A stretch of 64,000 bases of DNA from positions 7,254,001 through 7,318,000 of the forward strand of contig NC_058368.1 of assembly GCF_018350175.1 (NCBI RefSeq), written 5' to 3'. The stretch comes from Felis catus. Lineage: Eukaryota. The notes below the pieces were generated by a model, which saw nothing but the letters and a program-made list of their open reading frames with translations, searched no databases and had not been told where the DNA came from. The first letter of the stretch is position 1. Each line of letters opens with the position of its first letter. Below, piece by piece: positions 1 to 64,000 of this stretch. The translations under genes were made by a program, and so were the position numbers.

Positions 1-1291
1 CTCCTGCCTTGTTGATCCGCAGAACCCCCGTCCACTTAATGGCCCATTCAAGTGAACCCTCCACTACAAAGCTCTTTTCTCATCCACCCAAACAAAATCA
101 CTCATCCTGTCCCTTACGCCGCCATTTTATTACGACTTCATTCGCTCCTCACTGCTGTGGTAAAAGCAACCACTTGCCCCCATGTGTCCGCCCTACAGGA
201 CATCCCTTAAAGGTCAAGTAGCGTGTCCTGCATCACTCATAACTCCAGCCATCTTGTAATGCACCTGCCTGCGCGCGGTTAAGAACAATCTCCGGACTGA
301 GAGAGAGAATGCTTTCACCTGCCTCACCAAATCTGGACTCCACCTCTAGAGTTTTTATTCCTACTGCCTCTGCTCTAAATCAGGTCCCTGTTACTAATGT
401 ATTCGTACCTCCTGTGTCTCATTTCACTTCCCCATCACAAAAGGTGATTTCATAACAAACGATGATGATTCTATCATTTCTCTCTCCAGGAAAAAAAAAT
501 CTCTTTATAGAAGAAAAGCCTAGTGCCTTAACAGGATATGTCTCACTCTTATTGCCACCCCTAAGCCTCCAAACTCTGTGTTCTAGGCAGAAGCTTCTTC
601 AAACCACTCACTGAACACATATGTCACACCACTATGCGTCCAGGGACTGCTACTTTGTCTCTCTTCTCTGACAGTATCTTCCAGCGTCTCTCCTTCCTTT
701 CTCTCCCTGACCTCCACCTCGTCTCACCTACTCCGTCCCTCTGCACCCCCAACATCACACTCCCCTTACTCGTCCCACCAATTTCCTAAGCCTCTGCCCT
801 GTTACGTTACAGACTTATCTTCTTAAATGGAAAATACTAGCCATCAATGTTTACTCAATGATTCATTAATATACATACCCATGATTCTTCCACAAAGAGC
901 TCTCCGACTGTCTCAACTGCCACTTCCCTTAAATGTTTGTCACCTGTTACTTCTCTCTCACACACATACCCACACTCGTAGTTTGTGGCTACTAACCTGC
1001 TCTCGGTTGGGCATTCACATACCCCCACCATGTGAACCATATGTGAACCATATGTGAAAAGCAGCCAGGCCTGGTGAGGCTTGGAAAAAAACCACCACAA
1101 GGTACATGGCTTCAGTGAGGCCACCTGGACACAAATGGTTATGGTTCCAGGGAAATAAATCACTCTATCCAAATGTGGAAGTGGGTCGTTCATAAACTAA
1201 AATGCAAACATTTTAAGGTATCATGTGAAATGTAAGTGCCAAACAGATCAGGCATAAGGGATCAGGTTTTTACTGGTTTGGTAAGCCTCTC

Positions 1292-1517
1292 ACTCTGGAT
1301 TTTATATATACACATATATACTTTTATATATATTATCTGGATTACATACTCTGGATTTTATACACTCACATATATACCTTTATATATATTATCTGGATTA
1401 CATACTCTGGATTTTATACATACACACATATACCTTTATATATATTATCTGGATTACATACTCTAGATTTTATATATACACACATATACCTTTATATATA
1501 TTATCTGGATTACATAC
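1292..1517. repeat. Minisatellite, 4 x 56 bp
   Basis: Unit actctggattttatatatacacatatatacttttatatatattatctggattacat starts at 1292, 1348, 1404 and 1460. Confidence 0.95.
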
Positions 1518-1967
1518 ATACGTACATCCTTTTGGTGGTGTTTGCCATGACAGCATTACCACGTGTCTCCTCAAATTACTCCTGTAACATTTTACACTTT
1601 ACAGATATACAGGTTTAGTTGTACTTGTAAATTTTACCTAGGAGATTTAGCATTTTCAGATACAATCTGGGGAGAGGAATTACAGGGAGATGAAAAAAAT
1701 CAAATCATACTGCAGAATAGGGTTACTTCTGGGAATTTTCTTTAAATCTATTCTTAAATATGAGATGTAGATTCCTGCTCAGTTTCTCAAAGACTGACAG
1801 TTTTTGAACTCGTCCTTAAATATTGGGCTTTTTTGCCCTCTAGCTAAACATTATGAAAAGCTTTTAAAAAGTGGTAATAATTACCATTAGCTATTTCAGT
1901 GGTTTTATTATTAATATTGAAAGACATGTTAGAGACAATCTAAGAAACAAGAGATTTCACAATTCTT

Positions 1968-2183
1968 TTTTTTATTATTTAAAAAAAATTTTTTTTAACG
2001 TTTATTTATTTTTGAGAGAGACAGAACGTGAGTGGGGGAGGGAAGGAGACACAGAATCCGAAGCAGGCTCCAGGCTCTGAGCTGTCAGCACAGAGCTCGA
2101 CGTGGGGCTCGAACCTATGAGCTGTGAGATCATGACCTGAGCTGAAGTCGGATGCTTCACCAACTGAGCCACCCAGGTGCCCC
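1968..2183 (-). mobile_element. Can-SINE (SINEC)
   Basis: tRNA-derived head, (CT)n and A-tail in antisense orientation. TSD agatttcacaattctt at 1952-1967 and 2185-2200. Confidence 0.95.
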
Positions 2184-2350
2184 AAGATTTCACAATTCTT
2201 AATGGTTCCTATATCCTAGCCCTAAATAACACCCCCAGAAAAATCCAATGGTTCTGTTGAAAACAAAAACTTAAAATTTAGAATCACACACACACACATA
2301 CACACGCTACAATTTGACAGTCATTTTCTGCTCCAACATTTTATATTGTT

Positions 2351-2806
2351 GCTTCTTTCTTCAAATTTATTGTAATTTTTTACTTTAAAAATATCTGTTG
2401 CTTAGTAGTCTAATATGGGAATCTACCCTGTTTCTAGAAGCTATTTGATTTAATCTGAGTTAATCTATAAACTATTCTATACACACATACATAAATCCTA
2501 ACACTTTCAGAAAAGAAACCCAGGAAGTTCGGTATAAGCTAATGTAAAATAAATTAAGCAGAACAATATTTTTGAAGAAAGAAGCTTCTTTCTTCAAATT
2601 TATTGTAATTTTTTACTTTAAAAATATCTGTTGCTTAGTAGTCTAATATGGGAATCTACCCTGTTTCTAGAAGCTATTTGATTTAATCTGAGTTAATCTA
2701 TAAACTATTCTGTACACACATACATAAATCCTAACACTTTCAGAAAAGAAACCCAGAAAGTTCGGTATAAGCTAATGCAAAATAAATTAAGCAGAACAAT
2801 ATTTTT
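2351..2806. repeat. Tandem duplication of 223 bp (2351-2573 and 2584-2806)
   Basis: Two copies differing at 3 positions, separated by a 10-bp spacer gaagaaagaa. Confidence 0.95.
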
Positions 2807-3520
2807 ACACAATTATGGAGCCGAGCCTTCCGTCTTTTCCCTTGATGTACTACATATATTCAGAGTTCATCGTAACACCTTAGAAATGTTTCTTCACTTT
2901 TAAGAATGCCTATAGTGTTTCGACCAGTAGGAAACCCAGTGTAGGAAATACGAAAAATGACCGTATTTCCTAAGGCTTTTAGTTAAGAAATAGAGAAATT
3001 TAAAAATTCTACTTCCCTTTAAAAATTTTTAAATGAATTCGCGTAACAAGCAATTATAAAGTAGTTAATAAGCACCTTGTATTTATAGCATTTCTTGTTA
3101 TTGAGTACATCACCATATGGTATAAACAGCTCAGTACCATATGCTTATTACTTCTTCTGGATGCTGTGTCCTTCTAGCTATATTTTTGCAGTAGTTGGAG
3201 AAGTACAATAATACACTTGAAAAGCATTGTGTTGTGTTGTACAGATTATGTATATGGGGGAGTGAAATATTAATCATCTAACAACTTGTAGTCTTAGTAC
3301 AATTACATTAAGGATATGTACATTGGTTTTAAAGTAGATGAAATGCTATGAACTACTCAAGCGTAAACAGCAAATATTGGGTGTAGTGTGCTAATTCATC
3401 ACTGAAAAGGGCAGTAGAGGAGTCAGTCTTCACACCATACAATTCACAAATGCCCCAGACTCCTAATATCAAATTTCAAAGTTAAAGGAGAAATGAAAAA
3501 GATATAAAAATGATATTTCT

Positions 3521-3743
3521 GGGGCGCCTGGGTGGCGCAGTCGGTTAAGCGTCCGACTTCAGCTCAGGTCACGATCTCGCAGTCCGTGAGTTCGAGCCCC
3601 GCGTCGGGCTCTGGGCTGATGGCTCGGAGCCTGGAGCCTGTTTCCGATTCTGTGTCTCCCTCTCTCTCTGCCCCTCCCCCGTTCATGCTCTGTCTCTCTC
3701 TGTCCCAAAAATAAATAAAAAACATTGAAAAAAAAATTAAAAA
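3521..3743 (+). mobile_element. Young Can-SINE (SINEC_Fc type)
   Basis: ggggcgcctgggtggcgcagtcggttaagcgtccgact head. TSD aaaaatgatatttct at 3506-3520 and 3744-3758. Confidence 0.95.
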
Positions 3744-3942
3744 AAAAATGATATTTCTGAGTATATTAACTTCTGATGAGAAAAGGAGTTAATATAAATT
3801 AATTATTGATTTTAAAAGTATTCTCCCTCAAACACTATCATCTTCTAACTACCTAATCTGCTCAGGCAATTGTCTTTTCTGGGGGGGGGGGGGGGTAGGG
3901 GGGAGAGACTGAATACATTTTTCATTTAAAAATATCTACTTA

Positions 3943-4156
3943 GGGGCGCCTGGGTGGCGCAGTTGGTTAAGCGTCCGACTTCAGCCAGGTCACGATCTCG
4001 CGGTCCTTGAGTTCGAGCCCCGCATCAGGCTCTGGGCTGATGGCTCAGAGCCTGGAGCCTGTTTCCGATTCTGTGTCTCCCTCTCTCTGCCCCTCCCCCG
4101 TTCATGCTCTGTCTCTCTCTGTCCCAAAAATAAATAAACGTTGAAAAAAAAATTTT
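3943..4156 (+). mobile_element. Young Can-SINE (SINEC_Fc type)
   Basis: Full head, CT tract and A-tail. TSD aaaatatctactta on both sides. Confidence 0.95.
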
Positions 4157-4733
4157 AAAATATCTACTTAAAAATTTTTAAGCCACACATTACACTAATT
4201 TACATCAGTTAATTATAAATCATTGTTAAACTGGTCAAATAAAAAAAAAGTAGCTACATTAGACTTAATATATTTATCCTTTAATTTAAAACATAAATCC
4301 AGAACGTTAAAAGCAGTGATGGGGACCACAAGTGACTACTTTCTAAAGTTTTCTAAAACGGCCATGTATAACTTATAAAAATCAAGTTCATTTGTTTATT
4401 TAAGAAGGCATATTCTTCAAATGAATAGAATAGTGTGCAAAATTGATAAATGAAGGGAAAGAAAGAAAGTAAGAGTACCTACATAGGAATGAGGCATGTG
4501 AGGACAGGTATCCTTAGCTTCTTAGCAAATCTGCAGGTTTCCTACAATTCAATGGTGGGAACGTGACGTGGGCGCAGCATAAAGATCTTCAGGATCTCTT
4601 GGCGTTATTATTCCCTTCCATATGCTAAATATAAATGTCGAGATGAAACTTTCTTGAAAGTGGAAGATTTCAGTACCATATCCCCAGGAAGGCCTTAAAA
4701 GGGAGCGAGTTAGACCAAGAGGATTCCAGAGCT

Positions 4734-4956
4734 GGGGCGACTGGGAGGCTGTCAGTTAAGCATCTGACTCTTGATTTCAGGTCAGGTCAGGATCCCAGGG
4801 GTGTGGGATTGAGCCCCATGTTAGCTTTGCGCTGAGTGTGGAGCCTGCTTGGGATTCATTCATTCATTCTCTCTCTCTCTCTCCCCCTCTCCCTCTCACA
4901 CGTGCTTTCTCTCTCACTCTCTCTCAGAAAATATATATACATTAAAAAAAAAAAAA
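4734..4956 (+). mobile_element. Older Can-SINE
   Basis: Diverged head, CT tract and A-tail, flanked by gattccagag direct repeats. Confidence 0.85.
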
Positions 4957-5001
4957 GAAGAAGATTCCAGAGGAAAGGGGTTAAATAAAACAGCAACTTC
5001 C

Positions 5002-5574
5002 TGTTACAGGAAATCCCTATGTCCATAAACGCACTCACTCGGAGACTACCACCCCAAAGAAGCCAGACATGTGAATTTCAACAGGGCCTATCCCTCCATG
5101 TCTCCCAGGATAAATAACTGAAGCGTCAGAATTCCACCAAACACCAGTGAAAATTAATAAAGCGAAAGCTCACTAAGTAGAGTGAGGAGGCCAAAAGTAG
5201 GAGCCACACCACTCACTGGTCAATTACAGGAAGAACCATCAATTACAGACTACAACAGAAGAATCCTTAACAGGAAACACTCATCAACTACAGGCCCCAA
5301 CAGGAAAAGATGGACACCGCATCTCCTACAAGGAATCAGCTACTCCAGCAAGTCAGCCAATGAGAAGCCATCATCACCCTGAACTCTAGCTTTTCTCCAA
5401 GGGACTTTTGTTCAAAACAACCCCTCCCAACTTCCTCCTCCTTCTCCATACAATAACATTCCTCTCCTTTGTGGGGCTTGCCTATTGTTTTGCCAAAGCT
5501 TGTATGTCCTGAATTAAAATTCTCTGCTATTTCTGAATAAACCCATTTTTGCTGTTTTATTTTTAAGGTTAACA
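5002..5574 (+). mobile_element. Solo ERV LTR (MER34-like); left edge uncertain
   Basis: AATAAA at about 5536 and a terminal ...tttaaggttaaCA typical of MER34-class ERV1 LTR ends. No clean TSD seen. Confidence 0.55.
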
Positions 5575-8500
5575 CATATGAGAGTACAAAAAAGAGCTCA
5601 TTCAGTTGTATCTCAGCTTTTTACATGAAAGGGACTCATTAGCCTGTGGAATTCTATCTGTAAAGAAGTCCCTAAGACCAAAGGGTCTTATTTTGACCCT
5701 CTCCATCCCAATGAAGAGCCTACCAAACAGTTGTTAATCAACTCAAAACAAGTAAGCACCATTATTCTATGCCCCTATAATCCTATACTTCACCAACTAA
5801 CTTTTCAGCCTCTTTACATCTCAGATATAACTGCAACCATCTACTGTTACTATTTTTGGACCATTCTAATCCATTTAGCACCTATCCCAATCTGCTCACC
5901 ACCAGAGATCCAATGACTCATATTTAATTTAATCTCTCCCCATTCCTCCATTTCAAATACAGGTTTCCGCCACTATCTGGACGTGGAGCATTCCAACGAA
6001 GTCTTCTGTAAGTAGAAACGGCATAAAGCAAAGAAGCGATCACCATTAATTTATGTGGAAAAAATGCGGGCCATTCCTGTACCCCCAAATAACTTCTCTT
6101 AGGCTTTTCTATACCTTAGGGCACATCTTGCCGACAGATGCACAAATTAAACCGAGACAAAGCACAGAGGCTCACACAGTTCAGAGCTGTGGTGGCTTCA
6201 TGGCAAGATGTTGAGTGCAGCTCTCTGGGAAGGGGTGTAGGGCCACTCTGGCTAATCCAGATGTGCGCTGTCCCTGGTAATTGCTCATGCAAAACAAACA
6301 CTGAGTGCTATTTTCACCTTTCTTTCTTCCTTCCTTCCTTTCTTTTTTTGTAAAAGTAAAAATCCTCTTTGGATTTCTTTTGGTCAGTGAAAACAAGTAC
6401 TCTTGAAGTCCTTTGTCAAAGCAAAATGGCGGAACATGAACTTTTGAAGAGCGGGGAAACCTGTAATTTTGCCTGCGAAACTACTGTTATTAATAAAATA
6501 TACACATATATAAAATTACTCATGAGAGCTTCAGTGAAGCATGAGAGAGCCAGTTTTCCAAACGTAAAGGTGTTATTCCATGTCTATTTTATTCCATGTT
6601 AAATAATTCTACCCATACACAGAACACAAGGAAGTTTATGGCTTTTGAGAAATGCATTCATCTTTTCAAAATATTACCTGAGGATATTGCTTCTGAATGG
6701 ATCTAGAAGTTTATGGCCACAGATATTATTCTGTAGCCTTTAATTTAATTTTTAATTACATTATTTACATTAATCTTTAATGTATTAAATTATATCTAAC
6801 AAATATTTACTGAGTGCCTGCTATGTGCTGGGCTGTGTACAAGGCAAATAAAGCTGAGTACGTAATCCACAATTCTATTGATTGAACACATTTAAGTCTC
6901 CATTTTCAACCTATATATTTCACAATAGTTTTTAAGAGAACAAATGTGATCAAAACTGGAAATAACAACAAACGAAAAATTCAGTTGTATTTGTGGCTCT
7001 TGGCAGATAAAATGTTTTCAATGCACATTCTCTTCATTTTAATTCATTTCATTAGAATATGAAAAGCAGAGGCACACATTAAATGCCCATAAAAGGAAAA
7101 CTCTTGGCTTAGAGAACAGTCTTAAAGGTAAAAAATCCATTACATAAATATATTTTCAATTAAGTATGATTTATATAATTGTTTGTACTTATAGATTGTG
7201 AGGACGCCTTTTAATCTACATGGGTACCGAAGAATCTAGTCCACAGAGGTTACAGATTATTTAGCTAGATCAACTGTATATCTAAAAACAAATTCTAATA
7301 GAAAAGATGGTGAAAAGGAAAGGACCCGCTGGAGGGAGGTTAAGCTTACAGGCAGCTCCAGAACCTTAGATCAATGGTATTTCATAAACTTTATTTTCTT
7401 AGTCTTTTCTCTCCTCATCTCTGTCCTTCCCTTCCTCTATTTCGATATCACATTCTCTACCCTTACCTGTCTTTTCTTTTTCCAGCAAAATCTAAGGAAA
7501 ATAAATCGACAAAGTGATTTGTATCCAATTGACGAAAATTAATATATTACTTTGTTCTGAGGACATCTGCACGTAACAGAAGACAAAATGAAACATTAAA
7601 GGAACACATCTTTAATTAATTTCAGGTACTTCCAAAGAAGTGGATCTGAGTGGAGCTGACTTAACAAGGAGACTTTCCCAGCACACCCCCAGTATCATTA
7701 TACACTGGCTAGATGCCTCTTTGCAAAGTTTAACCGGCTGGCAGGAGAGTCTCTCACAGAGGGATTCAGACCTTCCTCCCTTAAATAGGTATTTTTCCCT
7801 CAAAAGTAACCAGGCTTCTGTCAGCCTTCAGGCAAACTTTAGATGATGGCTAGAGGGAAATGATGTGAACGGGTCTGCGTGTCAGGGGAGAGGACTATGG
7901 CAGTGGGTTTGGTACAGGCGAGGGGATACGGCAATAATGTAGGAAGGCAAAACAGAAAGTGACTGCAATGGTCAAGATGAATGGTAATGAGAACTTGAAC
8001 TAATGTAATGAGTAGCAACGGTCAAAAGAGGGGTGGATTTGGGCAACACTTTAGGATGTCCAAAAAAAAAAGGCGAGCAGCCGGAGGGTAAGGAGTCAGC
8101 GTATCAAAAGCAGCACAGACATATCAAAGAAAACAAAAGCTATACGTGACCTTTCCTTGTATTTCCCATCAAAATACAACTACACTCCCTGTAATTCAAG
8201 GTTAGCTTCTCAGTCATAAATATAAGAATTTCCTGATATTGCCCAAAGCCCAAATTTAATGACCTATTTAATATTTTACTCTGTTAATTACCTTCTGTTG
8301 AGGAAGAAAATGTCTTTCAAGATTTACCAAAAATGCCCATCATCAGGAGGAGGCGGAGTCTTAGGCTGTCACCTTCTGCTTGGAACAACAAAGGCACCGG
8401 GCTAGACAATCAGCAAGCTTGTTCCAGCTCAAACATTTCAGCACAGCCCTGGGTAGGGATTGGGGGGTGGGGGGTGGGGCAGTGGGACAGGGTAGTGTGG

Positions 8501-10394
8501 AAGAAGGAAGTTTCGCCACTGTTGAAAACTAAAACACAAAACAACCATGGTAAACACCTAGGGCCCACCCTGCCTGAAATTCAAGGCCCAATATGCTACA
8601 GAAAAGCACAGTTTAGCCAGAAAAAGATTGAGAGGTAGTCAACTAAAATGAGAACAAGTGAAGAGAACTAGAACACGGGGAGAGGACAAAATAATTAGGA
8701 TTTTTTTTGTGGTTAAACAACAGGGACAGGACTGATGTCATGAAGAGACAAATAGTGTAAATTAAACAGGGATTAACTCATGAGAGCAATTTTGACATAT
8801 AAAAAAGCAACGACGGACGAGATCATTGTAATAGCTGATATTCATTAAGTGTTTACTTTGTGTCAGACATGGTATTAACCGAGATGGGGAATGTACAGAT
8901 TTAATCCTCAGGAGTTTGATATCATTAGCAGCAGCAACCTCATTTTTCAGATGAAGAAGCTGAAAATAAGAAATATTAAGTAACTTGCCCAAGATGCCAA
9001 AGTGAGTAATTGAATATGATTCAAAGCAGGCAGTCTGTTCCAGAGCTTTAATTTTTAAAGGATATACACTTAAAATAAATACGTGGAGGTTGCACAAACC
9101 AAAATATGTACATACTCATCTACATAGATACAGATATATATACACACACACGTATGTGCATATAAATAAATGGATGATAGACTCACAGCGAAATTATTTA
9201 TCTTCTGTTGTTAGTTAGCATTATGGAGACTAATGACCAGAAGACAATACATACTGTAACTTGTATAAAGGCCAAAATGCTAGATGGGCCTCATTTTTTA
9301 CTCTCACAAGAATGTCTCAGAATTTTTAAAAAATTCGTTTTTATTTTTACTGTGATAAGATGGGGTCTTCAAAAATCAACATTCCTTTTGACATCCACAC
9401 AATTCCAGTGACTTTTCACTTCAGCATTCCGATATCAAAGTCAACTTGAATGAACATAAAACTCAATTAGCATCTCAATTTTTGAGCTGTCCATCCATAT
9501 CGAACAGCTTCTTGGAAAACATTCACTTATATTTACCATGGGGCATAAAATTTTTACAAAGTTCTGAATGCAACCTTCGTATATAAAAGGATATATAAAG
9601 AAATGTTTTATCCATGCTTACAGCTTTCTTCCTGGGCCTTTAAGGTATAAAAGGAAACTTCGTGTTCTCGCCGCTGCAACGATGCTGCCATCCAAGGCCA
9701 TCCACTCCCACCTCATAAATAAATGTCTCAAGATCTGGAACCCACCTGCTTGCTTATCAGTGGCTCTGAGTTGTAGAAGTAATTTTGGATATAAATGCCT
9801 TCACCCCTGCTAGCATCCTGAATGCGATCTGAACTTCTGATTCCTGATAAGACAGGTTCACTTATGTTACAGGCACTATAATTATGTTCTAACTACGTAA
9901 AGGTGTATTAGTAAGACTTACTAACCAAGCATGCATTAGAAAAGAAAATAAGTGATAGACAATAGAATGAAAATACACAAAGTTATCGGGGAGAAACAGA
10001 ACAGCGCTCATGCTTTACAACTCTTCTAGAACTCTCCAGCAAACTATTTTAATGGAAAGGAAGACCTTCAAAAGATTACTGGGAAAAAGTGAGTACGTAA
10101 CAACTCTCCCCCAAATTAAATTTTTACATTTTAGATCTCAAAGTCAAGAGACGTATCTAAAAATTTAAACTTCTGCGCCTTGGTTAACAATGGTAGCAGC
10201 AAATGTCACCCACAGAGTATTACAGCAACCCCAACAATCTTGGCTGCTGTTTCCATGGAAACAGTCGACATGAAGAAAACCTAACAGTGGAACACTGGTA
10301 TTTAAAAAAAGAAAACACTTGCTTTTGTTTCCCCCTATCAGTTAACTAACATGGCATATAACAGGTACCTAAATTAGGCACTAGAAAGTTCATG

Positions 10395-11025
10395 ATTCAT
10401 TCAACAAACATTTGTTGGTCATAGGCTGCGTGCCAGGCACTGTGGTAGGGGAGAGGGTTACTGTGGAGATCTAAACAGTCCTTGCCCTCCCAGATCTTAG
10501 TCCAGTACAAAGATTACTTAATTAGCCAATGGCACAAGTATATATAAAACAATAAGAATACATGATACATTGTTAGAAGCGCCTAACAAGGAAGTTCAAA
10601 GTCAAGCTTCCCTGGGAATGTGATGCTTTAAGTGATACTTGAGGAAGGTCAACTAAAGACAGCTCAGTAGAAAGCACAAGGAAAAGGTGGGAAGTCTGCA
10701 GGGGTAAGAGTAATCCACCAAGGGCTAGGGACAATGTTAAGGATTTGGATGTTTATAAACAAAAAGATATGGAAGGGTTCTAAGAAGGACAATAATAAGA
10801 TGAGATCTGTATTTCAAAAACTTATTCTGGATATATTGTGAAACAAGAATTAAGGGGAAATTTGAAAGAATGCAGGGAGCCCAGTTAAAAAGCCTAAGAG
10901 TAATAATCTAAGAGAAGAAAAGAGAACTTGAACCATAGGACACCAGTAGTGTAGAAAGAGCATGATTATCAGGCAGATAAGGAGCGAAGAGACTCCCACA
11001 TTATATTATACCTACAAGATTGAGC

Positions 11026-11062
<37 letters not shown>

Positions 11063-11111
11063 AGGAAGGAAGGAAGGAAGGAAGGAAGGAAGGAAGGAAG
11101 GAAGGAAGGAA

Positions 11112-11185
<74 letters not shown>

Positions 11186-11960
11186 AAAAGAAAGAAAGAA
11201 AAAGCAAGCCACAAAAGGAAAGCTTTCTGGGCGGGGGGCGGTGGCAGGGGGAGGTGTTGTCCTTCACAGCATGATAAACACATACCTGGTTGTTTCAAAG
11301 ACACCATAACAGGATGAAGATCAAACCCAAGGTCATTTCCGTCAAAATTGGGTCCTCCCCTGGAGAACGGGCTCTAGTACCCACCATACAGGCACATAAG
11401 CCAGAAACTCAGAAGTCACCTTTGACAGTGCCCTCTCCCTCACCTCCCACACCTAATCTAGTATAAAGTCTGACTGATTTTACTGTGTAGACTTCTGCTT
11501 CGACTTCACTCTCCAACTTTCATTTCTTACCACAGTTCTCATCCATTTCACTTCTCTACTCCACACATTTCCTATCAGTTCCTTTGAAGTGTCATGCCCC
11601 TATTTAACTTAGGACCTTTGCAAATATCACCTGCCCAGAATATTCTTTCCCACTATCCTCTCCTAGCTCCTTCTTGTCTTTTAAAATGTGATGTCTAAAA
11701 AAAAAAAAAAAAAAAAAAAAAATGTTCCGTATGGCACCCACGACTAGGACTAGGACAGGTCCCCTGTTACCTGGTCGTGCAACATTTCCTTCTTAGTACT
11801 TATCACGGTAATTACTTAACTGTATGATTATTTAATGCCTCCCCCACCAGACTGGAAGCTCTGTGAGTACTGGGCCCGTGTTCTGTTCAGCATCATAGCC
11901 TTAGCGCCAAACACACCGCCTAGCACCCAGGGGATGATCAATATTTTCTAAAACCGATCA
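10395..11960. mobile_element. Degraded L2 fragments flanking a purine microsatellite
   Basis: L2 3'-end motifs cattcattcaacaaacatttg...gtgccaggcactgtg (10395-10450) and ccccaccagactggaagctctgtgag...gcctagcac (11840-11930). Confidence 0.6.
11029..11200. repeat. Compound microsatellite (GA)n(GGAA)n(GAAA)n
   Basis: Direct reading; about 170 bp of nearly pure purine. Confidence 0.97.
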
Positions 11961-12984
11961 TTAATTCAACATTACCGATAAGGTATCCGGCGTATATAGA
12001 GGAGAGAAAGAATGGAGGCTAAAAACGTCTGCTACTTGAACTTATGCTCTAGCACCACTCTGAGCGTTAAAGCCTTATCACACTGGTCGTTTTGTATGGG
12101 CCTACTGATTCAATATCTTTAGCGAGGAATCCAGCCAGAGATATCCTTAGTATCATTCTCGGGTCACAAACATCCATTCGGAGACCATCAAATGCAGGGT
12201 TTATTTTCATCTAAGAATATTACCTTATGGCCTTACTTCCTCCTCAAACAACCTGGAAGTCTTAAAGTCCAAGGACTGAAGTATTCCCTCATAACCCTCT
12301 TTCTTACTATTACTACATGCTGGACACTATACTAATTGCTTTACAAACGTCATTTCATTTACTCTTTTCAACAAACCCTCTGAAACGGAGGAAGCAGTTA
12401 CCACCACCATTTTATCGATGAGAAAAATGAAGATCAGAGGGGTTAAAGCAAGTAGGCTGTAAGTGACCCTGATGGGATTCAAACCCTGGTCCAACCAGGT
12501 TCAAAGCCCATGTTCTGTGGTACCTGAAGTTAGGGAACTTTTCACCACTCCCTCCCTCTTCCCCATCGTTAAAGTTAAAAACAAAAAGGCATTATATAAG
12601 CAACATGCAATAAAAATCCTAGAGAAACCACAAGATTTATGATAATCTATCTGAAGACACTGCCACTCAGTCCCACTCTTTGTTTAAAAAAAAATTTTTT
12701 TTTAATTTAAAAAAAAGGAGAACTGTGACAATAACCCCAAAGAAAGACAATTGTATTAATGAGCTAAAATGTACTTCTCTGTACCGACTCCTCCAATAAG
12801 GCTACAATTTAGCATAATTAACTATCTATCTATCTATCTATCTATAGACATCTACCTATATCTATCTAGATAGATATAGATATATATGTAAATATCACCA
12901 AAACAAAGAGAAACAAAGTTTACGTGATAACAAATGCATGAAAGAAGTCGTAAAAAGTTCCATCAATCAATATTTTCCTAACAA

Positions 12985-14050
12985 TTTATTATGAAAATTT
13001 TCTAAGTTAGGTGTATGTATATTCATAATGTTTCTGAGAAATGCATACATTCATGTAACACAAACCCCTGTTAAGATATAGGGATGGGGCGCCTGGGTGG
13101 CTCAGTCGGTTAAGCGTCCAACTTCGGCTCAGGTTATGATCTCATGGCTCCTGAGTTCAAGCCCTGCGTGGGGCTCTGCGCTGACAGCTCAGAGCCTGGA
13201 GCCTGCTTCGGATTCTGTGTCTCCCTCTCTCTCTGTTCCTCCCCCACTTGCACTGTGTCTCTTTCTTCTCTCAAAAATACAGATTAAAAAAATATTAAAA
13301 AAAAAAAAGATACAGGGGCACCTGAGTGGCTTAGTCAGTGAAGTGTCCGACCCTTGATTTCAGTGCAGGTCATGATTCTGAGGTGGTGGGATCGAGTCCC
13401 ATGCAGGGCTCCGTGCTAGGTGTGGAGCCTGCTTAAGATTCTCTCTTTCTCTCCCCCTCTGTCCCTTCCCTACTTGTTCTCTTTCTCTCTCTCAAAAAAA
13501 AAAAAGATACAGAACATAATTACCACCCCAGAAAGTTCCCTCATGTCCCTTTCCCAACCACTGCCCTATTTTTTTTTCCACAACAGATTAGTTTTGCTTC
13601 TTCTAGAACAGGATATGAATGGGAACACAGAGTATGTACTCTCTTGTGTAAGGCTACTTTTACTCAGCATCCGTGTTGCGGTGCATGTTAGGTAGCAGTC
13701 TGTTTCTTTTCATTGCTCAGCAATATGCCACCGTATCGTGCAGCTTATTGGTGGATAACTGGGCTATTTCCGGTTTTGGGTGACAATGAATAAAAGCATC
13801 TATTAATATTCTTGTACAAACCTTTCTATGAACATACGTTTGGGTAAATACCTAAGAGTGGAAAGTGTGGGCCACAGGATAGGTGTATGCTTAGTTTAAT
13901 TTAAAAACACATACGCACACACAAACACTGCCAGATCTTCCCCAAAGTGGTTGTACCATTTTAGGTTCCCACCAAGAACACGGGAGTTCTGGCTGCTCCA
14001 TATCTTTGCCAACATTTAATATTGTCAACTTTTTTTAATGTTAGCCACTG
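12985..14050 (-). mobile_element. Old L1 (L1MB/MC-like) 3' fragment interrupted by two tandem Can-SINEs
   Basis: Antisense L1 3' motifs (ccccagaaagttccctcatgtccc; gggtaaatacctaagagtgg; ccaaagtggttgtaccatttt). Confidence 0.7.
13086..13505 (+). mobile_element. Two tandem Can-SINEs of different subfamilies (13086-13308, 13315-13505)
   Basis: Two heads and two A-tails. aagatacag / aagatatag repeats lie before, between and after them. Confidence 0.9.
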
Positions 14051-14244
14051 TGTTATCTGCCATTAGTTAACAGTTTACTTTTGAGTTGCAACTATTTCTA
14101 AGATTATTATAGCACAAAAATAACCAAGAGGTACATAAAACGTAGGGCAATATTAAGAAAAGTTACACTATAATTTTAGAGATAACTTTCATATCAACTC
14201 TTTCTACTTTCCAGAAATTACATGATTGAAAGCATACTTTCTTC

Positions 14245-14792
14245 TTTAAAAAAATCATTTATTTTTTTATTTTAACTTCAGGATAGTTAACACAGTGTTA
14301 TATTAGTTTCTGGTGTATAATATAATGATTCAACAATTCTACACATTACTCAGTGGTCATTGTGATCGTGTCCTCTTAATCCCCTTCACCTGTTTCACCC
14401 ATTCCCCCACCTACCTCCCCTCTGTAACCATCAGTTTGTTCTCTGTATTTAGGAGTCTGCTTTTTGGTTTGTCTCTTTTCTCTGTTTTATTTCTTAAATC
14501 CCACATAGGAGTGAAATCATACGGTGTTTGTCTCTGACTGACTGACTTATTTCACTTAGCACTATACCCTCTAGATCCATCCATGTTGTTGCAAATGGCA
14601 AGATTTTGTTCTTTTTAATGACTGAGTAATATTCCATTGTACGTATCCACCATATCTTTATCCATTTATCTATCGGTGGACATTTGGATTGCTTCCATAA
14701 TTTGGCTATTGTAAATAATGCGGCAATAAACATAGGGGTGCATATATCTTTTCAAATTAGTGTTTTCCTATTCTTTGGGTAAATACCCAGCA
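14245..14792 (-). mobile_element. L1 3' end (carnivore / L1MA9-like), 5'-truncated
   Basis: ORF 14494-14733 gives the L1 ORF2 C-terminal and 3'UTR-like translation MFIAALFTIAKLWKQ..CP...W; T-rich tail; imperfect TSD gaaa(gc/at)atactttc. Confidence 0.9.
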
Positions 14793-15025
14793 GAAAATAT
14801 ACTTTCATTTAGTGTCTTAGGAAACAATCATGTTGTCAAATAGCACTTTTACTTAGGAAACTGGTGTCAAAATATTAACTTTCCTTTCTGTTCATCTCCT
14901 ACGACTTGATAACATCAACAGTTTATGGCTCACATAACAATCCATAATTTAGGATTAATACTATGAACGGAAACACATTTGTTAAACAGAATATTGCCAA
15001 AGTCTCCCTTTAAGACATAATTCCT

Positions 15026-15240
15026 GGGGCACCTGAGTGGCTCAGTCAGTTGAGCGTCCAACTCTGGCTCAGGTCATCATCTTGCGGTTCGTGGGTTCGA
15101 GCTCCACGCTGGGCTCTATGCTGACACCTCGGGCCTGGAACCATGCTTCAGATTCTGTGCCTCCCCCACTCGTGCTCTCCTCCCCCACTTGTGCTCTGTC
15201 TCTGTCTCTCTCAAAAATAAACATATAAAAAAGTTTTTAA
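15026..15240 (+). mobile_element. Can-SINE
   Basis: Head, CT tract and A-tail; aattcct flanking repeats. Confidence 0.9.
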
Positions 15241-16388
15241 TACAATTCCTATTTTCTATTACTGAAAGAATTTCTTCACCTGTCCCAACATATTTTCATT
15301 TTGGAACTGTGGTTAATATCTTTCAATTAAGTTCTAGGGGGACAAGAAGAGCCTCTGATGCCACCCCTTAAAAAATGAAAACAAAAACGCAACTGTGCCA
15401 CTGGTACAACTGCATATTCTGACTTAGCTTGTAAAGCAGCATGACTGTCCTAGAAACAAGAGCAAATCACCACTTGGATATGTTATGACCACTTCCCATA
15501 GGATATGCCCACGTAAGCGATGCCATCACGGAACTTAGCACTTAGTATTCCTCCACCGAAAGGCTGCTGTCCTGATGCAATTTTAATGCACACATCTTCT
15601 TGGTATCGCCCTGCCAAACACAGATTTGCTTCTGTTTTCTGAAATATTTTCCTTACTAAAAACATATATATTGATAAAAAGAAAAAAAAACCCACAGCAC
15701 ACAGTTAACATGCTGTTGGCATGCGATGCGACGGTGCAGACAAGGAGAGCAAGCGTGGCCGCGGAGCGTCAGGCAGAGCAGAGTCAGTTGCACACGCCGT
15801 GCAAATGCCCTTCAGCGAACAAGTGCTCTACGTGGCCACCCTAACTAAACTGAATGTGCTCTGCAAAATGAAGTGCTTTTCTCAACTCTGGTCGCTCTCT
15901 CTCCTCTTTATTTCAACAGGTTTCATCCCTATGACTGCAGAAGATACACATGGTAACAGTGCTGAACATGCAGGATAAATATCTCCCTAACTTGCAATGA
16001 AAGCTTTGCTATACGGGCTGAGGCACTTTCAAGGAAATAAGAAACAGAGGGTAAGGAGGAATTAGGGCAGGTCCTTGGGGACTATGAAAAATGTCATCAA
16101 CTTCACTCATCATACGTTTCACTGGAGATTAGGAAGACTGTCCAACAATTATAAATGGGCACCAGAGCAAGCACATACATATTTGGTAGAGGAATTACAC
16201 CTATTTTTTTTACTCTTGTCCACTTTCCAGATTTTCTATGAATGTCTATTATCAAATGTTCTATTTTTTAATTATTTTAATATAAAGGTGGAAAAAACTC
16301 TAATATTCCACAAATAAAGTTTTTTAAAAATAGAAAAAAGAAAAAGAAAACCTAAGGCTCAAAGGGCCACTATGGAGAAGATTTAAGT

Positions 16389-16890
16389 GGGGTGCCTGGG
16401 TGGGTGGCTCAGTTAGTTAGGTGTCCAACTCTTGGTTTCGGTTCAGGTCATGATCATGAGTTTGAGCCTCGTGTCCGGCCCACAGCCTGGAGCCTGCTTG
16501 GGACTCACTCTCCCCCTCTCTCTCTGCCCCTCCCCTGCTTGTGTGTGGGTGCATGCACTCTCTCTCTCTCAAAATAAATAAACTTAAAAAAAAAAAAAGA
16601 ACAATGTTTAAGCTATAAGAAGTTAATCTTTTTTGCAGTAACCCATTTTCTTATGCTTGTACCTAAACTGCATTTGTTTGTTTGTTTGTTTGTTTATTTA
16701 TTTATGAGACAGAGAGTGCATGTGCACATGGGGGAGGGAAAGAGAGAGAGGGAGAGAGAGAGTTCCAAGCAGGCTCCACACTGCCAGCCAGGAGCCTGAC
16801 GAGGAGCTCAAACTCATGAACTGTGAGATGATGATCTGAGCTGAAACCAAGAGCCCAACACTTAAGTAATTGAACCATGAAGGAGTCCCC
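16389..16890. mobile_element. Two Can-SINEs tail-to-tail (16389-16599 +, about 16673-16890 -)
   Basis: Recognisable SINEC heads in opposite orientations. Confidence 0.85.
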
Positions 16891-17122
16891 TAAATTGCCA
16901 TTTTTTAAATAAAATTTTAATGGGGGGGGGGGGACAATTCCTTGTCCAAAAACATCATACAAAATAAATACACAACCATGCAGGGAAACATCTCACTAGG
17001 TACCTATTATTACAAGAAAGATTTGATAAAACAGTAAAATCAGAACCCTTACTGATAGCCCATTACAAACATCAAGGTAAATATACTTTCTAGTAGCCAA
17101 TCTCTGCAAAGAAGCAATTACT

Positions 17123-18138
17123 AGCTCCCAAGAAACAAAAGTCCAAGACCAGATGGTTTGGTAAATTCTACCAAACATTTGAAGAAAAATTAATGCCAAT
17201 CTCCTCAAACGCTTCCAAAAAACAGAAGAGGATAGAACACTTCCAAACTCATTTGATGAAGCAAGTATGACCCTGCTACCAAAACCAGACAATGTCACTG
17301 CAAGACAATTATAGGACAATAACCCCAATAAACATAGATGCAAAAATCCTCAATAAAATATTAGCAAACCAAATTAAACAACACATTAAAAGAATCATAC
17401 GTCATAATCAAATGGGATTTATTCCAGGAATGCAAGGACGGTTGAACTCCACTAATCAATCAGCGTGACAGACCATATCAACAAAATGAAGGGTAAAAAT
17501 CACACAATCATCTCAACAGATACAGAAAAAGCATTTGACAAAATTCAGCATTCACTTATGATAAAAACTCTCAATAAAGGGGGCACAGAGAGAAGGTACT
17601 TCAACATAATAAAAGCCATACATGACAAGCCCACAGCTAACATCATACTCAACAGTAAAGAGCTGAAAGCTTTTCCTCTAAAATCAGAAACAAGACAAGG
17701 ATGTCCATTCTTGCCACTTTTATTCAATGCAGTATTGGAAGTCCTGGCCAGAGCAATTAGGCAAGAAAAAAAAAAAAAAAGGCATCCAAATTGGGAATGA
17801 AGAAGTTAAACTGTCATTATATACAGATGACATGATATTTTATATATAAAATTTTAAAGACTCCACCAGAAAACTGTCAGAACAAGCAAAATCAATCAAG
17901 TTGTAGGATACAAAATCAATATACAAAAATCTGTTTTGTTCCTACATACTAATAATGAATTATCAAGGAGACATCAAGAAAATCCCATTTAAATCAGAAA
18001 AAAAAATACTTAGGAATATATCTAACCAAGAAGACCTGTATATAACTAAAACTGTAAGAAAATGATGAAAAAAACTGAACACACAAATAAATGAAAAAAT
18101 ATTCAATACTGGTGGATTAGTAGAATATTGTCAAAATT
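17123..18138 (+). mobile_element. Decayed L1 ORF2 reverse-transcriptase fragment
   Basis: ORF 17465-17800 contains EKAFDKIQH...PTANIILN...[23 protein letters not shown] (YADD-like) motif follows at about 17820 after a frameshift. Multiple stops. Confidence 0.92.
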
Positions 18139-18480
18139 GACACAGGGCTCAATCTCACAACCCTGGGATCATGAACCTGAGCCAAAATCAAGAGCCAGAG
18201 ACATTCAACCAACTGAGCCACCAAGGTGCCCCTCTAATATCATATTCCAACTGAACTCAACGAAAAGACCATCTTTCCCCTTCCCCTTTGTAGAATAAAA
18301 TGGATGTACTCAACACTTCTCAAAATGAAAGATATTCTAAGAGTGCCCACTACAAACATTAATATAGTTAACGGTACAATCTGCAGAATTGATGAACACT
18401 GTAAAATGCACCGAGACATTTCTGATTGGCAAGCAGATTTGTTAAACAATTATTAATTCAGCATAATTTATACTACAATA

Positions 18481-19563
18481 CAGTAAAATCTTGGATTGCA
18501 ATAACTTGTTCGGTAAGTGTTCCACAAGACGAGCAAACTTTTTTTTTTTAATTTTTTTTAAATGTTTGTTTATTTTTGAGAGAGGGACACAGAGTGTGAG
18601 TGGGGAAGGGGCAGAAAGAGAGAGAGAGAGAGACACAGAATCCGAAGCAGGCTCCAGGCTCCGAGCTGTCAGCACAGAGCTCAATGAAGGGCTCAAACCC
18701 ACAAACCGCGAGATCATGACCTGAGCCGAAGTCAGACACTTACCCGACTGAGCCACCCAGGCGCCCCGACCAGCAAACATTTCTAATCAATTTTAACTTG
18801 ATAAACGAGCGACGTCTTGCAATACGAGTAGTACATGACGCCCAATGTCACGCGATCACAACTGCACCAATGGTTCTTCTCTTTCTTGCTGCGGGATTGT
18901 GGGGGATCACCTCCCGTGCTTGGAGGCTCGGTCTCAGGCCGTGGTGCTTGGCAGAAATCAGTGATTTTTCGGAACATCGGAAGGTGCCCACAACTGGCAC
19001 TAGAGTATTTTTTGTCACTTCAAAGCACCTATGGATGGCCCTCTGCTTTTCCAGACACGAGAAAGCTTAGGGATGCTTTGCTTCACTCTAGGTCAGGCTG
19101 CCTGCAGATATCGACCCTTTTCTCTGCTGCCTTATTGCCAGTTACATTAAATACAGTACATAACAAGATCTTATGAAAACTGTACTGTACTCAACATCCA
19201 TGCGAGCATACACAACGGCCCCATGCAGAAAAAGATTCGAGTGAGCCAACAGATAGCAGTGACTCCGGTAGTGATAGTCAAAGTCGTCCTACCCAAAACC
19301 CTCCTGTCTCTTGTCTCCCTCATACTAGCCATGAAGGTTTTCAAAGGTAAGTGCAGGTTAATTTATTTTTCTTTATATTTTGTATTCTTTATTATTTTAT
19401 ATATCAGTATTGTAATCATTTTTACATGAATATATATGGGTTGTGGAATTAATCATCTCAGTTTCCATGATTTCTTATGGGGAAATTCGCTTTGATATAC
19501 AAGTGCTTTGGATTACAAGCAGGTTTCTGGAACAAATTATGCTCACAAACCAAGGTTTTACTG
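18481..19563. mobile_element. Tc1/mariner-pogo (Tigger-type) non-autonomous DNA transposon, interrupted by a SINE
   Basis: Terminal inverted repeats cagtaaaatcttggattgc / caaaccaaggttttactg, with TA duplications at 18479-18480 and 19564-19565. Confidence 0.85.
18539..18767 (-). mobile_element. Can-SINE nested in the Tigger-type element
   Basis: Antisense SINEC flanked by agcaaac. Confidence 0.92.
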
Positions 19564-19786
19564 TATTCCCTAATAACCAAGCTTTTCAGCAAAATTTAAA
19601 GTGAACTAAATAGATATTTTTTCCATGGTTGCATATCTATATTTGTTAGGTCAAAGGAACTTAGTAAATGTTCCATTTTCCCTTAAGTTATCATCAAGAT
19701 GACTAAATGTTTATTATGTTCAGCTATCCCTTTAAAAAAGAGTAAACAACAGGGTCGTGATTTATAGTTTTAAAAAAGGCCAAATT

Positions 19787-19880
19787 GGGCACCTGGGTGG
19801 CTCAGTTGATTAAGCACCTAGGTCTTGATCTCAAGATCATGAGTTCAAGCCCTGGTTTGGGCTCCATGCAAAACAAAATA
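19787..19880 (+). mobile_element. Short Can-SINE
   Basis: tRNA-like head directly followed by an A-tail; TSD aaaaaaggccaaat. Confidence 0.8.
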
Positions 19881-20296
19881 AAAAAGGCCAAATAACCCCT
19901 TATATATATATATCCATCCATCCATCCATCCATCCATCCATCCATCCATCCAACTGAGAAAAATCCCTGCATGGTAATAACTGTTCTTCAAGAGATAAAG
20001 ACTTTCTTAAGGTAATACAATTCAGGTGAGATCACCAAACACATTAAAAACAGAATTTCAAAAAGAAGAGCACATTAAAACAAATTTTGAGCTAATTTAA
20101 ATCAAGGTACAGAGCAGTATGTGTCTAAAAATATCTGTCCATATAGATACATGCATGAGTTTATATGCACAAAATATGTCGAGAGGGATATACAAAAAAG
20201 TAACAGTAGTCAACTCTGAAGGAATTAAGTGGCTGGGGCACAGGAGTAGGAGTGAGGCTTGTTTTTCAAGAAGTACCTATTTGTTCAGACTGACTT

Positions 20297-20421
20297 TTTT
20301 TTAAGGTTACTTATTTATTTATTTATTTCTAAGGAATCTCTACAACCAATGTAGAGCTCGAACTCCCAACCCCCAGATCAAGACTCACAAGCTCTTTCCA
20401 CTGAGCCAGCCGGGTGCTCCC
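20297..20421 (-). mobile_element. Short Can-SINE
   Basis: Antisense head; TSD cagactgacttttt. Confidence 0.8.
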
Positions 20422-22394
20422 ATGCAGACTGACTTTTATGTGTGTGGTTGTATACGAAGGCAGAAGCATGTACAGAAGGAAATAAAGTAGAAGCAGAACG
20501 TAGCCCAGCTTGGTTCTTACATACATGATGAAATTAAAAGGCAAAGTAAGCAAACACAACATCGTCAACAAAAATGATGATTTTTATGGGGCACTAAAAA
20601 TGAAGCATTGTGCCCAAGATGCTTTTTCTTCACTGCCTCATCTCCGTGTTTCAAAAATAAATAAGTAAAACACAAACCTAAATATTAAGTATCGTATTTA
20701 TCTGCAAAGTGAGTTCATACCATCAAAATGGGAGGCACGCAGTCACCACATAATAAAAACAAAGATTTTTATTGCAAGACACATAGACATAGAATTATTC
20801 TGTTCAAACTCATTGAAACGTCCAGTGTTGTAATACGTGTCTAAGAATCAATTCAACATCCAACTGTAACAACACCCACAAAGACAGACACATTTGTGTT
20901 TTCTTGTATTTACTTCCACTATTGCTGCTTAAGGGAAATCTGCCGTGGCCTTCTTTGTTTCTAAAAATGCACCGCAACGTCAACTGATGAGTCATGAGTC
21001 ACATTCCAAATTCTTATGTACCAGAGAAAGCAGGGCACAAAAGTCTTACACATCCATTGTAAAGATACTTGGTCACTATGTTACAAATCAAAAGTTCTTT
21101 ATAAGGTAACCCAGATGATGGTTTTCTGAAGAGACAGGAGAAGCTTTATGATAAAACTGCAAATTCCGTAAGGACTGATAAAAATCGTTTGCCCTTGTTC
21201 CCTCCTAATAACTGGTCGGGTTTGTTTTTGTGAATTCAGAACATACAAAGAGTAAGCGCTGGGAGATACTGACAGGTACAAACCCTACAAACGCTCAGCT
21301 TCGTGAAGACCCACGTGATCTGAGAAACGGTTTTCCAGATGCCTTGCTTCTGACCTCTAAATTCCTTCCTACTTTTGCTATTTGGCAATTTCACTGGGTG
21401 CAAATGTCCAGGGAAGGAAAAGGCCAAGGGCAAGAAGCAGGGATGCCACCGTTTGGTCTGTTTCTCTTTGCGAGTATTCGTGAAGTTTTCCTGATGGAGA
21501 AGACAAACTGATGGCGGGGAGGAGATGTGACAACCAGCTGCGGATCTTAGTCACCTGTGTACCGGGCCACTGAGAGCAGGCCACACCATCTTGTTTTCTC
21601 CTTGGCCTTTGTCATGATTCGTTTCCTTAAGCTGCTTACCTGTTTATTGTTTCTCTCTCCTCCTGCCCCCACAGCACGTAAACTCCTTAAGAACAGGGAC
21701 CCCACTCGTCTTGTTCACTGCTATAGGGTCACCATCCGGAACACTGCCTGGCACCCAACAGGCATTTGATAAATATCCAGGGAGGGCAGGGGAAATACAC
21801 AATCGTTACTTAACTATCTCAGGACCGGCACAATCACAAAAACGCTGAAACTATTTTTTCACTCGAGACTATCCTTTGCCTATAATGACTGAATAATAGT
21901 AATAATTACTAACTATTGCCTTGCCACAAAACTCTCTATACTTAAGTTTTACTACTTAGATATCATATTTGTATCAAAATATAGTAACAGTAATAAAGCT
22001 ATAATCTGACTAGTCTTAACTTCTCAGAGCAAGAACTTTTATAATTCACTTTCATATCCCAAATATCTAGAATGGTACACAAGTAACAGAATAGATATTC
22101 AAATATTTGAATAAAGGATTTTAAAAGAATTGTAACTGGTGGCATTACTAGCCATTTTCTATTTTCTTTGCATAGTGTAGGAACTCCTAAATTTTCCATA
22201 TTTGGCATTACTGTAATTATAAAAAAAATACAGTGTTAGAAGAAAAAAGGAAACCGCATGTACCCTTATGCCCCCATGTCCTAATGTATGCAACAAGGCA
22301 AATCAAATAGATGTCCTGTTTGCTTCCTAGGAGTTATCAGATTTAAAAATGTTCTTTAAAACAGACATATCACCATTTTAAACATGAATTACAA

Positions 22395-22697
22395 TTTTTT
22401 TAATTAAAGAAATTTTTTAACATTTACTCATTTTTAAGAGAGACAGAGAGACAGAGCATGAGTGTGGGAGGGCAGAGAGAGAGGGAGACACAGAATCTGA
22501 AGCAGGCTCCAGGCTCCGAGCTGTCAGCACAGAGCCCGACGCGGGGCTCAAACCCACAAACCGTGAGATCATGACCTGAGCGGAAGTCGGATGCTTAACC
22601 GACTGAGCCACCCAGGCACCCCAGAATTTTTTAAATTTTTGAAGTTTTAATTTTTATTTTTTTTGAAGCTCATTTATTTATTTTGAGAGAGAGAGGC

Positions 22698-22732
<35 letters not shown>

Positions 22733-22837
22733 GAATCCCAAGCAGGTTCCACACTGCCAGCACACAGCCTGATGTGGGGCTCAAACTCACAAACCGTGAA
22801 GTTGGACGCTTAAGCTACTCAGCCACCCAGGCTCCCC
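22395..22837 (-). mobile_element. Two tandem antisense Can-SINEs (about 22395-22622 and 22650-22837)
   Basis: Two T-tails, GA tracts and heads. Confidence 0.9.
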
Positions 22838-23713
22838 TAGAAATCTTATTTTTAAAAACAGTAAGCCTTATCTTCCAGAAAGGTATCCTTTCACAAACCC
22901 TAGTGTACTTGAAGAGCAGTTTCTTTTTTGTTAACAGAACGATGTTCTTTTCAAAAGGTTCAAGTAACCGGAAGAGTGATTTTTTACGGAGACATAAAGA
23001 GTGGCGTGCTATGAATAAGCATTTTAAGAACTACTTAAGAATCTACTTTGCTTTCTCTAGCACCAAGTCTGATTTATTGCCTCTGGCAAACCCAGACTAT
23101 AAATAAAGAAAATTCAGTCACATGGTCACACCTAGAAAGACTAAAATCAGACTGAACAACTTCATGGCACATCAACTCTTTACAATAAAGAAAAAGCTAC
23201 CACGATATACTTTAGTTGAAAGTTAACTCTGATGTTTAATAGATTTGATCATCCTTCTGTATCCTGCAAAATAGAGTCACTGAATTTTTTTTAGTCCTTT
23301 CTGAAAAAAAGCTACCAGAGGATTAAAAAAACATCCAGACTCACAGCATAAATCCTGAAAGCTTTCTTAATGTTATATACCTCTCAAAGCTGGAAAACAC
23401 TATTCAAATGTGTTGACAAATGTACTCAATATCTGGAAAAACAAAAGGTCAGAAACCTAGAAAAATTCTTTTTAATTTTTAACAAACTCTGAAATTAGTC
23501 TATTGAAGTCTCAGTGTATCTCATCTATAATGAAAGCGCAAGGCCTAAAATTAGAAAAATTAATGAGGGTAATAAATATTTCATATGAGATCTAATTGTT
23601 ATGGATACTTTGGAAATCTTATTAAACGGCTCTGACAGAATGCCCTGACGAGGCAGGCTCAGCACCTACTGACCACAAGCATCGTACATTTGTAATAAAG
23701 AGACAGAGGATGC

Positions 23714-24474
23714 CTCTCTCTCTGCCCCTCCCCCGTTCATGCTCTGTCTCTCTCTGTCCCAAAAATTAATAAACGTTGAAAAAAAAATTTTTAAAAAAAA
23801 AGGGGCGCCTGGGTGGCGCAGTCGGTTAAGCATCCGACTTCAGCCAGGTCACGATCTCGCGGTCCGGGAGTTCGAGCCCCGCGTCGGGCTCTGGGCTGAT
23901 GGCTCAGAGCCTGGAGCCTGTTTCCGATTCTGTGTCTCCCTCTCTCTCTGCCCCTCCCCCGTTCATGCTCTGTCTCTCTCTGTCCCAAAAATTAATAAAC
24001 GTTGAAAAAAAAATTAAAAAAAAAAGGGGCGCCTGGGTGGCGCAGTCGGTTAAGCGTCCGACTTCAGCCAGGTCACGATCTGGCGGTCCGGGAGTTCGAG
24101 CCCCGCGTCGGGCTCTGGGCTGATGGCTCAGAGCCTGGAGCCTGTTTCCGATTCTGTGTCTCCCTCTCTCTCTGCCCCTCCCCCGTTCATGCTCTGTCTC
24201 TCTCTGTCCCAAAAATTAATAAACGTTGAAAAAAAAAAATTAAAAAAAAAAAGGGGCGCCTGGGTGGCGCAGTCGGTTAAGCGTCCGACTTCAGCCAGGT
24301 CACGATCTCGCGGTCCGGGAGTTCGAGCCCCGCGTCGGGCTCTGGGCTGATGGCTCAGAGCCTGGAGCCTGTTTCCGATTCTGTGTCTCCCTCTCTCTCT
24401 GCCCCTCCCCCGTTCATGCTCTGTCTCTCTCTGTCCCAAAAATTAATAAACGTTGAAAAAAAAAATTTTTAAAA
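23714..24474 (+). mobile_element. Head-to-tail SINEC_Fc concatemer: one 5'-truncated copy plus 3 full copies
   Basis: Units at 23714-23801, 23802-24025, 24026-24252 and 24253-24474. Single 17-bp TSD aaagagacagaggatgc at 23697-23713 and 24475-24491. Confidence 0.95.
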
Positions 24475-24739
24475 AAAGAGACAGAGGATGCAATCACCTG
24501 CATTCGGATACTTGGTTTCTTCCGAGTCATCTTACTTTTTACTACAGCTAGTCCTAGACTACTGATCGTTTCCATATTGGTGTCTCAATATGACACTACC
24601 ATTTGAGAAACCGTCTCCTGGCCTAATTACTCACATCAATCCCCCCCCCCCCCCAAATTAAAACTATTCCATATATTTCAGACCTTTTCCTCTCGTTTCC
24701 ATACGCAAAGTCTCAGAAGTACGTTCAAAATAGTTTGTT

Positions 24740-26100
24740 TGGACCCTTATCTTATACCATATCCAAAAATTGATTCAGGTGGATTAAAGGCCTAAAATTA
24801 TAAAGCCCCTCGAAGAAAACAGGAGGAAAGCCTCAGGACCGTGGATTCGGCACGGATTTCTTGAATACAACACCAAAATTATAGGCAACAAAAGCAAAAA
24901 CGGACAAATGGGACACAGAATCACATTTGTCACATCAAAGGACACAATAATGAAGTGAAAAAGCAACCTAAAACAGGGGAAATATCTGCAAATAGCGTAT
25001 CTGATAAGTGGCTAACACCCAGAATTATAAACAACTAGTACAAATCAACAAAAATCAAACAGTCCAATTAAAAAATGGGCCAATGGGTGGGAGGGAGGGC
25101 AGGGTGGGTGATGGGTATTGAGGAGGGCACCTTTTGGGATGAGCACTGGGTGTTGTACGGAAACCAATTTGACAATAAATTTCATATATTGAAAAAAAAA
25201 AACCAACTAGCTACTCTCCAAATATACATCATTCATTAAAAAAAAAAAAAAAGAAAAAAAAATGGGCCAAGGACTTGAACAGACATTTCTCCAAAGATGA
25301 GCTACAAATGGCCAACAACATAATGAGCAGATGCTCAACGTCACTAATTATCGCTAATTACCAGAGAAATGCAAATCAAAACCACAATGAGTTGTCACTT
25401 CATGCCTGGTAAGATGGCTATAATCAAAAAAACAAAACAAAACAAAACAAAACAGAATAACAAGTGTTGGTGAGGATGTGGAGAAACTGGAACCCTCACA
25501 TACTATGGGGGAGACGGTAAAATGGCACAGCCTCTATGGAAAACAGTATAGGAGTTCTAAAGAAATTAAAAATAGAATGACCTTATGATCCAGCCATCCC
25601 ACTTCTGGTATTTAAAGAATCAGATTCCTAAAGAATTGAGGGCAGGGTGTCAAGAAGATATTTGCACACCCATGTTCAATGCAACGCTATTCACGACAGC
25701 CAAGAGATAGCAGCCAGCCAAATATCCATGAACAGAGAAGGCACAATGTTATTAATATTATACCATCTTAAAAAGAAGGAAATTCTGTCACAGGCCGTAA
25801 CACAGACGAACCTTCAGATCCTTACACTAAGTGAAATAAACCAGTCGCAGAAAGACAAATACTGTAGGATTCCACCTCTATGCAGTATCTAAAGTATCCA
25901 AATCCACAGAAACCAGGGGGGTCAGGGAAGAAGGAAACAGGGGCTGTTGTCTAGTGGGTATAGTTTTAGTTTTGCAAGATGGAAAAGTTCTAGACCTCTG
26001 TTGGTACAACAGTATGAATATACTTAACACTGCTGTAGTACTGTGCACTTGAAAATGGTTAAGGGGGCAAATCTTACGTTCCGTTATTTTTTGCCGCAAG
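24740..26100 (+). mobile_element. Old L1 (L1MA/MB-like) ORF2 C-terminus and 3'UTR
   Basis: Typical L1 motifs gacttgaacagacatttctccaaaga, aaatgcaaatcaaaaccacaatgag and tatgatccagccatcccacttctgg. Confidence 0.9.
25084..25256 (+). mobile_element. Young felid L1 extreme 3' end with an extra 35-bp segment and a second poly(A)
   Basis: L1 3'UTR gagcactgggtgttgtacggaaaccaatttgacaataaa. TSD aaaaaatgggccaa at 25070-25083 and 25257-25270. Confidence 0.88.
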
Positions 26101-26354
26101 AAAAACTGAAGCAGTATAAAACACTCTTGTTAAATTATTATTTTGATAAGATTCCTTTTACTCTAGCCCCTGAAAATTTAGGGTCTGCATTGAGATATGC
26201 TACTTACAAGGGTAAAATATAACCAGATTCCAAATACTTAATAGGAAAAGAAGTCAAATATCTTACTTTTATGTTGACCACATGTTAATACATCTTTTAA
26301 AATATTGTTTTAAGTAAATATAACATCAAACAACAAAAAATATTTTGTTATTCT

Positions 26355-26571
26355 TTTTTTTTAAATGTTTATTTATTTTTGAGAGACAGAGAGAGACAGA
26401 GTGTGAACGGGGGAGGGGGAGGGGCAGAGAGAGAGACGCACAGAATCTGAAGAGGCTCCAGGCTCCGAGCCGTCAGCACAGAGCCCGATGCGGGGCTTGA
26501 ACTCACAAGCCGTGAGATCACGACCTGAGCCGAAGCCGGACGCTTAACCGACTGAGCCACCCGGGCGCCCC
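26355..26571 (-). mobile_element. Can-SINE
   Basis: TSD aaaatattttgttattct at 26337-26354 and 26572-26589. Confidence 0.95.
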
Positions 26572-27241
26572 AAAATATTTTGTTATTCTGCAAGAAGAAT
26601 AACTCGAGGGGGATGTCAGTGGAGCTTTGTTTTAAAGGTTTCAGACTAGAGCGTATTTAAACTGATATGGAAAAGCCGGCAGGGGGAAAGGGATTAAACA
26701 CAGAAGAGAGTTAACCAAAGACAGCCTCTCCTGAGAAGGACTTTGAAGGATGGGATCAAGAACACGTGTGGAAAAGCTAGCCTCCCACAGATCTGAGACT
26801 TCCGTACATCAGCTGGGAAGGGGAAGGACAGAAACCTGAGAGATCAAACCAGATCGTTTATGAGGTGGCCAGACTACTTGCAGACCGTAGAAGAGGGGCT
26901 TGGACAAAAGGGTTGGTCAATGATGAAGGTCTGGAACAACCCCCAAGGGATGAAGAACGGAGTCCTTACTTAGGGCCAACAAGGCCTACGTGATCCGGCC
27001 TTGCCTCCCTCCCTGGCCTCATCCCAGGCCTCTCTCTCCTAGCTCCCTCATCCGTCTTCTCGTCCTCCTTCAAAGGGCTGTCTGTCCACCTCTGACTGCT
27101 TCTTTTGAGGAGGGTTTACCTGTGTAACACCTACTCAGCCAGGTATCTGTTCAGAGACGAATTCCTGGGGGACCGTTTCCGGAACATCGAGCTCCCCAGA
27201 GCCTGGTTCCCCTCATTTTATCCCCAGATGACACCTTACAG

Positions 27242-27540
27242 CAGAGCTACCCGACAGAAACAGGGTGTGAGCCACACGGGTCATTTTAAATGTTCTTGTA
27301 GCCACATTAAAAAAAAAAGAAAGAAAGAAAGAACAAGTGAATGAATTATTTTTAATATTCTAGTTAACCCAATATACCCAGAATATTATCACCTTATCTC
27401 AACATGTAAGCAATATAAAAACTAGAGAGATTTCACCTTAGGCAGAGGCTAAATCTTCAGAATCTGGTGTGTGCTTCACATAGCAAATCTCCATTTAGAC
27501 TGGCCACACGTGCTAGTGACCACAGTATCGGACAACATAG
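27242..27540 (-). mobile_element. hAT-Charlie MITE (MER33/MER3-like)
   Basis: Characteristic tagccacattaaaaaa...aacccaatatacccagaatattatc...ctagtgaccacagtatcggacaac; degenerate TIRs. Confidence 0.7.
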
Positions 27541-29992
27541 CCCTACACTCTTCCTCCAAAGCGCTTAGCGTACTTTGTTACCGCAGCGAGCGCCATCACT
27601 TGATGAATGTGCATCTCCTCTGGAAGGTAAGCGACGAGGGAACATTCTTAGCTCAGTGTCAGAGAACTCAGTCGGTGCCAAATAAACACAACTGACTGGG
27701 GGGAGTGGGGGGGGAGGGGTTGTCCGAGAGCCGGTCACCTGCACGGAGAGCCTGGCCTTTCATTGGTGTTACCAGAGCAACTCAGGGAGAGAAGGCAGAG
27801 TTAATGGAACTGGGACATGATCTGGCAGGCACAGCACAAAAACAAGTTCAAGAGAGGCAAAGGCGGCATTGGAAGCATATTCCAGGTGCTTAACAAGGGA
27901 CTCCGAACTGGACAGAGAAGACCTCCAGGCCAACAGATGTTAATACAACGGGGTACGGGAGGTGGGGCGGAACGAAGAGGCTGGCAAGCGGGTCTCTGCG
28001 AAGAGGAAGGGCACTGCAGTATAGAGTGTGGGTGTGAGAAAGCTGGAAGGAGAGGAGAGAAGCTGTGGTCAGAGAACAGGATGTATACACTTAAGATTTC
28101 TAACGTGGCAAGTTTGGAATAATGTTGAAGTACAGAAGTGAAGGTCACTGGCGCGGAGCGAAGGTACTAGAAGTCAAAGGTATCAGACACCCTGCTTGGG
28201 ATGATTAATAACTTGACTGAATGTCTTTTAAGATTTTAAGCTGTACAAGGGCACACATGATCTTCTGTGGCCCATACAGCCCAGTGCTGATCACATCAAG
28301 TATGCTTATCTGAATACAGTCGAAAGTCAAAGTTCAAACGTTAAAATCATGTGAAAGAAAAGTGGCAACGGTCACACAGCGAAGATAAATGTGAAGGACT
28401 CCAATTTATTTGCTCAATAATTATGTAGTTTGACTGAACAGTGTTAAGAACTCTGATGATCCACTAACTTTTTAGATTGGTAGCCAAACTCCCAATTTGG
28501 AGGTACAAGAGGGTGGCGGAAAGGATATAAATTATTTCCCAGACTTACTTTTGTCTATAAAACAAAGTAATAGCCAACTGAGCCTTTAGAAGCTTTATTG
28601 TAGCCACTTTATTGTAGTGACTTTATTTTATGTGAGATATAGGTCCTCATAACTTGGATATACACATTTTTTACAATGGTTCCTGTTATACACTTGCCCT
28701 ATTAGGGCAATTTGTTATTTTAAAAGAACTCTAAGAGGAAAAATTAAAACCTCATTTGTTTTACATATGGAAGTTGGTATGCTTTTTAAGTGGACACAGG
28801 ATTGTTTATTGTATTTTACATATACTAAACAAATATATATACTACATATACACTTGTATATATATTGCATATCATTTTTACTTGCCTAGTGCCTATCTTC
28901 AGCATTTTTTTTTCTCTTTCTTGTTTCTCCTACCCCAATTTTGAAAAAAAAATTTTTTCCCACACATAACTTCTCCACTGAGGGATTCTGTTTGTCAGAA
29001 ATAATAGTCCTAAATCTTGAGGCTGGAAAGATAAAGGTGTAAGCTATGCTTAAACCCTCTCTGCCCACAAGACTCTTATCTTTTCAGCTTTTCTAATTAA
29101 GACTTCCGGAGTTCTGCTAACAACCAAGAGAGGACACAGTTATGACACAGCTATTTCGGCTCAACTCCGAACCAAGCAATAAGCCTGCAAAAGTCCGTCC
29201 CTCCCTCCCACACTTCACAACTAATCAAAGTAAAATGTGAAAAAGGACTCATGTCAATAATTACAGCAGTAGGTACTAAAATCGCTGAATGAGAAGAGCC
29301 ATACATTCTGTTAAGAGCTGCCCCGTCTTCCCGTGGGTACATGAACCGCTTCAAGCTTCCTTGCTGGCTCAACTCCCTCTTTTGTTTTCCTTCTGACCAA
29401 TGATTGTTCCAAAGGTTCAGAGAAATCTGTGAGCCAAGACATTTCAAAGCCAACGGATCCATTTCATTCATGCATGCATACATTACTGTTTACGATTCTG
29501 AGCGCTTAGGAACTGCTCAATAAGCAAAACAGACGGGATCCTTGCTCATCTGAAGCATACTTTCTAAAGAACAGAACCTACAACGCCTGCCTCTTTAAAA
29601 GCATACTAACTCGGTGACAATTATTGTGATGTATATCATGAGCACTTGCTTTTTAAAAAATTTCCCTCAATAAATTTTTGTTAGACTAATACACAAAACA
29701 GTCATTTCTTTGAATTCCAACCAGTGAAAAAACTTGCATAATCACAGATTTTTCTGCTGTTTTGCACTTTCTGAGGAAAAGAGGCATAGGAGAGGAAAAC
29801 TAAAAGGGATTTTCTTTGTAAATTTCCCAGGCCCTGTAACAGGGTCATTTTAGGCCTAGCAAAATCTTCTACGACCATAATTCAACATTCAATATATACA
29901 TATATGTACATATACACGCATATGTAAAATACATGTATGTGTATATATGTATATTTTGCAAGTCAAATTATACACGCGCACACACACACACA

Positions 29993-30229
29993 TTTTTTTC
30001 TTTTTTTTTTTAATTTTTTTTTTCAACGTTTTTTATTTATTTTTGGGACAGAGAGAGACAGAGCATGAACGGGGGAGGGGCAGAGAGAGAGGGAGACACA
30101 GAATCGGAAACAGGCTCCAGGCTCCGAGCCATCAGCCCAGAGCCTGACGCGGGGCTCGAACTCACAGACCGCAAGATCGTGACCTGGCTGAAGTCGGACG
30201 CTTAACCGACTGCGCCACCCAGGCGCCCC
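29993..30229 (-). mobile_element. Young Can-SINE (SINEC_Fc type)
   Basis: Near-consensus copy; TSD cacacacattttttt. Confidence 0.95.
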
Positions 30230-30527
30230 TCACACACATTTTTTTTCAATCAACACTGCTTCCTGAGTGGAACCTATGAAACAAGTCCTTTGATTCTTCC
30301 AGAAACCTTGTTGGATTTTGATATAGGAAGGTGGGCCTTGAATGAACTTTAGCCCCATAAACAAAGAAAAGTTAAAAGACACTGCATAATAAAAAAGATT
30401 TTAATTTGGGGGGGGGCGATTAGAAAAGAAAGAGGAGGGAGAGAAGGACACAGAGCCAACCAGAGTACAAGAGCCCGGAGTTCCCCTGTGACTGTGGCCA
30501 AAATGCATTTTAAGAATAGAGATGCCT

Positions 30528-30762
30528 GGGGCGCCTGGGTGGCTCAGTGGGTTAAGCGTCTGACGTGACCTCTGGTCAAGATCTCGAGTTTAGTGAGTTT
30601 GAACCCCGTACTGGGCTCCGTGCTGACAGTTCAGAGCCTGGAGCCTGCTTCGGATTGTGTCTGCCTCTCCCCAATTCGCTTGCTAGCTCGCTCTCTCTCT
30701 CTCTCTCTCTCTCACATACACACAAACTGAATAAACATTAAAATAATTAAAAAAAAAAAAAA
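30528..30762 (+). mobile_element. Can-SINE
   Basis: Head, CT tract and A-tail; TSD tagagatgcct. Confidence 0.9.
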
Positions 30763-33139
30763 GGCTAGAGATGCCTAATACACAGTATCCACACTCCCGG
30801 CACCGCCGTGTTATAAATGCCTCCCTTTCCCCCAAATCTTCCAAAAAGCTAACCGCGCCCACAAAGGATTTGTGTCAACTCTTCTTCTTTTCCATTCTTT
30901 CCTAGCTCCTGTCCAGCACATCTATCCAACATCTTCATCACAGACATCTCAACCGTTCATTAGCACCTCACTGGACTGGCCGAAAACTAGCTACCTTCTC
31001 TTCCCCATTTCTCCCAGCAGTTGCTTTTAACTGCTCCCTCTCATATCTCCCAACATTCCACGCGCTCATTCGTGTCGTCATCGCTAAAGGAACAACTAAT
31101 ATTTATTGAGTACTTGTCACATGCTAGGTAGTCTGCCAAGGGCATTACGTGCGTAATTTCACTGGATCCTCAAACGCTACTAGACAGGTACTGTGATCAT
31201 TTCCTCAATGTTAGGAAACCAAAGCTCAGGATGGCAATTCTACAGGGTAAGCAATGGACTTCAACTCCTGCGCCGACTCCACGGCCAGCTTAACCAGTAC
31301 ACTCTAATGACTCAAGTCAAAAGACCTAGGAATCCTCTCTTATTAATCACATCTAGTCACTTACCTAATCCAACCAAATAAACCTCCTCAACACCATGAT
31401 AGCTCTTCCTCTGCTCCACTGCCTTCAGAGAAACAGCTAGCTAGCATCTACCAAATCCTCACTACGTGCCAAGCACTAGTCTAAGTAATATACATGGTTT
31501 TTTTCCCCTTTTATCCCCCAAACCCTATGAAATGAAAAACCTAAAAAAGAAAGGGGTTACGGAGTGAGTGACAGAACCAGATTCAAACCCAGGCAATGCG
31601 AACTGAGAAGCCCTGAGCCCTTAACCCCTAGAGCGTAATGCTTCCCTCTTTGTCTCCCATCTGGACCCCCACCATCCTCCAGACTGCTGCAGATACCTTT
31701 CTGGAATACAAATGTTATCAACACGTTCTCCTACTTAAAATTAGCAGCTTTGTATCACTGAGGGGATCAAGTCCAACTTTCTTAATTTGGCATAGAGAAC
31801 CCTTTATGTCTCTGTTCAAGTCAGTTAGTTCAACAAGTGCCTGAGTGCCTACTGTAATCAAGGCAAAGTGCTGAGTCGTCTGAAAGGAATAATATACCAA
31901 CCCCTGACTACTACCCCAGCCCCAAACGTTGCGTTCCTCAGCCAGAGACTCCCTGTGGATCTCATAAAGCAACACCCTACATGTTAGTCTCTTTGCCTGG
32001 AATGTACCAGGCAAAATTCCTCAGCAACGTAAGGCAGAAGTGTCTAGATGAGGCCTTCCCTAGCAAACCTCAGTCAGAAATGCTCCCTCTTGTAAGTCCC
32101 CACAGCACTGTGTTCACAATATAGTGGAACAGGTATGGATCGACTTCCAAATAAGACCGTGATCACCTTCAGGGAAAGAACTGACCCTTGCCATCAATGT
32201 CTAGCAGGCTGTAGGCACTTCTATCATGTGCTGAACGAATAAAGAATGAAAATGTTCCAACTTGATGAGAAGAGAGGAACAAGACACCGAACTAGGAACC
32301 TCAATACACAAGGGGGCCAAATTAAAAGTAGTGTTATTGTACTTCAGTTCTGATTTGGCCTACATTTTACCCCTCTGGGGAAACCCACATGTGGGACTTC
32401 AAGCTCAAGAGGCAAAACTTTTGTCTTCCAAGGCTCAACAAAGCTTTGACTGGCCAAAACAGATACTAGATCAAAGTCCATTTTCTAAAGGACTGTGAAG
32501 GTGGGAATCAAATCTGTCAAAAGAAAATAAATTGATCTACTGAGATCCAACTTCATCAGCGCTGCGTCACAGTAAGTGCAAGAAAAAAAAAAAAAAAATC
32601 AAAACCTGTCCTGGGACGAAGGCCAATTGACAAGTCCTACCGCTTGCGAGAACGTGAAATTCTTAAAGTGAAGGCAGTCCCCATAAACCGGAGTTCACAA
32701 CTGTCTTCTCCTGCCACTGCTTTACGCTCAACTTCTGGTTTCTGTGATTTAAAGAGAAACATCTATACAGTTAAGCCCATGCCTGAGTGTACCGCAGCTC
32801 CTGGCAGATACGAACGTCTTGATTCCTAATGCTAATTGCAAACTGAAACATCACAAGAAACATTGCGTTCGTCAAAAGTCCTTCGTCTGAAACATATGGC
32901 AGAAAGCTTTGAAAGCGAGTGATGTCTTTCCTGAACGGTGCTTTGTGTGCAACTGCTTCCAAATCGAGATCCACATTTTGAAACTACCCCCTCGGAGACG
33001 TGTGATCTCCCGCCCGCTCCAGCCTCAAGGGAAAGGTGAGAATTCGTAGGCAACAGGCTGGGACGGTGGGTATCTCTCCCTATTCCTTTCCCGGAGAACA
33101 AGATCCAACGCAAGGCAGTTAGTGTCACTCTCATTTACA

Positions 33140-33156
33140 GCGCGCGCGCGCACACG

Positions 33157-33206
<50 letters not shown>
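33140..33206. repeat. (GC)n/(CA)n alternating purine-pyrimidine tract
   Basis: 67 bp of uninterrupted alternation. Confidence 0.95.
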
Positions 33207-33208
<2 letters not shown>

Positions 33209-33577
33209 AAATAAGAAACTCATGCCCACCTCTCCCCTCCTGAAAACCGCAAACGACGCGAGGATCAGCAACACTGCGGCCGGAACCACCAAACGCCAAC
33301 AGCCGGGGGCCTCCCGCCTCTCCCAGGCGCCTGGCCGGCGGCGGGCGCCCGGCGCAGGACAACCCGTCCCTTCCTCCCCGGACGAGCGCGGCCAGCCCCA
33401 CAGCAGGTCCGGGTCCACGTCTCCCGCAGCCCGGGCGAGCCAGGAGCAGAGCCGCGGAGGTCGGCCGCCTCGCCCGGCGCGGCGCTGCCCCGCACCCCGC
33501 CGCCGCCCGCACCTGAGGCGGCTGCCCGGGACCCGCGACAGGGCGCGGGGCCAGGCGGGCAGGGCAAAGTTACTCAC

Positions 33578-33780
33578 TGGGAAAGCGCGGCCGCCCGGGG
33601 CGCGCGCCGGCTCCTGACGCCGCAGCCCAGCGCCAGCTCCGCTCTCCGCGGCCCGCCGAGGGAGCCGGGAGCCAGTCGGCCTCCGCTACGCGGGGAACCG
33701 CCGCCGCCACGGCCGCCACCGCGGATTTCCTGGCAAGAAGCAAACTCTGGCCAAGACTTCACTTCTCAACCGCCCCTGCT
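33578..33780 (-). other. LNX2: Non-coding first exon of the divergent gene (LNX2 by synteny); its intron 1 runs from 33577 past position 1. The 5' end is approximate.
   Basis: Minus-strand donor CCCA|GTGAGTAA at 33577. GC-rich exon with no ATG, and CCAAT/GC boxes just upstream. Gene identity is inferred from the known head-to-head LNX2/POLR1D arrangement in mammals, not from coding sequence. Confidence 0.65.
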
Positions 33781-35236
33781 GCCTTCCCGGGGGCGAGCGC
33801 CGGGGCCGAGCGGCCCAACCCGACACGCGCCTGGGCCAATGGGCGGCAGCGTAGGGCGGGGAGGAGGCGGGCCAGAGAGAAACTCCGCTTATCCCAGAGC
33901 TCGGGGGGCGGGCCAGGCCGGGGCCGTCACTCCCGGGTTAGAGTGAGCCCACTCCGCCCTCGCCGCTGGCCCTCCCCCCACCCGGTCTCGGCTGTCCCCG
34001 CCGCTCGCCTGATTCCCCCGCTGGAGACACGCTCAAGAAGTGCCTCTGCGCTCACCGCGGACCGCCGCGAGGAGAGTGGAACAGCTGGGGGGAGGCAGTG
34101 AGCATCTAGGGGAATCGGGTTGGGGGCAGGAGAACAGGTGGCGCAGGAAAGCAGAAATATAGGTGTGTCGGGGGTGAGAGGACTCTGGGGTAAGGTGGTA
34201 GGGACAGGGGGGCTGACCGGGCCGAGAAAGGCGAGGGGAGTAGGAGATCGAAGAAGGCAGAAGGGTTTTTGGCGAAGAAGAACACCCGCGGAGAAGAGAG
34301 AGAGGAGAGGTACAAAGGAAAAAGGAGGGCGGGGAGCGAGTCTGGGTGGTGAAAGGTTGCCGAGGCGGAGGCAGGAGAGCACCTGGGAACAAAGGTAAGA
34401 GGGAGGTTCTGCAGGTGAAGGAGGTTTATGAAGCTAAAAGGGTAAAAGGAAAAGGAAGTGCAAAGCAAAGGAGGGCGTACGTATTCCAAGTGTAGGAAAG
34501 ATCCTAAGAGAGAAAGGGCGGGGGCAGGGGGGAGAAGAGCAGTTTTCCTTCCAAACTCTCCTCCACGAACGCTTGTCCTTTGACCCATTTGAGGTGTGCA
34601 GCCGCAAGGTCCCGGATGACGCAAACTCGGACTTAAACCCATCCTACTCTGTTGTAAAATTCATCAAGGTGTATCGATCAACTATAGTTTAAACCTGTCA
34701 TCCCACGAACACCACCCCCCTACCCCCTCCTGGCTTGGGGTCCCGCCAGGGAGTAACACGGGTGGAGCAGCAAATCTTAAAGGCCCGATTCCGCCCTAAG
34801 AAGGAAGGTGATTTGGGGGCCGACAGGTAAGGCCCCGCCCCCTTCGCCATCACCTGGGGTAAGGTGCCGAGGGCTGAACCCAAGCGCCCACGGGCGGTTC
34901 TCGGCCTCGAGAGGGGACAGGAGCCCGACCCCACCTCTCCCCGCTGGCTCAGCGGACAGACTAAGCTCCGGGAACTCCAGGTGAGCAACTCGGACCTCGC
35001 CACCGCCCTCCTCGCTCCGGGGGCGGGGCCTGTGGGCGGGGCCTCCGGGCGGAACGTACACGCCCCGCCCAGCGGCTGGGCAGTGCCGCGCCGCTGCGGC
35101 TCCTCCCCCCTCCTTCCGTCTTCGGCTCCTTCCGTCGGTCGTTCCTTCCTTCCTGCTCCGCCTGCACGTTTCGCGATATGGGTTAGAGCCTCCGATCCAG
35201 CAGCACCACCTGAGGATCCCGGAAGCCGCCCCCGCG

Positions 35237-35262
35237 ATGGAAGAAGACCAGGAGTTGGAGAG
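35237..35262 (+). CDS. POLR1D: POLR1D coding exon 1 (MEEDQELE + first 2 nt of R codon), shared by both protein products
   Basis: ATG at 35237 in strong Kozak context (gcgATGg) inside the CpG island. Translates to MEEDQELER, the known mammalian POLR1D N-terminus. Followed by donor AG|GTAACG at 35263 (phase 2). Confidence 0.95.
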
Positions 35263-35989
35263 GTAACGGCCGTGGAGGCGGGTGGGCAGTGGGGGGGGGA
35301 GGCGGGCGGGAGGAGCGGGCCGCGCCCTGCGCCCCGAGCGGGTGGCGGAGGGGCCGGTGGTCGGCCGGGGCCTCCGCCTCCACGGCCCGGCCAGACAGCG
35401 AGCGCCTGGCTGGGAGGACAGGGGAGGGGAGAGAAGTGGGCGCCTGAGCGGGGAGAGGGGGCCCCGACTGGGAAGAGAGGGGAAGACACATGGATGTTTT
35501 GGAGTAGAAACGCTCAGTACCACTAGATGTCCTGGAGGGAGCACAAGTTGTGAGGCCGGACTTAAGTCCCCACATTGCCCCACCCCCAGTTAAAACAGCG
35601 AGAGTAAATAAAGCTAACGTTAGATCGCGCACCAGGCCACTGTTCTCCGAGTGCTGCTATTGGTGCGTTCAGTCAGGCCTAAGCCCCTGTAACTGCGGTC
35701 CAAATTACTCTGTGCGCTCAGTTCTCTTCCTCCCTCCTGCTTGATTTCCATATCCCGGAATTTCCATTCTAGTTAATCTCCTGAAAATGGAAACCAGAGT
35801 GGGGCCTGCACGATGGTAATCTACAGTCTGTTTTTAAAAAGATCTATGTTTTTCCACGCCTTTAAACATTTCTACGCCTTTTCATTCCCTAGCAGAGCCC
35901 ACCCTGTTGTAATCTTATTCCTTTCTTATGACTGTGCCAAAAGGAGATTTTAACAAACATTTGTGTGTTAAGGGGACGCCCCTGTGGCC

Positions 35990-36240
35990 ATGTGGACGGT
36001 CCGAGGGGGTGGGGAAAAAACCGGAGGCAATAATTACATACGTGCTGATAGACTATGTGGAGGCAGGAAAATAAGGGGCTAGTCCTAGCAGTTCTGTGTA
36101 ATTGGAGTGCATTAGAGTATAATGTGTTGCCAGTGTGAGACAGTAAATGCAAAAAAAAAAAAAAAAAGCGAGTTGCAAAACCATATTCAGTATGATCTCA
36201 TTTTTATAAAAAATATGTGTGTAGAAAAATATCTGGATTG
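35990..36240 (+). mobile_element. Probable ancient L1ME-type 3' fragment overlapping the POLR1D exon-2 acceptor
   Basis: aaaaagcgagttgcaaaaccatattcagtatgatctcatttttataaaaaatatgtgtgtagaaaaatatctgga resembles L1ME 3'UTR consensus as I recall it; not verified by alignment. Confidence 0.5.
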
Positions 36241-36600
36241 AAGACCTCAATGGCTGAAGGCGAGAGGAAGACAGCCCTGGAAATGGTCCAGGCAGCTGGA
36301 ACAGATAGACACTGTGTGACATTTGTATTGCACGAGGAGGACCATACCCTAGGAAATTCTCTTCGTTACATGATCATGAAGAACCCGGAAGTGGAGTTTT
36401 GTGGTTACACTACAACCCATCCTTCAGAGAGCAAAATTAATTTACGCATTCAGACTCGAGGTACTCTTCCAGCTGTGGAGCCGTTTCAGAGAGGCTTGAA
36501 TGAGCTCATGAATGTCTGCCAGCATGTGCTTGACAAGTTTGAGGCCAGCATAAAGGAATATAAGGATCAAAAAGCAAGCAGAAAGGAGTCCACATTCTAG
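36225..36600 (+). CDS. POLR1D: POLR1D terminal coding exon: DNA-directed RNA polymerases I and III subunit RPAC2/AC19 (133 aa when joined to exon 1)
   Basis: Acceptor tgtgtAG at 36223-36224. 26+376 nt = 402 nt = 133 codons + TAG. Protein [25 protein letters not shown]...[33 protein letters not shown] contains the RPB11/AC19 (RNA pol L) signature EDHTLGN..R and GY...HP. Confidence 0.97.
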
Positions 36601-36776
36601 TCCCTTACGCACTATACAGGGAGGACTGTCCTCTAGGATATTGTCTTCGTGATCTGGCAAAAAACCCAGAAATAGAAGTTTGTGATCACGACCCGATGTG
36701 TTCTTCAGCAAGGCGTGCTTCTAGCTCTTACCCATTACAGCTGTTGGAATCCCCACAAGAACCTTTGTATTCACCT

Positions 36777-36782
36777 AATAAA
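36777..36782 (+). terminator. Polyadenylation signal for the AC19-encoding short POLR1D transcript
   Basis: AATAAA about 177 nt after the stop codon, followed by a GT-rich downstream element (gagtggtttctgttgcttcgt). Confidence 0.7.
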
Positions 36783-39700
36783 TTCCCTCTTTCATTTAAA
36801 CTAATTTGAGTGGTTTCTGTTGCTTCGTCTGGAAGATTGGCTCTTCCAGGGTTGTTTGTTTTTCTTTTAATTGAGTCAGCAGTGAAAGTAAGCTATGAGA
36901 AAATTACAGGCCTTGAAAGGACTTTGATCAAGGGAATTCAAAAGAATATGCAATATGCATTCATGGCTGTGATTGGGGGAGAAGGAGAGATGCGATGGAG
37001 CCTGACCCCAGCTAGACTGTGATTGGTTTAAAAAAAAAAAAAAGGTGGAAATGGGAAGAGGGTTTAGCTTCTTGTTGGATACTTTTTAGTAACTCATGGG
37101 AGAATTGCATTCTTTGCTATGACTGAGGTCGGGCAAGGGGCAAGGGTGGGGAATAATTTGAAAGAATTGTGAGAATTATGGTTTCACAGGGAGGTTAGGT
37201 AGGATCTAGCACCATCTCTGTGGCAGCATTTATAGGATAGATACCAGTTTACCGCTTTAATTTCAGGACACTAATAAAATATTTTGTCGGAAATGATCTA
37301 AGGAGGTCAAGAGAGTTCATACTATAAAAGGAGGAAACTGGAGTGACCAGATAACATTTTCAGTCCTTAGGTGGGTATCTAGGTATAGCCCAGGGTTACA
37401 TTAAGGATGGGGAGAAGGAAATTCCATGTTGGGAAAATGATTTTTTTTTTAACTTAAAATATTAGCGAACCGCTTCTAAGCTGTCCTGTTAACCTCATCA
37501 ACCTCGTCTCATACCTGTCCTGCCCCACCTTGACTCTTCATTCACCCTAAATCTCTGTCAGCCTTTGAACCTGAGCACCCCACCCCCAGCACTCTTTGCT
37601 TTGGGGCCTTTGTTTTTGCTGTTCTGTCTTCCTGGAACACTTTTACCCTGCCGTACTCTAGGAGAGAACTTAACATGTCCGACTCCGTACCCTAGTTTGG
37701 GTAGTTGTGTGTGTTTCCATTATACTCTTGGGTTTCCCGGTCTCGGATTTACTAGGCTGTTGTTAGCGCTTCTGCTGTCTGCCCACCGTACTGGCTTGCA
37801 GCACCATGCCTGATAAACAATTAGACATTCCTAATTTCTAATCTCGGTAAGGAAGTCAGGGAAGCTCCTCCAGAGATTACAGGAAGAGGAGGGGCTAGCT
37901 GCAAAAACGAGAGAATGCATTCTGGTGGAATAGCTGTGCATAGGTCCTGAAGCAGAAAGCCGGTGGTCTGAGGAATTAAAAGTATTGAAAGATTTGCTTC
38001 TCTGTAGCATAGTAAGCAAGGAGGAGAAAGAAGGGCCTATGCTATGGATTTGGTAGGAAGGAGAGCTGGGGTGGTAAGGGGTTTGGATTTTAAGTACAAT
38101 GGGAGTGACATCTGAATACTTTGATGACTGTAGAGGAGTGAGTTGTAGAGAGGCCAGAGTAGAAGCGGAGAAGCTGTTAAGAGAGTCATTGGCCTGGAAG
38201 GGCAGCAAGCTAGCAATGGACAAGAGAGGGTTGATTTGAAATACACTGTAGAACTGAACCTCAGGAATCGGATGTGGAAGGGGAGAAAACATGACCTCCG
38301 TCTAAGTTTGGGGCCAAATTATTGAAATGGGAAGCTTAAGGGGAGACATAGGTTGGAAAGTGGAAAAGGTAACTGGAATCAAAAATTCCATTGTGAACGT
38401 GGTAGACGGTAGATATGTGAGTTGGAGGCCCTGAAAGATATTTACGCTAGAGACTTTGTGAGTTCTTCAGATCATGCCACCAGGGTTGTGGGATCGAGCC
38501 CTGCGTTGGACTCTGTGCTGAGCGTGGAGCCCGCTTAGGATTCTCCCTCTCTCTTTCCCTCCCTTCCTCCCTCCCTCCCTCTCTCTCTGACTCACTCAAA
38601 TTTTACAAAAGTGATAAAAATGATGTATGTATGTATTTCTATGGAGAAACTGGAGTCTGATAAAAGAAGTGGGCCCAAGACCAAGCTCTGGGCAAGCTCA
38701 GTACTAAAGATTGGGTATAAAAGTAGCAGCCAGTGAGGTATAGAGAGTAGAGTCGTGGAAGCCAGTGCTTTCAAAGAGGGAAAAAAATGGCATTGAATGA
38801 GTCACATGAGGACAGAAAAGTGCTGATTGACATTAACAGGTTGTTGGGCACTAGGCGTATTCGTTTAGTGCCTAACAGGGCTAAACATTAGCACTCACTA
38901 TATAGGAAAAGGACTTAGTTTGGGTTTTCCAATCAAGCAAGTACACCGTAGTGCACTGATGAGCTGAATGTTACTGGGAGCAGGGATGAGGGAAGGTCAA
39001 AGTCATAGGGCCAGGATAGTGTTCTCCTAGAGTGATCCAGAAGAGATTCTGGAAAGCCAATGTCACTGCAAGGAAATTAGCCCTTGAAGATGTAGGGAAC
39101 GTCTAAAAGGATAGTTGAGAATCAAAAACGTTTGCCTCTGAGTATTCCTATGGGGATGGGAAACAGGGTTATTTAACTGAAGTGTAATACCTCTGAACCA
39201 AGACCTCCAGGAGATGAAAGCAAGGCTTAATTAGTGGACATAGAGGTGTAGGATGATGATCATAGACTGAAGTAATTAATAGCAGTACATGTGGGAAATG
39301 CACTCACGTGACTACCTCCATATCACGTGGCTTCGTTGCTCCGAAGATTTATCATCACTGATCTTGCGACTTGCGGTCTTGAATCTGCTTAGAGTGGCCG
39401 TAAATGCACAGGTTGATGCAGAACAGCTTTAGAAAGGAAGATGGGTGGAAGGAAAAGACCGAGGGCAGGACTGGAGGGGTAACCAAGAGTCGGGTATGAG
39501 TGGGAACAATCTGCATAAACTCTGTGGCATCTGACAGAAGATTGAGTTGGTCCTTAAAAGGGTAAGGGAGATAAACAGGAGTCAAATATATTTATGTATG
39601 AACTGTGAAAAAATAACTTGATCCGTACCTCTGATTTGCTAATAGCTTTTCACTGAAACGAATATTAATGATTTAAAATCAGAAATCTCGTTCAGCTGTA

Positions 39701-41281
39701 AAGCACTGTGCCTTTTAAAGAGCCAATCATTAAATAAAGTGATTACATACCAAAGGCTTTTAATAAATAATAATTTGAGTACTTACACAGCACTTTCTAT
39801 TTTCAAAGCACTTTACAAACTAATTATTTATAAATTGCATATAGCTGTAACATCTAAGTGCTCTAATTAGTTGGTATAACACACAGGTGCCTACAAAGTC
39901 TCTGTAGGGATAAAAAAAGAAAAAAGAAAAAAAAGTATACATAAAAAGCGGACCGTTTAGTGCCATTCTGACCAAAGAGTGTCTTGCATTTCTAGAAATA
40001 TGAGACCATATCAAGTTCTATGGCCCACCATTCCCCACCCTTCTTTTTGTTTCCTTGAAACATTAAAATTATAGATAGTCCCCAGATCACTAGACAAGAA
40101 TCTTTTTGTCGGCATAATCTTTTGTAACATCCCTTAGACTAGACTCCTAGGAAGTATACCCAAATCGACCAGTGTATGCTTTCAAATACTTATAAAGACC
40201 CCAAATCCAGCCTTTTGTGCTTAGATTCTTGGGGGTTCTTTGTTGTTCTCTATTTGGAACTTTATAAATTATCCAGGTACAGTTATTGTGTGATTTGCAA
40301 TTTTTTAATGAATTCTTTCCATATCTAAATTATTGGGGTCCGTATTGTACAGCAAATACGGACCTAGTAGGGGCACAGCCCTAAGAAATGGTGGAGCCTG
40401 TCCTAAAAAGCCTTATGGGGTTTGGAGAGGGCAGACAGAGTTATACACATGAAAAAGGAAACAGAGTGCGTTTACGATGAAGTGCTTTAACGTGCGGAGC
40501 AGAGTATTATGTGCTGAACACAGACCGGAATGGGAGAGAGATGCTCCTGAAACAAGGATTGTTCCAGGAGCATCCACTCTGCTAGCCACCATCCCAGGGA
40601 CTGCGGATGGCAAACAAGACGACCATAGCCTGCCTTCCAGCACCTCATGGGGTATTGAAGGTGGCAGACCTGAAAAATAAATCGAGTGTTCCAGAATAAA
40701 TCGTTTTCTCTTTCTCAGTATAAAGGGGCCATGAAAGATTCCTAAGCTTGGGAACACCCCCAGGGTTGCGTTGTGTTGTTGTGTTTCATCCCATGCCTGT
40801 GCAGAATGGATGAGCGGAAGGAAGCATTGTAAGTGCGTTAGGCGGCACTTATGTAATGTAAGGAGAGCTTAAGTGTAGGAATGGAGATAGGAGGATAGGA
40901 AAACTGCTCAGAAAGAAGGAAAATACTTGGAGACAGATTCTGTATAGCAGTAAAGGTAAAATAAAGATTGCAAATGGCCCCATGTCCGTGTCTTTTACCC
41001 CCTTGTTTTTCTACCACTCCCTCACAACCAAAACCAGTATGGCAGGATTTATCATCTCCACTCCTCCCCAACTTGTCCTTGCTTACGGAAGTCAGTGTGC
41101 ACCTCGCCCTTACCCCGTTTCCTCACTCGTGTCGGAATTCACATCTTTAACAAGGCTGAGAATCCAGGGCGACAGGTGACAAGATTGGGGGTGGGGAGAG
41201 GAGGTCGGGGCACCGAGCGGACTGGCTCTTGCTGCTGCTGGCCCTCAACAAGTTGCTCTCCTCAAAGGGAACCTTCCTGTC

Positions 41282-41365
41282 TTCCTTCCTTCTTTCCTTC
41301 CTTCCTTCCTTCCTTCCTTCCTTCCTTCCTTCCTTCCTTCCTCATTCATTCATTCATTCATTCCA
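41282..41365. repeat. (CCTT)n/(CATT)n microsatellite at an L2 tail
   Basis: Direct reading; followed by L2-like aaatattattgagcac. Confidence 0.9.
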
Positions 41366-41712
41366 TAAATATTATTGAGCACATACTATATGCATGCACA
41401 GTTTAGGTAGTAGGGATATAGCAGGGAACAAACTGACCCACAAGCAGTTTATTTTTTAACAGCAGATACATAAATAACGTGATGTGACTTAAGGTAGTGG
41501 TATAAATGGAAAGTGAAAGAAGGATAGGGGTGGGAAGGGTGAGAGAATGAGTAGCTAGTGAAGGCCTTTCAGAGAAGGTGACGTGTGAGCAGAGAAATAA
41601 AAGAGACCAAGGATAAATGAGACTGTACCCAGAATTTTCTAAAAACTGAGATGATTCAGCAGTGAAAAAGCTAAATTATGAACCTCTTTAAAGGAATAAA
41701 CTTCTCCGCATT

Positions 41713-41746
<34 letters not shown>

Positions 41747-41940
41747 AGTTTTTATCCGTGTCTAAAATTATATCACTTATATGTGCATGTACTTATATAG
41801 TAAAGAATAATTATAGTAAAGAATATTCAGTTACTGGGACAGTAGGATATTGTAAAAGTTTTAGATTGGCTAATACATATACATTTACATATGTATATGT
41901 ATTAGGGGAATTTATTTTAATGGGCCCTTTTTCCTTTTTC

Positions 41941-41988
<48 letters not shown>
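41713..41988. repeat. Two (TG)n microsatellites (about 41713-41746 and 41943-41988)
   Basis: Direct reading. Confidence 0.95.
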
Positions 41989-41991
<3 letters not shown>

Positions 41992-42049
41992 GTATATCTT
42001 AGGAGGAGAAACTGATGTGCTCGGGATCCTGAATATCTTTTAGCGGATA

Positions 42050-42290
42050 AATTAAGAGGTTGCATTGTTGGAATCATACTGCCTGGGTCTTGGCCTTGGC
42101 CCAAAGACTCTTTAACTATGTGGCCTTGGACAAGTTATTTGACCTCTTTCTGTCTGAGTTTCCTCATCTGTAACATTGAGATAACAATAACACTTGCCAT
42201 ATAGAAATATAACTGTTAATTTAGATAATCTATCGAAAGTGCTTAGGGCATATCTGGCCCATAGAGTATGCTGTCAATCAGCGTTAGTTA
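42050..42290 (+). mobile_element. MIR
   Basis: MIR core tgtggccttggacaagttatttgacctct...gagtttcctcatctgtaa. Confidence 0.8.
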
Positions 42291-43006
42291 TTAATGTTAT
42301 TATAATACCAGTAATGTGTCAAACAAGGTGATTTCACTCATTTCTTCCAGGTGACAACTTAAAAGCAAAAAATTGCTGTTATTTTTGTTTCCTCTAGCCC
42401 AGGGCAGCCCTATAATACAAATTTGCGGAGCCCTGTATGGAAGGTTATCAGTCTGCTAAAGCCATTGCTTTCAAGAAAGATATTTTAAAACAGCATTCCT
42501 ATTTATAGAATATAGATAAAAAGCGAAGAGAAATTGTGTTTCTCCTCTTTTCACAAAGAAATTAAGACGGAGCATCCATAATCTTTTCTAAGCTTCAAGA
42601 CAGAGGTTAATAAGCCAGAAGGGAAGCACGTTCTGCAGCAGATCTGGTTTGGTACGAGGTATCTGAATAAGAAACCAGGCTAAGCATAAAATTGCATGAA
42701 ATAGGATATATTGATATTGTATCCAATAATACAAACCCTCAGGAGGTTCGCTATTTGTTATGTAAGGCATTTAACGTATGTCAAAGAGAAAAGCTACCTG
42801 GGTGCTTTTGTCAGTTTGCCATGCGGACTTGAGTCCAGCCTCAAAAATGGTGTAGATGATGCCTCAACCAATTCTATTAAAAGAGCTTCACAAGAAAATC
42901 AAACCTCCTAGAGCATCTAGCAGATGGAGACTGCACCGTTGGCTTAAACAACATCTTGGGGTTTGGGTTGGGTTTTTCTGTTTGTTTTTGTTTTTGATCC
43001 TCTTTC

Positions 43007-43236
43007 TTTTTTTTTTTTTTTTAATTTTTTTTTCAACGTTTATTTATTTTTGGGACAGAGAGAGACAGAGCATGAACGGGGGAGGGGCAGAGAGAGAGGG
43101 AGACACAGAATCGGAAACAGGCTCCAGGCTCCGAGCCATCAGCCCAGAGCCTGACGCGGGGCTCGAACTCATGGACCGCGAGATCGTGACCTGGCTGAAG
43201 TCAGACGCTTAACCGACTGCGCCACCCAGGCGCCCC
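43007..43236 (-). mobile_element. Young Can-SINE (SINEC_Fc type)
   Basis: TSD ttgatcctctttc at 42994-43006 and 43237-43249. Confidence 0.95.
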
Positions 43237-43289
43237 TTGATCCTCTTTCAAGAGTGAAAGAGGCTTTCTTTCTAGAGGCCTCCTTCCAA

Positions 43290-43535
43290 AATAGTACTGT
43301 GTGGAAGGGTAAGAACCCTGAAGTGGGAGGCCTGGTTTAAATCTTGGCTCTACCATTTTCTAACTTGTGAATGCAGGAAAGTGTCTTAAGATTCCTGACC
43401 CCCCGTTTCCTTATCTGTAAAATTGGCTAATGCTAATACCAACTTTACAGGGTTGTTGTGAAGAATGAGTGAAATACGGCACTCAGCACGGTTCCTAGCA
43501 TACTTAAATACTCAAATACTAGCGATTACTATTAC
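43290..43535 (+). mobile_element. MIR
   Basis: gtttaaatcttggctctaccatt...gtttccttatctgtaaaat...cagggttgttgtgaagaat. Confidence 0.75.
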
Positions 43536-43840
43536 TGTTCTATTGGTTATTGTTGAAGCCAATTAGTGGTGATTCGAATAGTGGCCTTCCTCCTATTGGT
43601 TATGTCTCGTTATCCGTGACAGACCTCAAAGCTGGCTTGTACTAGCTGGTCCTTGTCTTTCCACATCATCACCTGTGACTGTCTGCCCACTGGCCTTCTC
43701 ACTTCTTTCCTTATCTGCCTTGCTTCTTTGTGTCGGAGCCTTGGCACTTGCCCCCTATTTCCCTGCACTGTCTTCCCTTAAGTCTTCCCATGGCCTATCC
43801 CTTTTCAAGGTAATTTCCTTAGAGAATCATCCTTGACCAA

Positions 43841-44270
43841 TGTATTACTTACCCGATGCTGCGTAACAAATTGTCCTAAAACTTCGTGCTGAGAACTAAA
43901 ACCATGTCTCGGTGTCCGTGGGTCAGGGATCTTGCTGGAGCTTAACTGGATGAACCCGACTCACAGGCTGCAGTCGCCTGGAGGCTGGAATGGGGGGTGA
44001 CTCACCTCCAAGCTCACTCACCTGAGGCTGCCTCCTGCCATGGCCTCTTCCCCCAGAGCAGGGGGGGGGGGGCAGGAAGTAGCACATGAACCCAAGATGG
44101 AAGCCGCAGTCTTTTTATACCCTAATCTTGGAAGTGACATTCGTCATTTCTGCCCCATTCTCTTTGTTAGAAGTGAATCTGTTAAGTTCAGCCCACGCTG
44201 AAGGTGGGATTATACAGGAGTGTGAAAATCAGGAGGTGAAGAGCCTTAGGACAATCCTTACCCACCGCTG
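43841..44270 (-). mobile_element. MaLR LTR (MLT1-like)
   Basis: Begins tgtattacttacccgatgctgcgtaacaaatt...aaaactt and contains cttggaagtgaca...tctgcc...ttgttagaagtga motifs typical of MLT1. Confidence 0.7.
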
Positions 44271-44689
44271 GCTTCTCTAGACCAGCAAGAGCACCTACAG
44301 ACCAACCTCTGTCGTTTTCTACCCACTGACCTTGCTTCATCTCTGCATGGTCCTCCTCACCAGCTCACATCGTACTGTGTATTTACCTGTTTGTTGTCTA
44401 ACTCCACTTGCATACAGGCTCCCTGAGGGCAACGGCTTTGTCCCTCTTTGCCTTTGGGTCCCCAGCACTTGAAACCATGGCAGGCCCGTGTACGCATTCG
44501 TTAATATTCAGGAAACGAATGGCCCCGAATGATTGAATGTCAGCACCCGTATGACTGGCACAACAGGGAGGAAAGGGAAAAACTGCAGAGAAAAACTGAG
44601 GGTTTGTAATGACGTTATTTTGTACACTCGTCCGCTGACACACACTCAGAGAAGCCACCACAGTGACAAGCCTCAAGAAAAAAAATTCT

Positions 44690-44793
44690 TGGGCTGCTTG
44701 GCTGGCTCAGTTGGTAGAGCATGCGACTCTTGATCCCAGGGTCTTGAGTTCAAGCCCCACGTTGGGCGGAGAGGTTACTTAAAATAAAAAAAG
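44690..44793 (+). mobile_element. Short Can-SINE / tRNA-derived SINE
   Basis: ggctcagttggtagagcatgcgactcttgatc...gagttcaagccccac followed by an A-tail. Confidence 0.8.
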
Positions 44794-46247
44794 AAAAATT
44801 CCTGAGTGAGGCAAGAAAGCATGCCTGTCCTGTGGCTTCAATGGGAGGAAGAGCTGAGGTGATTGGCACCTTAGCCTAAGTAATAAATAAGGGTGGTTGT
44901 GCGTTATAATCTATTTCATTAATGTCTTCTCTCCATCCCCAAGAGCTTTGGTCCTACCATCCCTTAACCACCTTTAGCTCATGCTTCAGTTCTCTTTTGT
45001 CCTATTGGTCTGAAAGAAAAGGCAGCATATATCCCACTTGAAGGGGATCAAAGGACATTTTTACTTTGTAGCAGCAGCAGTATGGAAGGGCGACACCAAT
45101 TATCCTTGGGATCTTGTATCCACAGAATTCTAATGGGGTCAAAGTCGTAGGATTTTTGTTTTGGATACTGTGAGATGGAATGCACAGGATTTGAGTCTAA
45201 GGGATCCTGTTCTGTCAATACTATATCCTTTTCCTGATCGGTTTGTCTAATGAGTCTATGCCTTTATTACAAATGGGATTGCTTTGGCAAGATACAAAAT
45301 ATGTGCATTTTTTTCTACCATTTTAAGTCCTGCTATGTTCTAGATACTAAGGATGCAAAGGTGCATCTCATTTGGTTCCTGACCTATGTATTACTGAACT
45401 CTTGAAAGAAAGGTATCATTTCTTCTAATTCTTAACACCTTGTTTAAAATTGTGGCCCCTTCTCCAACACTCTTACCCTCGGCATTCTCTTTGTATTGGC
45501 ACTTAACGTCTTATAAAACATATAGAATGTACCTATTGATTGCATTTATTCTATATTGTCTATTCCTCCCCCACATTCCCCAAGTGCCACCACTATAACA
45601 TAAGCTCCACGAAGCACAGGTTTGGTCTGACTGCTCACTGGTGTATCTATAGACCCTGGCCCGTAGTAGATGCTCAAAAACTGTTTGTCAAATGCATAAA
45701 TCAAATGCATAAAGATTGACTCTGTATTTTTCTTCAATGAGTATTCTAAGAGTTTAATTTTAGTTTGAAAGGTTAAAATATCCTATAACCTTTGGGATTG
45801 CCAGGGAGAAGATGCAGATCTGGGAGTTCATTTAGGCAAAAGACGCTCATGATCGTTTCGGGCAAAGATAGAGTTCCAAAGGGGTAGCCTGCACAGTGAG
45901 AACCAAGCCGATCCTACCAGGTGGTAGGTGGGTCCACAGAGCTCACCTAAAAAAACCCCAAACAACTGATTGTGTTACACATGGCTAAGAAGGTAGGGCT
46001 TTGGTTCTGGAAGGCCACATTTGCAAGTGAGTGGCTCTCACATTAGTGCGAACTGACCCTCAAGGCAGCCACTATTGGTTTCGTGAACACCTGCCCTACC
46101 TTTCATACCTACGGCATGGTTTCAGATTTGGGGAGTTCACCAATGAACACTATCTCAAAAAATAAAATCTAGGGTGAATTAATGCCGGGTTGCTTACGTT
46201 TTGTTTTGCCATTGCAAATGGACTTCGCCTTTGCTTTGATGGAAATT

Positions 46248-46955
46248 TGTCAGGAATCCCGGTCTTTATAGGCCTGATAGAGCATGAAGGCTTCCAGTGT
46301 GTGTTTTCCAACACTAGCACGCAATGAACTCAGTTCAGTTCTGACACACTCTACCCGAAACTGTCTGATCTCACTGGTTTGGGACTTACTCCCACAGACT
46401 GTGCGCCCCGCCTCATCTCCGTCAGATCACCAATCATGAGTCCAGACTATTGCCTGTGCTTCTGACCTACGTGCTGTCATCCCAGTAAACCCCTACTTGG
46501 GTTCAATTACTTTGCTAGCGCAGCCCACAGAACTCAGAGAAACATTTACTTAGGTTTACCAGTTTGTTATAAAGGATACAGATGAACAGCTAGAGGAAGA
46601 GGTACAATAGTATAAGGTATGTGGGTCGGGCGTGGGGTTTCCATGCCTTCTCTCTCCTCGCATCTCCACACGTTCACCAATCCAGAAGCTCTTTGAACCC
46701 TGTCCTTTTGGGTATTCACAGAGACTCCACTCGTCAGCCTTTGGTGACTGAGCTTAATCTCCAGCTCCTCTCCCTGCCCCAGAAGGCTGGGGGTGGGCTA
46801 GCCAACCCCCATCTTTAGAAAGCCTAGGAGCTCAACATGACAAAAGATACCTTTATTGCCCTCAACATTTAGGAAATTCCAAGGGTTTTAGAAGCTCTGT
46901 GCTAGGAACAGATAAAGACCAAATATTTATTTCTTACAAATCAGAAAATCACAAG
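46248..46955. mobile_element. ERVL LTR (MER21-like)
   Basis: Motifs cagttctgacac, cacagaactcagagaaacatttactta..tttaccagttt.ttataaaggataca, ggaaattccaagggttttagaagctctgtg. Confidence 0.7.
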
Positions 46956-49419
46956 GCCAAAAACAAAGAATAAATGGGACATTCCAAAATTGGATGTCTG
47001 GTGTGCCTTTTTTTTTTTTTTTTTTTTAAATCACATTAGCTCCACAATAAGATGAGCAGACTCTGGCAGTTTTTCCTTGGATCCTCATGAACATTTGGTC
47101 CACAGCTCTTAATTTCTACACCACCATTCCTGCTAATTTATATGGGATCTCAGAATCATTTTAATTGGAGCTTAGATTGCAAGTTAAGGATCACACATCG
47201 TTGAGATTCTGCAACTAAAATTATTATCCTGGTTGGCTTGCTTACTCTGTTCTGCATACTTATGCATAAATTCTGGGGCTTGGAATACTTAGCGGGATTT
47301 TTATTAAAAAATGATTAGTCTAAAATATAAAATGTAAGCATCAATTACCATTTCATTCCCTGAAAACGAAGAATAAAGAGTGTCACCATCATGTTCTTTG
47401 TGTGTCAGAGTAAATGCAGTGGAGTCATACTCGGCCTCAGATCTTATCATCGAAGCCTTCCAGACTTGGTTCTACAAATCGCTACCTGTGGTTGGTTGGT
47501 TGGCTTCTTTATTGACACGGTGAAGATCGTTCTTTGTTCTTAAGTGGATGGAGGAAATCGGAGATTCTGGGGCCTTCTGATTAGACGCTGTGCTGAAAAT
47601 GTCTGTCTTGAAGTGCCACAGGCGTTCACCGCTGCTGCCCAGACTTGCAGCTTGCGAGCCAAGGGTTCCCTTTTTGTTTTCGTGTTCTAATAAATTGGTC
47701 CCCACCTGAGAGCAGTGTGCTTCAGAACAAGCCAGGACACGAGGAAGCCAACTGGGCTTCTCCCTAGCCAGAAGCAGATGGCCAAACAGACACGTAACTG
47801 TGACCGTAAAGTAAGAAGACCGATTTGCCTAGCCACATGGGAAAACCAGTTTACTCCTCCTTCAAGGTAGAGAGTTTTTCCCATTTACAGAAGAGGAAAC
47901 TGAGGCCTGGAGAAGTAACCAGCCCAAGGGTATATGGGTAGTAAGTGGGTATGACCCAGGACAGCCTGACTCCTTAGGCTCAGCTTCTTATGTCCATAAT
48001 GTTGCCTGGGTTAACCTCCCTCAGGTACATATGAAGATAACAAAGCTTTGTGAGAACGTATGCTCCAGAGAGTTCGATTTGAGAGACAAAACTGGCTTGT
48101 TTTGTCTTGTTTATTTCCCAGTCCAGGCTGCAACATGATGGAAATGAGGCTGATCTGAACCATGAAAAGAGTCAAAGAGTTAGTCTCAGGTTAAGAATCC
48201 AGATACAGGCTTACTGATACTTGGTTTGTGAAAGTACCGTTTCCCATATTATTAAACTGCATTGGCATTATCTTTACGTTCTAGTCGTTTAAGCCCTGTT
48301 GTACCAAAGCAGCACTTCCTCATCCTGAAAATGTGGAAAACATCTTCACAGACGCAGTAAGATAAGGGTGTGTGTTAATTGACGGGGCTCTGGATGTGGA
48401 GTCAGAAAGGTCTGGGGGAGACTCAGGTGTACCCTCTACTGGTTGACCTTGGATGAGTCAGACTTCTTAATTAAGCCTTAGTTGCCTAACAGAAAGGGAA
48501 CAATAACTTCAAGGGTTCTTCTGAGGGTCCACGAGATAATGTATCATGCTGTTAATTGCTCTACACATTATAGATACTATTATATAATACTTTTGTGTTT
48601 TAGTTAACACATAACTATCAATACTTCATAACCACTTTTTAAATTTTTTTTTAATTTTTACTTATTTCAGGAGATTTCTTCAAATAATGTCTTACATTTG
48701 TTCACTGCTTTATAGTTACAAAGTAACTATATATATGATTGTATTTGATCCCCGTAAGAACTCTGAAAGAACAGAAGTATCTTTATTTTACAGATAAGGT
48801 AACCAAGATCACAAGACCACGGAGCTAGTAAGTGGCAGGACTGGGGCACATCCTTTTCTTTACAGTATTCTAGTGGCTTTGTCATTTTCCTAAGGAGACT
48901 TGAACATGCCCTTGATTCAGGTCTAGAAAGTAAGAACAGCATAATCCCTCTCTGAAAAGCGCCAAGAGATGGCATAGGGAATGTTTACAGAACAATCAAT
49001 TCATAACTCTACTCGATCTGGATTTTTCAGGTAGGAAACTCTGCTCTGAAGCTTGAATTATCCTGAACGTGTGTTCTTCTGTTGCACACGTTCACTGGGA
49101 TGTTAACCTGTCCGCCCGTATTGCCTGGAGCAGACCTAGTTCAAGAATGAACGCAATGAACTCTTTGAAAAGCTGAAGAACCCAGACCAGACCACTGGCT
49201 TTCTTTTTGTACATACAAGATAGGGGGCTTTCGTAGAGTTTGTTTCTGGTCATGTGTTTCATGGGTCATTGGCCCTTTGAAGTAGTTCTCTTCTGACTGG
49301 TTCTCCGCCCGTCTCCCTGTTAGCCCTTTAAAATCTCACTCGGTTTCAGCGAAGGACTTGGTTAGCTCTGCCAAGTGCACACAAAATTTCCTCTGGCTGT
49401 AGAAAGATAGAATTTCCTT

Positions 49420-49620
49420 GGGGCGCCCAGGTGGCCCAGATGGTTAAGCATCTGACTCTTGACCTCAGCTCAGGTCATGATCTCGCAGTTCATGTGTTCG
49501 AGCCCTGCCTCAGGCTCCGTACTGACGGTTCGGAGCCTGCTTGGGATTCATTCTCTCTCCCCCTCCCCGCCCCCCCCCCCCCCACGCTGTGTGTGTCTCT
49601 CTCAAAATAAATAAATAAAT
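49420..49620 (+). mobile_element. Can-SINE
   Basis: Head and tail; TSD aatttcctt. Confidence 0.9.
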
Positions 49621-50580
49621 AATTTCCTTTATTATTTGGACCAATAAATAATGTCATCAAAACAGAATAATACACAGGATTAAAAACATGAACATTCTGG
49701 AAGCTTTTCTTCACAGAATATAAATTGAAGAAGGAGATACTGAGATTGAAAAATGTTTTGCCAAATTCAAATCCCTAGGTGAACTACATTGCCCCTCCCA
49801 AGAAAGATCAATACAAAGAAAGCCCTTTTATACTTTCTCATACTTTTTCATTCCTTACAATGCATCTGTGAGCCAGGGCTTAGTCTCATCTTATGGAGAG
49901 AAACACACTCAGGGAAGGTGTACGATTTGCCCAAGAACACCCAGTTGGCTAGTGGAGTGGGCTCCCACTGCACCCCACCGGTTGCCAACCTAAAACATGG
50001 GTTTGCATATTAAAAGGTTTTGATCTATCAAAACCTTTGAAGTGAATAATTCAGGTAATTTTGTGTAGGTTTTCGGTTTTATATGATTGAGCAATCATAG
50101 TAAATTACTTGAAGAGACATTTGCCAGGCCGGGGGAGTTCTAGTTTTACCACTCCTGAATTCAGCCAGGACCAAGTTTCCCATCAGCCATTGCTGGGTGG
50201 GGTTTGCTTCTTGTGTGTGTTTTACAACACGATTATAGACACGCAGTAGCACCGGGATCGTGTTAGTGCCGCTCTTTGCGGAATTGTTCTCTAAAGGCAA
50301 TGACCCTGGGCCAAAATATCGTAATTGTAGTCTGTCCCCTGGTAATCCCTACCAGGATGATGGAAAAATGCCATCTGAGGTTGGGAGGGAGGGTGAGAAA
50401 TACTGAGAATTTTGTTAAATTTTCCAATAAAAGAAAAAAGATAACTTTAGTTTTAGGCCAGTTGTTAACCTCCCTAAGCCATAATTTCCTTGGCTTTAAA
50501 TAATAAAATTAGACTCTTAACATTTGGGAAACTTTTACTTTACGTTCTCATAACATATTATTATATTTAAAGGTTCCTTA

Positions 50581-50795
50581 GGGGCGCCTGGATGGCTTAG
50601 TGGGTTAAGCGCCCAACTCTTGGTTTCGGCTCAGGTCATGATCTCACAGCCTCGTGGGTTCGAGCCCCCACATTGGGCTCTGCCTGGGCAGTGCAGATCC
50701 TGCTTGGGATTCTTTGTCTCCCTCTCGCTCTCTCTCTGCCCCTCCCCCGCTCGTGCTGTCTGTGTCTCCATCTCGGTTTCTTTCCTTCCATATTA
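50581..50795 (+). mobile_element. Can-SINE
   Basis: Recognisable head and CT tract. Confidence 0.85.
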
Positions 50796-53383
50796 TAGTA
50801 AAAAGAGCCCTGTAAATACTTGGAATCGAGGCCTCTCCGGAAATGCTGTTTAGGAATTGATATAGGAGCTTAGCATACGGTCCACTTCCTATCAAGCAAA
50901 TGCTAAGGGAGAATTGTGAACTTGGGGCTTTGATTGCTTCAAGTGAGATGTGAAATTCTGGTTCTGAGCTTTTCTATTGAAAACACAGTGCCCTTTCCTA
51001 TAAGCCCACGAGTACATCAGACATCGGAAACGGGCCAAATTATGCTGTTTGGGTAATCAGCACGTTAATATCTCTCAGAATTGCCCCCCTCCATCTCCGT
51101 TGGATACCTATTCCATTTTTAACACAGTCCTAACCTCTTCATTAGCCCCGCTTCATCCGGTTAAACCACAGCTGTTTCTCCATCCTGAAGGGTGGATTGT
51201 ATTTCAGTCACAGACACAGTGACTCTCGTAGGTGCAGCTACGTAAAGGCACAGCAGCAGTAAAGGGACAGGCCAAGTCCGCTTTTCAGTTTTTTGACATT
51301 TAGCAAAATGCATCGTGAAACACTTCCTCCAGACCATGCTTTCCTATTTCCCTTTGCATTGCACCAGGACCCGGCAGCTCCTGGCAGCCACAAGGGAAGC
51401 CTCTCCGGGGGCTTTAGAAGGACGTGTAAGACCTTGTTTGTACAGTTGCGCTGTGTGGACCGACTTGTTTGGGTGAGCCATCGAGGTTGAGTACCTTGAA
51501 CCTCTTACAAAGGTTTACCTCCGAGGGACGCCACTCCCAAGGGTAGGTTCGCGTGTGTATGCCCACCTGCTTAATTAGTTCCTTTCGCCGCTACCTTAGT
51601 ACGGAATTTTTCCCCCCAATGCACTCGTATGCAGAGTGACCAAGGATTTTTTCAATTGGAGCATGGGCTGGAAGATGGCCTTGTTCTACTTGGATTCATT
51701 GTCACATAAATTGGCACCTGAAAGACAGCCTGAAACTTGAAACACTGGAGGGTTTATAGAGTCCGGGACGTACTGCTTGGTTTCGGTGAATTATTTTTAC
51801 GTGAGATTCTTGTACTTAATTACTGATGTAGAAAATATTGTCTGTGTGTAGACGTACACAGGAACTCTGTGCCAGTTTTGTAGGGGAAACTGCTACATCT
51901 CTCAAAGCACTCTTTGATACCCAGTGCGAAAGCCAAGGGAACATGGGGCGGTCAAGATGAGGCCCAGGGCTGGCAGTCCACGCGGCCTGAGGAAAGCACA
52001 CCTCGCCCCGGGGGATCCCCCCTCTTCAACGCGCCCTCCGTCTTCTCGGGCCTCTCTAGGCCTGACTCTGCCTTGCGCTGAGCGCCCCGGGGTGGTCACT
52101 GAGCCTGTGTCGATGGCTGTGAAGCATAGGCTTTCTCTTCCTCTCACCTCCTGGTGCATCGCTGGACTTCTAAGAATTAGACGTCTCAGTCTGTCTTCTT
52201 CCCGTTCAGTTCCTAAAAAGCGCCTGATTCCCTGGATGACAGGTCACTTTTTTATCGTGAGATGGCTGCTCCAGGAGAAAAGTTTCTAAGGTGGGTTTTC
52301 AAAGGAAAGCACCTTTTTAAAGAGCATGAAACGACTAGGAAGTCCTACACATTCTGGAACTTTCTGTCTTCATGTTTTTCCGTTCCTTGGCTCTTGGCCC
52401 CTAAGTATGCTTCCTAATCCTAGAAGGGGGCAGTTTACTGCGGCCTTGCCACCCCTGAGGGAAGTAGCTTCCGCGGGCCGACCAGGCTTTCTGCTGACTA
52501 GGCCGTCCTCGGGGCTGAGATCCAGGGGCTCAGAAGCCTTGTGCAGGACAGTCTGGAGAGAACCGCAGGTCGCTTGTGTGCAGCGGAGCTCCCTGGATTC
52601 AGACAGTGATTTACTGACCACGCTCTTGGTGAGGTGGCTTTTCTGGAATGCGGTGTATTATCAAAGGTCGGCGTGCCCAACGCCAGCCCTCCCTGAAGAA
52701 AGCTGTGCAGACAGACTTTAGAGGCTTTATGCTGTGATTTTTTTCCTTTGTACACTGTTGTGATTTTTTTTTCTTTTTTGCATTTTGAATGGCTGTTTGA
52801 TGAGAGTGAGTTTTATTTTATATTTCGGCTTCTGTAGCATTCTGCCAGGTTTTCCTTTCCTTTACCAAATTTAAGCAGCTGCCATATTAGCTTTTCTTGG
52901 CTCTCTCATTGGCTCCCTTCTATAGCCATCTTTCTAGACGTTAAGCACTTTTTTTTCCTTGCAGTTTTCCTTTCGTCAGTTTTGTTCTTCAATGCGTCCA
53001 TTCTCTTAAGGAGATAACAAAATGCTTTCATTGATTGAGATTGCTCACAAATAACTTTGACTTTAGATTCTCTGTCTGGGTTTATTTCTCGCTAGTCATA
53101 TTTCAGGAGAACATGCATGTATCTTTGAACTTAACCTTTGCTCCATCAAAGAGATATGCTGCCGTTCTTGGAATGGTAGAATTCATGGGCTTTTCTCTTT
53201 AGAGTTTATTCCTTTCTAAGTTCATCCTCGTACAGAGCGTACGAGAAGGTTGACACCGACTCGTTCATCATTTTAGTATTTTACTGGGAAATATTTTACC
53301 GGGGGTGTCCCCACCCCCACCCCCCACAAAGTTTTTTTAGTAAGAGATGCTTTTCTTCATAGTATATAAAATTTACCAGGGCT

Positions 53384-53586
53384 GGGCGCCTGGGTGGCTC
53401 AGTCGGTTGAGCGGCCGACTTTGGCTCAGGTCATGATCTCATGGTCCGTGAGTTCGAGCCCCGCGTGGGGCTCTGTGCTGACAGCTCAGAGCCTGGATCC
53501 TGTTTCAGATTCTGTGTCTCCCTCTCTCTCTAACCCTCCCCCGCTCATGCTCTGTCTCTCTCTGTCTCAAAAATAAAATAAAACAT
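53384..53586 (+). mobile_element. Can-SINE
   Basis: TSD taaaatttaccagggct at 53367-53383 and 53587-53603. Confidence 0.95.
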
Positions 53587-56500
53587 TAAAATTTACCAGG
53601 GCTTATGTAATCAGATCTCACAATATAAACTGAAAACGGACCCCTGTATTTTCTGCAGGTGGCTCCTGCATCAGGATTGAAGAATAAATATGGTAAAAGA
53701 TACTTAACTACTTTGAAAATGAGGTCATGTCATTTTGAAGCCATTCCTGTGATGAGGTGTCTTATGAACTGAGCCATAAGGCTTCCCTCTAAGAGTCAGC
53801 CCACATATTCCCTATTAACTGAAGCGGCCATCTCTCTATAATTACCCACCCTCAGAAGTCAACTCTAATGGGAGCTGTGGAGATTTGAGAATATCAAAGT
53901 CCAGGTGAAGGGTCCGGCGTGTTGCCTTCGCCACAACGGTTCTTGTCAGAAGTACAAGCCAATACAGTCAAATGTTGCTGTCTTCCCTTAAATGCCTCTG
54001 TCTCACTAGACTGAGCTTCTTGAGGGTTGGGAACACACCTTCTAATACAGCGGTGTAAGGGTTAACCAAGATCCTGGGCCCCAGAGTTCACCCCCCAGCC
54101 CCATCCTTCACTGGCTCTTGTGGCTCTTTTCCTTATTTTCTCCTTACGTCTCGACCAGTAAACCGGTAGTTACACAGGGGGGTTGTGAGGCTTAGGCGTA
54201 AGATACATGGCATGTAGCCACTGTTGCCATTAGCTTTCATCACAGCCCCAGAGGTGCATATTACATGCTAAATTACATCAACGTGCGAAGGAGACTTGCC
54301 TTGAACCTGGGCAGGAAGACAGCCCCATAGATCACAGACACACACAGGCCCCGCCGTCACTAGGCGTGTGAATCGCACTCAGTGCAATTCGTAACCCGAG
54401 AAACACCCCCCCCCCCTCGTGTTCTGAGCTGTATCGTCGAATGAAAGGAAACCGTTGAATACGTGGAAATCCGCGCGTCGCACCGCCGTTGACTCTGAAG
54501 CGGAACCTGCTTTCGCCTACAGGAGGGATTTGAGCTACGGAAGTGGTTGGACAGAAAAGACGTGTGAACCTGTCGAACCTTCTCACCGCAAAAGCAGCAG
54601 ATTATACCGTAAGAAAATACTGTTCCCTCGTCGCGCCCAGCTTCCATTTTCCCGCTTGTCTGAGGGTTTCAGCGCATGGGTCTGCCGGTTCTCGTGACTC
54701 CGCATAGTACGAGGCTCGGGGTAGGTGGTGGGGGCCGAATAACATCGGGAATTTAAGCCATAATACTTGGCACATATGTAAATGTGCAGGCGGATACAGA
54801 GCGTACCAGAAGGTTGACACCGACGCGTTCATCATTTTAGTATTTTACCGGGAAATTTGACAACATCCCAAACTTAGGTTTTCAGTTTTTGACATTTAAG
54901 GTAATTAACCTTTTGGCAAATATATTAAAATTTTACCCACATTAAATGCAGCTATATATTTTTTAATACTTTAGATTACTAGAACATAATAGAATCTAAT
55001 TTATATTCACAGAACACAATTTATGTAAAAATCTGGATTTTACCAGTAGAGTGATTTTGCCAAAATCAAGGCGAGAAAATACATTTTAGACTATAAATAC
55101 ATAATATATGAATGATGTGTGTCTTTAGTTCTGTACCCAGCCAAATATTACCAACTCGTAAACAGAATTATCAATGTGTGCTGGTATTTTGCCTTCAGTC
55201 ATTTAAAAAAAATAGCTTTACGCATTTTTAAAATTGTTTTATTATAATGAAGGTGTATTTATCACAGGAGGAATGAACGTATGTTATTGAACGGTATTTA
55301 GTTTATCTTATAACCTGTAAATATTTAGGAGCGTCGTCTGTGGGACTTTATCTGTCCCTCGGTGGGCCTCAGAGAAAGGAGTGGTAACACCTATTGCTAT
55401 GGAGCAAGCAGGCAGATCAGGGAAGTCTTGCAGAGAAGGTAACATGCGATCTGAATGGTGACAAGGATGTGTCCGGAGTGCAGAACAGTTTGGACGGGGA
55501 GCATGGCCCGAGCAAAGCCGTACCGTGCCCGTAACGGCAGATAGAGTGCTGCAGTTGGGCTGGCTGTGTGGGGCACGGGACGTCTGGTGAGGCCTCGCAG
55601 GGACGGTCCAGTCCGCCCCCTCCCCCGCCCCCCACCGCGACATCCCAGGATCGCAGTGTTAGCGTGCTCAGACTCCAACCCTGAGGACTTTTATTTCAAA
55701 GCGCAGTCGGCATCTCCACTAAGCGATGGAGTTTAGAGAGCGGTAACAGACAAACGAAATGGGCTTTACCCGTTCTCCTAAGGACGCAAAAGAAGGTATC
55801 AGAAGCCAAACAAAGGTCATTCATCTCTGGTAGCACACAAAGGGCAAAGTGTTTTCTAGAAGTGACCGCTGGCTGAGACTTTCAGGCAGCCCCAGAGGGG
55901 GGAAAGACCTCCATCCTGGTGGGAAAAATTCCAGCCGTGCCGCATTCTGACAGCTGCCTCTGCGCCCCCAGTCCTTGGCTGCGGTTTCCCACTCGGACCT
56001 GAAACACGACACCACCCAGGCTGTGGCGTTTGGGCGCTGCTCTTCACACCCGGCCACCGCGGGACGCGGCCCAAGGAGCCGCGTGGCTCGCCGCGGCCCA
56101 AGGTGGCCGCCAGTTCCTTTCATCACGTTTCTTTGCTCCGTGACACACGGTCTCGCTGCTTTGTCTTCACCGTCCTTGTCCCGCCGCTTCTGCCTCCCCC
56201 GTCACCTCCTCTTCCTCCTACAGATACAGCGTTTTTACTGGTAAATCCTTGCATTGTTGTCCTGTCCCACTCGCACCCAGAACCCATTCTTTCCCCAGAA
56301 CCAACTGAGTACGCACCATGTGCCAGACAGGCATGGGGGAAACTGGGATGACAAAAGACAAGTTCCCTGACCTCTAGGAGTTTAGTCAAGCAAAAAGCAC
56401 CTCTCCTATGTCTTGTGCTTCTTACCGGAACACTTGGAACCAAATAAACTAGTTTATCCTCATGGCAACCTTGTGGGGTTACGATCATCAAAGTAAAAAG

Positions 56501-56667
56501 CGATCCACATCTTTGATTTTTCCCAGCGTGGCTTGACCTACCACTTTCTTATTTTTCCGTCCATGTTGGCATGAAATCACCAAGTTTCATTAATCCTGCA
56601 TTCAAATTCATGCTCCCCCATCGACCTTTGGTATTTTATCGGCATAAGGGTTTTTGGTGTGTGTGTG

Positions 56668-56882
56668 TTTTTTTTTTTTAATGTCTGTTTATTTTTGAGC
56701 GACAGAGAGACAGAACGTGAGCAGGGAAAGGGCAGAGAGAGAGGGAGACACAGAATCCAAAGCAGGCTCCGGGCTCCGAGCTGTCGGCACAGAGCCAGAC
56801 GCGGGGCTCGAACTCAGAAACCGTGAGATCATGACCTGAGCCGAAGTCGGATGCTTAACCAGCTGAGCCACCCAGGCGCCCC
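56668..56882 (-). mobile_element. Can-SINE
   Basis: Antisense full-length copy. Confidence 0.93.
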
Positions 56883-56913
56883 AGACATAAGTTGTTTTTA
56901 AAAATTAAGCAGC

Positions 56914-57145
56914 GGGGCGCCTGGGTGGCGCAGTCGGTTAAGCGTCCGACTTCAGCCAGGTCACGATCTCGCGGTCCGGGAGTTCGAGCCCCGCGTCGGG
57001 CTCTGGGCTGATGGCTCAGAGCCTGGAGCCTGTTTCCAATTCTGTGTCTCCCTCTCTCTCTGCCCCTCCCCCCTTCATGCTCTGTCTCTCTCTGTCCCAA
57101 AAATAAATAAACGTTGAAAAAAAAAATTTTTTTTTAATAAAAAAA
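56914..57145 (+). mobile_element. Young Can-SINE (SINEC_Fc type)
   Basis: TSD taaaaattaagcagc at 56899-56913 and 57146-57160. Confidence 0.95.
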
Positions 57146-58434
57146 TAAAAATTAAGCAGCTTTTCTCAGAACTCTCCCTGTTATATTGTAAATAAAGATA
57201 TATTGAGGTTCCTTCCCCACATTCCCCTAAGTAATTTTTATTTCTGATGTACACATACAGATGTTTATTTGATATACAGTCCCTCATATAAGCCTCCACA
57301 GGGAAGGGCCTTGATCACTGTATAAATCATCTCACAGAGCATGTACTTGACAGAGGTTGGCCACATTTAACATAATCTACAGAATTAACTTCCTCAGCCT
57401 CCCATCTTTTGTCTACAAACAATTCTTTTCATTTTCCCAGATGATCTCAACGTTCCTACTGAGTTTTATCTTCAAAAACCTTCTCCACAGTTTGAATTTT
57501 CTTACCTTTCTTGACAGCTGATAGGGGAACCCGCCCAATGTGGTTTTCTGAGCTTAAATGAGTTTGGCCTGAATTTCTTCCTCTATATCTATAATCAAAT
57601 CACTGAATAATACAGAGCCCCCAGTTTTTCCTCTGGCTTCTGCCAATCCACATGGTCACTCAACTAACTGCTAATTACTGCTGACTGATCATGAGCCTGT
57701 AGACAGCTGTTTGCAGATGTCTAGCAGTGATCCGAATCATCTGTCTCTGGTTTTGTTTTTTTGTTTTTTTTTATCAGAATGTTCTATGGTCTGACATCAA
57801 ATCCTTACTGAAGATTGAGTAAATTGTTCCGTTTCTTTCTTTGAAACTTACCACTCCGTGGGAAGACCTTGATTTGCTATAGTCAGGTTTCTTTTAAATT
57901 TTACCCAGTACCCTGAGCATGAACTGGGGGCCTTCAGCAGTGATAATTAGCTGGGCCTGTCAGGTGTTTGTTAGTCACCGGCGGCCAGTGGCAGTTCACT
58001 CGTTTGTGCCAGTTTCCTAAATCCGTGTGTTTATCGTACAGTCACGCCTGTTTAAACACAAGACCTTCGGGGTAGTCCTCCACGACGTAATGGCCTTTTT
58101 TGAACTGCCTTTCCCATCCATCATGCAACAGCTACTACACAGTTAGTTGATCAAAGGCACCTTTTTTGTTGTTAATCGTTTTTATTGGACTGTAATTGTA
58201 CATACAGAAAAGTGCACAAATCATAAGTTTACAGCTTGGTAAACAGTCATAAAGTGAGTGCACCTAGATCACGAAACAACATTAGCAGCACCAAAGAAGC
58301 CACCTTATACTCTCCCAGGCCTTGTGGAGCTAAAGAAGCCACCCTCGTGAGTTAATCACGTCCTGGTCCCATCACACCGGGAATCAGGGTATCAGAGCAT
58401 GAATTTGGGGGAGCACACACACATGTTCAAAAAA

Positions 58435-58646
58435 ATTTTTTTAATGTTTTCTTTATTTTTGAGAGAGAGAAAGAGAGAGACAAAGTATGAACGGGGAGGG
58501 GCAGAGAGGAAGGAGACACAGACTCCAAAGCACGCTCCAGGCTCTGAGCTGTCAGCACGGAGCCGGACGTCGGGCTCGAACTCACAAACCGTGAGATCAT
58601 GACCTGAGCCGAAGTCAGACGTTGGACTGAGCCATCCAGGTGCCCC
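58435..58646 (-). mobile_element. Can-SINE
   Basis: Antisense copy with T-tail. Confidence 0.9.
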
Positions 58647-60409
58647 AGTGTCCCTCAATTTCTATTGTTTCATTTCACTTGCCTTGGTTTTCTTGCCACC
58701 GTTTCTATAGGGTAGACTTAACTCTTACATTGATTTATGTGAGGAAAAAGAAACATAGACCCAGATGACTCAAAACTAATTTGTTGACTTTGGGCTTTAA
58801 GATGATTTTGCACCAGATTTGCATTCCCGCTTGGGTTTTACTTAAGCTGCTCTTATCATCAGTTTACATTCCTTAAGCATGTACCAGCTGGCTCATGGAA
58901 TGAACAGGCAGGCCCGAGGAAGCTAAGCTGGGATGGAAAAACCGGGTGCAGATGATACCCACGTGGATTGTTGAAAATTGATTTTAGTGTGTTCCCGTGC
59001 CCAGAAAACTGTCTGCTTAATGAGCTGCCTTTCTTGGACTTCTTGCTCACATCGAATTTTATATTCTAATAGAATGAATTTGTCTTACAAAGAAAACTTG
59101 GCGATGTTAAGGATCTAAGTATACAAAGTACCCAGAACTAAACGTGTGTCTGAATAAGTTACTTACTTGCTCGGGTTCTCTGTGTACTTAGTTCTGCCGT
59201 ATTCTCCTGCTGTTTGCTTGTCCCGTATTTTAATGCAGCTTTCACTTACGTGTCATCATCTCATTAAATAACTATCTTGTTTCCTGAGGTTGATGTTTCA
59301 TCATCATCTCTGATGAGTTAAGCCTCTGTGATCACGTTCAACAGAAGCTGGCTCAACTGTTTCCTTACCCCAGAATTCGTCAGCAAGAGTCTCAGGAAAA
59401 ATGAAAGGCTACAGTCAGTAGTGAGGCAAACTACCCGACTTCCTAGTCTTTCCCCTTTGAGTTTGAAGATGATGTTGTTATTTCAGGGCACCAGACGTGA
59501 CTGCTAGGGATTGGTCTTTTCCTATTTGGAAGGAAAGCCCAGGCAGGAGAATTTGGGGGTGGGAGGTAGCACATGCTCAACATTCCTAGGGCAAAATAGT
59601 GCGCGGTCCTTCCTTCCTCCGCCTCTGCGGTTCTCCAAGTAAGTGCCCAGGCTCCCCACCCACCTCCCCCAGGATCACTAGCGGGGGGCCGTCTCGGGCA
59701 CGTTAGGCAGCGTGACACTTCCCCCACCTGTAAACTAGTTGCTGTAACTGTGTCGTCGTGTTCAGATGGGACAGCACCTGGCCAAAGGCGAAGCTCCACG
59801 CCAACGCCAACGTCAGCTGTTGTTAAACCAATTACAGCAAGCTGGCCACACCCCAGCCCTGGCAGTGGGGTCCCGCCTCCCACGCTGGCTGGGGACTGAG
59901 TGTGGCCCACGGGGAATTCCTTCTGCCCCAGCAGCCTTTCTCATGCTTACAGCTGCTTTTCTCTTTGACCGTGGTTGTAAATCAGATCTCCGAGGAGAAA
60001 TCGGGGCAGATAAAGTTCGTGACGGTGCCGGAAATGGTTTTACATAGAAAAAATAGTGTCCGCCTCTCGCCTCTCGAAGGTGCCTAGAACGTGCCCTCGG
60101 GATCTCTGCACGGTTCTGGGCTGAGTATTGTTTCCCGAACACGTACAGCATCTCAACCGTGTTCTGACCCAGATAGGCTTTTGTGGGTTGGTCCAAGAGA
60201 GCCAGGCAAACATTTTAACCTGGGTTTTTTGGGAAAATGCGTTCTCGTTTATTTGCAGCTGATACACGGTTTGTTCACAATTGGGGAACGGCCCAAACAG
60301 GCCTTTTCCCTGAAGATTTTTAACTTTGTGTTGTCAGGAGGAAAGGGCACACATGGATAGATCTAAGTATGATGGATTAGCTGTTTTTAATTTAGAAACT
60401 GCCACACTT

Positions 60410-60982
60410 GGGGCGCCTGGGTGGCTGAGTCCGCCAGGCCTCCGACTTCCACTCAGGTCATGATCTGGAAACTTGAGAGTTCGAGCGCCTCTCTGCTGTC
60501 CGCGTGCAGCTGCTTGGGATTCTCTGTCTTCCTCTCTCTCTGCCCCTCCTGCTTTCGCTCGCGCTCTCTCTCAAAAATAAATATACATAAAATATACACG
60601 TATTTTTATATATTATGTATATAAAGCATATACATAATCTGTAATACAAAAATGTATTTCAAAATATATATATATATATATTTTTTTAAATACAGTACCG
60701 CACTTACCGATGGGAAGGGGGAGGAGGTGTATTTGGAATATTTTTACCTTTTCAGTTTTTTTTTTTTAATTATTTTTTTTTTCAACGTTTATTTTTGGGA
60801 CAGAGAGAGACAGAGCATGAACGGGGGGAGGGGCAGAGAGAGAGGGAGACACAGAATCGGAAACAGGCTCCAGGCTCCGAGCCATCAGCCCAGAGCCCGA
60901 CGCGGGGCTCGAACTCACGGACCTCGAGATCGTGACCTGGCTGAAGTCGGACGCTTAACCGACTGCGCCACCCAGGCGCCCC
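60410..60982. mobile_element. Two Can-SINEs tail-to-tail (60410 to about 60590 + diverged; about 60756-60982 - young)
   Basis: Heads in opposite orientations with an AT-rich spacer. Confidence 0.9.
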
Positions 60983-61569
60983 TGAAAAGGCATTTTTTAA
61001 AAGACATCCCTATTGGTGAGAGTTTATTAAAAACGTAAATTATACAAAACTAGGTAGATGTGGTTTTTGAAGGTCAAGAGGGTGACAGAATAGTTTCCCG
61101 GCACACTAAGAGAAATATGGTGACAAATACCAGGATAAACAGAATTTCTTTTTTTTTTAAGGGTTGAAATGGATTTTTTTAGTGGGTGGAGAAGGTTGAG
61201 GCAAGAGGGCTGCTATATTTTAAGTTTTTAAATAATACTCGTTTTTTTTAAGCCGTGTGCCTGCTTCAGTAAAATAATCGTCATAAAATATTCACAGGAT
61301 ATTAACACCGTTTGAGGGTTATGTAAAGTAGTACTACAAGAGTATAGTTAAGTGTTTTTATAGAGAATCAGTGTATAATGACCAGTTTCCAGATTTTGTG
61401 ATTAGGTGCATAGTTCTGTCTTTGAACTGTATCTGTGTCCAACTTTATCCCTCTCTTTTCTCTCACTTTACCGCTTACATATTGTAAATAACATTAAAGT
61501 CAGGGATGATCATCTCCCTGTTTTAGTACCCATAGCACCTTATACAGTATCTTAAGAGTAATGTCTCAG

Positions 61570-62551
61570 CATGAATAGACACTTTTCCAAAGAAGAGTCC
61601 AGATGGCCAACAGACACAGGGAAAGATGCTGAACATCATTCATCATCAGGGAAACACAAATCAAAACCACAATGAAATACCACCTCACACTGATCTCAGT
61701 GTCTAAAATGAACAACTCAAGAAACTACAGACGCTGGCGAGGATGTGGAGAAACAGGAACCCTCTTGCACTGTTGGTGGGAATGCAAACTGGTGCAGCTG
61801 CCCTGGAAAACAGTGTGGAGATTCCTCAAAACACTAACAATAGAATTACCCTACAACCCAGCAATAGCACTGCTAGGAATTTATCCAAGGGATACAGGTG
61901 CGCTGATTCTTAGGGGCACATGCACCCCAATGTTGATAGCAGCACTATCAATAATAGTCAAATTATGGAAAGAGCCTGTGTGCCCATCAACCTGATGAGT
62001 CGATAAAGAAGATTTGTACATATATATATATATATATACAATGGAGTACTACTCGGCAATGAGAAAGAATGAAATCCTGCCATTTGCAGCAACGTGGATG
62101 GAACTGGAGGGTACTACGCTAAATGAAATAAGTCAGAGAAAGATGGATACCGTATATTTTCACTCATATGTGGAACTTGAGAAACTTAACAGAAGACCAT
62201 GGGGGAAGGGAAGGAAAAAAATTATTTACAGAGAGGGAGACGAACCATAAGAGACTCTTAAATACAGAGAACAAACTGAGGGTTGATGGGGGTGGAGGGG
62301 CATGGAGAATGGATGATGGGCATTGAGGAGGGCACTTGTTAGGATGAGCACTGGGCATTGTATGTAAGTGATGTATCACAGGAGTCTACTCCTGAAGCCA
62401 AGAGCACACTGTATACACTGTGTGTGAGCCAACTTGACAGTAAGTTATATATATATAAGTTATATATATATAAGTTATATATATATATATGTATATAACT
62501 ATAACATATTTATATATATAATTTAAAAATATATATAAGTTAAAAATAAAC
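61570..62551 (+). mobile_element. 5'-truncated carnivore L1 with an AT-minisatellite tail
   Basis: ORF 61672-61995 is the L1 ORF2 C-terminus ([28 protein letters not shown]). TSD agagtaatgtctcag at 61555-61569 and 62552-62566. Confidence 0.95.
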
Positions 62552-63300
62552 AGAGTAATGTCTCAGAATATGATTGATAAGTATGTTTTCTGGGGTTTTT
62601 TTTTTTCAAAATCTTGCTAAAAAGTACACAAATAATACAGACTCACTCTAGAAAAAATAGAAAATACAGAAAGCAAACAAAAAAAAATTAAAATCACCCA
62701 GAAACTCCTCTTACCATCTTGATAACACCCGTCCAAATGTTTTCCTGGGTAATACACACATGCAAAGAAATCTGAAATAAAAATTATCCAATATACGCTG
62801 TACCCATTTTCTTAGGATAAAGTAGAGTTTTTAGGTCAGCAGGTATGTCTTCTTTTGAGGGCTGTTTGTCATGTTGCCAAATTGTCCTAAAGAAGTGTTC
62901 TTTCAGTTTCAGTCCCCATTAGCAGAGCAAAGAGTACTCCTTTCTCTACTCTCTTACTAACTAATGGCTAGAAATATATTTATCAGAGTTGGGTTCATTA
63001 GTATTTCTTAGAATAAGAGTGCATTTGAACATTTTAAATGCAGATACAGCTCGTCATTTTGTCTTTAACTTTCAGTGTGTTTCCCCTTCATATACAAAGT
63101 TTCTTTTTAATTTTTACCTGCTCAAAACTGTCAGCCACGTTGTTGTCGTTGGTTGTTTTAATCTAAAAAAACTTCTCCCCCGTTTTGGCATTCTGTGTTT
63201 CAAAAGCTGTTCTTTCCACAAGATCACATATGTGGAATAAACTGAGTTTTAAGAATTCAGTCGTGTGACTACCTCTCGACTCTGTTTTTCTCCCCATCAG

Positions 63301-63375
63301 GAAAGCAATTGAAGAATTGCTTAAAGAGGCAAAACGTGGCAAAACAAGAGCAGAAACGATGGGACCTATGGGTTG
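63301..63375 (+). CDS. POLR1D: POLR1D alternative exon 2 of the long transcript ('protein POLR1D isoform 2'): (R)KAIEELLKEAKRGKTRAETMGPMG(W); gene continues beyond the window
   Basis: Strong polypyrimidine acceptor tctgtttttctccccatcAG ending at 63300 and donor TG|GTAAGT at 63376. Exon is 75 nt, phase 2-2, in frame with exon 1. The translation matches the isoform-2 sequence as I recall it from human. Confidence 0.9.
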
Positions 63376-63717
63376 GTAAGTTCTTGAGTGATCTTCCTTA
63401 AAACAGAACAGTAGTCAAGAGAAAGTCTCGGCCGGAGACGTGGATACGTAAATCTGTAGCCGGTGAAAGGAATGTAAAACTGTGGCTGTAGAGGAAATCC
63501 CCCAGAGGCGAGCAGGAGAGTGGGAGCCCTGTTGGGGGCCAGCTCTGGGGACTCTGCGACCCTGAGGAAGAGGGCTGGGGGTATGGAGGGAGAGCATCTG
63601 TGAAGGGTCCGTCATCCCTTTAGATCACAGATCCCTAGTGGATATGTAGATCTACTGCCCAAAGGCGCCATGTGAGAGTAATGTTGTATCAGTGTTCATT
63701 GTTTAAGGATCTCTGTT

Positions 63718-63880
63718 TAGTTTTGGTTTTTGTTTCTTTTTATTTATTTTGAGAGAGAGAGGGAGACAGAATCCCAAGTGGGCTCTGTAGGGCTCAATCC
63801 CGTCAGCTGAACCGTGAGATCATGGCCTGGGCTGAAATCAAGAGTGTGACGCTTAACCGACTGAGCCATCCAGGCGCCCC
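63718..63880 (-). mobile_element. Can-SINE
   Basis: TSD aaggatctctgtt on both sides. Confidence 0.88.
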
Positions 63881-64000
63881 AAGGATCTCTGTTGTAATTA
63901 TAGCCCTTGGCAAGTTGAAATTTATTTTTAAAATTCTACTCGTAAGTATTTCGACTATGTGACAGTTCAGCTGGGGAGAACTTAAGTTGCCTTTGCAGTT

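What the first reader, a model, noticed from the sequence alone, without database searches (positions are those of the whole stretch)
23697..24491. SINE concatemer: about 3.4 head-to-tail copies inside one target-site duplication
Seen: one 5'-truncated and three full SINEC_Fc units are joined tail-to-head with no intervening unique DNA. The whole array is bounded by a single perfect 17-bp TSD (aaagagacagaggatgc). All four units share the tail variant aaaattaataaacg, whereas the other young copies in this window read aaaataaataaa. The full bodies differ by only about one substitution each. Inference: one L1-ORF2p target-primed event copied the same RNA repeatedly, by rolling-circle RT on a circularised SINE RNA or by iterative template jumping, or it copied a multimeric read-through transcript. 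The 5'-truncated outermost unit is what such a process predicts. Alternatives are later unequal crossover from a dimer, serial insertion into A-tails, or assembly error.
Basis: partly seen in the sequence, partly recalled or inferred. Interest (0 to 1): 0.8.

Follow-up and report, generated by a model that had tools for sequence, protein, structure and literature searches.

The report
Tandem SINE array from re-copied template
Three full copies and one shortened copy of a young carnivore SINE sit head-to-tail inside a single insertion scar, and dozens of smaller look-alikes in the same genome suggest the copying enzyme sometimes starts again on the same template instead of finishing.

Summary
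A perfect 17-bp target-site duplication (TSD) brackets one 5'-truncated and three full SINE units. The units are joined tail-to-head with no unique DNA between them, and together they differ by 2 substitutions.

All four units carry a tail variant found in only 36 other places in the 2.43-Gb assembly, against 47,557 for the standard tail. Four independent insertions are therefore excluded.

A scan of the whole assembly changes the context:
- At least 74 other loci hold a 5'-truncated unit followed by a full unit inside one TSD.
- The two units of a pair usually share private variants.
- Simple DNA duplication or nested insertion cannot produce this arrangement.
- It fits reverse transcription that resumes on the same template species within one L1-driven insertion event.
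- One other multi-unit array, of 2.6 units, exists.

Still open is whether all three junctions of the window's array were made in that one event, or whether unequal crossover later added units:
- The unequal homopolymer tails (T5/T2/T2/T5) favour at least two junctions made by the reverse transcriptase.
- The rarity of completed second passes favours later expansion.

Read-level checks could not be run. This is a new variant of a known kind and of moderate interest.

The parts
23697..23713 (+). Left copy of the 17-bp target-site duplication (AAAGAGACAGAGGATGC), directly abutting the truncated unit
   Evidence: exact 17-mer, found only twice in the window, with no extension of the match
23714..23801 (+). 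U0: 5'-truncated SINE unit. It holds 65 nt of body and linker up to GTTG, then the tail A9-T5-A9. It starts at about position 139 of the unit, in the CT-rich stretch
   Evidence: identical to the matching part of U3. At most 1 nt (C) of overlap with the end of the TSD, read
23802..24025 (+). U1: full SINE unit (head GGGGCGCC..., box-A-like motif at 23814, box-B-like motif at 23868), tail A9-T2-A10. It has one private change (G>A at unit position 31, in a CpG)
24026..24252 (+). U2: full SINE unit, tail A11-T2-A11. It has one private change (C>G at unit position 58)
24253..24474 (+). U3: full SINE unit with no private change, tail A10-T5-A4 running into the AAA of the right TSD. On the target-primed model this unit was copied first
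24475..24491 (+). Right copy of the 17-bp target-site duplication

Best explanation
One L1-type target-primed reverse transcription event founded the array.

Proposed sequence of steps:
1. The nicked target primed on the A-tail of a polyadenylated pol III transcript of a young carnivore SINE, and U3 was copied to its 5' end.
2. Instead of joining the upstream target, the reverse transcriptase resumed at the poly(A) end of the same template species. That could be the same RNA molecule or a sister transcript of the same source gene.
3. It did this at least twice and perhaps three times. The last pass aborted at about unit position 139, leaving the truncated U0 next to the left TSD.
4. One of the two T2-tailed middle units may instead be a later DNA duplicate of the other.

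Shown: the anatomy, the common origin of the units, and a genome-wide class of truncated-plus-full pairs made from one template inside one TSD.

Inferred: that the enzyme is L1 ORF2p, that the re-copying was a template jump, and how many junctions were made by reverse transcription.
For: (1) Structure. There is a single perfect 17-bp TSD, direct A-run-to-head junctions and a truncated 5'-most unit.

(2) Common origin. The variant tail has 40 exact hits in the assembly, 4 of them in the array, against 47,557 for the standard tail.

(3) A recurrent class.
- The tail-then-head pattern hits 99 places: 3 in the array and 96 at other loci.
- Of those 96, 84 could be parsed and 68 have one outer TSD of 10 bp or more around the pair.
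- The upstream unit is 5'-truncated in 65 of the 68. The background is 2 truncated among 55 single copies. Fisher P = 1.6e-28.
- For the 51 pairs with 20 nt or more to compare, the truncated unit is closer to its own partner than to the median other partner in 48. Its own partner is best or tied best of 68 in 30 pairs, and uniquely best in 16 (binomial P = 2e-17).
- A sample of 19 of the 90 loci with 15 or more A before a head adds 9 such pairs.

(4) A truncated unit followed by a full unit cannot come from a simple in-place DNA duplication, which gives full then partial. It also cannot come from nested insertion, where the upstream unit would mostly be full length. This is reasoning from the structure.

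(5) Tails.
- In these pairs the homopolymer blocks differ between the two units even when the rest is identical. Only 1 of 9 zero-difference pairs, and 4 of all 68, have the same A-run and the same T-run.
- The array's tails differ in the same way.
- A fresh DNA duplicate would start with identical tails.

(6) Published support.
- ORF2p makes template-jump concatemers in vitro (PMC10830420, passages).
- ORF2p slips on A tracts (PMC3415434, passages).

(7) A possible source gene exists. L031 is full length, carries the variant and a T7 run, and differs from the array body only by 3 changes at CpG sites.
Against: - Second passes almost never reach the head. Only 3 of 68 upstream units are full length, and two of those (L042, L080) look unrelated to their partner. 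Two or three completed extra passes is therefore a far-tail event if passes are independent.
- No locus with exactly two junctions and mixed tails was found. The only other array (L137, 2.6 units) has identical A10-T2 tails in all three units, which fits DNA duplication better than repeated reverse transcription.
- The three internal A-runs (9, 10, 11) are more alike than independent draws would usually be.
- If the same RNA molecule was re-used, T5 versus T2 needs sloppy copying of the U-run. If sister RNAs were used, nothing explains why they came from the same rare source.
- No reads, population data or other felid genomes could be examined.
Confidence: 0.55

Rival explanations
1. An ordinary 1.4-unit founder (truncated unit plus one full unit, made in one insertion event) was later enlarged to 3.4 units purely by unequal crossover or replication slippage between the repeated 3' parts.
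For: - Founders of this kind are common (74 or more loci), while arrays are rare (2 found). That is what a secondary event predicts.
- U0 has a typical founder length.
- The second array, L137, has identical bodies and identical A10-T2 tails, as DNA duplicates would.
- The internal A-runs of 9, 10 and 11 look like copies of one another.
- After a first expansion the shared homology rises from 88 to about 310 bp, so a second step should be easier (inference).
Against: - Crossover within the shared body keeps the first and last tails and copies existing ones, so a T5...T5 founder gives only T5 tails.
- The observed T5/T2/T2/T5 therefore needs an extra 3-nt loss in a short T-run, followed by duplication of that unit.
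- It also needs several A-run changes, in an array that has gathered only 2 substitutions.
- No 2.x array with a mixed history was seen.
Confidence: 0.25
2. Rolling-circle reverse transcription took place on one covalently circular SINE RNA.
For: - It would explain several complete passes, the shared variant and the single TSD.
- The similar internal A-runs and the uniform tails of L137 fit a fixed junction.
Against: - A circle gives the same junction on every turn, yet the junction T-runs are T5, T2 and T2, and the preceding A-runs are 9, 9 and 11.
- In the 68 pairs the two tails are essentially uncorrelated: equal T-runs in 18 pairs, against 13.9 expected by shuffling.
- Most re-copies abort within one unit.
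- No circular SINE RNA was examined.
Confidence: 0.05
3. The array is a retrocopy of a multimeric read-through transcript from a tandem source locus.
For: - T2 tails are too short to stop pol III. A terminator needs about 4 or more T (PMC8466645, passages). An existing array could therefore be transcribed as a multimer.
- 5' truncation of such an RNA would give this layout.
Against: - None of the 36 other carriers of the variant is tandem. Each shows one hit in about 1 kb and has its own flanks.
- Each of the many truncated-plus-full pairs has its own private variants. Each would need its own homogeneous dimeric source, and related full-plus-full pairs are nearly absent.
- Stops crowd just behind the junction (24 of 68 at positions 181-200). 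That suggests a break in the template, not a continuous RNA.
Confidence: 0.03
4. Separate SINE copies inserted one after another into each other's A-tails.
For: - The tail ...TT|AAAA... resembles the L1 endonuclease target (motif quoted in PMC4084570).
- TSDs made only of A would be invisible.
- Felid CanSINE tandem arrays formed by independent insertions are published (PMC4084570, abstract and passages).
- Full-plus-full pairs with different variants do exist in this genome (L141, L155, L042, L080).
Against: - All four units share a variant carried by about 0.08% of such tails. They differ by only 2 substitutions in total.
- Three further hits from that rare source at one spot is of the order of 1e-9.
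- The published arrays have a TSD and distinct SNPs for each unit. This array has neither.
Confidence: 0.02
5. The assembly has the wrong copy number: the real allele has fewer or more units.
For: - Near-identical 225-bp tandem units are a classic source of collapse or expansion.
- No reads could be laid.
Against: - Every unit is marked by its own substitution or tail lengths.
- The whole array is under 800 bp in an assembly of 71 contigs for 2.43 Gb, so long reads would probably span it (inference).
Confidence: 0.05

Closest known systems
Template-jump concatemers made by human LINE-1 ORF2p in vitro (Baldwin et al. 2023, PMC10830420; passages read)
   Same: One cDNA strand continues from the 5' end of one template onto a new template, giving copy 1 joined to copy 2.
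   Different: That is a test-tube result with short templates. Here it is a genomic product of up to 3.4 units of one SINE. The partner template is evidently the same species, not a random one.
Chimeric retrocopies such as U6/L1 and tripartite pseudogenes, attributed to template switching during LINE reverse transcription (PMC4476161 and PMC2104539, search listing and abstracts only; Alu/L1 chimeras in bioRxiv 10.1101/2025.02.02.635956, passages)
   Same: Several RNA copies are fused directly inside one TSD, with the 3'-most copied first.
   Different: Those join different RNAs. Here the same SINE is repeated head-to-tail, with its poly(A) at every junction.
Tandem B2-B2 dimers in mouse and Dip multimers of up to eight units in jerboa (Kramerov laboratory 2021, PMC8466645; passages)
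   Same: Head-to-tail multimers of tRNA-derived T+ SINEs that carry AATAAA signals, a T-run terminator and an A-tail. The authors leave the origin open: insertion into a tail, or dimeric templates.
   Different: Those multimers were set aside, not dissected. Here TSDs, truncation and private variants point to a third origin, re-copying of one template in one event. The frequency is also far lower, at roughly 0.2% of young copies.
CanSINE tandem arrays in Felidae formed by repeated insertion at existing SINE loci (Walters-Conte et al. 2014, PMC4084570; abstract and passages)
   Same: The same SINE superfamily and host family, with adjacent copies in tandem.
   Different: In the published cases each unit has its own TSD and distinct SNPs, so the insertions were independent. 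This array has one TSD and shared private variants.
Tandem Alu insertions (El-Sawy and Deininger 2005; seen only as reference 52 in PMC3415434, paper not read)
   Same: SINE copies lying head-to-tail through their A-tails.
   Different: [quoted passage not shown] The content could not be checked here.

Membership tests
   The motifs TGGCGCAGTCGG and GAGTTCGAGCCC are present in each full unit. The consensus they are compared with is recalled, not computed.
Carnivore tRNA-derived T+ SINE (CanSINE) | CT-rich stretch, AATAAA signal(s), T-run terminator or its remnant, then an A-tail | tested here: met
   All four features are present in every unit. The same layout is seen in the six young single copies of the window. 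It matches the T+ description, which lists Can among the families with TC-rich regions (PMC8466645).
Carnivore tRNA-derived T+ SINE (CanSINE) | Head recognisable as tRNA-like | tested here: inconclusive
   ARAGORN calls no tRNA in 23600-24600. SINE heads are often too diverged for it. No repeat library such as Repbase or Dfam was available.
L1-mediated target-primed insertion | TSD of about 7-20 bp, A-rich 3' end at the TSD, A/T-rich nick site | tested here: met
   The TSD is 17 bp and the A-tail abuts the right TSD. The site reads ...GTAAT|AAAG..., an imperfect TT|AAAA-like target. The motif is as quoted in PMC4084570.
Single-event re-copy product (template-jump concatemer) | One TSD round all units, with no TSD or unique DNA at internal junctions | tested here: met
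Single-event re-copy product (template-jump concatemer) | Units derive from one template species | tested here: met
   The shared variant is at about 0.08% genome-wide. There are 2 substitutions among the units.
Single-event re-copy product (template-jump concatemer) | The 5'-most (last-copied) unit is truncated | tested here: met
   U0 starts at about unit position 139. The same holds in 65 of 68 pairs elsewhere.
Single-event re-copy product (template-jump concatemer) | No intermediate unit numbers among individuals or sister species | not testable with these tools
No relatives of this genome are held.
Serial nested insertions (published felid CanSINE tandem arrays) | Each unit has its own TSD and its own diagnostic SNPs | tested here: not met
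   There is one outer TSD only, and all units share the rare variant. The criteria are from PMC4084570.
Tandem repeat expanded by unequal crossover (minisatellite-like) | New units begin as exact copies, tails included; allele-size ladder in populations | tested here: inconclusive
   Bodies are near-identical, but all four tails differ. The ladder could not be tested. The second array, L137, does have uniform tails.

The most novel reading that the evidence does not exclude
After finishing a SINE RNA, the L1 reverse transcriptase re-engages the poly(A) end of the same template, or of a sister transcript, in a measurable fraction of insertions. The rough figure is 1 in several hundred young copies.

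This would leave a so far undescribed class of '1.x-mer' insertions: a truncated re-copy followed by a full unit inside one TSD. Occasionally it would yield multi-unit arrays such as this one.

That would be an in-genome footprint of same-template jumping. It would also offer a direct birth route for dimeric and multimeric SINEs and for SINE-derived tandem repeats.
Probability: 0.4. Interest if true: 0.7.

Novelty: new variant of a known kind. Interest (0 to 1): 0.55.

Why it matters
Head-to-tail SINE multimers are abundant in some mammals and their origin is openly unresolved (PMC8466645). Template jumping by ORF2p has been shown only in vitro (PMC10830420).

This locus, together with the 74 or more truncated-plus-full pairs found around the genome, gives sequence criteria that separate re-copying in one event from nested insertion. 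The criteria are one TSD, a truncated upstream unit and shared private variants.

If confirmed, the finding would:
- supply a natural record of how often and how far the enzyme continues after a jump;
- provide a route by which monomeric SINEs become dimers or small satellites;
- warn SINE-based phylogenetics and repeat annotation that such pairs are one event, not two.

The T2-tailed inner units also lack a working pol III terminator. The array could therefore be read through as a multimer. This is an inference.

Tried and rejected
- **Reads.** No read evidence for copy number, empty alleles or other species was obtained.
- **tRNA scan.** ARAGORN found no tRNA-like gene in the array.
- **Earlier notes of this scan.** Three look-ups returned nothing relevant.
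- **Genome pattern.** A first junction pattern was rejected as too long and was shortened. A wider pattern allowing CpG-decayed heads gave 108 hits. No further pair of junctions one unit apart appears among the 100 places listed.
- **Papers.**
  - Five full-text searches turned up no description of truncated-plus-full pairs made from one template, nor of a multi-unit SINE array inside one TSD, in their listings (15-25 shown of up to 4,238) or in the passages opened. A sixth only looked up the family name.
  - Two more searches failed on term syntax.
  - The library lacks most subscription journals, so this is not proof of absence.
- **T5 versus T2 as proof of separate RNA molecules.** Dropped as proof. 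The internal A-run upstream of the terminator is just as uncorrelated between the two units of a pair (19 of 68 equal, against 16.5 by shuffling). The copying process itself, or fast homopolymer change, must therefore vary these runs.
- **The variant as a marker of one small subfamily.** Rejected. Carriers sit on at least two body backgrounds, G or T at unit position 66, so the variant arose more than once.

Full report
**1. What is in the window**

The 17-mer AAAGAGACAGAGGATGC stands at 23697-23713 and again at 24475-24491. It occurs nowhere else in the 64 kb, and the match cannot be extended on either side.

Between the two copies lie four units of one SINE, joined tail-to-head:
- U0 (23714-23801): 88 nt, lacking the first roughly 138 nt.
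- U1 (23802-24025).
- U2 (24026-24252).
- U3 (24253-24474).

Tandem Repeats Finder gives period 224-227 and 3.3-3.4 copies at 97% matches.

From head to GTTG (203 nt), U1 and U2 each carry one private substitution and U3 carries none. U0 equals U3 over its 65 nt.

Each full unit shows the following (the consensus motifs are recalled):
- box-A-like and box-B-like motifs;
- a CT-rich stretch;
- an AATAAA signal;
- an A-run, a short T-run and a final A-run.

This is the layout of T+ SINEs, whose pol III transcripts stop in the T-run and are then polyadenylated. The carnivore family is listed among them (PMC8466645, passages). The name SINEC_Fc is a library label that I could not test.

**2. The tails**

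After GTTG the four units read:
- U0: A9-T5-A9
- U1: A9-T2-A10
- U2: A11-T2-A11
- U3: A10-T5-A4, running into the AAA of the TSD

The six other young single copies in the window have the same plan. Their T-runs are 2, 4, 2, 2 and 9, plus one irregular. Five of them show their own TSD in that output (none was read for the copy at 60764-60982). None has the AATTAATAAA variant.

Every unit of the array therefore carries a complete transcript-type 3' end.

**3. The units have one origin**

In the window's own assembly (2.43 Gb, 71 contigs), the variant tail has 40 exact hits: 4 in the array and 36 elsewhere. The standard tail has 47,557 hits.

All 36 others are single, full-length copies with their own flanks. 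They differ from the array body at 2 or more sites. They sit on at least two body backgrounds, so the variant arose more than once.

Four independent insertions of so rare a form at one spot can be dismissed. No tandem source locus exists in this assembly.

One carrier, L031, is a possible source gene. It is full length, has a T7 run, and differs only by three changes at CpG sites.

**4. A genome-wide class**

*First pattern.* A pattern for a tail directly abutting a head found 99 places: the 3 in the array and 96 single junctions elsewhere. I fetched all 96.
- 84 could be parsed.
- 68 have one outer TSD of 10 bp or more, abutting the start of the upstream unit and the tail of the downstream full unit.
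- 16 fell short of that rule and 12 had tails my parser could not read. These 28 are not counted further.
- One counted pair (L135) is clearly mis-parsed and was left in.

*Truncation.*
- The upstream unit is 5'-truncated in 65 of the 68. Starts cluster at positions 111-130 (19 pairs) and 181-200 (24 pairs).
- By contrast, only 2 of 55 single copies are truncated: 0 of 36, and 2 of the 19 window copies that keep their 3' end. Fisher P = 1.6e-28.

*Relatedness of the two units.* For the 51 pairs with 20 nt or more to compare:
- The truncated unit is closer to its own partner than to the median other partner in 48, and farther in 2.
- Its own partner is best or tied best among 68 in 30 pairs.
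- It is uniquely best in 16 pairs, where 0.75 is expected.
- By eye, the pairs share rare linker variants.

*Second pattern.* A pattern of 15 or more A before a head gave 90 hits, at least 3 of them already in the first list. I fetched a sample of 19:
- 9 are further truncated-plus-full pairs sharing variants (8 with a TSD found by the script, 1 read by eye).
- 2 are full-plus-full pairs with different variants.
- 8 are SINEs lying next to other A-runs.

**5. What the class means**

A truncated unit followed by a full unit is not what an in-place DNA duplication gives. That would be full then partial, or two whole copies.

Nested insertion into an older tail would find mostly full-length upstream units with unrelated variants. 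The few full-plus-full pairs (L042, L080, L141, L155) look exactly like that.

The class fits one target-primed event. The enzyme reaches the 5' end of the SINE RNA, resumes at a poly(A) end of the same template species, soon aborts, and joins the target. Forty-two of 68 junctions show no microhomology.

ORF2p makes such concatemers in vitro (PMC10830420).

Whether the second pass uses the same RNA molecule, a sister transcript or the first cDNA during second-strand synthesis cannot be told from sequence:
- The two tails of a pair are nearly uncorrelated. T-runs are equal in 18 of 68 against 13.9 by shuffling. A-runs are equal in 19 of 68 against 16.5.
- Only 1 of 9 pairs that are otherwise identical has the same A-run and T-run.
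- ORF2p slippage on A tracts is documented (PMC3415434).
- Transcripts are known to carry fewer U than the terminator has T (PMC8466645).

**6. The window's array in that light**

Its founder is a typical member of the class. U0 has an ordinary length and no meaningful microhomology.

The array is exceptional in having three junctions. Only one other multi-unit array turned up, at L137:
- 2.6 units inside a 13-15-bp TSD;
- identical bodies sharing three private variants;
- tails all A10-T2.

A wider pattern found no more arrays among the places listed.

*For making the extra units by reverse transcription:*
- All four tails differ in just the blocks that differ between the two units of one-event pairs.
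- Crossover from a T5...T5 founder cannot yield T2 units without an extra 3-nt loss in a short T-run.
- The array has gathered only 2 substitutions.

*For later DNA expansion:*
- Completed second passes are very rare (at most 1-3 of 68).
- Arrays are rare relative to founders.
- The internal A-runs are alike (9, 10, 11).
- The L137 array has uniform tails.

A mixed history is also possible: two junctions made by reverse transcription, then duplication of the T2 unit.

My odds:
- about 0.55 for at least two junctions made by reverse transcription in one event;
- 0.25 for a 1.4-unit founder enlarged only at the DNA level;
- 0.05 each for a circular RNA template and for an assembly error;
- 0.03 for a multimeric transcript;
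- 0.02 for serial insertion.

**7. Relation to what is known**

- Felid CanSINE tandem arrays are in print, but as independent insertions with separate TSDs and SNPs (PMC4084570).
- B2 and Dip multimers are abundant, and their origin is left open (PMC8466645).
- Chimeric retrocopies show template switching between different RNAs (listings).
- Five searches showed no description of truncated-plus-full pairs from one template, nor of a multi-unit SINE array in one TSD, in their listings or in the passages I opened. The library lacks most subscription journals.

I therefore rate the finding a new variant of a known kind.

**8. Limits**

- No other felid genome was available.
- The census uses exact patterns, so it undercounts older or mutated junctions.
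- Names of motifs and of the SINE family are recalled.

Noticed in passing
L137 808-1447 (G000:C47, about 34,498,107-34,498,746): A second multi-unit SINE array: 2.6 units (154, 232 and 228 nt) inside one TSD ((AA)GACTGGGAGAGGT). The bodies are identical and share three private variants. All tails are A10-T2, followed by A15, A17 and A13. The right flank looked LINE-like by eye, but this was not tested.
   Followed up: partly
L041-L136 and L138-L156 (own assembly): At least 74 loci (65 of the 68 with a clear outer TSD, plus 9 of a sample of 19) hold a 5'-truncated SINE unit followed directly by a full unit inside one TSD. The two units usually share private variants. Truncation points cluster at unit positions 111-130 and 181-200.
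   Followed up: yes
L031 (G000:C37, about 26,912,999): A single full-length SINE carrying the array's rare tail variant and a T7 run. It differs from the array body only by three changes at CpG sites, which makes it a possible source gene of the array's template.
   Followed up: partly
L042, L080, L141, L155: Full-plus-full head-to-tail pairs inside one outer TSD, whose two units carry different private variants. These look like ordinary nested insertions into an A-tail and serve as a contrast to the truncated-plus-full class.
   Followed up: partly
window 3521-4160; 22413-22837; 56669-57131: Other SINE neighbours in the window. There are two young same-strand copies about 200 bp apart, each with its own TSD. 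There are two older copies adjacent on the minus strand. There is an inverted head-to-head pair about 30 bp apart. In all, 26 SINE matches were found in 64 kb.
   Followed up: partly
tails of single copies (window; L005-L040): By eye, the T-run between the two A-runs looks two-peaked (mostly T2-T3, a second group of T6-T9, some with none). The long-T copies are often followed by AATAAA-type repeats. This was not analysed statistically.
   Followed up: no
window 24640-24655: A run of about 15 C, some 150 bp downstream of the array. It is unexplained and probably a simple homopolymer.
   Followed up: no

Follow-up and report, generated by a model that had tools for sequence, protein, structure and literature searches.

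RNA polymerases I and III have in common the essential subunit AC19, whose gene, POLR1D, is one of those mutated in Treacher Collins syndrome. In chimeric retrogenes such as jingwei, a retrocopy located in another gene recruits the 5′ exon and the promoter of that gene, and in TE exonisation transposable elements supply splice sites. Mammals also possess orphan retrogenes, for instance RNF113A, MARS2 and TRMT12 (Carelli et al. 2016, PMC4772013). As described in the available parts of that paper and of Ciomborowska et al. 2013 (PMC3548309), the processed copy of a multi-exon housekeeping gene is in these cases the sole functional copy, the parent having been lost, and it owes its broad expression to a CpG-island promoter that did not arrive with it. 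Polr1d itself has been treated by Neme and Tautz 2013 (PMC3616865), the accessible portion of which describes one locus with two unrelated proteins that share a start codon and a few residues.

We analysed a window of 64,000 nucleotides of the Felis catus genome (contig NC_058368.1, positions 7,254,001 to 7,318,000, forward strand) that holds this locus. The placental AC19 exon is most probably a captured retrocopy, lying in an L1 element within intron 1 of an older and unrelated gene, whose own parent has been lost. Like the orphan retrogenes, it would be the only functional copy of a multi-exon housekeeping gene and would owe broad expression to a CpG-island promoter of foreign origin. Unlike them, the copy is promoterless and depends on an in-frame splice from the first coding exon of a host that still makes its own unrelated protein. 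The recruitment of a host 5′ exon and promoter is shared with jingwei. However, classic chimeric retrogenes leave the parent in place and take on a new function, whereas the POLR1D fusion keeps the old essential function with the parent gone, and the host product is retained as an alternative isoform. As in TE exonisation, the acceptor AG would come from a repeat, probably the L1 3′UTR, and part of that repeat would be translated (KISG...). Instead of adding a cassette exon to a gene, though, the L1 would here provide the joint by which a whole retrocopied gene is plugged into a host transcript. Our reading also departs from the part of PMC3616865 cited above, since the shared and downstream exons would belong to the old resident gene and the AC19 exon would be the newcomer.

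A CpG-rich promoter region at 34701–35600 (GC 0.69, CpG observed/expected 0.71) surrounds exon 1 and is common to both products. The coding part of exon 1 (35237–35262, + strand) starts at ATG 35237 and encodes MEEDQELE plus 2 nt of an R codon, followed by the donor GT at 35263–35264. The initial annotation had the first 9 codons of AC19 borrowed from the host; the sharing of exon 1 stands, but its coding length is 8 codons and 2 nt, not quite 9 full codons. Two splice partners are available to this exon, either the AC19 block at 36225 to about 36804 or a 75-nt exon at 63301–63375 (+ strand; acceptor 63299–63300, donor GT 63376–7). The latter is the second coding exon of the host gene and encodes part of the isoform-2 product, which is unrelated to AC19. 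It joins exon 1 to the last exon of the isoform-2 transcript, located about 18 kb past the window (L013:7951–8241), and over its first 131 residues the Felis catus entry P0260 shows full identity to the joined host product. Directly upstream of the AC19 exon, at 35901–36250, there are 6 CpG and the GC content is 0.39 versus 0.69 at exon 1; judged by this composition, the AC19 copy has no promoter of its own.

The AC19 (RPAC2) coding sequence occupies 36250–36600 (+ strand), begins with the ancestral start codon and ends with a TAG, and is free of introns. Upstream, its frame stays open as far as 36196, and the stop lies at 36598–36600. In the ORF 36226–36597, Pfam recognises RNA_pol_L_2 (residues 30–103, E=1.6e-28) and RNA_pol_L (E=1.7e-12), and the identity to named placental RPAC2 proteins is 94–98%. 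By homology, the product of the block is the AC19/RPAC2 subunit of RNA polymerases I and III. The 3′UTR extends over 36601–36804 (+ strand) with AATAAA at 36777–36782. The mRNA end near 36804 is taken from a processed pseudogene, L005, which blastn aligns with the exon as far as 36800 and which reads on through ...atttaaact into an A-rich run. The whole domain, the 3′UTR and AATAAA in one intronless block within a longer gene, and the in-frame ATG at 36250 (MAEGERK) ahead of the conserved domain, are therefore as first described. The copy is probably confined to the mRNA, with L1-like sequence reaching to within a few nucleotides of the ATG and appearing again from 36797, 20 nt after AATAAA. 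By eye, no poly(A) tail remnant was recognisable after the block, only AAA at 36799–36801, and no target-site duplication was found flanking it. Over some 100 million years such scars of retroposition should have disappeared, and their absence is therefore weak evidence against a retrocopy.

The acceptor AG of the AC19 exon (36223–36224, + strand) is preceded by a weak polypyrimidine tract. Pyrimidines make up 45% of the 20 nt before it, with no more than 3 in a row, and this fraction matches the mean of 0.453 for the 4443 AG dinucleotides of the whole window. The acceptor at 63300 has 85% pyrimidine and a run of 11, a level reached by 0.8% of the AGs in the window, and the two acceptors thus differ in the way noticed at the outset. 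Two processed pseudogenes, L005 and L004, have kept the junction 35262|36225. Since these carry exon 1 joined to AC19, they are pseudogenes of the chimeric mRNA, and their sequences attest that the splice junction is in use. The in-frame fusion is also present in the 22 motif-bearing placental proteins discussed below. Between the acceptor and the ancestral start codon lies a linker (36225–36249, + strand) composed of 1 nt that finishes the R codon and then KISGLKTS. It is found only in placentals and is variable among them, with differing versions in elephant and golden mole (KIHGRKTS).

Acceptor and linker codons fall in the 5′ half of what appears to be an old, 5′-truncated L1 remnant (36142–36249, + strand), which comprises the end of ORF2 and the first part of the 3′UTR. 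A profile of 26 genomic copies matches 36162–36210 within an envelope of 36142–36236 (E=5e-8). This segment, whose end lies 13 nt before the acceptor, shows homology to the final codons of L1 ORF2. The same positions of the profile align to the end of an ORF at 14497–14751 (− strand), which matches residues 1189–1273 of the 1274 of human LINE-1 ORF2p (E=1.2e-25). An independent L1 3′UTR profile aligns with 36156–36234 (E=0.069), and at the acceptor it places TGTGTAGAAAAATATCT of the window opposite tgcatagaaaaaa-tct of the profile. Over the AG itself the alignment is weak, with this E of 0.069, a blastn match of the L1 copy L009 that reaches 36232, and an ungapped L1 block score only in the top 0.1%. 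The resemblance to L1 proposed in the initial annotation is thus firm at 36162–36210 and weaker over the acceptor and the KISG codons. The L1 alignments extend to 36234–36246, into the linker, which probably consists of L1 3′UTR and a few nucleotides of the parental 5′UTR. Derivation of the acceptor itself from L1 is probable, though not firmly shown. The L1 copies used differ from the window by about 18–35%, which fits an old L1 but singles out no subfamily, L1ME included; sixteen short further copies were also collected.

Several other searches for the element were of little help. When the acceptor region or L002 was searched against the genome DNA, only 1–2 other copies came up; nhmmer seeded with a single sequence yielded just 2 weak relatives, a strict two-motif pattern had no matches, and a loose fuzzy pattern over the collected loci produced mostly chance matches. 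In a blastn of the window L1 at 17300–20400 against L1 copies, SINEs dominated. Pfam gave no match in the ORFs 36116–36238 and 35913–36071 or in four of the five ORFs near 15–18 kb, and PDB gave none for 16999–17349 (− strand).

Directly after the mRNA end, the L1 3′UTR seems to resume at 36797–36821 (+ strand), where a PSSM block of 22 L1 copies has its fifth-best match among about 128,000 positions on both strands and its third-best on the + strand. This 3′ half of the split L1 may continue to an A-run at 37031–37044; neither profile detected L1 beyond 36821, the A-run included. With 36247–36797 excised in silico, the profile scored 13.2 instead of 7.4 bits and the alignment went on to profile position 189, a gain of about 6 bits for boundaries picked from 100 pairs. 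If the insert is taken as 36250–36797, CTGGA.. and ..GTGGTT.C in the rejoined L1 halves are 37 nt apart, and this is the commonest spacing among L1 copies (14 of the 24 clearly L1-like matches measured, out of 37 matches). The collinear downstream block supports one L1 split by the insertion.

The parental gene was sought by a six-frame search of the whole 2.4-Gb genome for AC19, in which 13 candidates were scored. Five matches at four loci were obtained, corresponding to the window exon and three decayed copies, none of them split by introns. No multi-exon AC19 gene was found by this search of the cat genome, as replacement of the parent would have it. Outside the cat, 120 AC19 homologues are listed of 409 found. 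The host-exon motif occurs in 22 of these 120, and every named carrier is placental. MEEDQELER is absent from all named non-placental AC19 proteins among the 120 listed, which come from marsupial, platypus, birds, reptiles, frogs, fish and sharks. Of the 98 listed homologues that lack the motif, 62 start 10–17 residues before VQA, the position of ATG 36250. The expectation that AC19 outside placentals would start near MAE.. is borne out, in that the named non-placental proteins begin at the Met equal to ATG 36250. In the tree, all placental AC19 proteins group together (support 100/99), and the inner branch that leads to them is the longest (0.22), which supports a single origin of the placental form.

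Predicted protein isoforms also point to introns in the parental AC19. The three putative intron sites span 36288–36544 (+ strand) and lie at about 36288/9 (LEMV|QA), 36384/5 (MKN|PEV) and 36543/4 (FE|A), all contiguous in the window. At LEMV|QA, 14 non-placental proteins from birds, frogs, caecilians, sturgeon and ray diverge, 12 by alternative N-termini and 2 by insertions. Divergence or insertion is seen at MKN|PEV in one non-placental protein (P0107) and at FE|A in seven. Because the isoforms differ at three fixed points, three coding introns are implied in non-placental AC19. A multi-exon AC19 elsewhere had been predicted, and these three probable exon boundaries, all absent in the window, agree with it. 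A zebrafish polr1d mutation is placed in "the first intron" in the available part of PMC4957770. A metagenome scan for AC19 yielded 80 loci of at most 62% identity; they look like microbial eukaryotes rather than vertebrates, and the scan says nothing about vertebrate introns.

The start of exon 1 has a different history. MEED.ELERK heads the unrelated "protein POLR1D" from coelacanth to marsupials, its carriers being wallaby (P0244), birds (P0252, P0257), turtles (P0209), crocodile (P0210), tuatara (P0227), squamates, frogs (P0238, P0269) and coelacanth (P0265). By this distribution exon 1 is native to the host gene and predates the AC19 insertion. Turtle AC19 and turtle "protein POLR1D" have no similarity (E=1.7). 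In 12 of 12 non-placental species with both genes on record (Hymenochirus, X. tropicalis, X. laevis, Rhinatrema, Ambystoma, Discoglossus, Ascaphus, Lepidochelys, Dermochelys, Mauremys, Rhineura and Accipiter), the contig that bears AC19 and the one that bears the host-type gene are unequal in size, the size difference, taken from database clusters, serving as a proxy for different chromosomes. We infer that the two genes occupy separate loci outside placentals. The isoform-2-type gene, which owns the MEED.ELER exon, stands alone there as had been foreseen. The same single-exon block in non-mammals, or the lack of any repeat match over the acceptor, had been named beforehand as observations that would speak against the capture, and neither was made. 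The earlier inference of retroposition, host capture and replacement of the parent is largely supported. The insertion would date to after the marsupial split, judging from the short marsupial AC19 (P0026) and the separate marsupial "protein POLR1D" (P0242, P0244).

Capture of a retrocopy could also be true with an acceptor and linker of other origin. The L1 would then end at about 36210, 36211–36249 would be parental 5′UTR or unique intron, and the downstream match would be due to chance. The strong L1 match does end at 36210, the alignment over the acceptor is at E=0.069, the sequence there is A/T-rich and of low complexity, and Pfam is silent on the ORF 36116–36238. Moreover, fish and frog models that read into the 5′UTR often show S before Met, like the placental ..TSM, which hints that a few nucleotides upstream of the ATG arrived with the copy. 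Nevertheless, two independent profiles align collinearly, L009 aligns through 36232, the high-ranking downstream block is on the right strand and within 25 nt of the mRNA end, and the spacing of the L1 halves equals the commonest among the measured copies. An origin of the acceptor outside L1 is accordingly rather unlikely. A move at the DNA level, in which a genomic AC19 copy reached the intron by duplication or translocation and lost its introns later, would agree with the lack of a visible poly(A) tail or target-site duplication. However, all three inferred introns are missing, the block starts within about 5–25 nt of the start codon and stops at the mRNA 3′ end, and it is flanked by collinear halves of one L1 3′UTR. 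Stepwise precise loss of three introns together with trimming to the mRNA ends needs many more events than one retroposition, and we hold such a move to be very improbable.

The remaining explanation is the "overprinting" set out in the accessible portion of PMC3616865, by which AC19 is ancestral at the locus with this start codon, and two downstream exons were gained later for a new protein. That text assigns AC19 to the older family (phylostratum 2 versus 5 for the other protein), and one start codon is common to both products in mouse and human annotation. Yet in all non-placental lineages seen, it is the other protein and not AC19 that begins with this start codon and the first 9 residues, and among the named non-placental proteins listed no AC19 was seen to have exon 1 in common with that protein. 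Different contigs hold the two genes in the 12 paired species, and non-placental AC19 has its own Met and probable introns. With these observations, a later gain of the downstream exons is scarcely credible, and a captured retrocopy remains the preferred reading.

The history of the captured retrocopy can then be proposed as follows. In the placental stem lineage, a processed mRNA of an ancestral AC19 gene with about four coding exons would have been reverse-transcribed and inserted in sense orientation. The insertion site would be the 3′UTR of a 5′-truncated L1 already present in intron 1 of a gene still making "protein POLR1D", or isoform 2. The copy would have brought the start codon at 36250, the full coding sequence, the 3′UTR and the poly(A) signal, but no promoter. 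Transcription of AC19 would be driven by the host CpG-island promoter, the AG in the L1 3′UTR (36223–36224) would act as a weak acceptor for host exon 1, and the copy's own AATAAA would terminate the AC19 transcript. The ninth codon is completed in frame, and therefore AC19 is extended by 17 residues ahead of the old Met, of which the host supplies 9 and the linker 8. Which of two unrelated proteins is made would depend on whether splicing uses the weak acceptor at 36224 or the strong acceptor at 63300. The multi-exon parent would have been lost afterwards, leaving the 36225 exon as the sole AC19 gene; this order of events is the one that we infer. Placental POLR1D is thus likely to be both an orphan and a chimeric retrogene, produced by one retroposition into an L1 3′UTR, with the acceptor and the eight linker residues coming from L1, the 17 residues being a placental novelty and the direction of "overprinting" reversed.

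Our literature search found no paper that treats POLR1D as a retrogene or retrocopy, the matches concerning other genes or the clinical use of "retroposition". POLR1D is absent from the main texts, as far as available, of PMC4772013 and PMC3548309, and it may be listed in their supplements or in Table 2 of PMC4772013. The locus would offer a clear case in which an essential housekeeping gene has been replaced by its own retrocopy, and a rare combination of a retrogene both orphan and chimeric with the host product kept. A textbook-style example of "overprinting" would be corrected, and the naming of two unrelated non-placental genes after POLR1D by annotation pipelines would be accounted for. 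Zebrafish, frog and chick models carry an AC19 that would be built differently, at another locus and without the added N-terminal residues, which bears on comparisons across species. If the proposed history is true, AC19 expression in placentals hangs on a foreign promoter and on the competition of a weak, repeat-derived acceptor with a strong one downstream, and the reading of intron 1 and acceptor variants in POLR1D would be affected.

In the window, the AC19 subunit of RNA polymerases I and III is encoded by one intronless block inside the first intron of another gene. Exon 1 is coding from the ATG at 35237 to 35262 (MEEDQELE plus 2 nt), directly followed by a GT donor, and lies in a CpG-rich region (34701–35600; GC 0.69, CpG o/e 0.71). 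About 960 nt 3′ of exon 1 lies the AC19 acceptor, the AG at 36223–4 in tgtgtAG. The block it opens reads A|KISGLKTS, then the ATG at 36250 (MAEGERK...), an Rpb11/RpoL-type dimerisation domain (Pfam, E=1.6e-28), a stop at 36598–36600 and a ~200-nt 3′UTR whose AATAAA lies at 36777. The initial annotation had described such a block, with its own in-frame ATG, and both are present. It had also noted an acceptor without a normal polypyrimidine tract, and the pyrimidine content before the AG is indeed 45%, which is also the average over the window's 4443 AGs, in contrast to 85% for the acceptor at 63300. The latter belongs to the alternative partner of exon 1, a 75-nt exon (63301–63375) in the same splice phase. 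Joined to exon 1 and to a last exon about 18 kb past the window (L013:7951–8241), it yields a basic protein unrelated to AC19 and identical to the first 131 residues of the Felis catus entry P0260.

The junction of exon 1 with the AC19 exon recurs elsewhere in the genome. At two loci 82–86% identical to the window, L005 (~G000:C2:45764374–45765050) and L004 (~G000:C39:907050–907570), exon 1 sequence meets the AC19 exon at precisely 35262|36225. Both are processed pseudogenes of the chimeric mRNA, and because they carry the junction it is a splice in use. L005 matches the AC19 exon to 36800 (blastn), extends a few bases (...atttaaact) and enters an A-rich run, putting the mRNA end near 36804. 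Some assembled transcripts, represented by the proteins P0005, P0009 and P0004, run from intron sequence through the acceptor, a hint of unspliced RNA or of start sites inside intron 1; given these, part of AC19 could be translated from the internal ATG.

Exon 1 itself belongs to the host gene and not to AC19. Two protein searches, one querying with the final exon of the alternative product and one with its platypus counterpart, recovered 'protein POLR1D' (precomputed Pfam label PF28113) widely among tetrapods and also from the coelacanth. Its N-terminus is MEEDEELERKAIEELL in wallaby, MEEDPELERK in birds, MEEDMELERK in turtles and tuatara, MDEDPELERK in crocodile, MAEDSELERK in squamates, MQEDELERK in frogs and MDTEEELERK in coelacanth. 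The motif is found in 92 of the 155 sequences compared, the remainder being truncated or alternative models. No similarity was detected between turtle AC19 and turtle 'protein POLR1D'. AC19 and the host-type gene were on contigs of differing length in 12/12 non-placental species with both recorded; by this proxy, which is not synteny, the two genes therefore lie apart in those species.

A protein search with the AC19 exon recovered 409 relatives, and N-termini were counted in the 120 listed. The host-exon motif occurs in 22 of these; all named carriers are placentals, and every named non-placental AC19 protein listed lacks it. The proposal that the first codons were borrowed from an unrelated host gene is supported. 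Because the carriers include elephant and golden mole, the exon 1–AC19 arrangement is older than the placental radiation. Among the 98 listed relatives without the motif, 62 start 10–17 residues before VQA, at the Met of ATG 36250, the other 36 being alternative models, partial ones or fragments. Since non-placental proteins start at the equivalent Met, 36250 is the ancestral AC19 start codon.

The placental fusion of two genes creates a naming trap elsewhere. In many non-placental annotations the true AC19 gene is called 'RPAC2-like' and the POLR1D name sits on the unrelated host-type gene, which is 'RNA polymerase I and III subunit D, gene 1' in Xenopus tropicalis; the coelacanth protein bears the UniRef name 'Si:ch211-140b10.6'. 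In felids, the C-terminal part of 'protein POLR1D' (L013:7951–8241) is unusually diverged and rich in G+C, Pro, Gly and Arg (GPARGPAR), with 84% identity to Panthera onca and only ~70% to other carnivores; in jaguar, the protein is 142 residues long, versus the usual 122.

Where alternative models of non-placental AC19 leave the canonical sequence, they do so at the same three points. Birds, frogs, caecilians, a sturgeon and a ray supply 12 alternative N-termini and 2 in-frame insertions (Ascaphus P0065, ostrich P0104) before (V/I)QA.G (~36288/9 in the window). A turtle protein (P0107) carries 19 inserted residues between MKN and PEV (~36384/5), and after ..FE (~36543/4) there are 7 alternative C-termini from birds, a turtle and Xenopus. 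Such shared break points in predicted isoforms look like exon boundaries, and in PMC4957770 a zebrafish polr1d mutation is assigned to 'the first intron'. A metagenome scan yielded no contigs of vertebrate origin. The window sequence runs unbroken through each of the three points, and the AC19 exon is built like a retrocopy.

No parental AC19 gene is left in this genome. A six-frame search of the whole 2.4-Gb genome (13 candidates scored, 5 matches at 4 loci) returned the window exon and copies with stops or frameshifts on C39, C2 and C47, the last a short fragment (C47:127607882–127608049), and none of the four loci is split at the expected intron places. This agrees with the suggestion that the retrocopy replaced its parent. 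Placentals group as one clade (100/99) in a 25-protein AC19 tree, and the branch leading to them is the longest inner one (0.22 changes per column), in keeping with one event and a burst of change after it. Placental changes at positions (near-)invariant in 20 non-placental vertebrates include GYSITHP to GYTTTHP and INF to INL, and the placental C-terminal tail is different and longer (..KASRKESTF).

Upstream of the acceptor, a 26-nt sequence defines a dispersed repeat, with 41 genomic pattern matches versus 0 for the reversed control. A profile of 26 genomic copies, window excluded, has its second-best match in the window at 36162–36210 (E=5e-8). Because its best match falls on the terminal part of an ORF (14497–14751, −) that aligns with the C-terminal 85 residues of human LINE-1 ORF2p structures (PDB, E=1.2e-25), the stretch ending 13 nt before the acceptor is the tail of L1 ORF2. 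A second profile, of 22 L1 3′UTR copies chosen by a motif pair not from the window (37 matches versus 5 controls), aligns 36156–36234, across the acceptor, at an E of only 0.069, pairing window TGTGTAGAAAAATATCT with tgcatagaaaaaa-tct of the L1 3′UTR. Of the L1 resemblance first claimed for the acceptor region, the upstream part thus stands, as ORF2 tail, and the acceptor itself has a weak alignment.

The next L1 3′UTR block scores at 36797–36821 (+ strand), 20 nt 3′ of AATAAA, at rank 5 of ~128,000 positions (a chance of roughly 0.003 within 80 nt of a single strand). Of 100 boundary pairs, in-silico excision of 36247–36797 performed best: the profile score rises from 7.4 to 13.2 bits and the alignment crosses the join. 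With the insert set at 36250–36797, 37 nt separate the motif ends of the L1 halves, the commonest spacing among the clearly L1-like matches measured (14/24, of the 37 motif-pair matches). We read the retrocopy as nested in the 3′UTR of an older, 5′-truncated L1; an L1-derived acceptor and a split L1 are reasonably likely. The copy's 3′ end has nothing beyond AAA as a poly(A) remnant, and no target-site duplication was found flanking it. In the L1 remnant, 36154–36170 is a run of 17 A; the A-run of L1 copies at this place is short (..gaaaaaagcaag..). The run may have expanded, or may be the tail of an insertion lying upstream. Other L1 sequence in the window includes an RVT_1 ORF (17456–17797, +; E=2e-11) and an old 3′UTR (20104–20289, +), the best match of the 3′UTR profile (E=1.6e-5).

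The observation is real and its first reading holds: a retrocopy was very probably captured by the host gene and its parent lost. Neme and Tautz 2013 (PMC3616865) present Polr1d as an example of 'overprinting', in which the ancestral polymerase gene gained two additional exons at its end; relative to that account, the evidence here reverses the direction of events. Our literature search found no paper treating POLR1D as a retrocopy or retrogene, and the main texts of the two main orphan-retrogene papers (PMC3548309, PMC4772013) do not include it. The POLR1D AC19 exon is at once an orphan retrogene and a chimeric retrogene, two known kinds in an unusual combination, and this combination falls in an essential, medically relevant gene.
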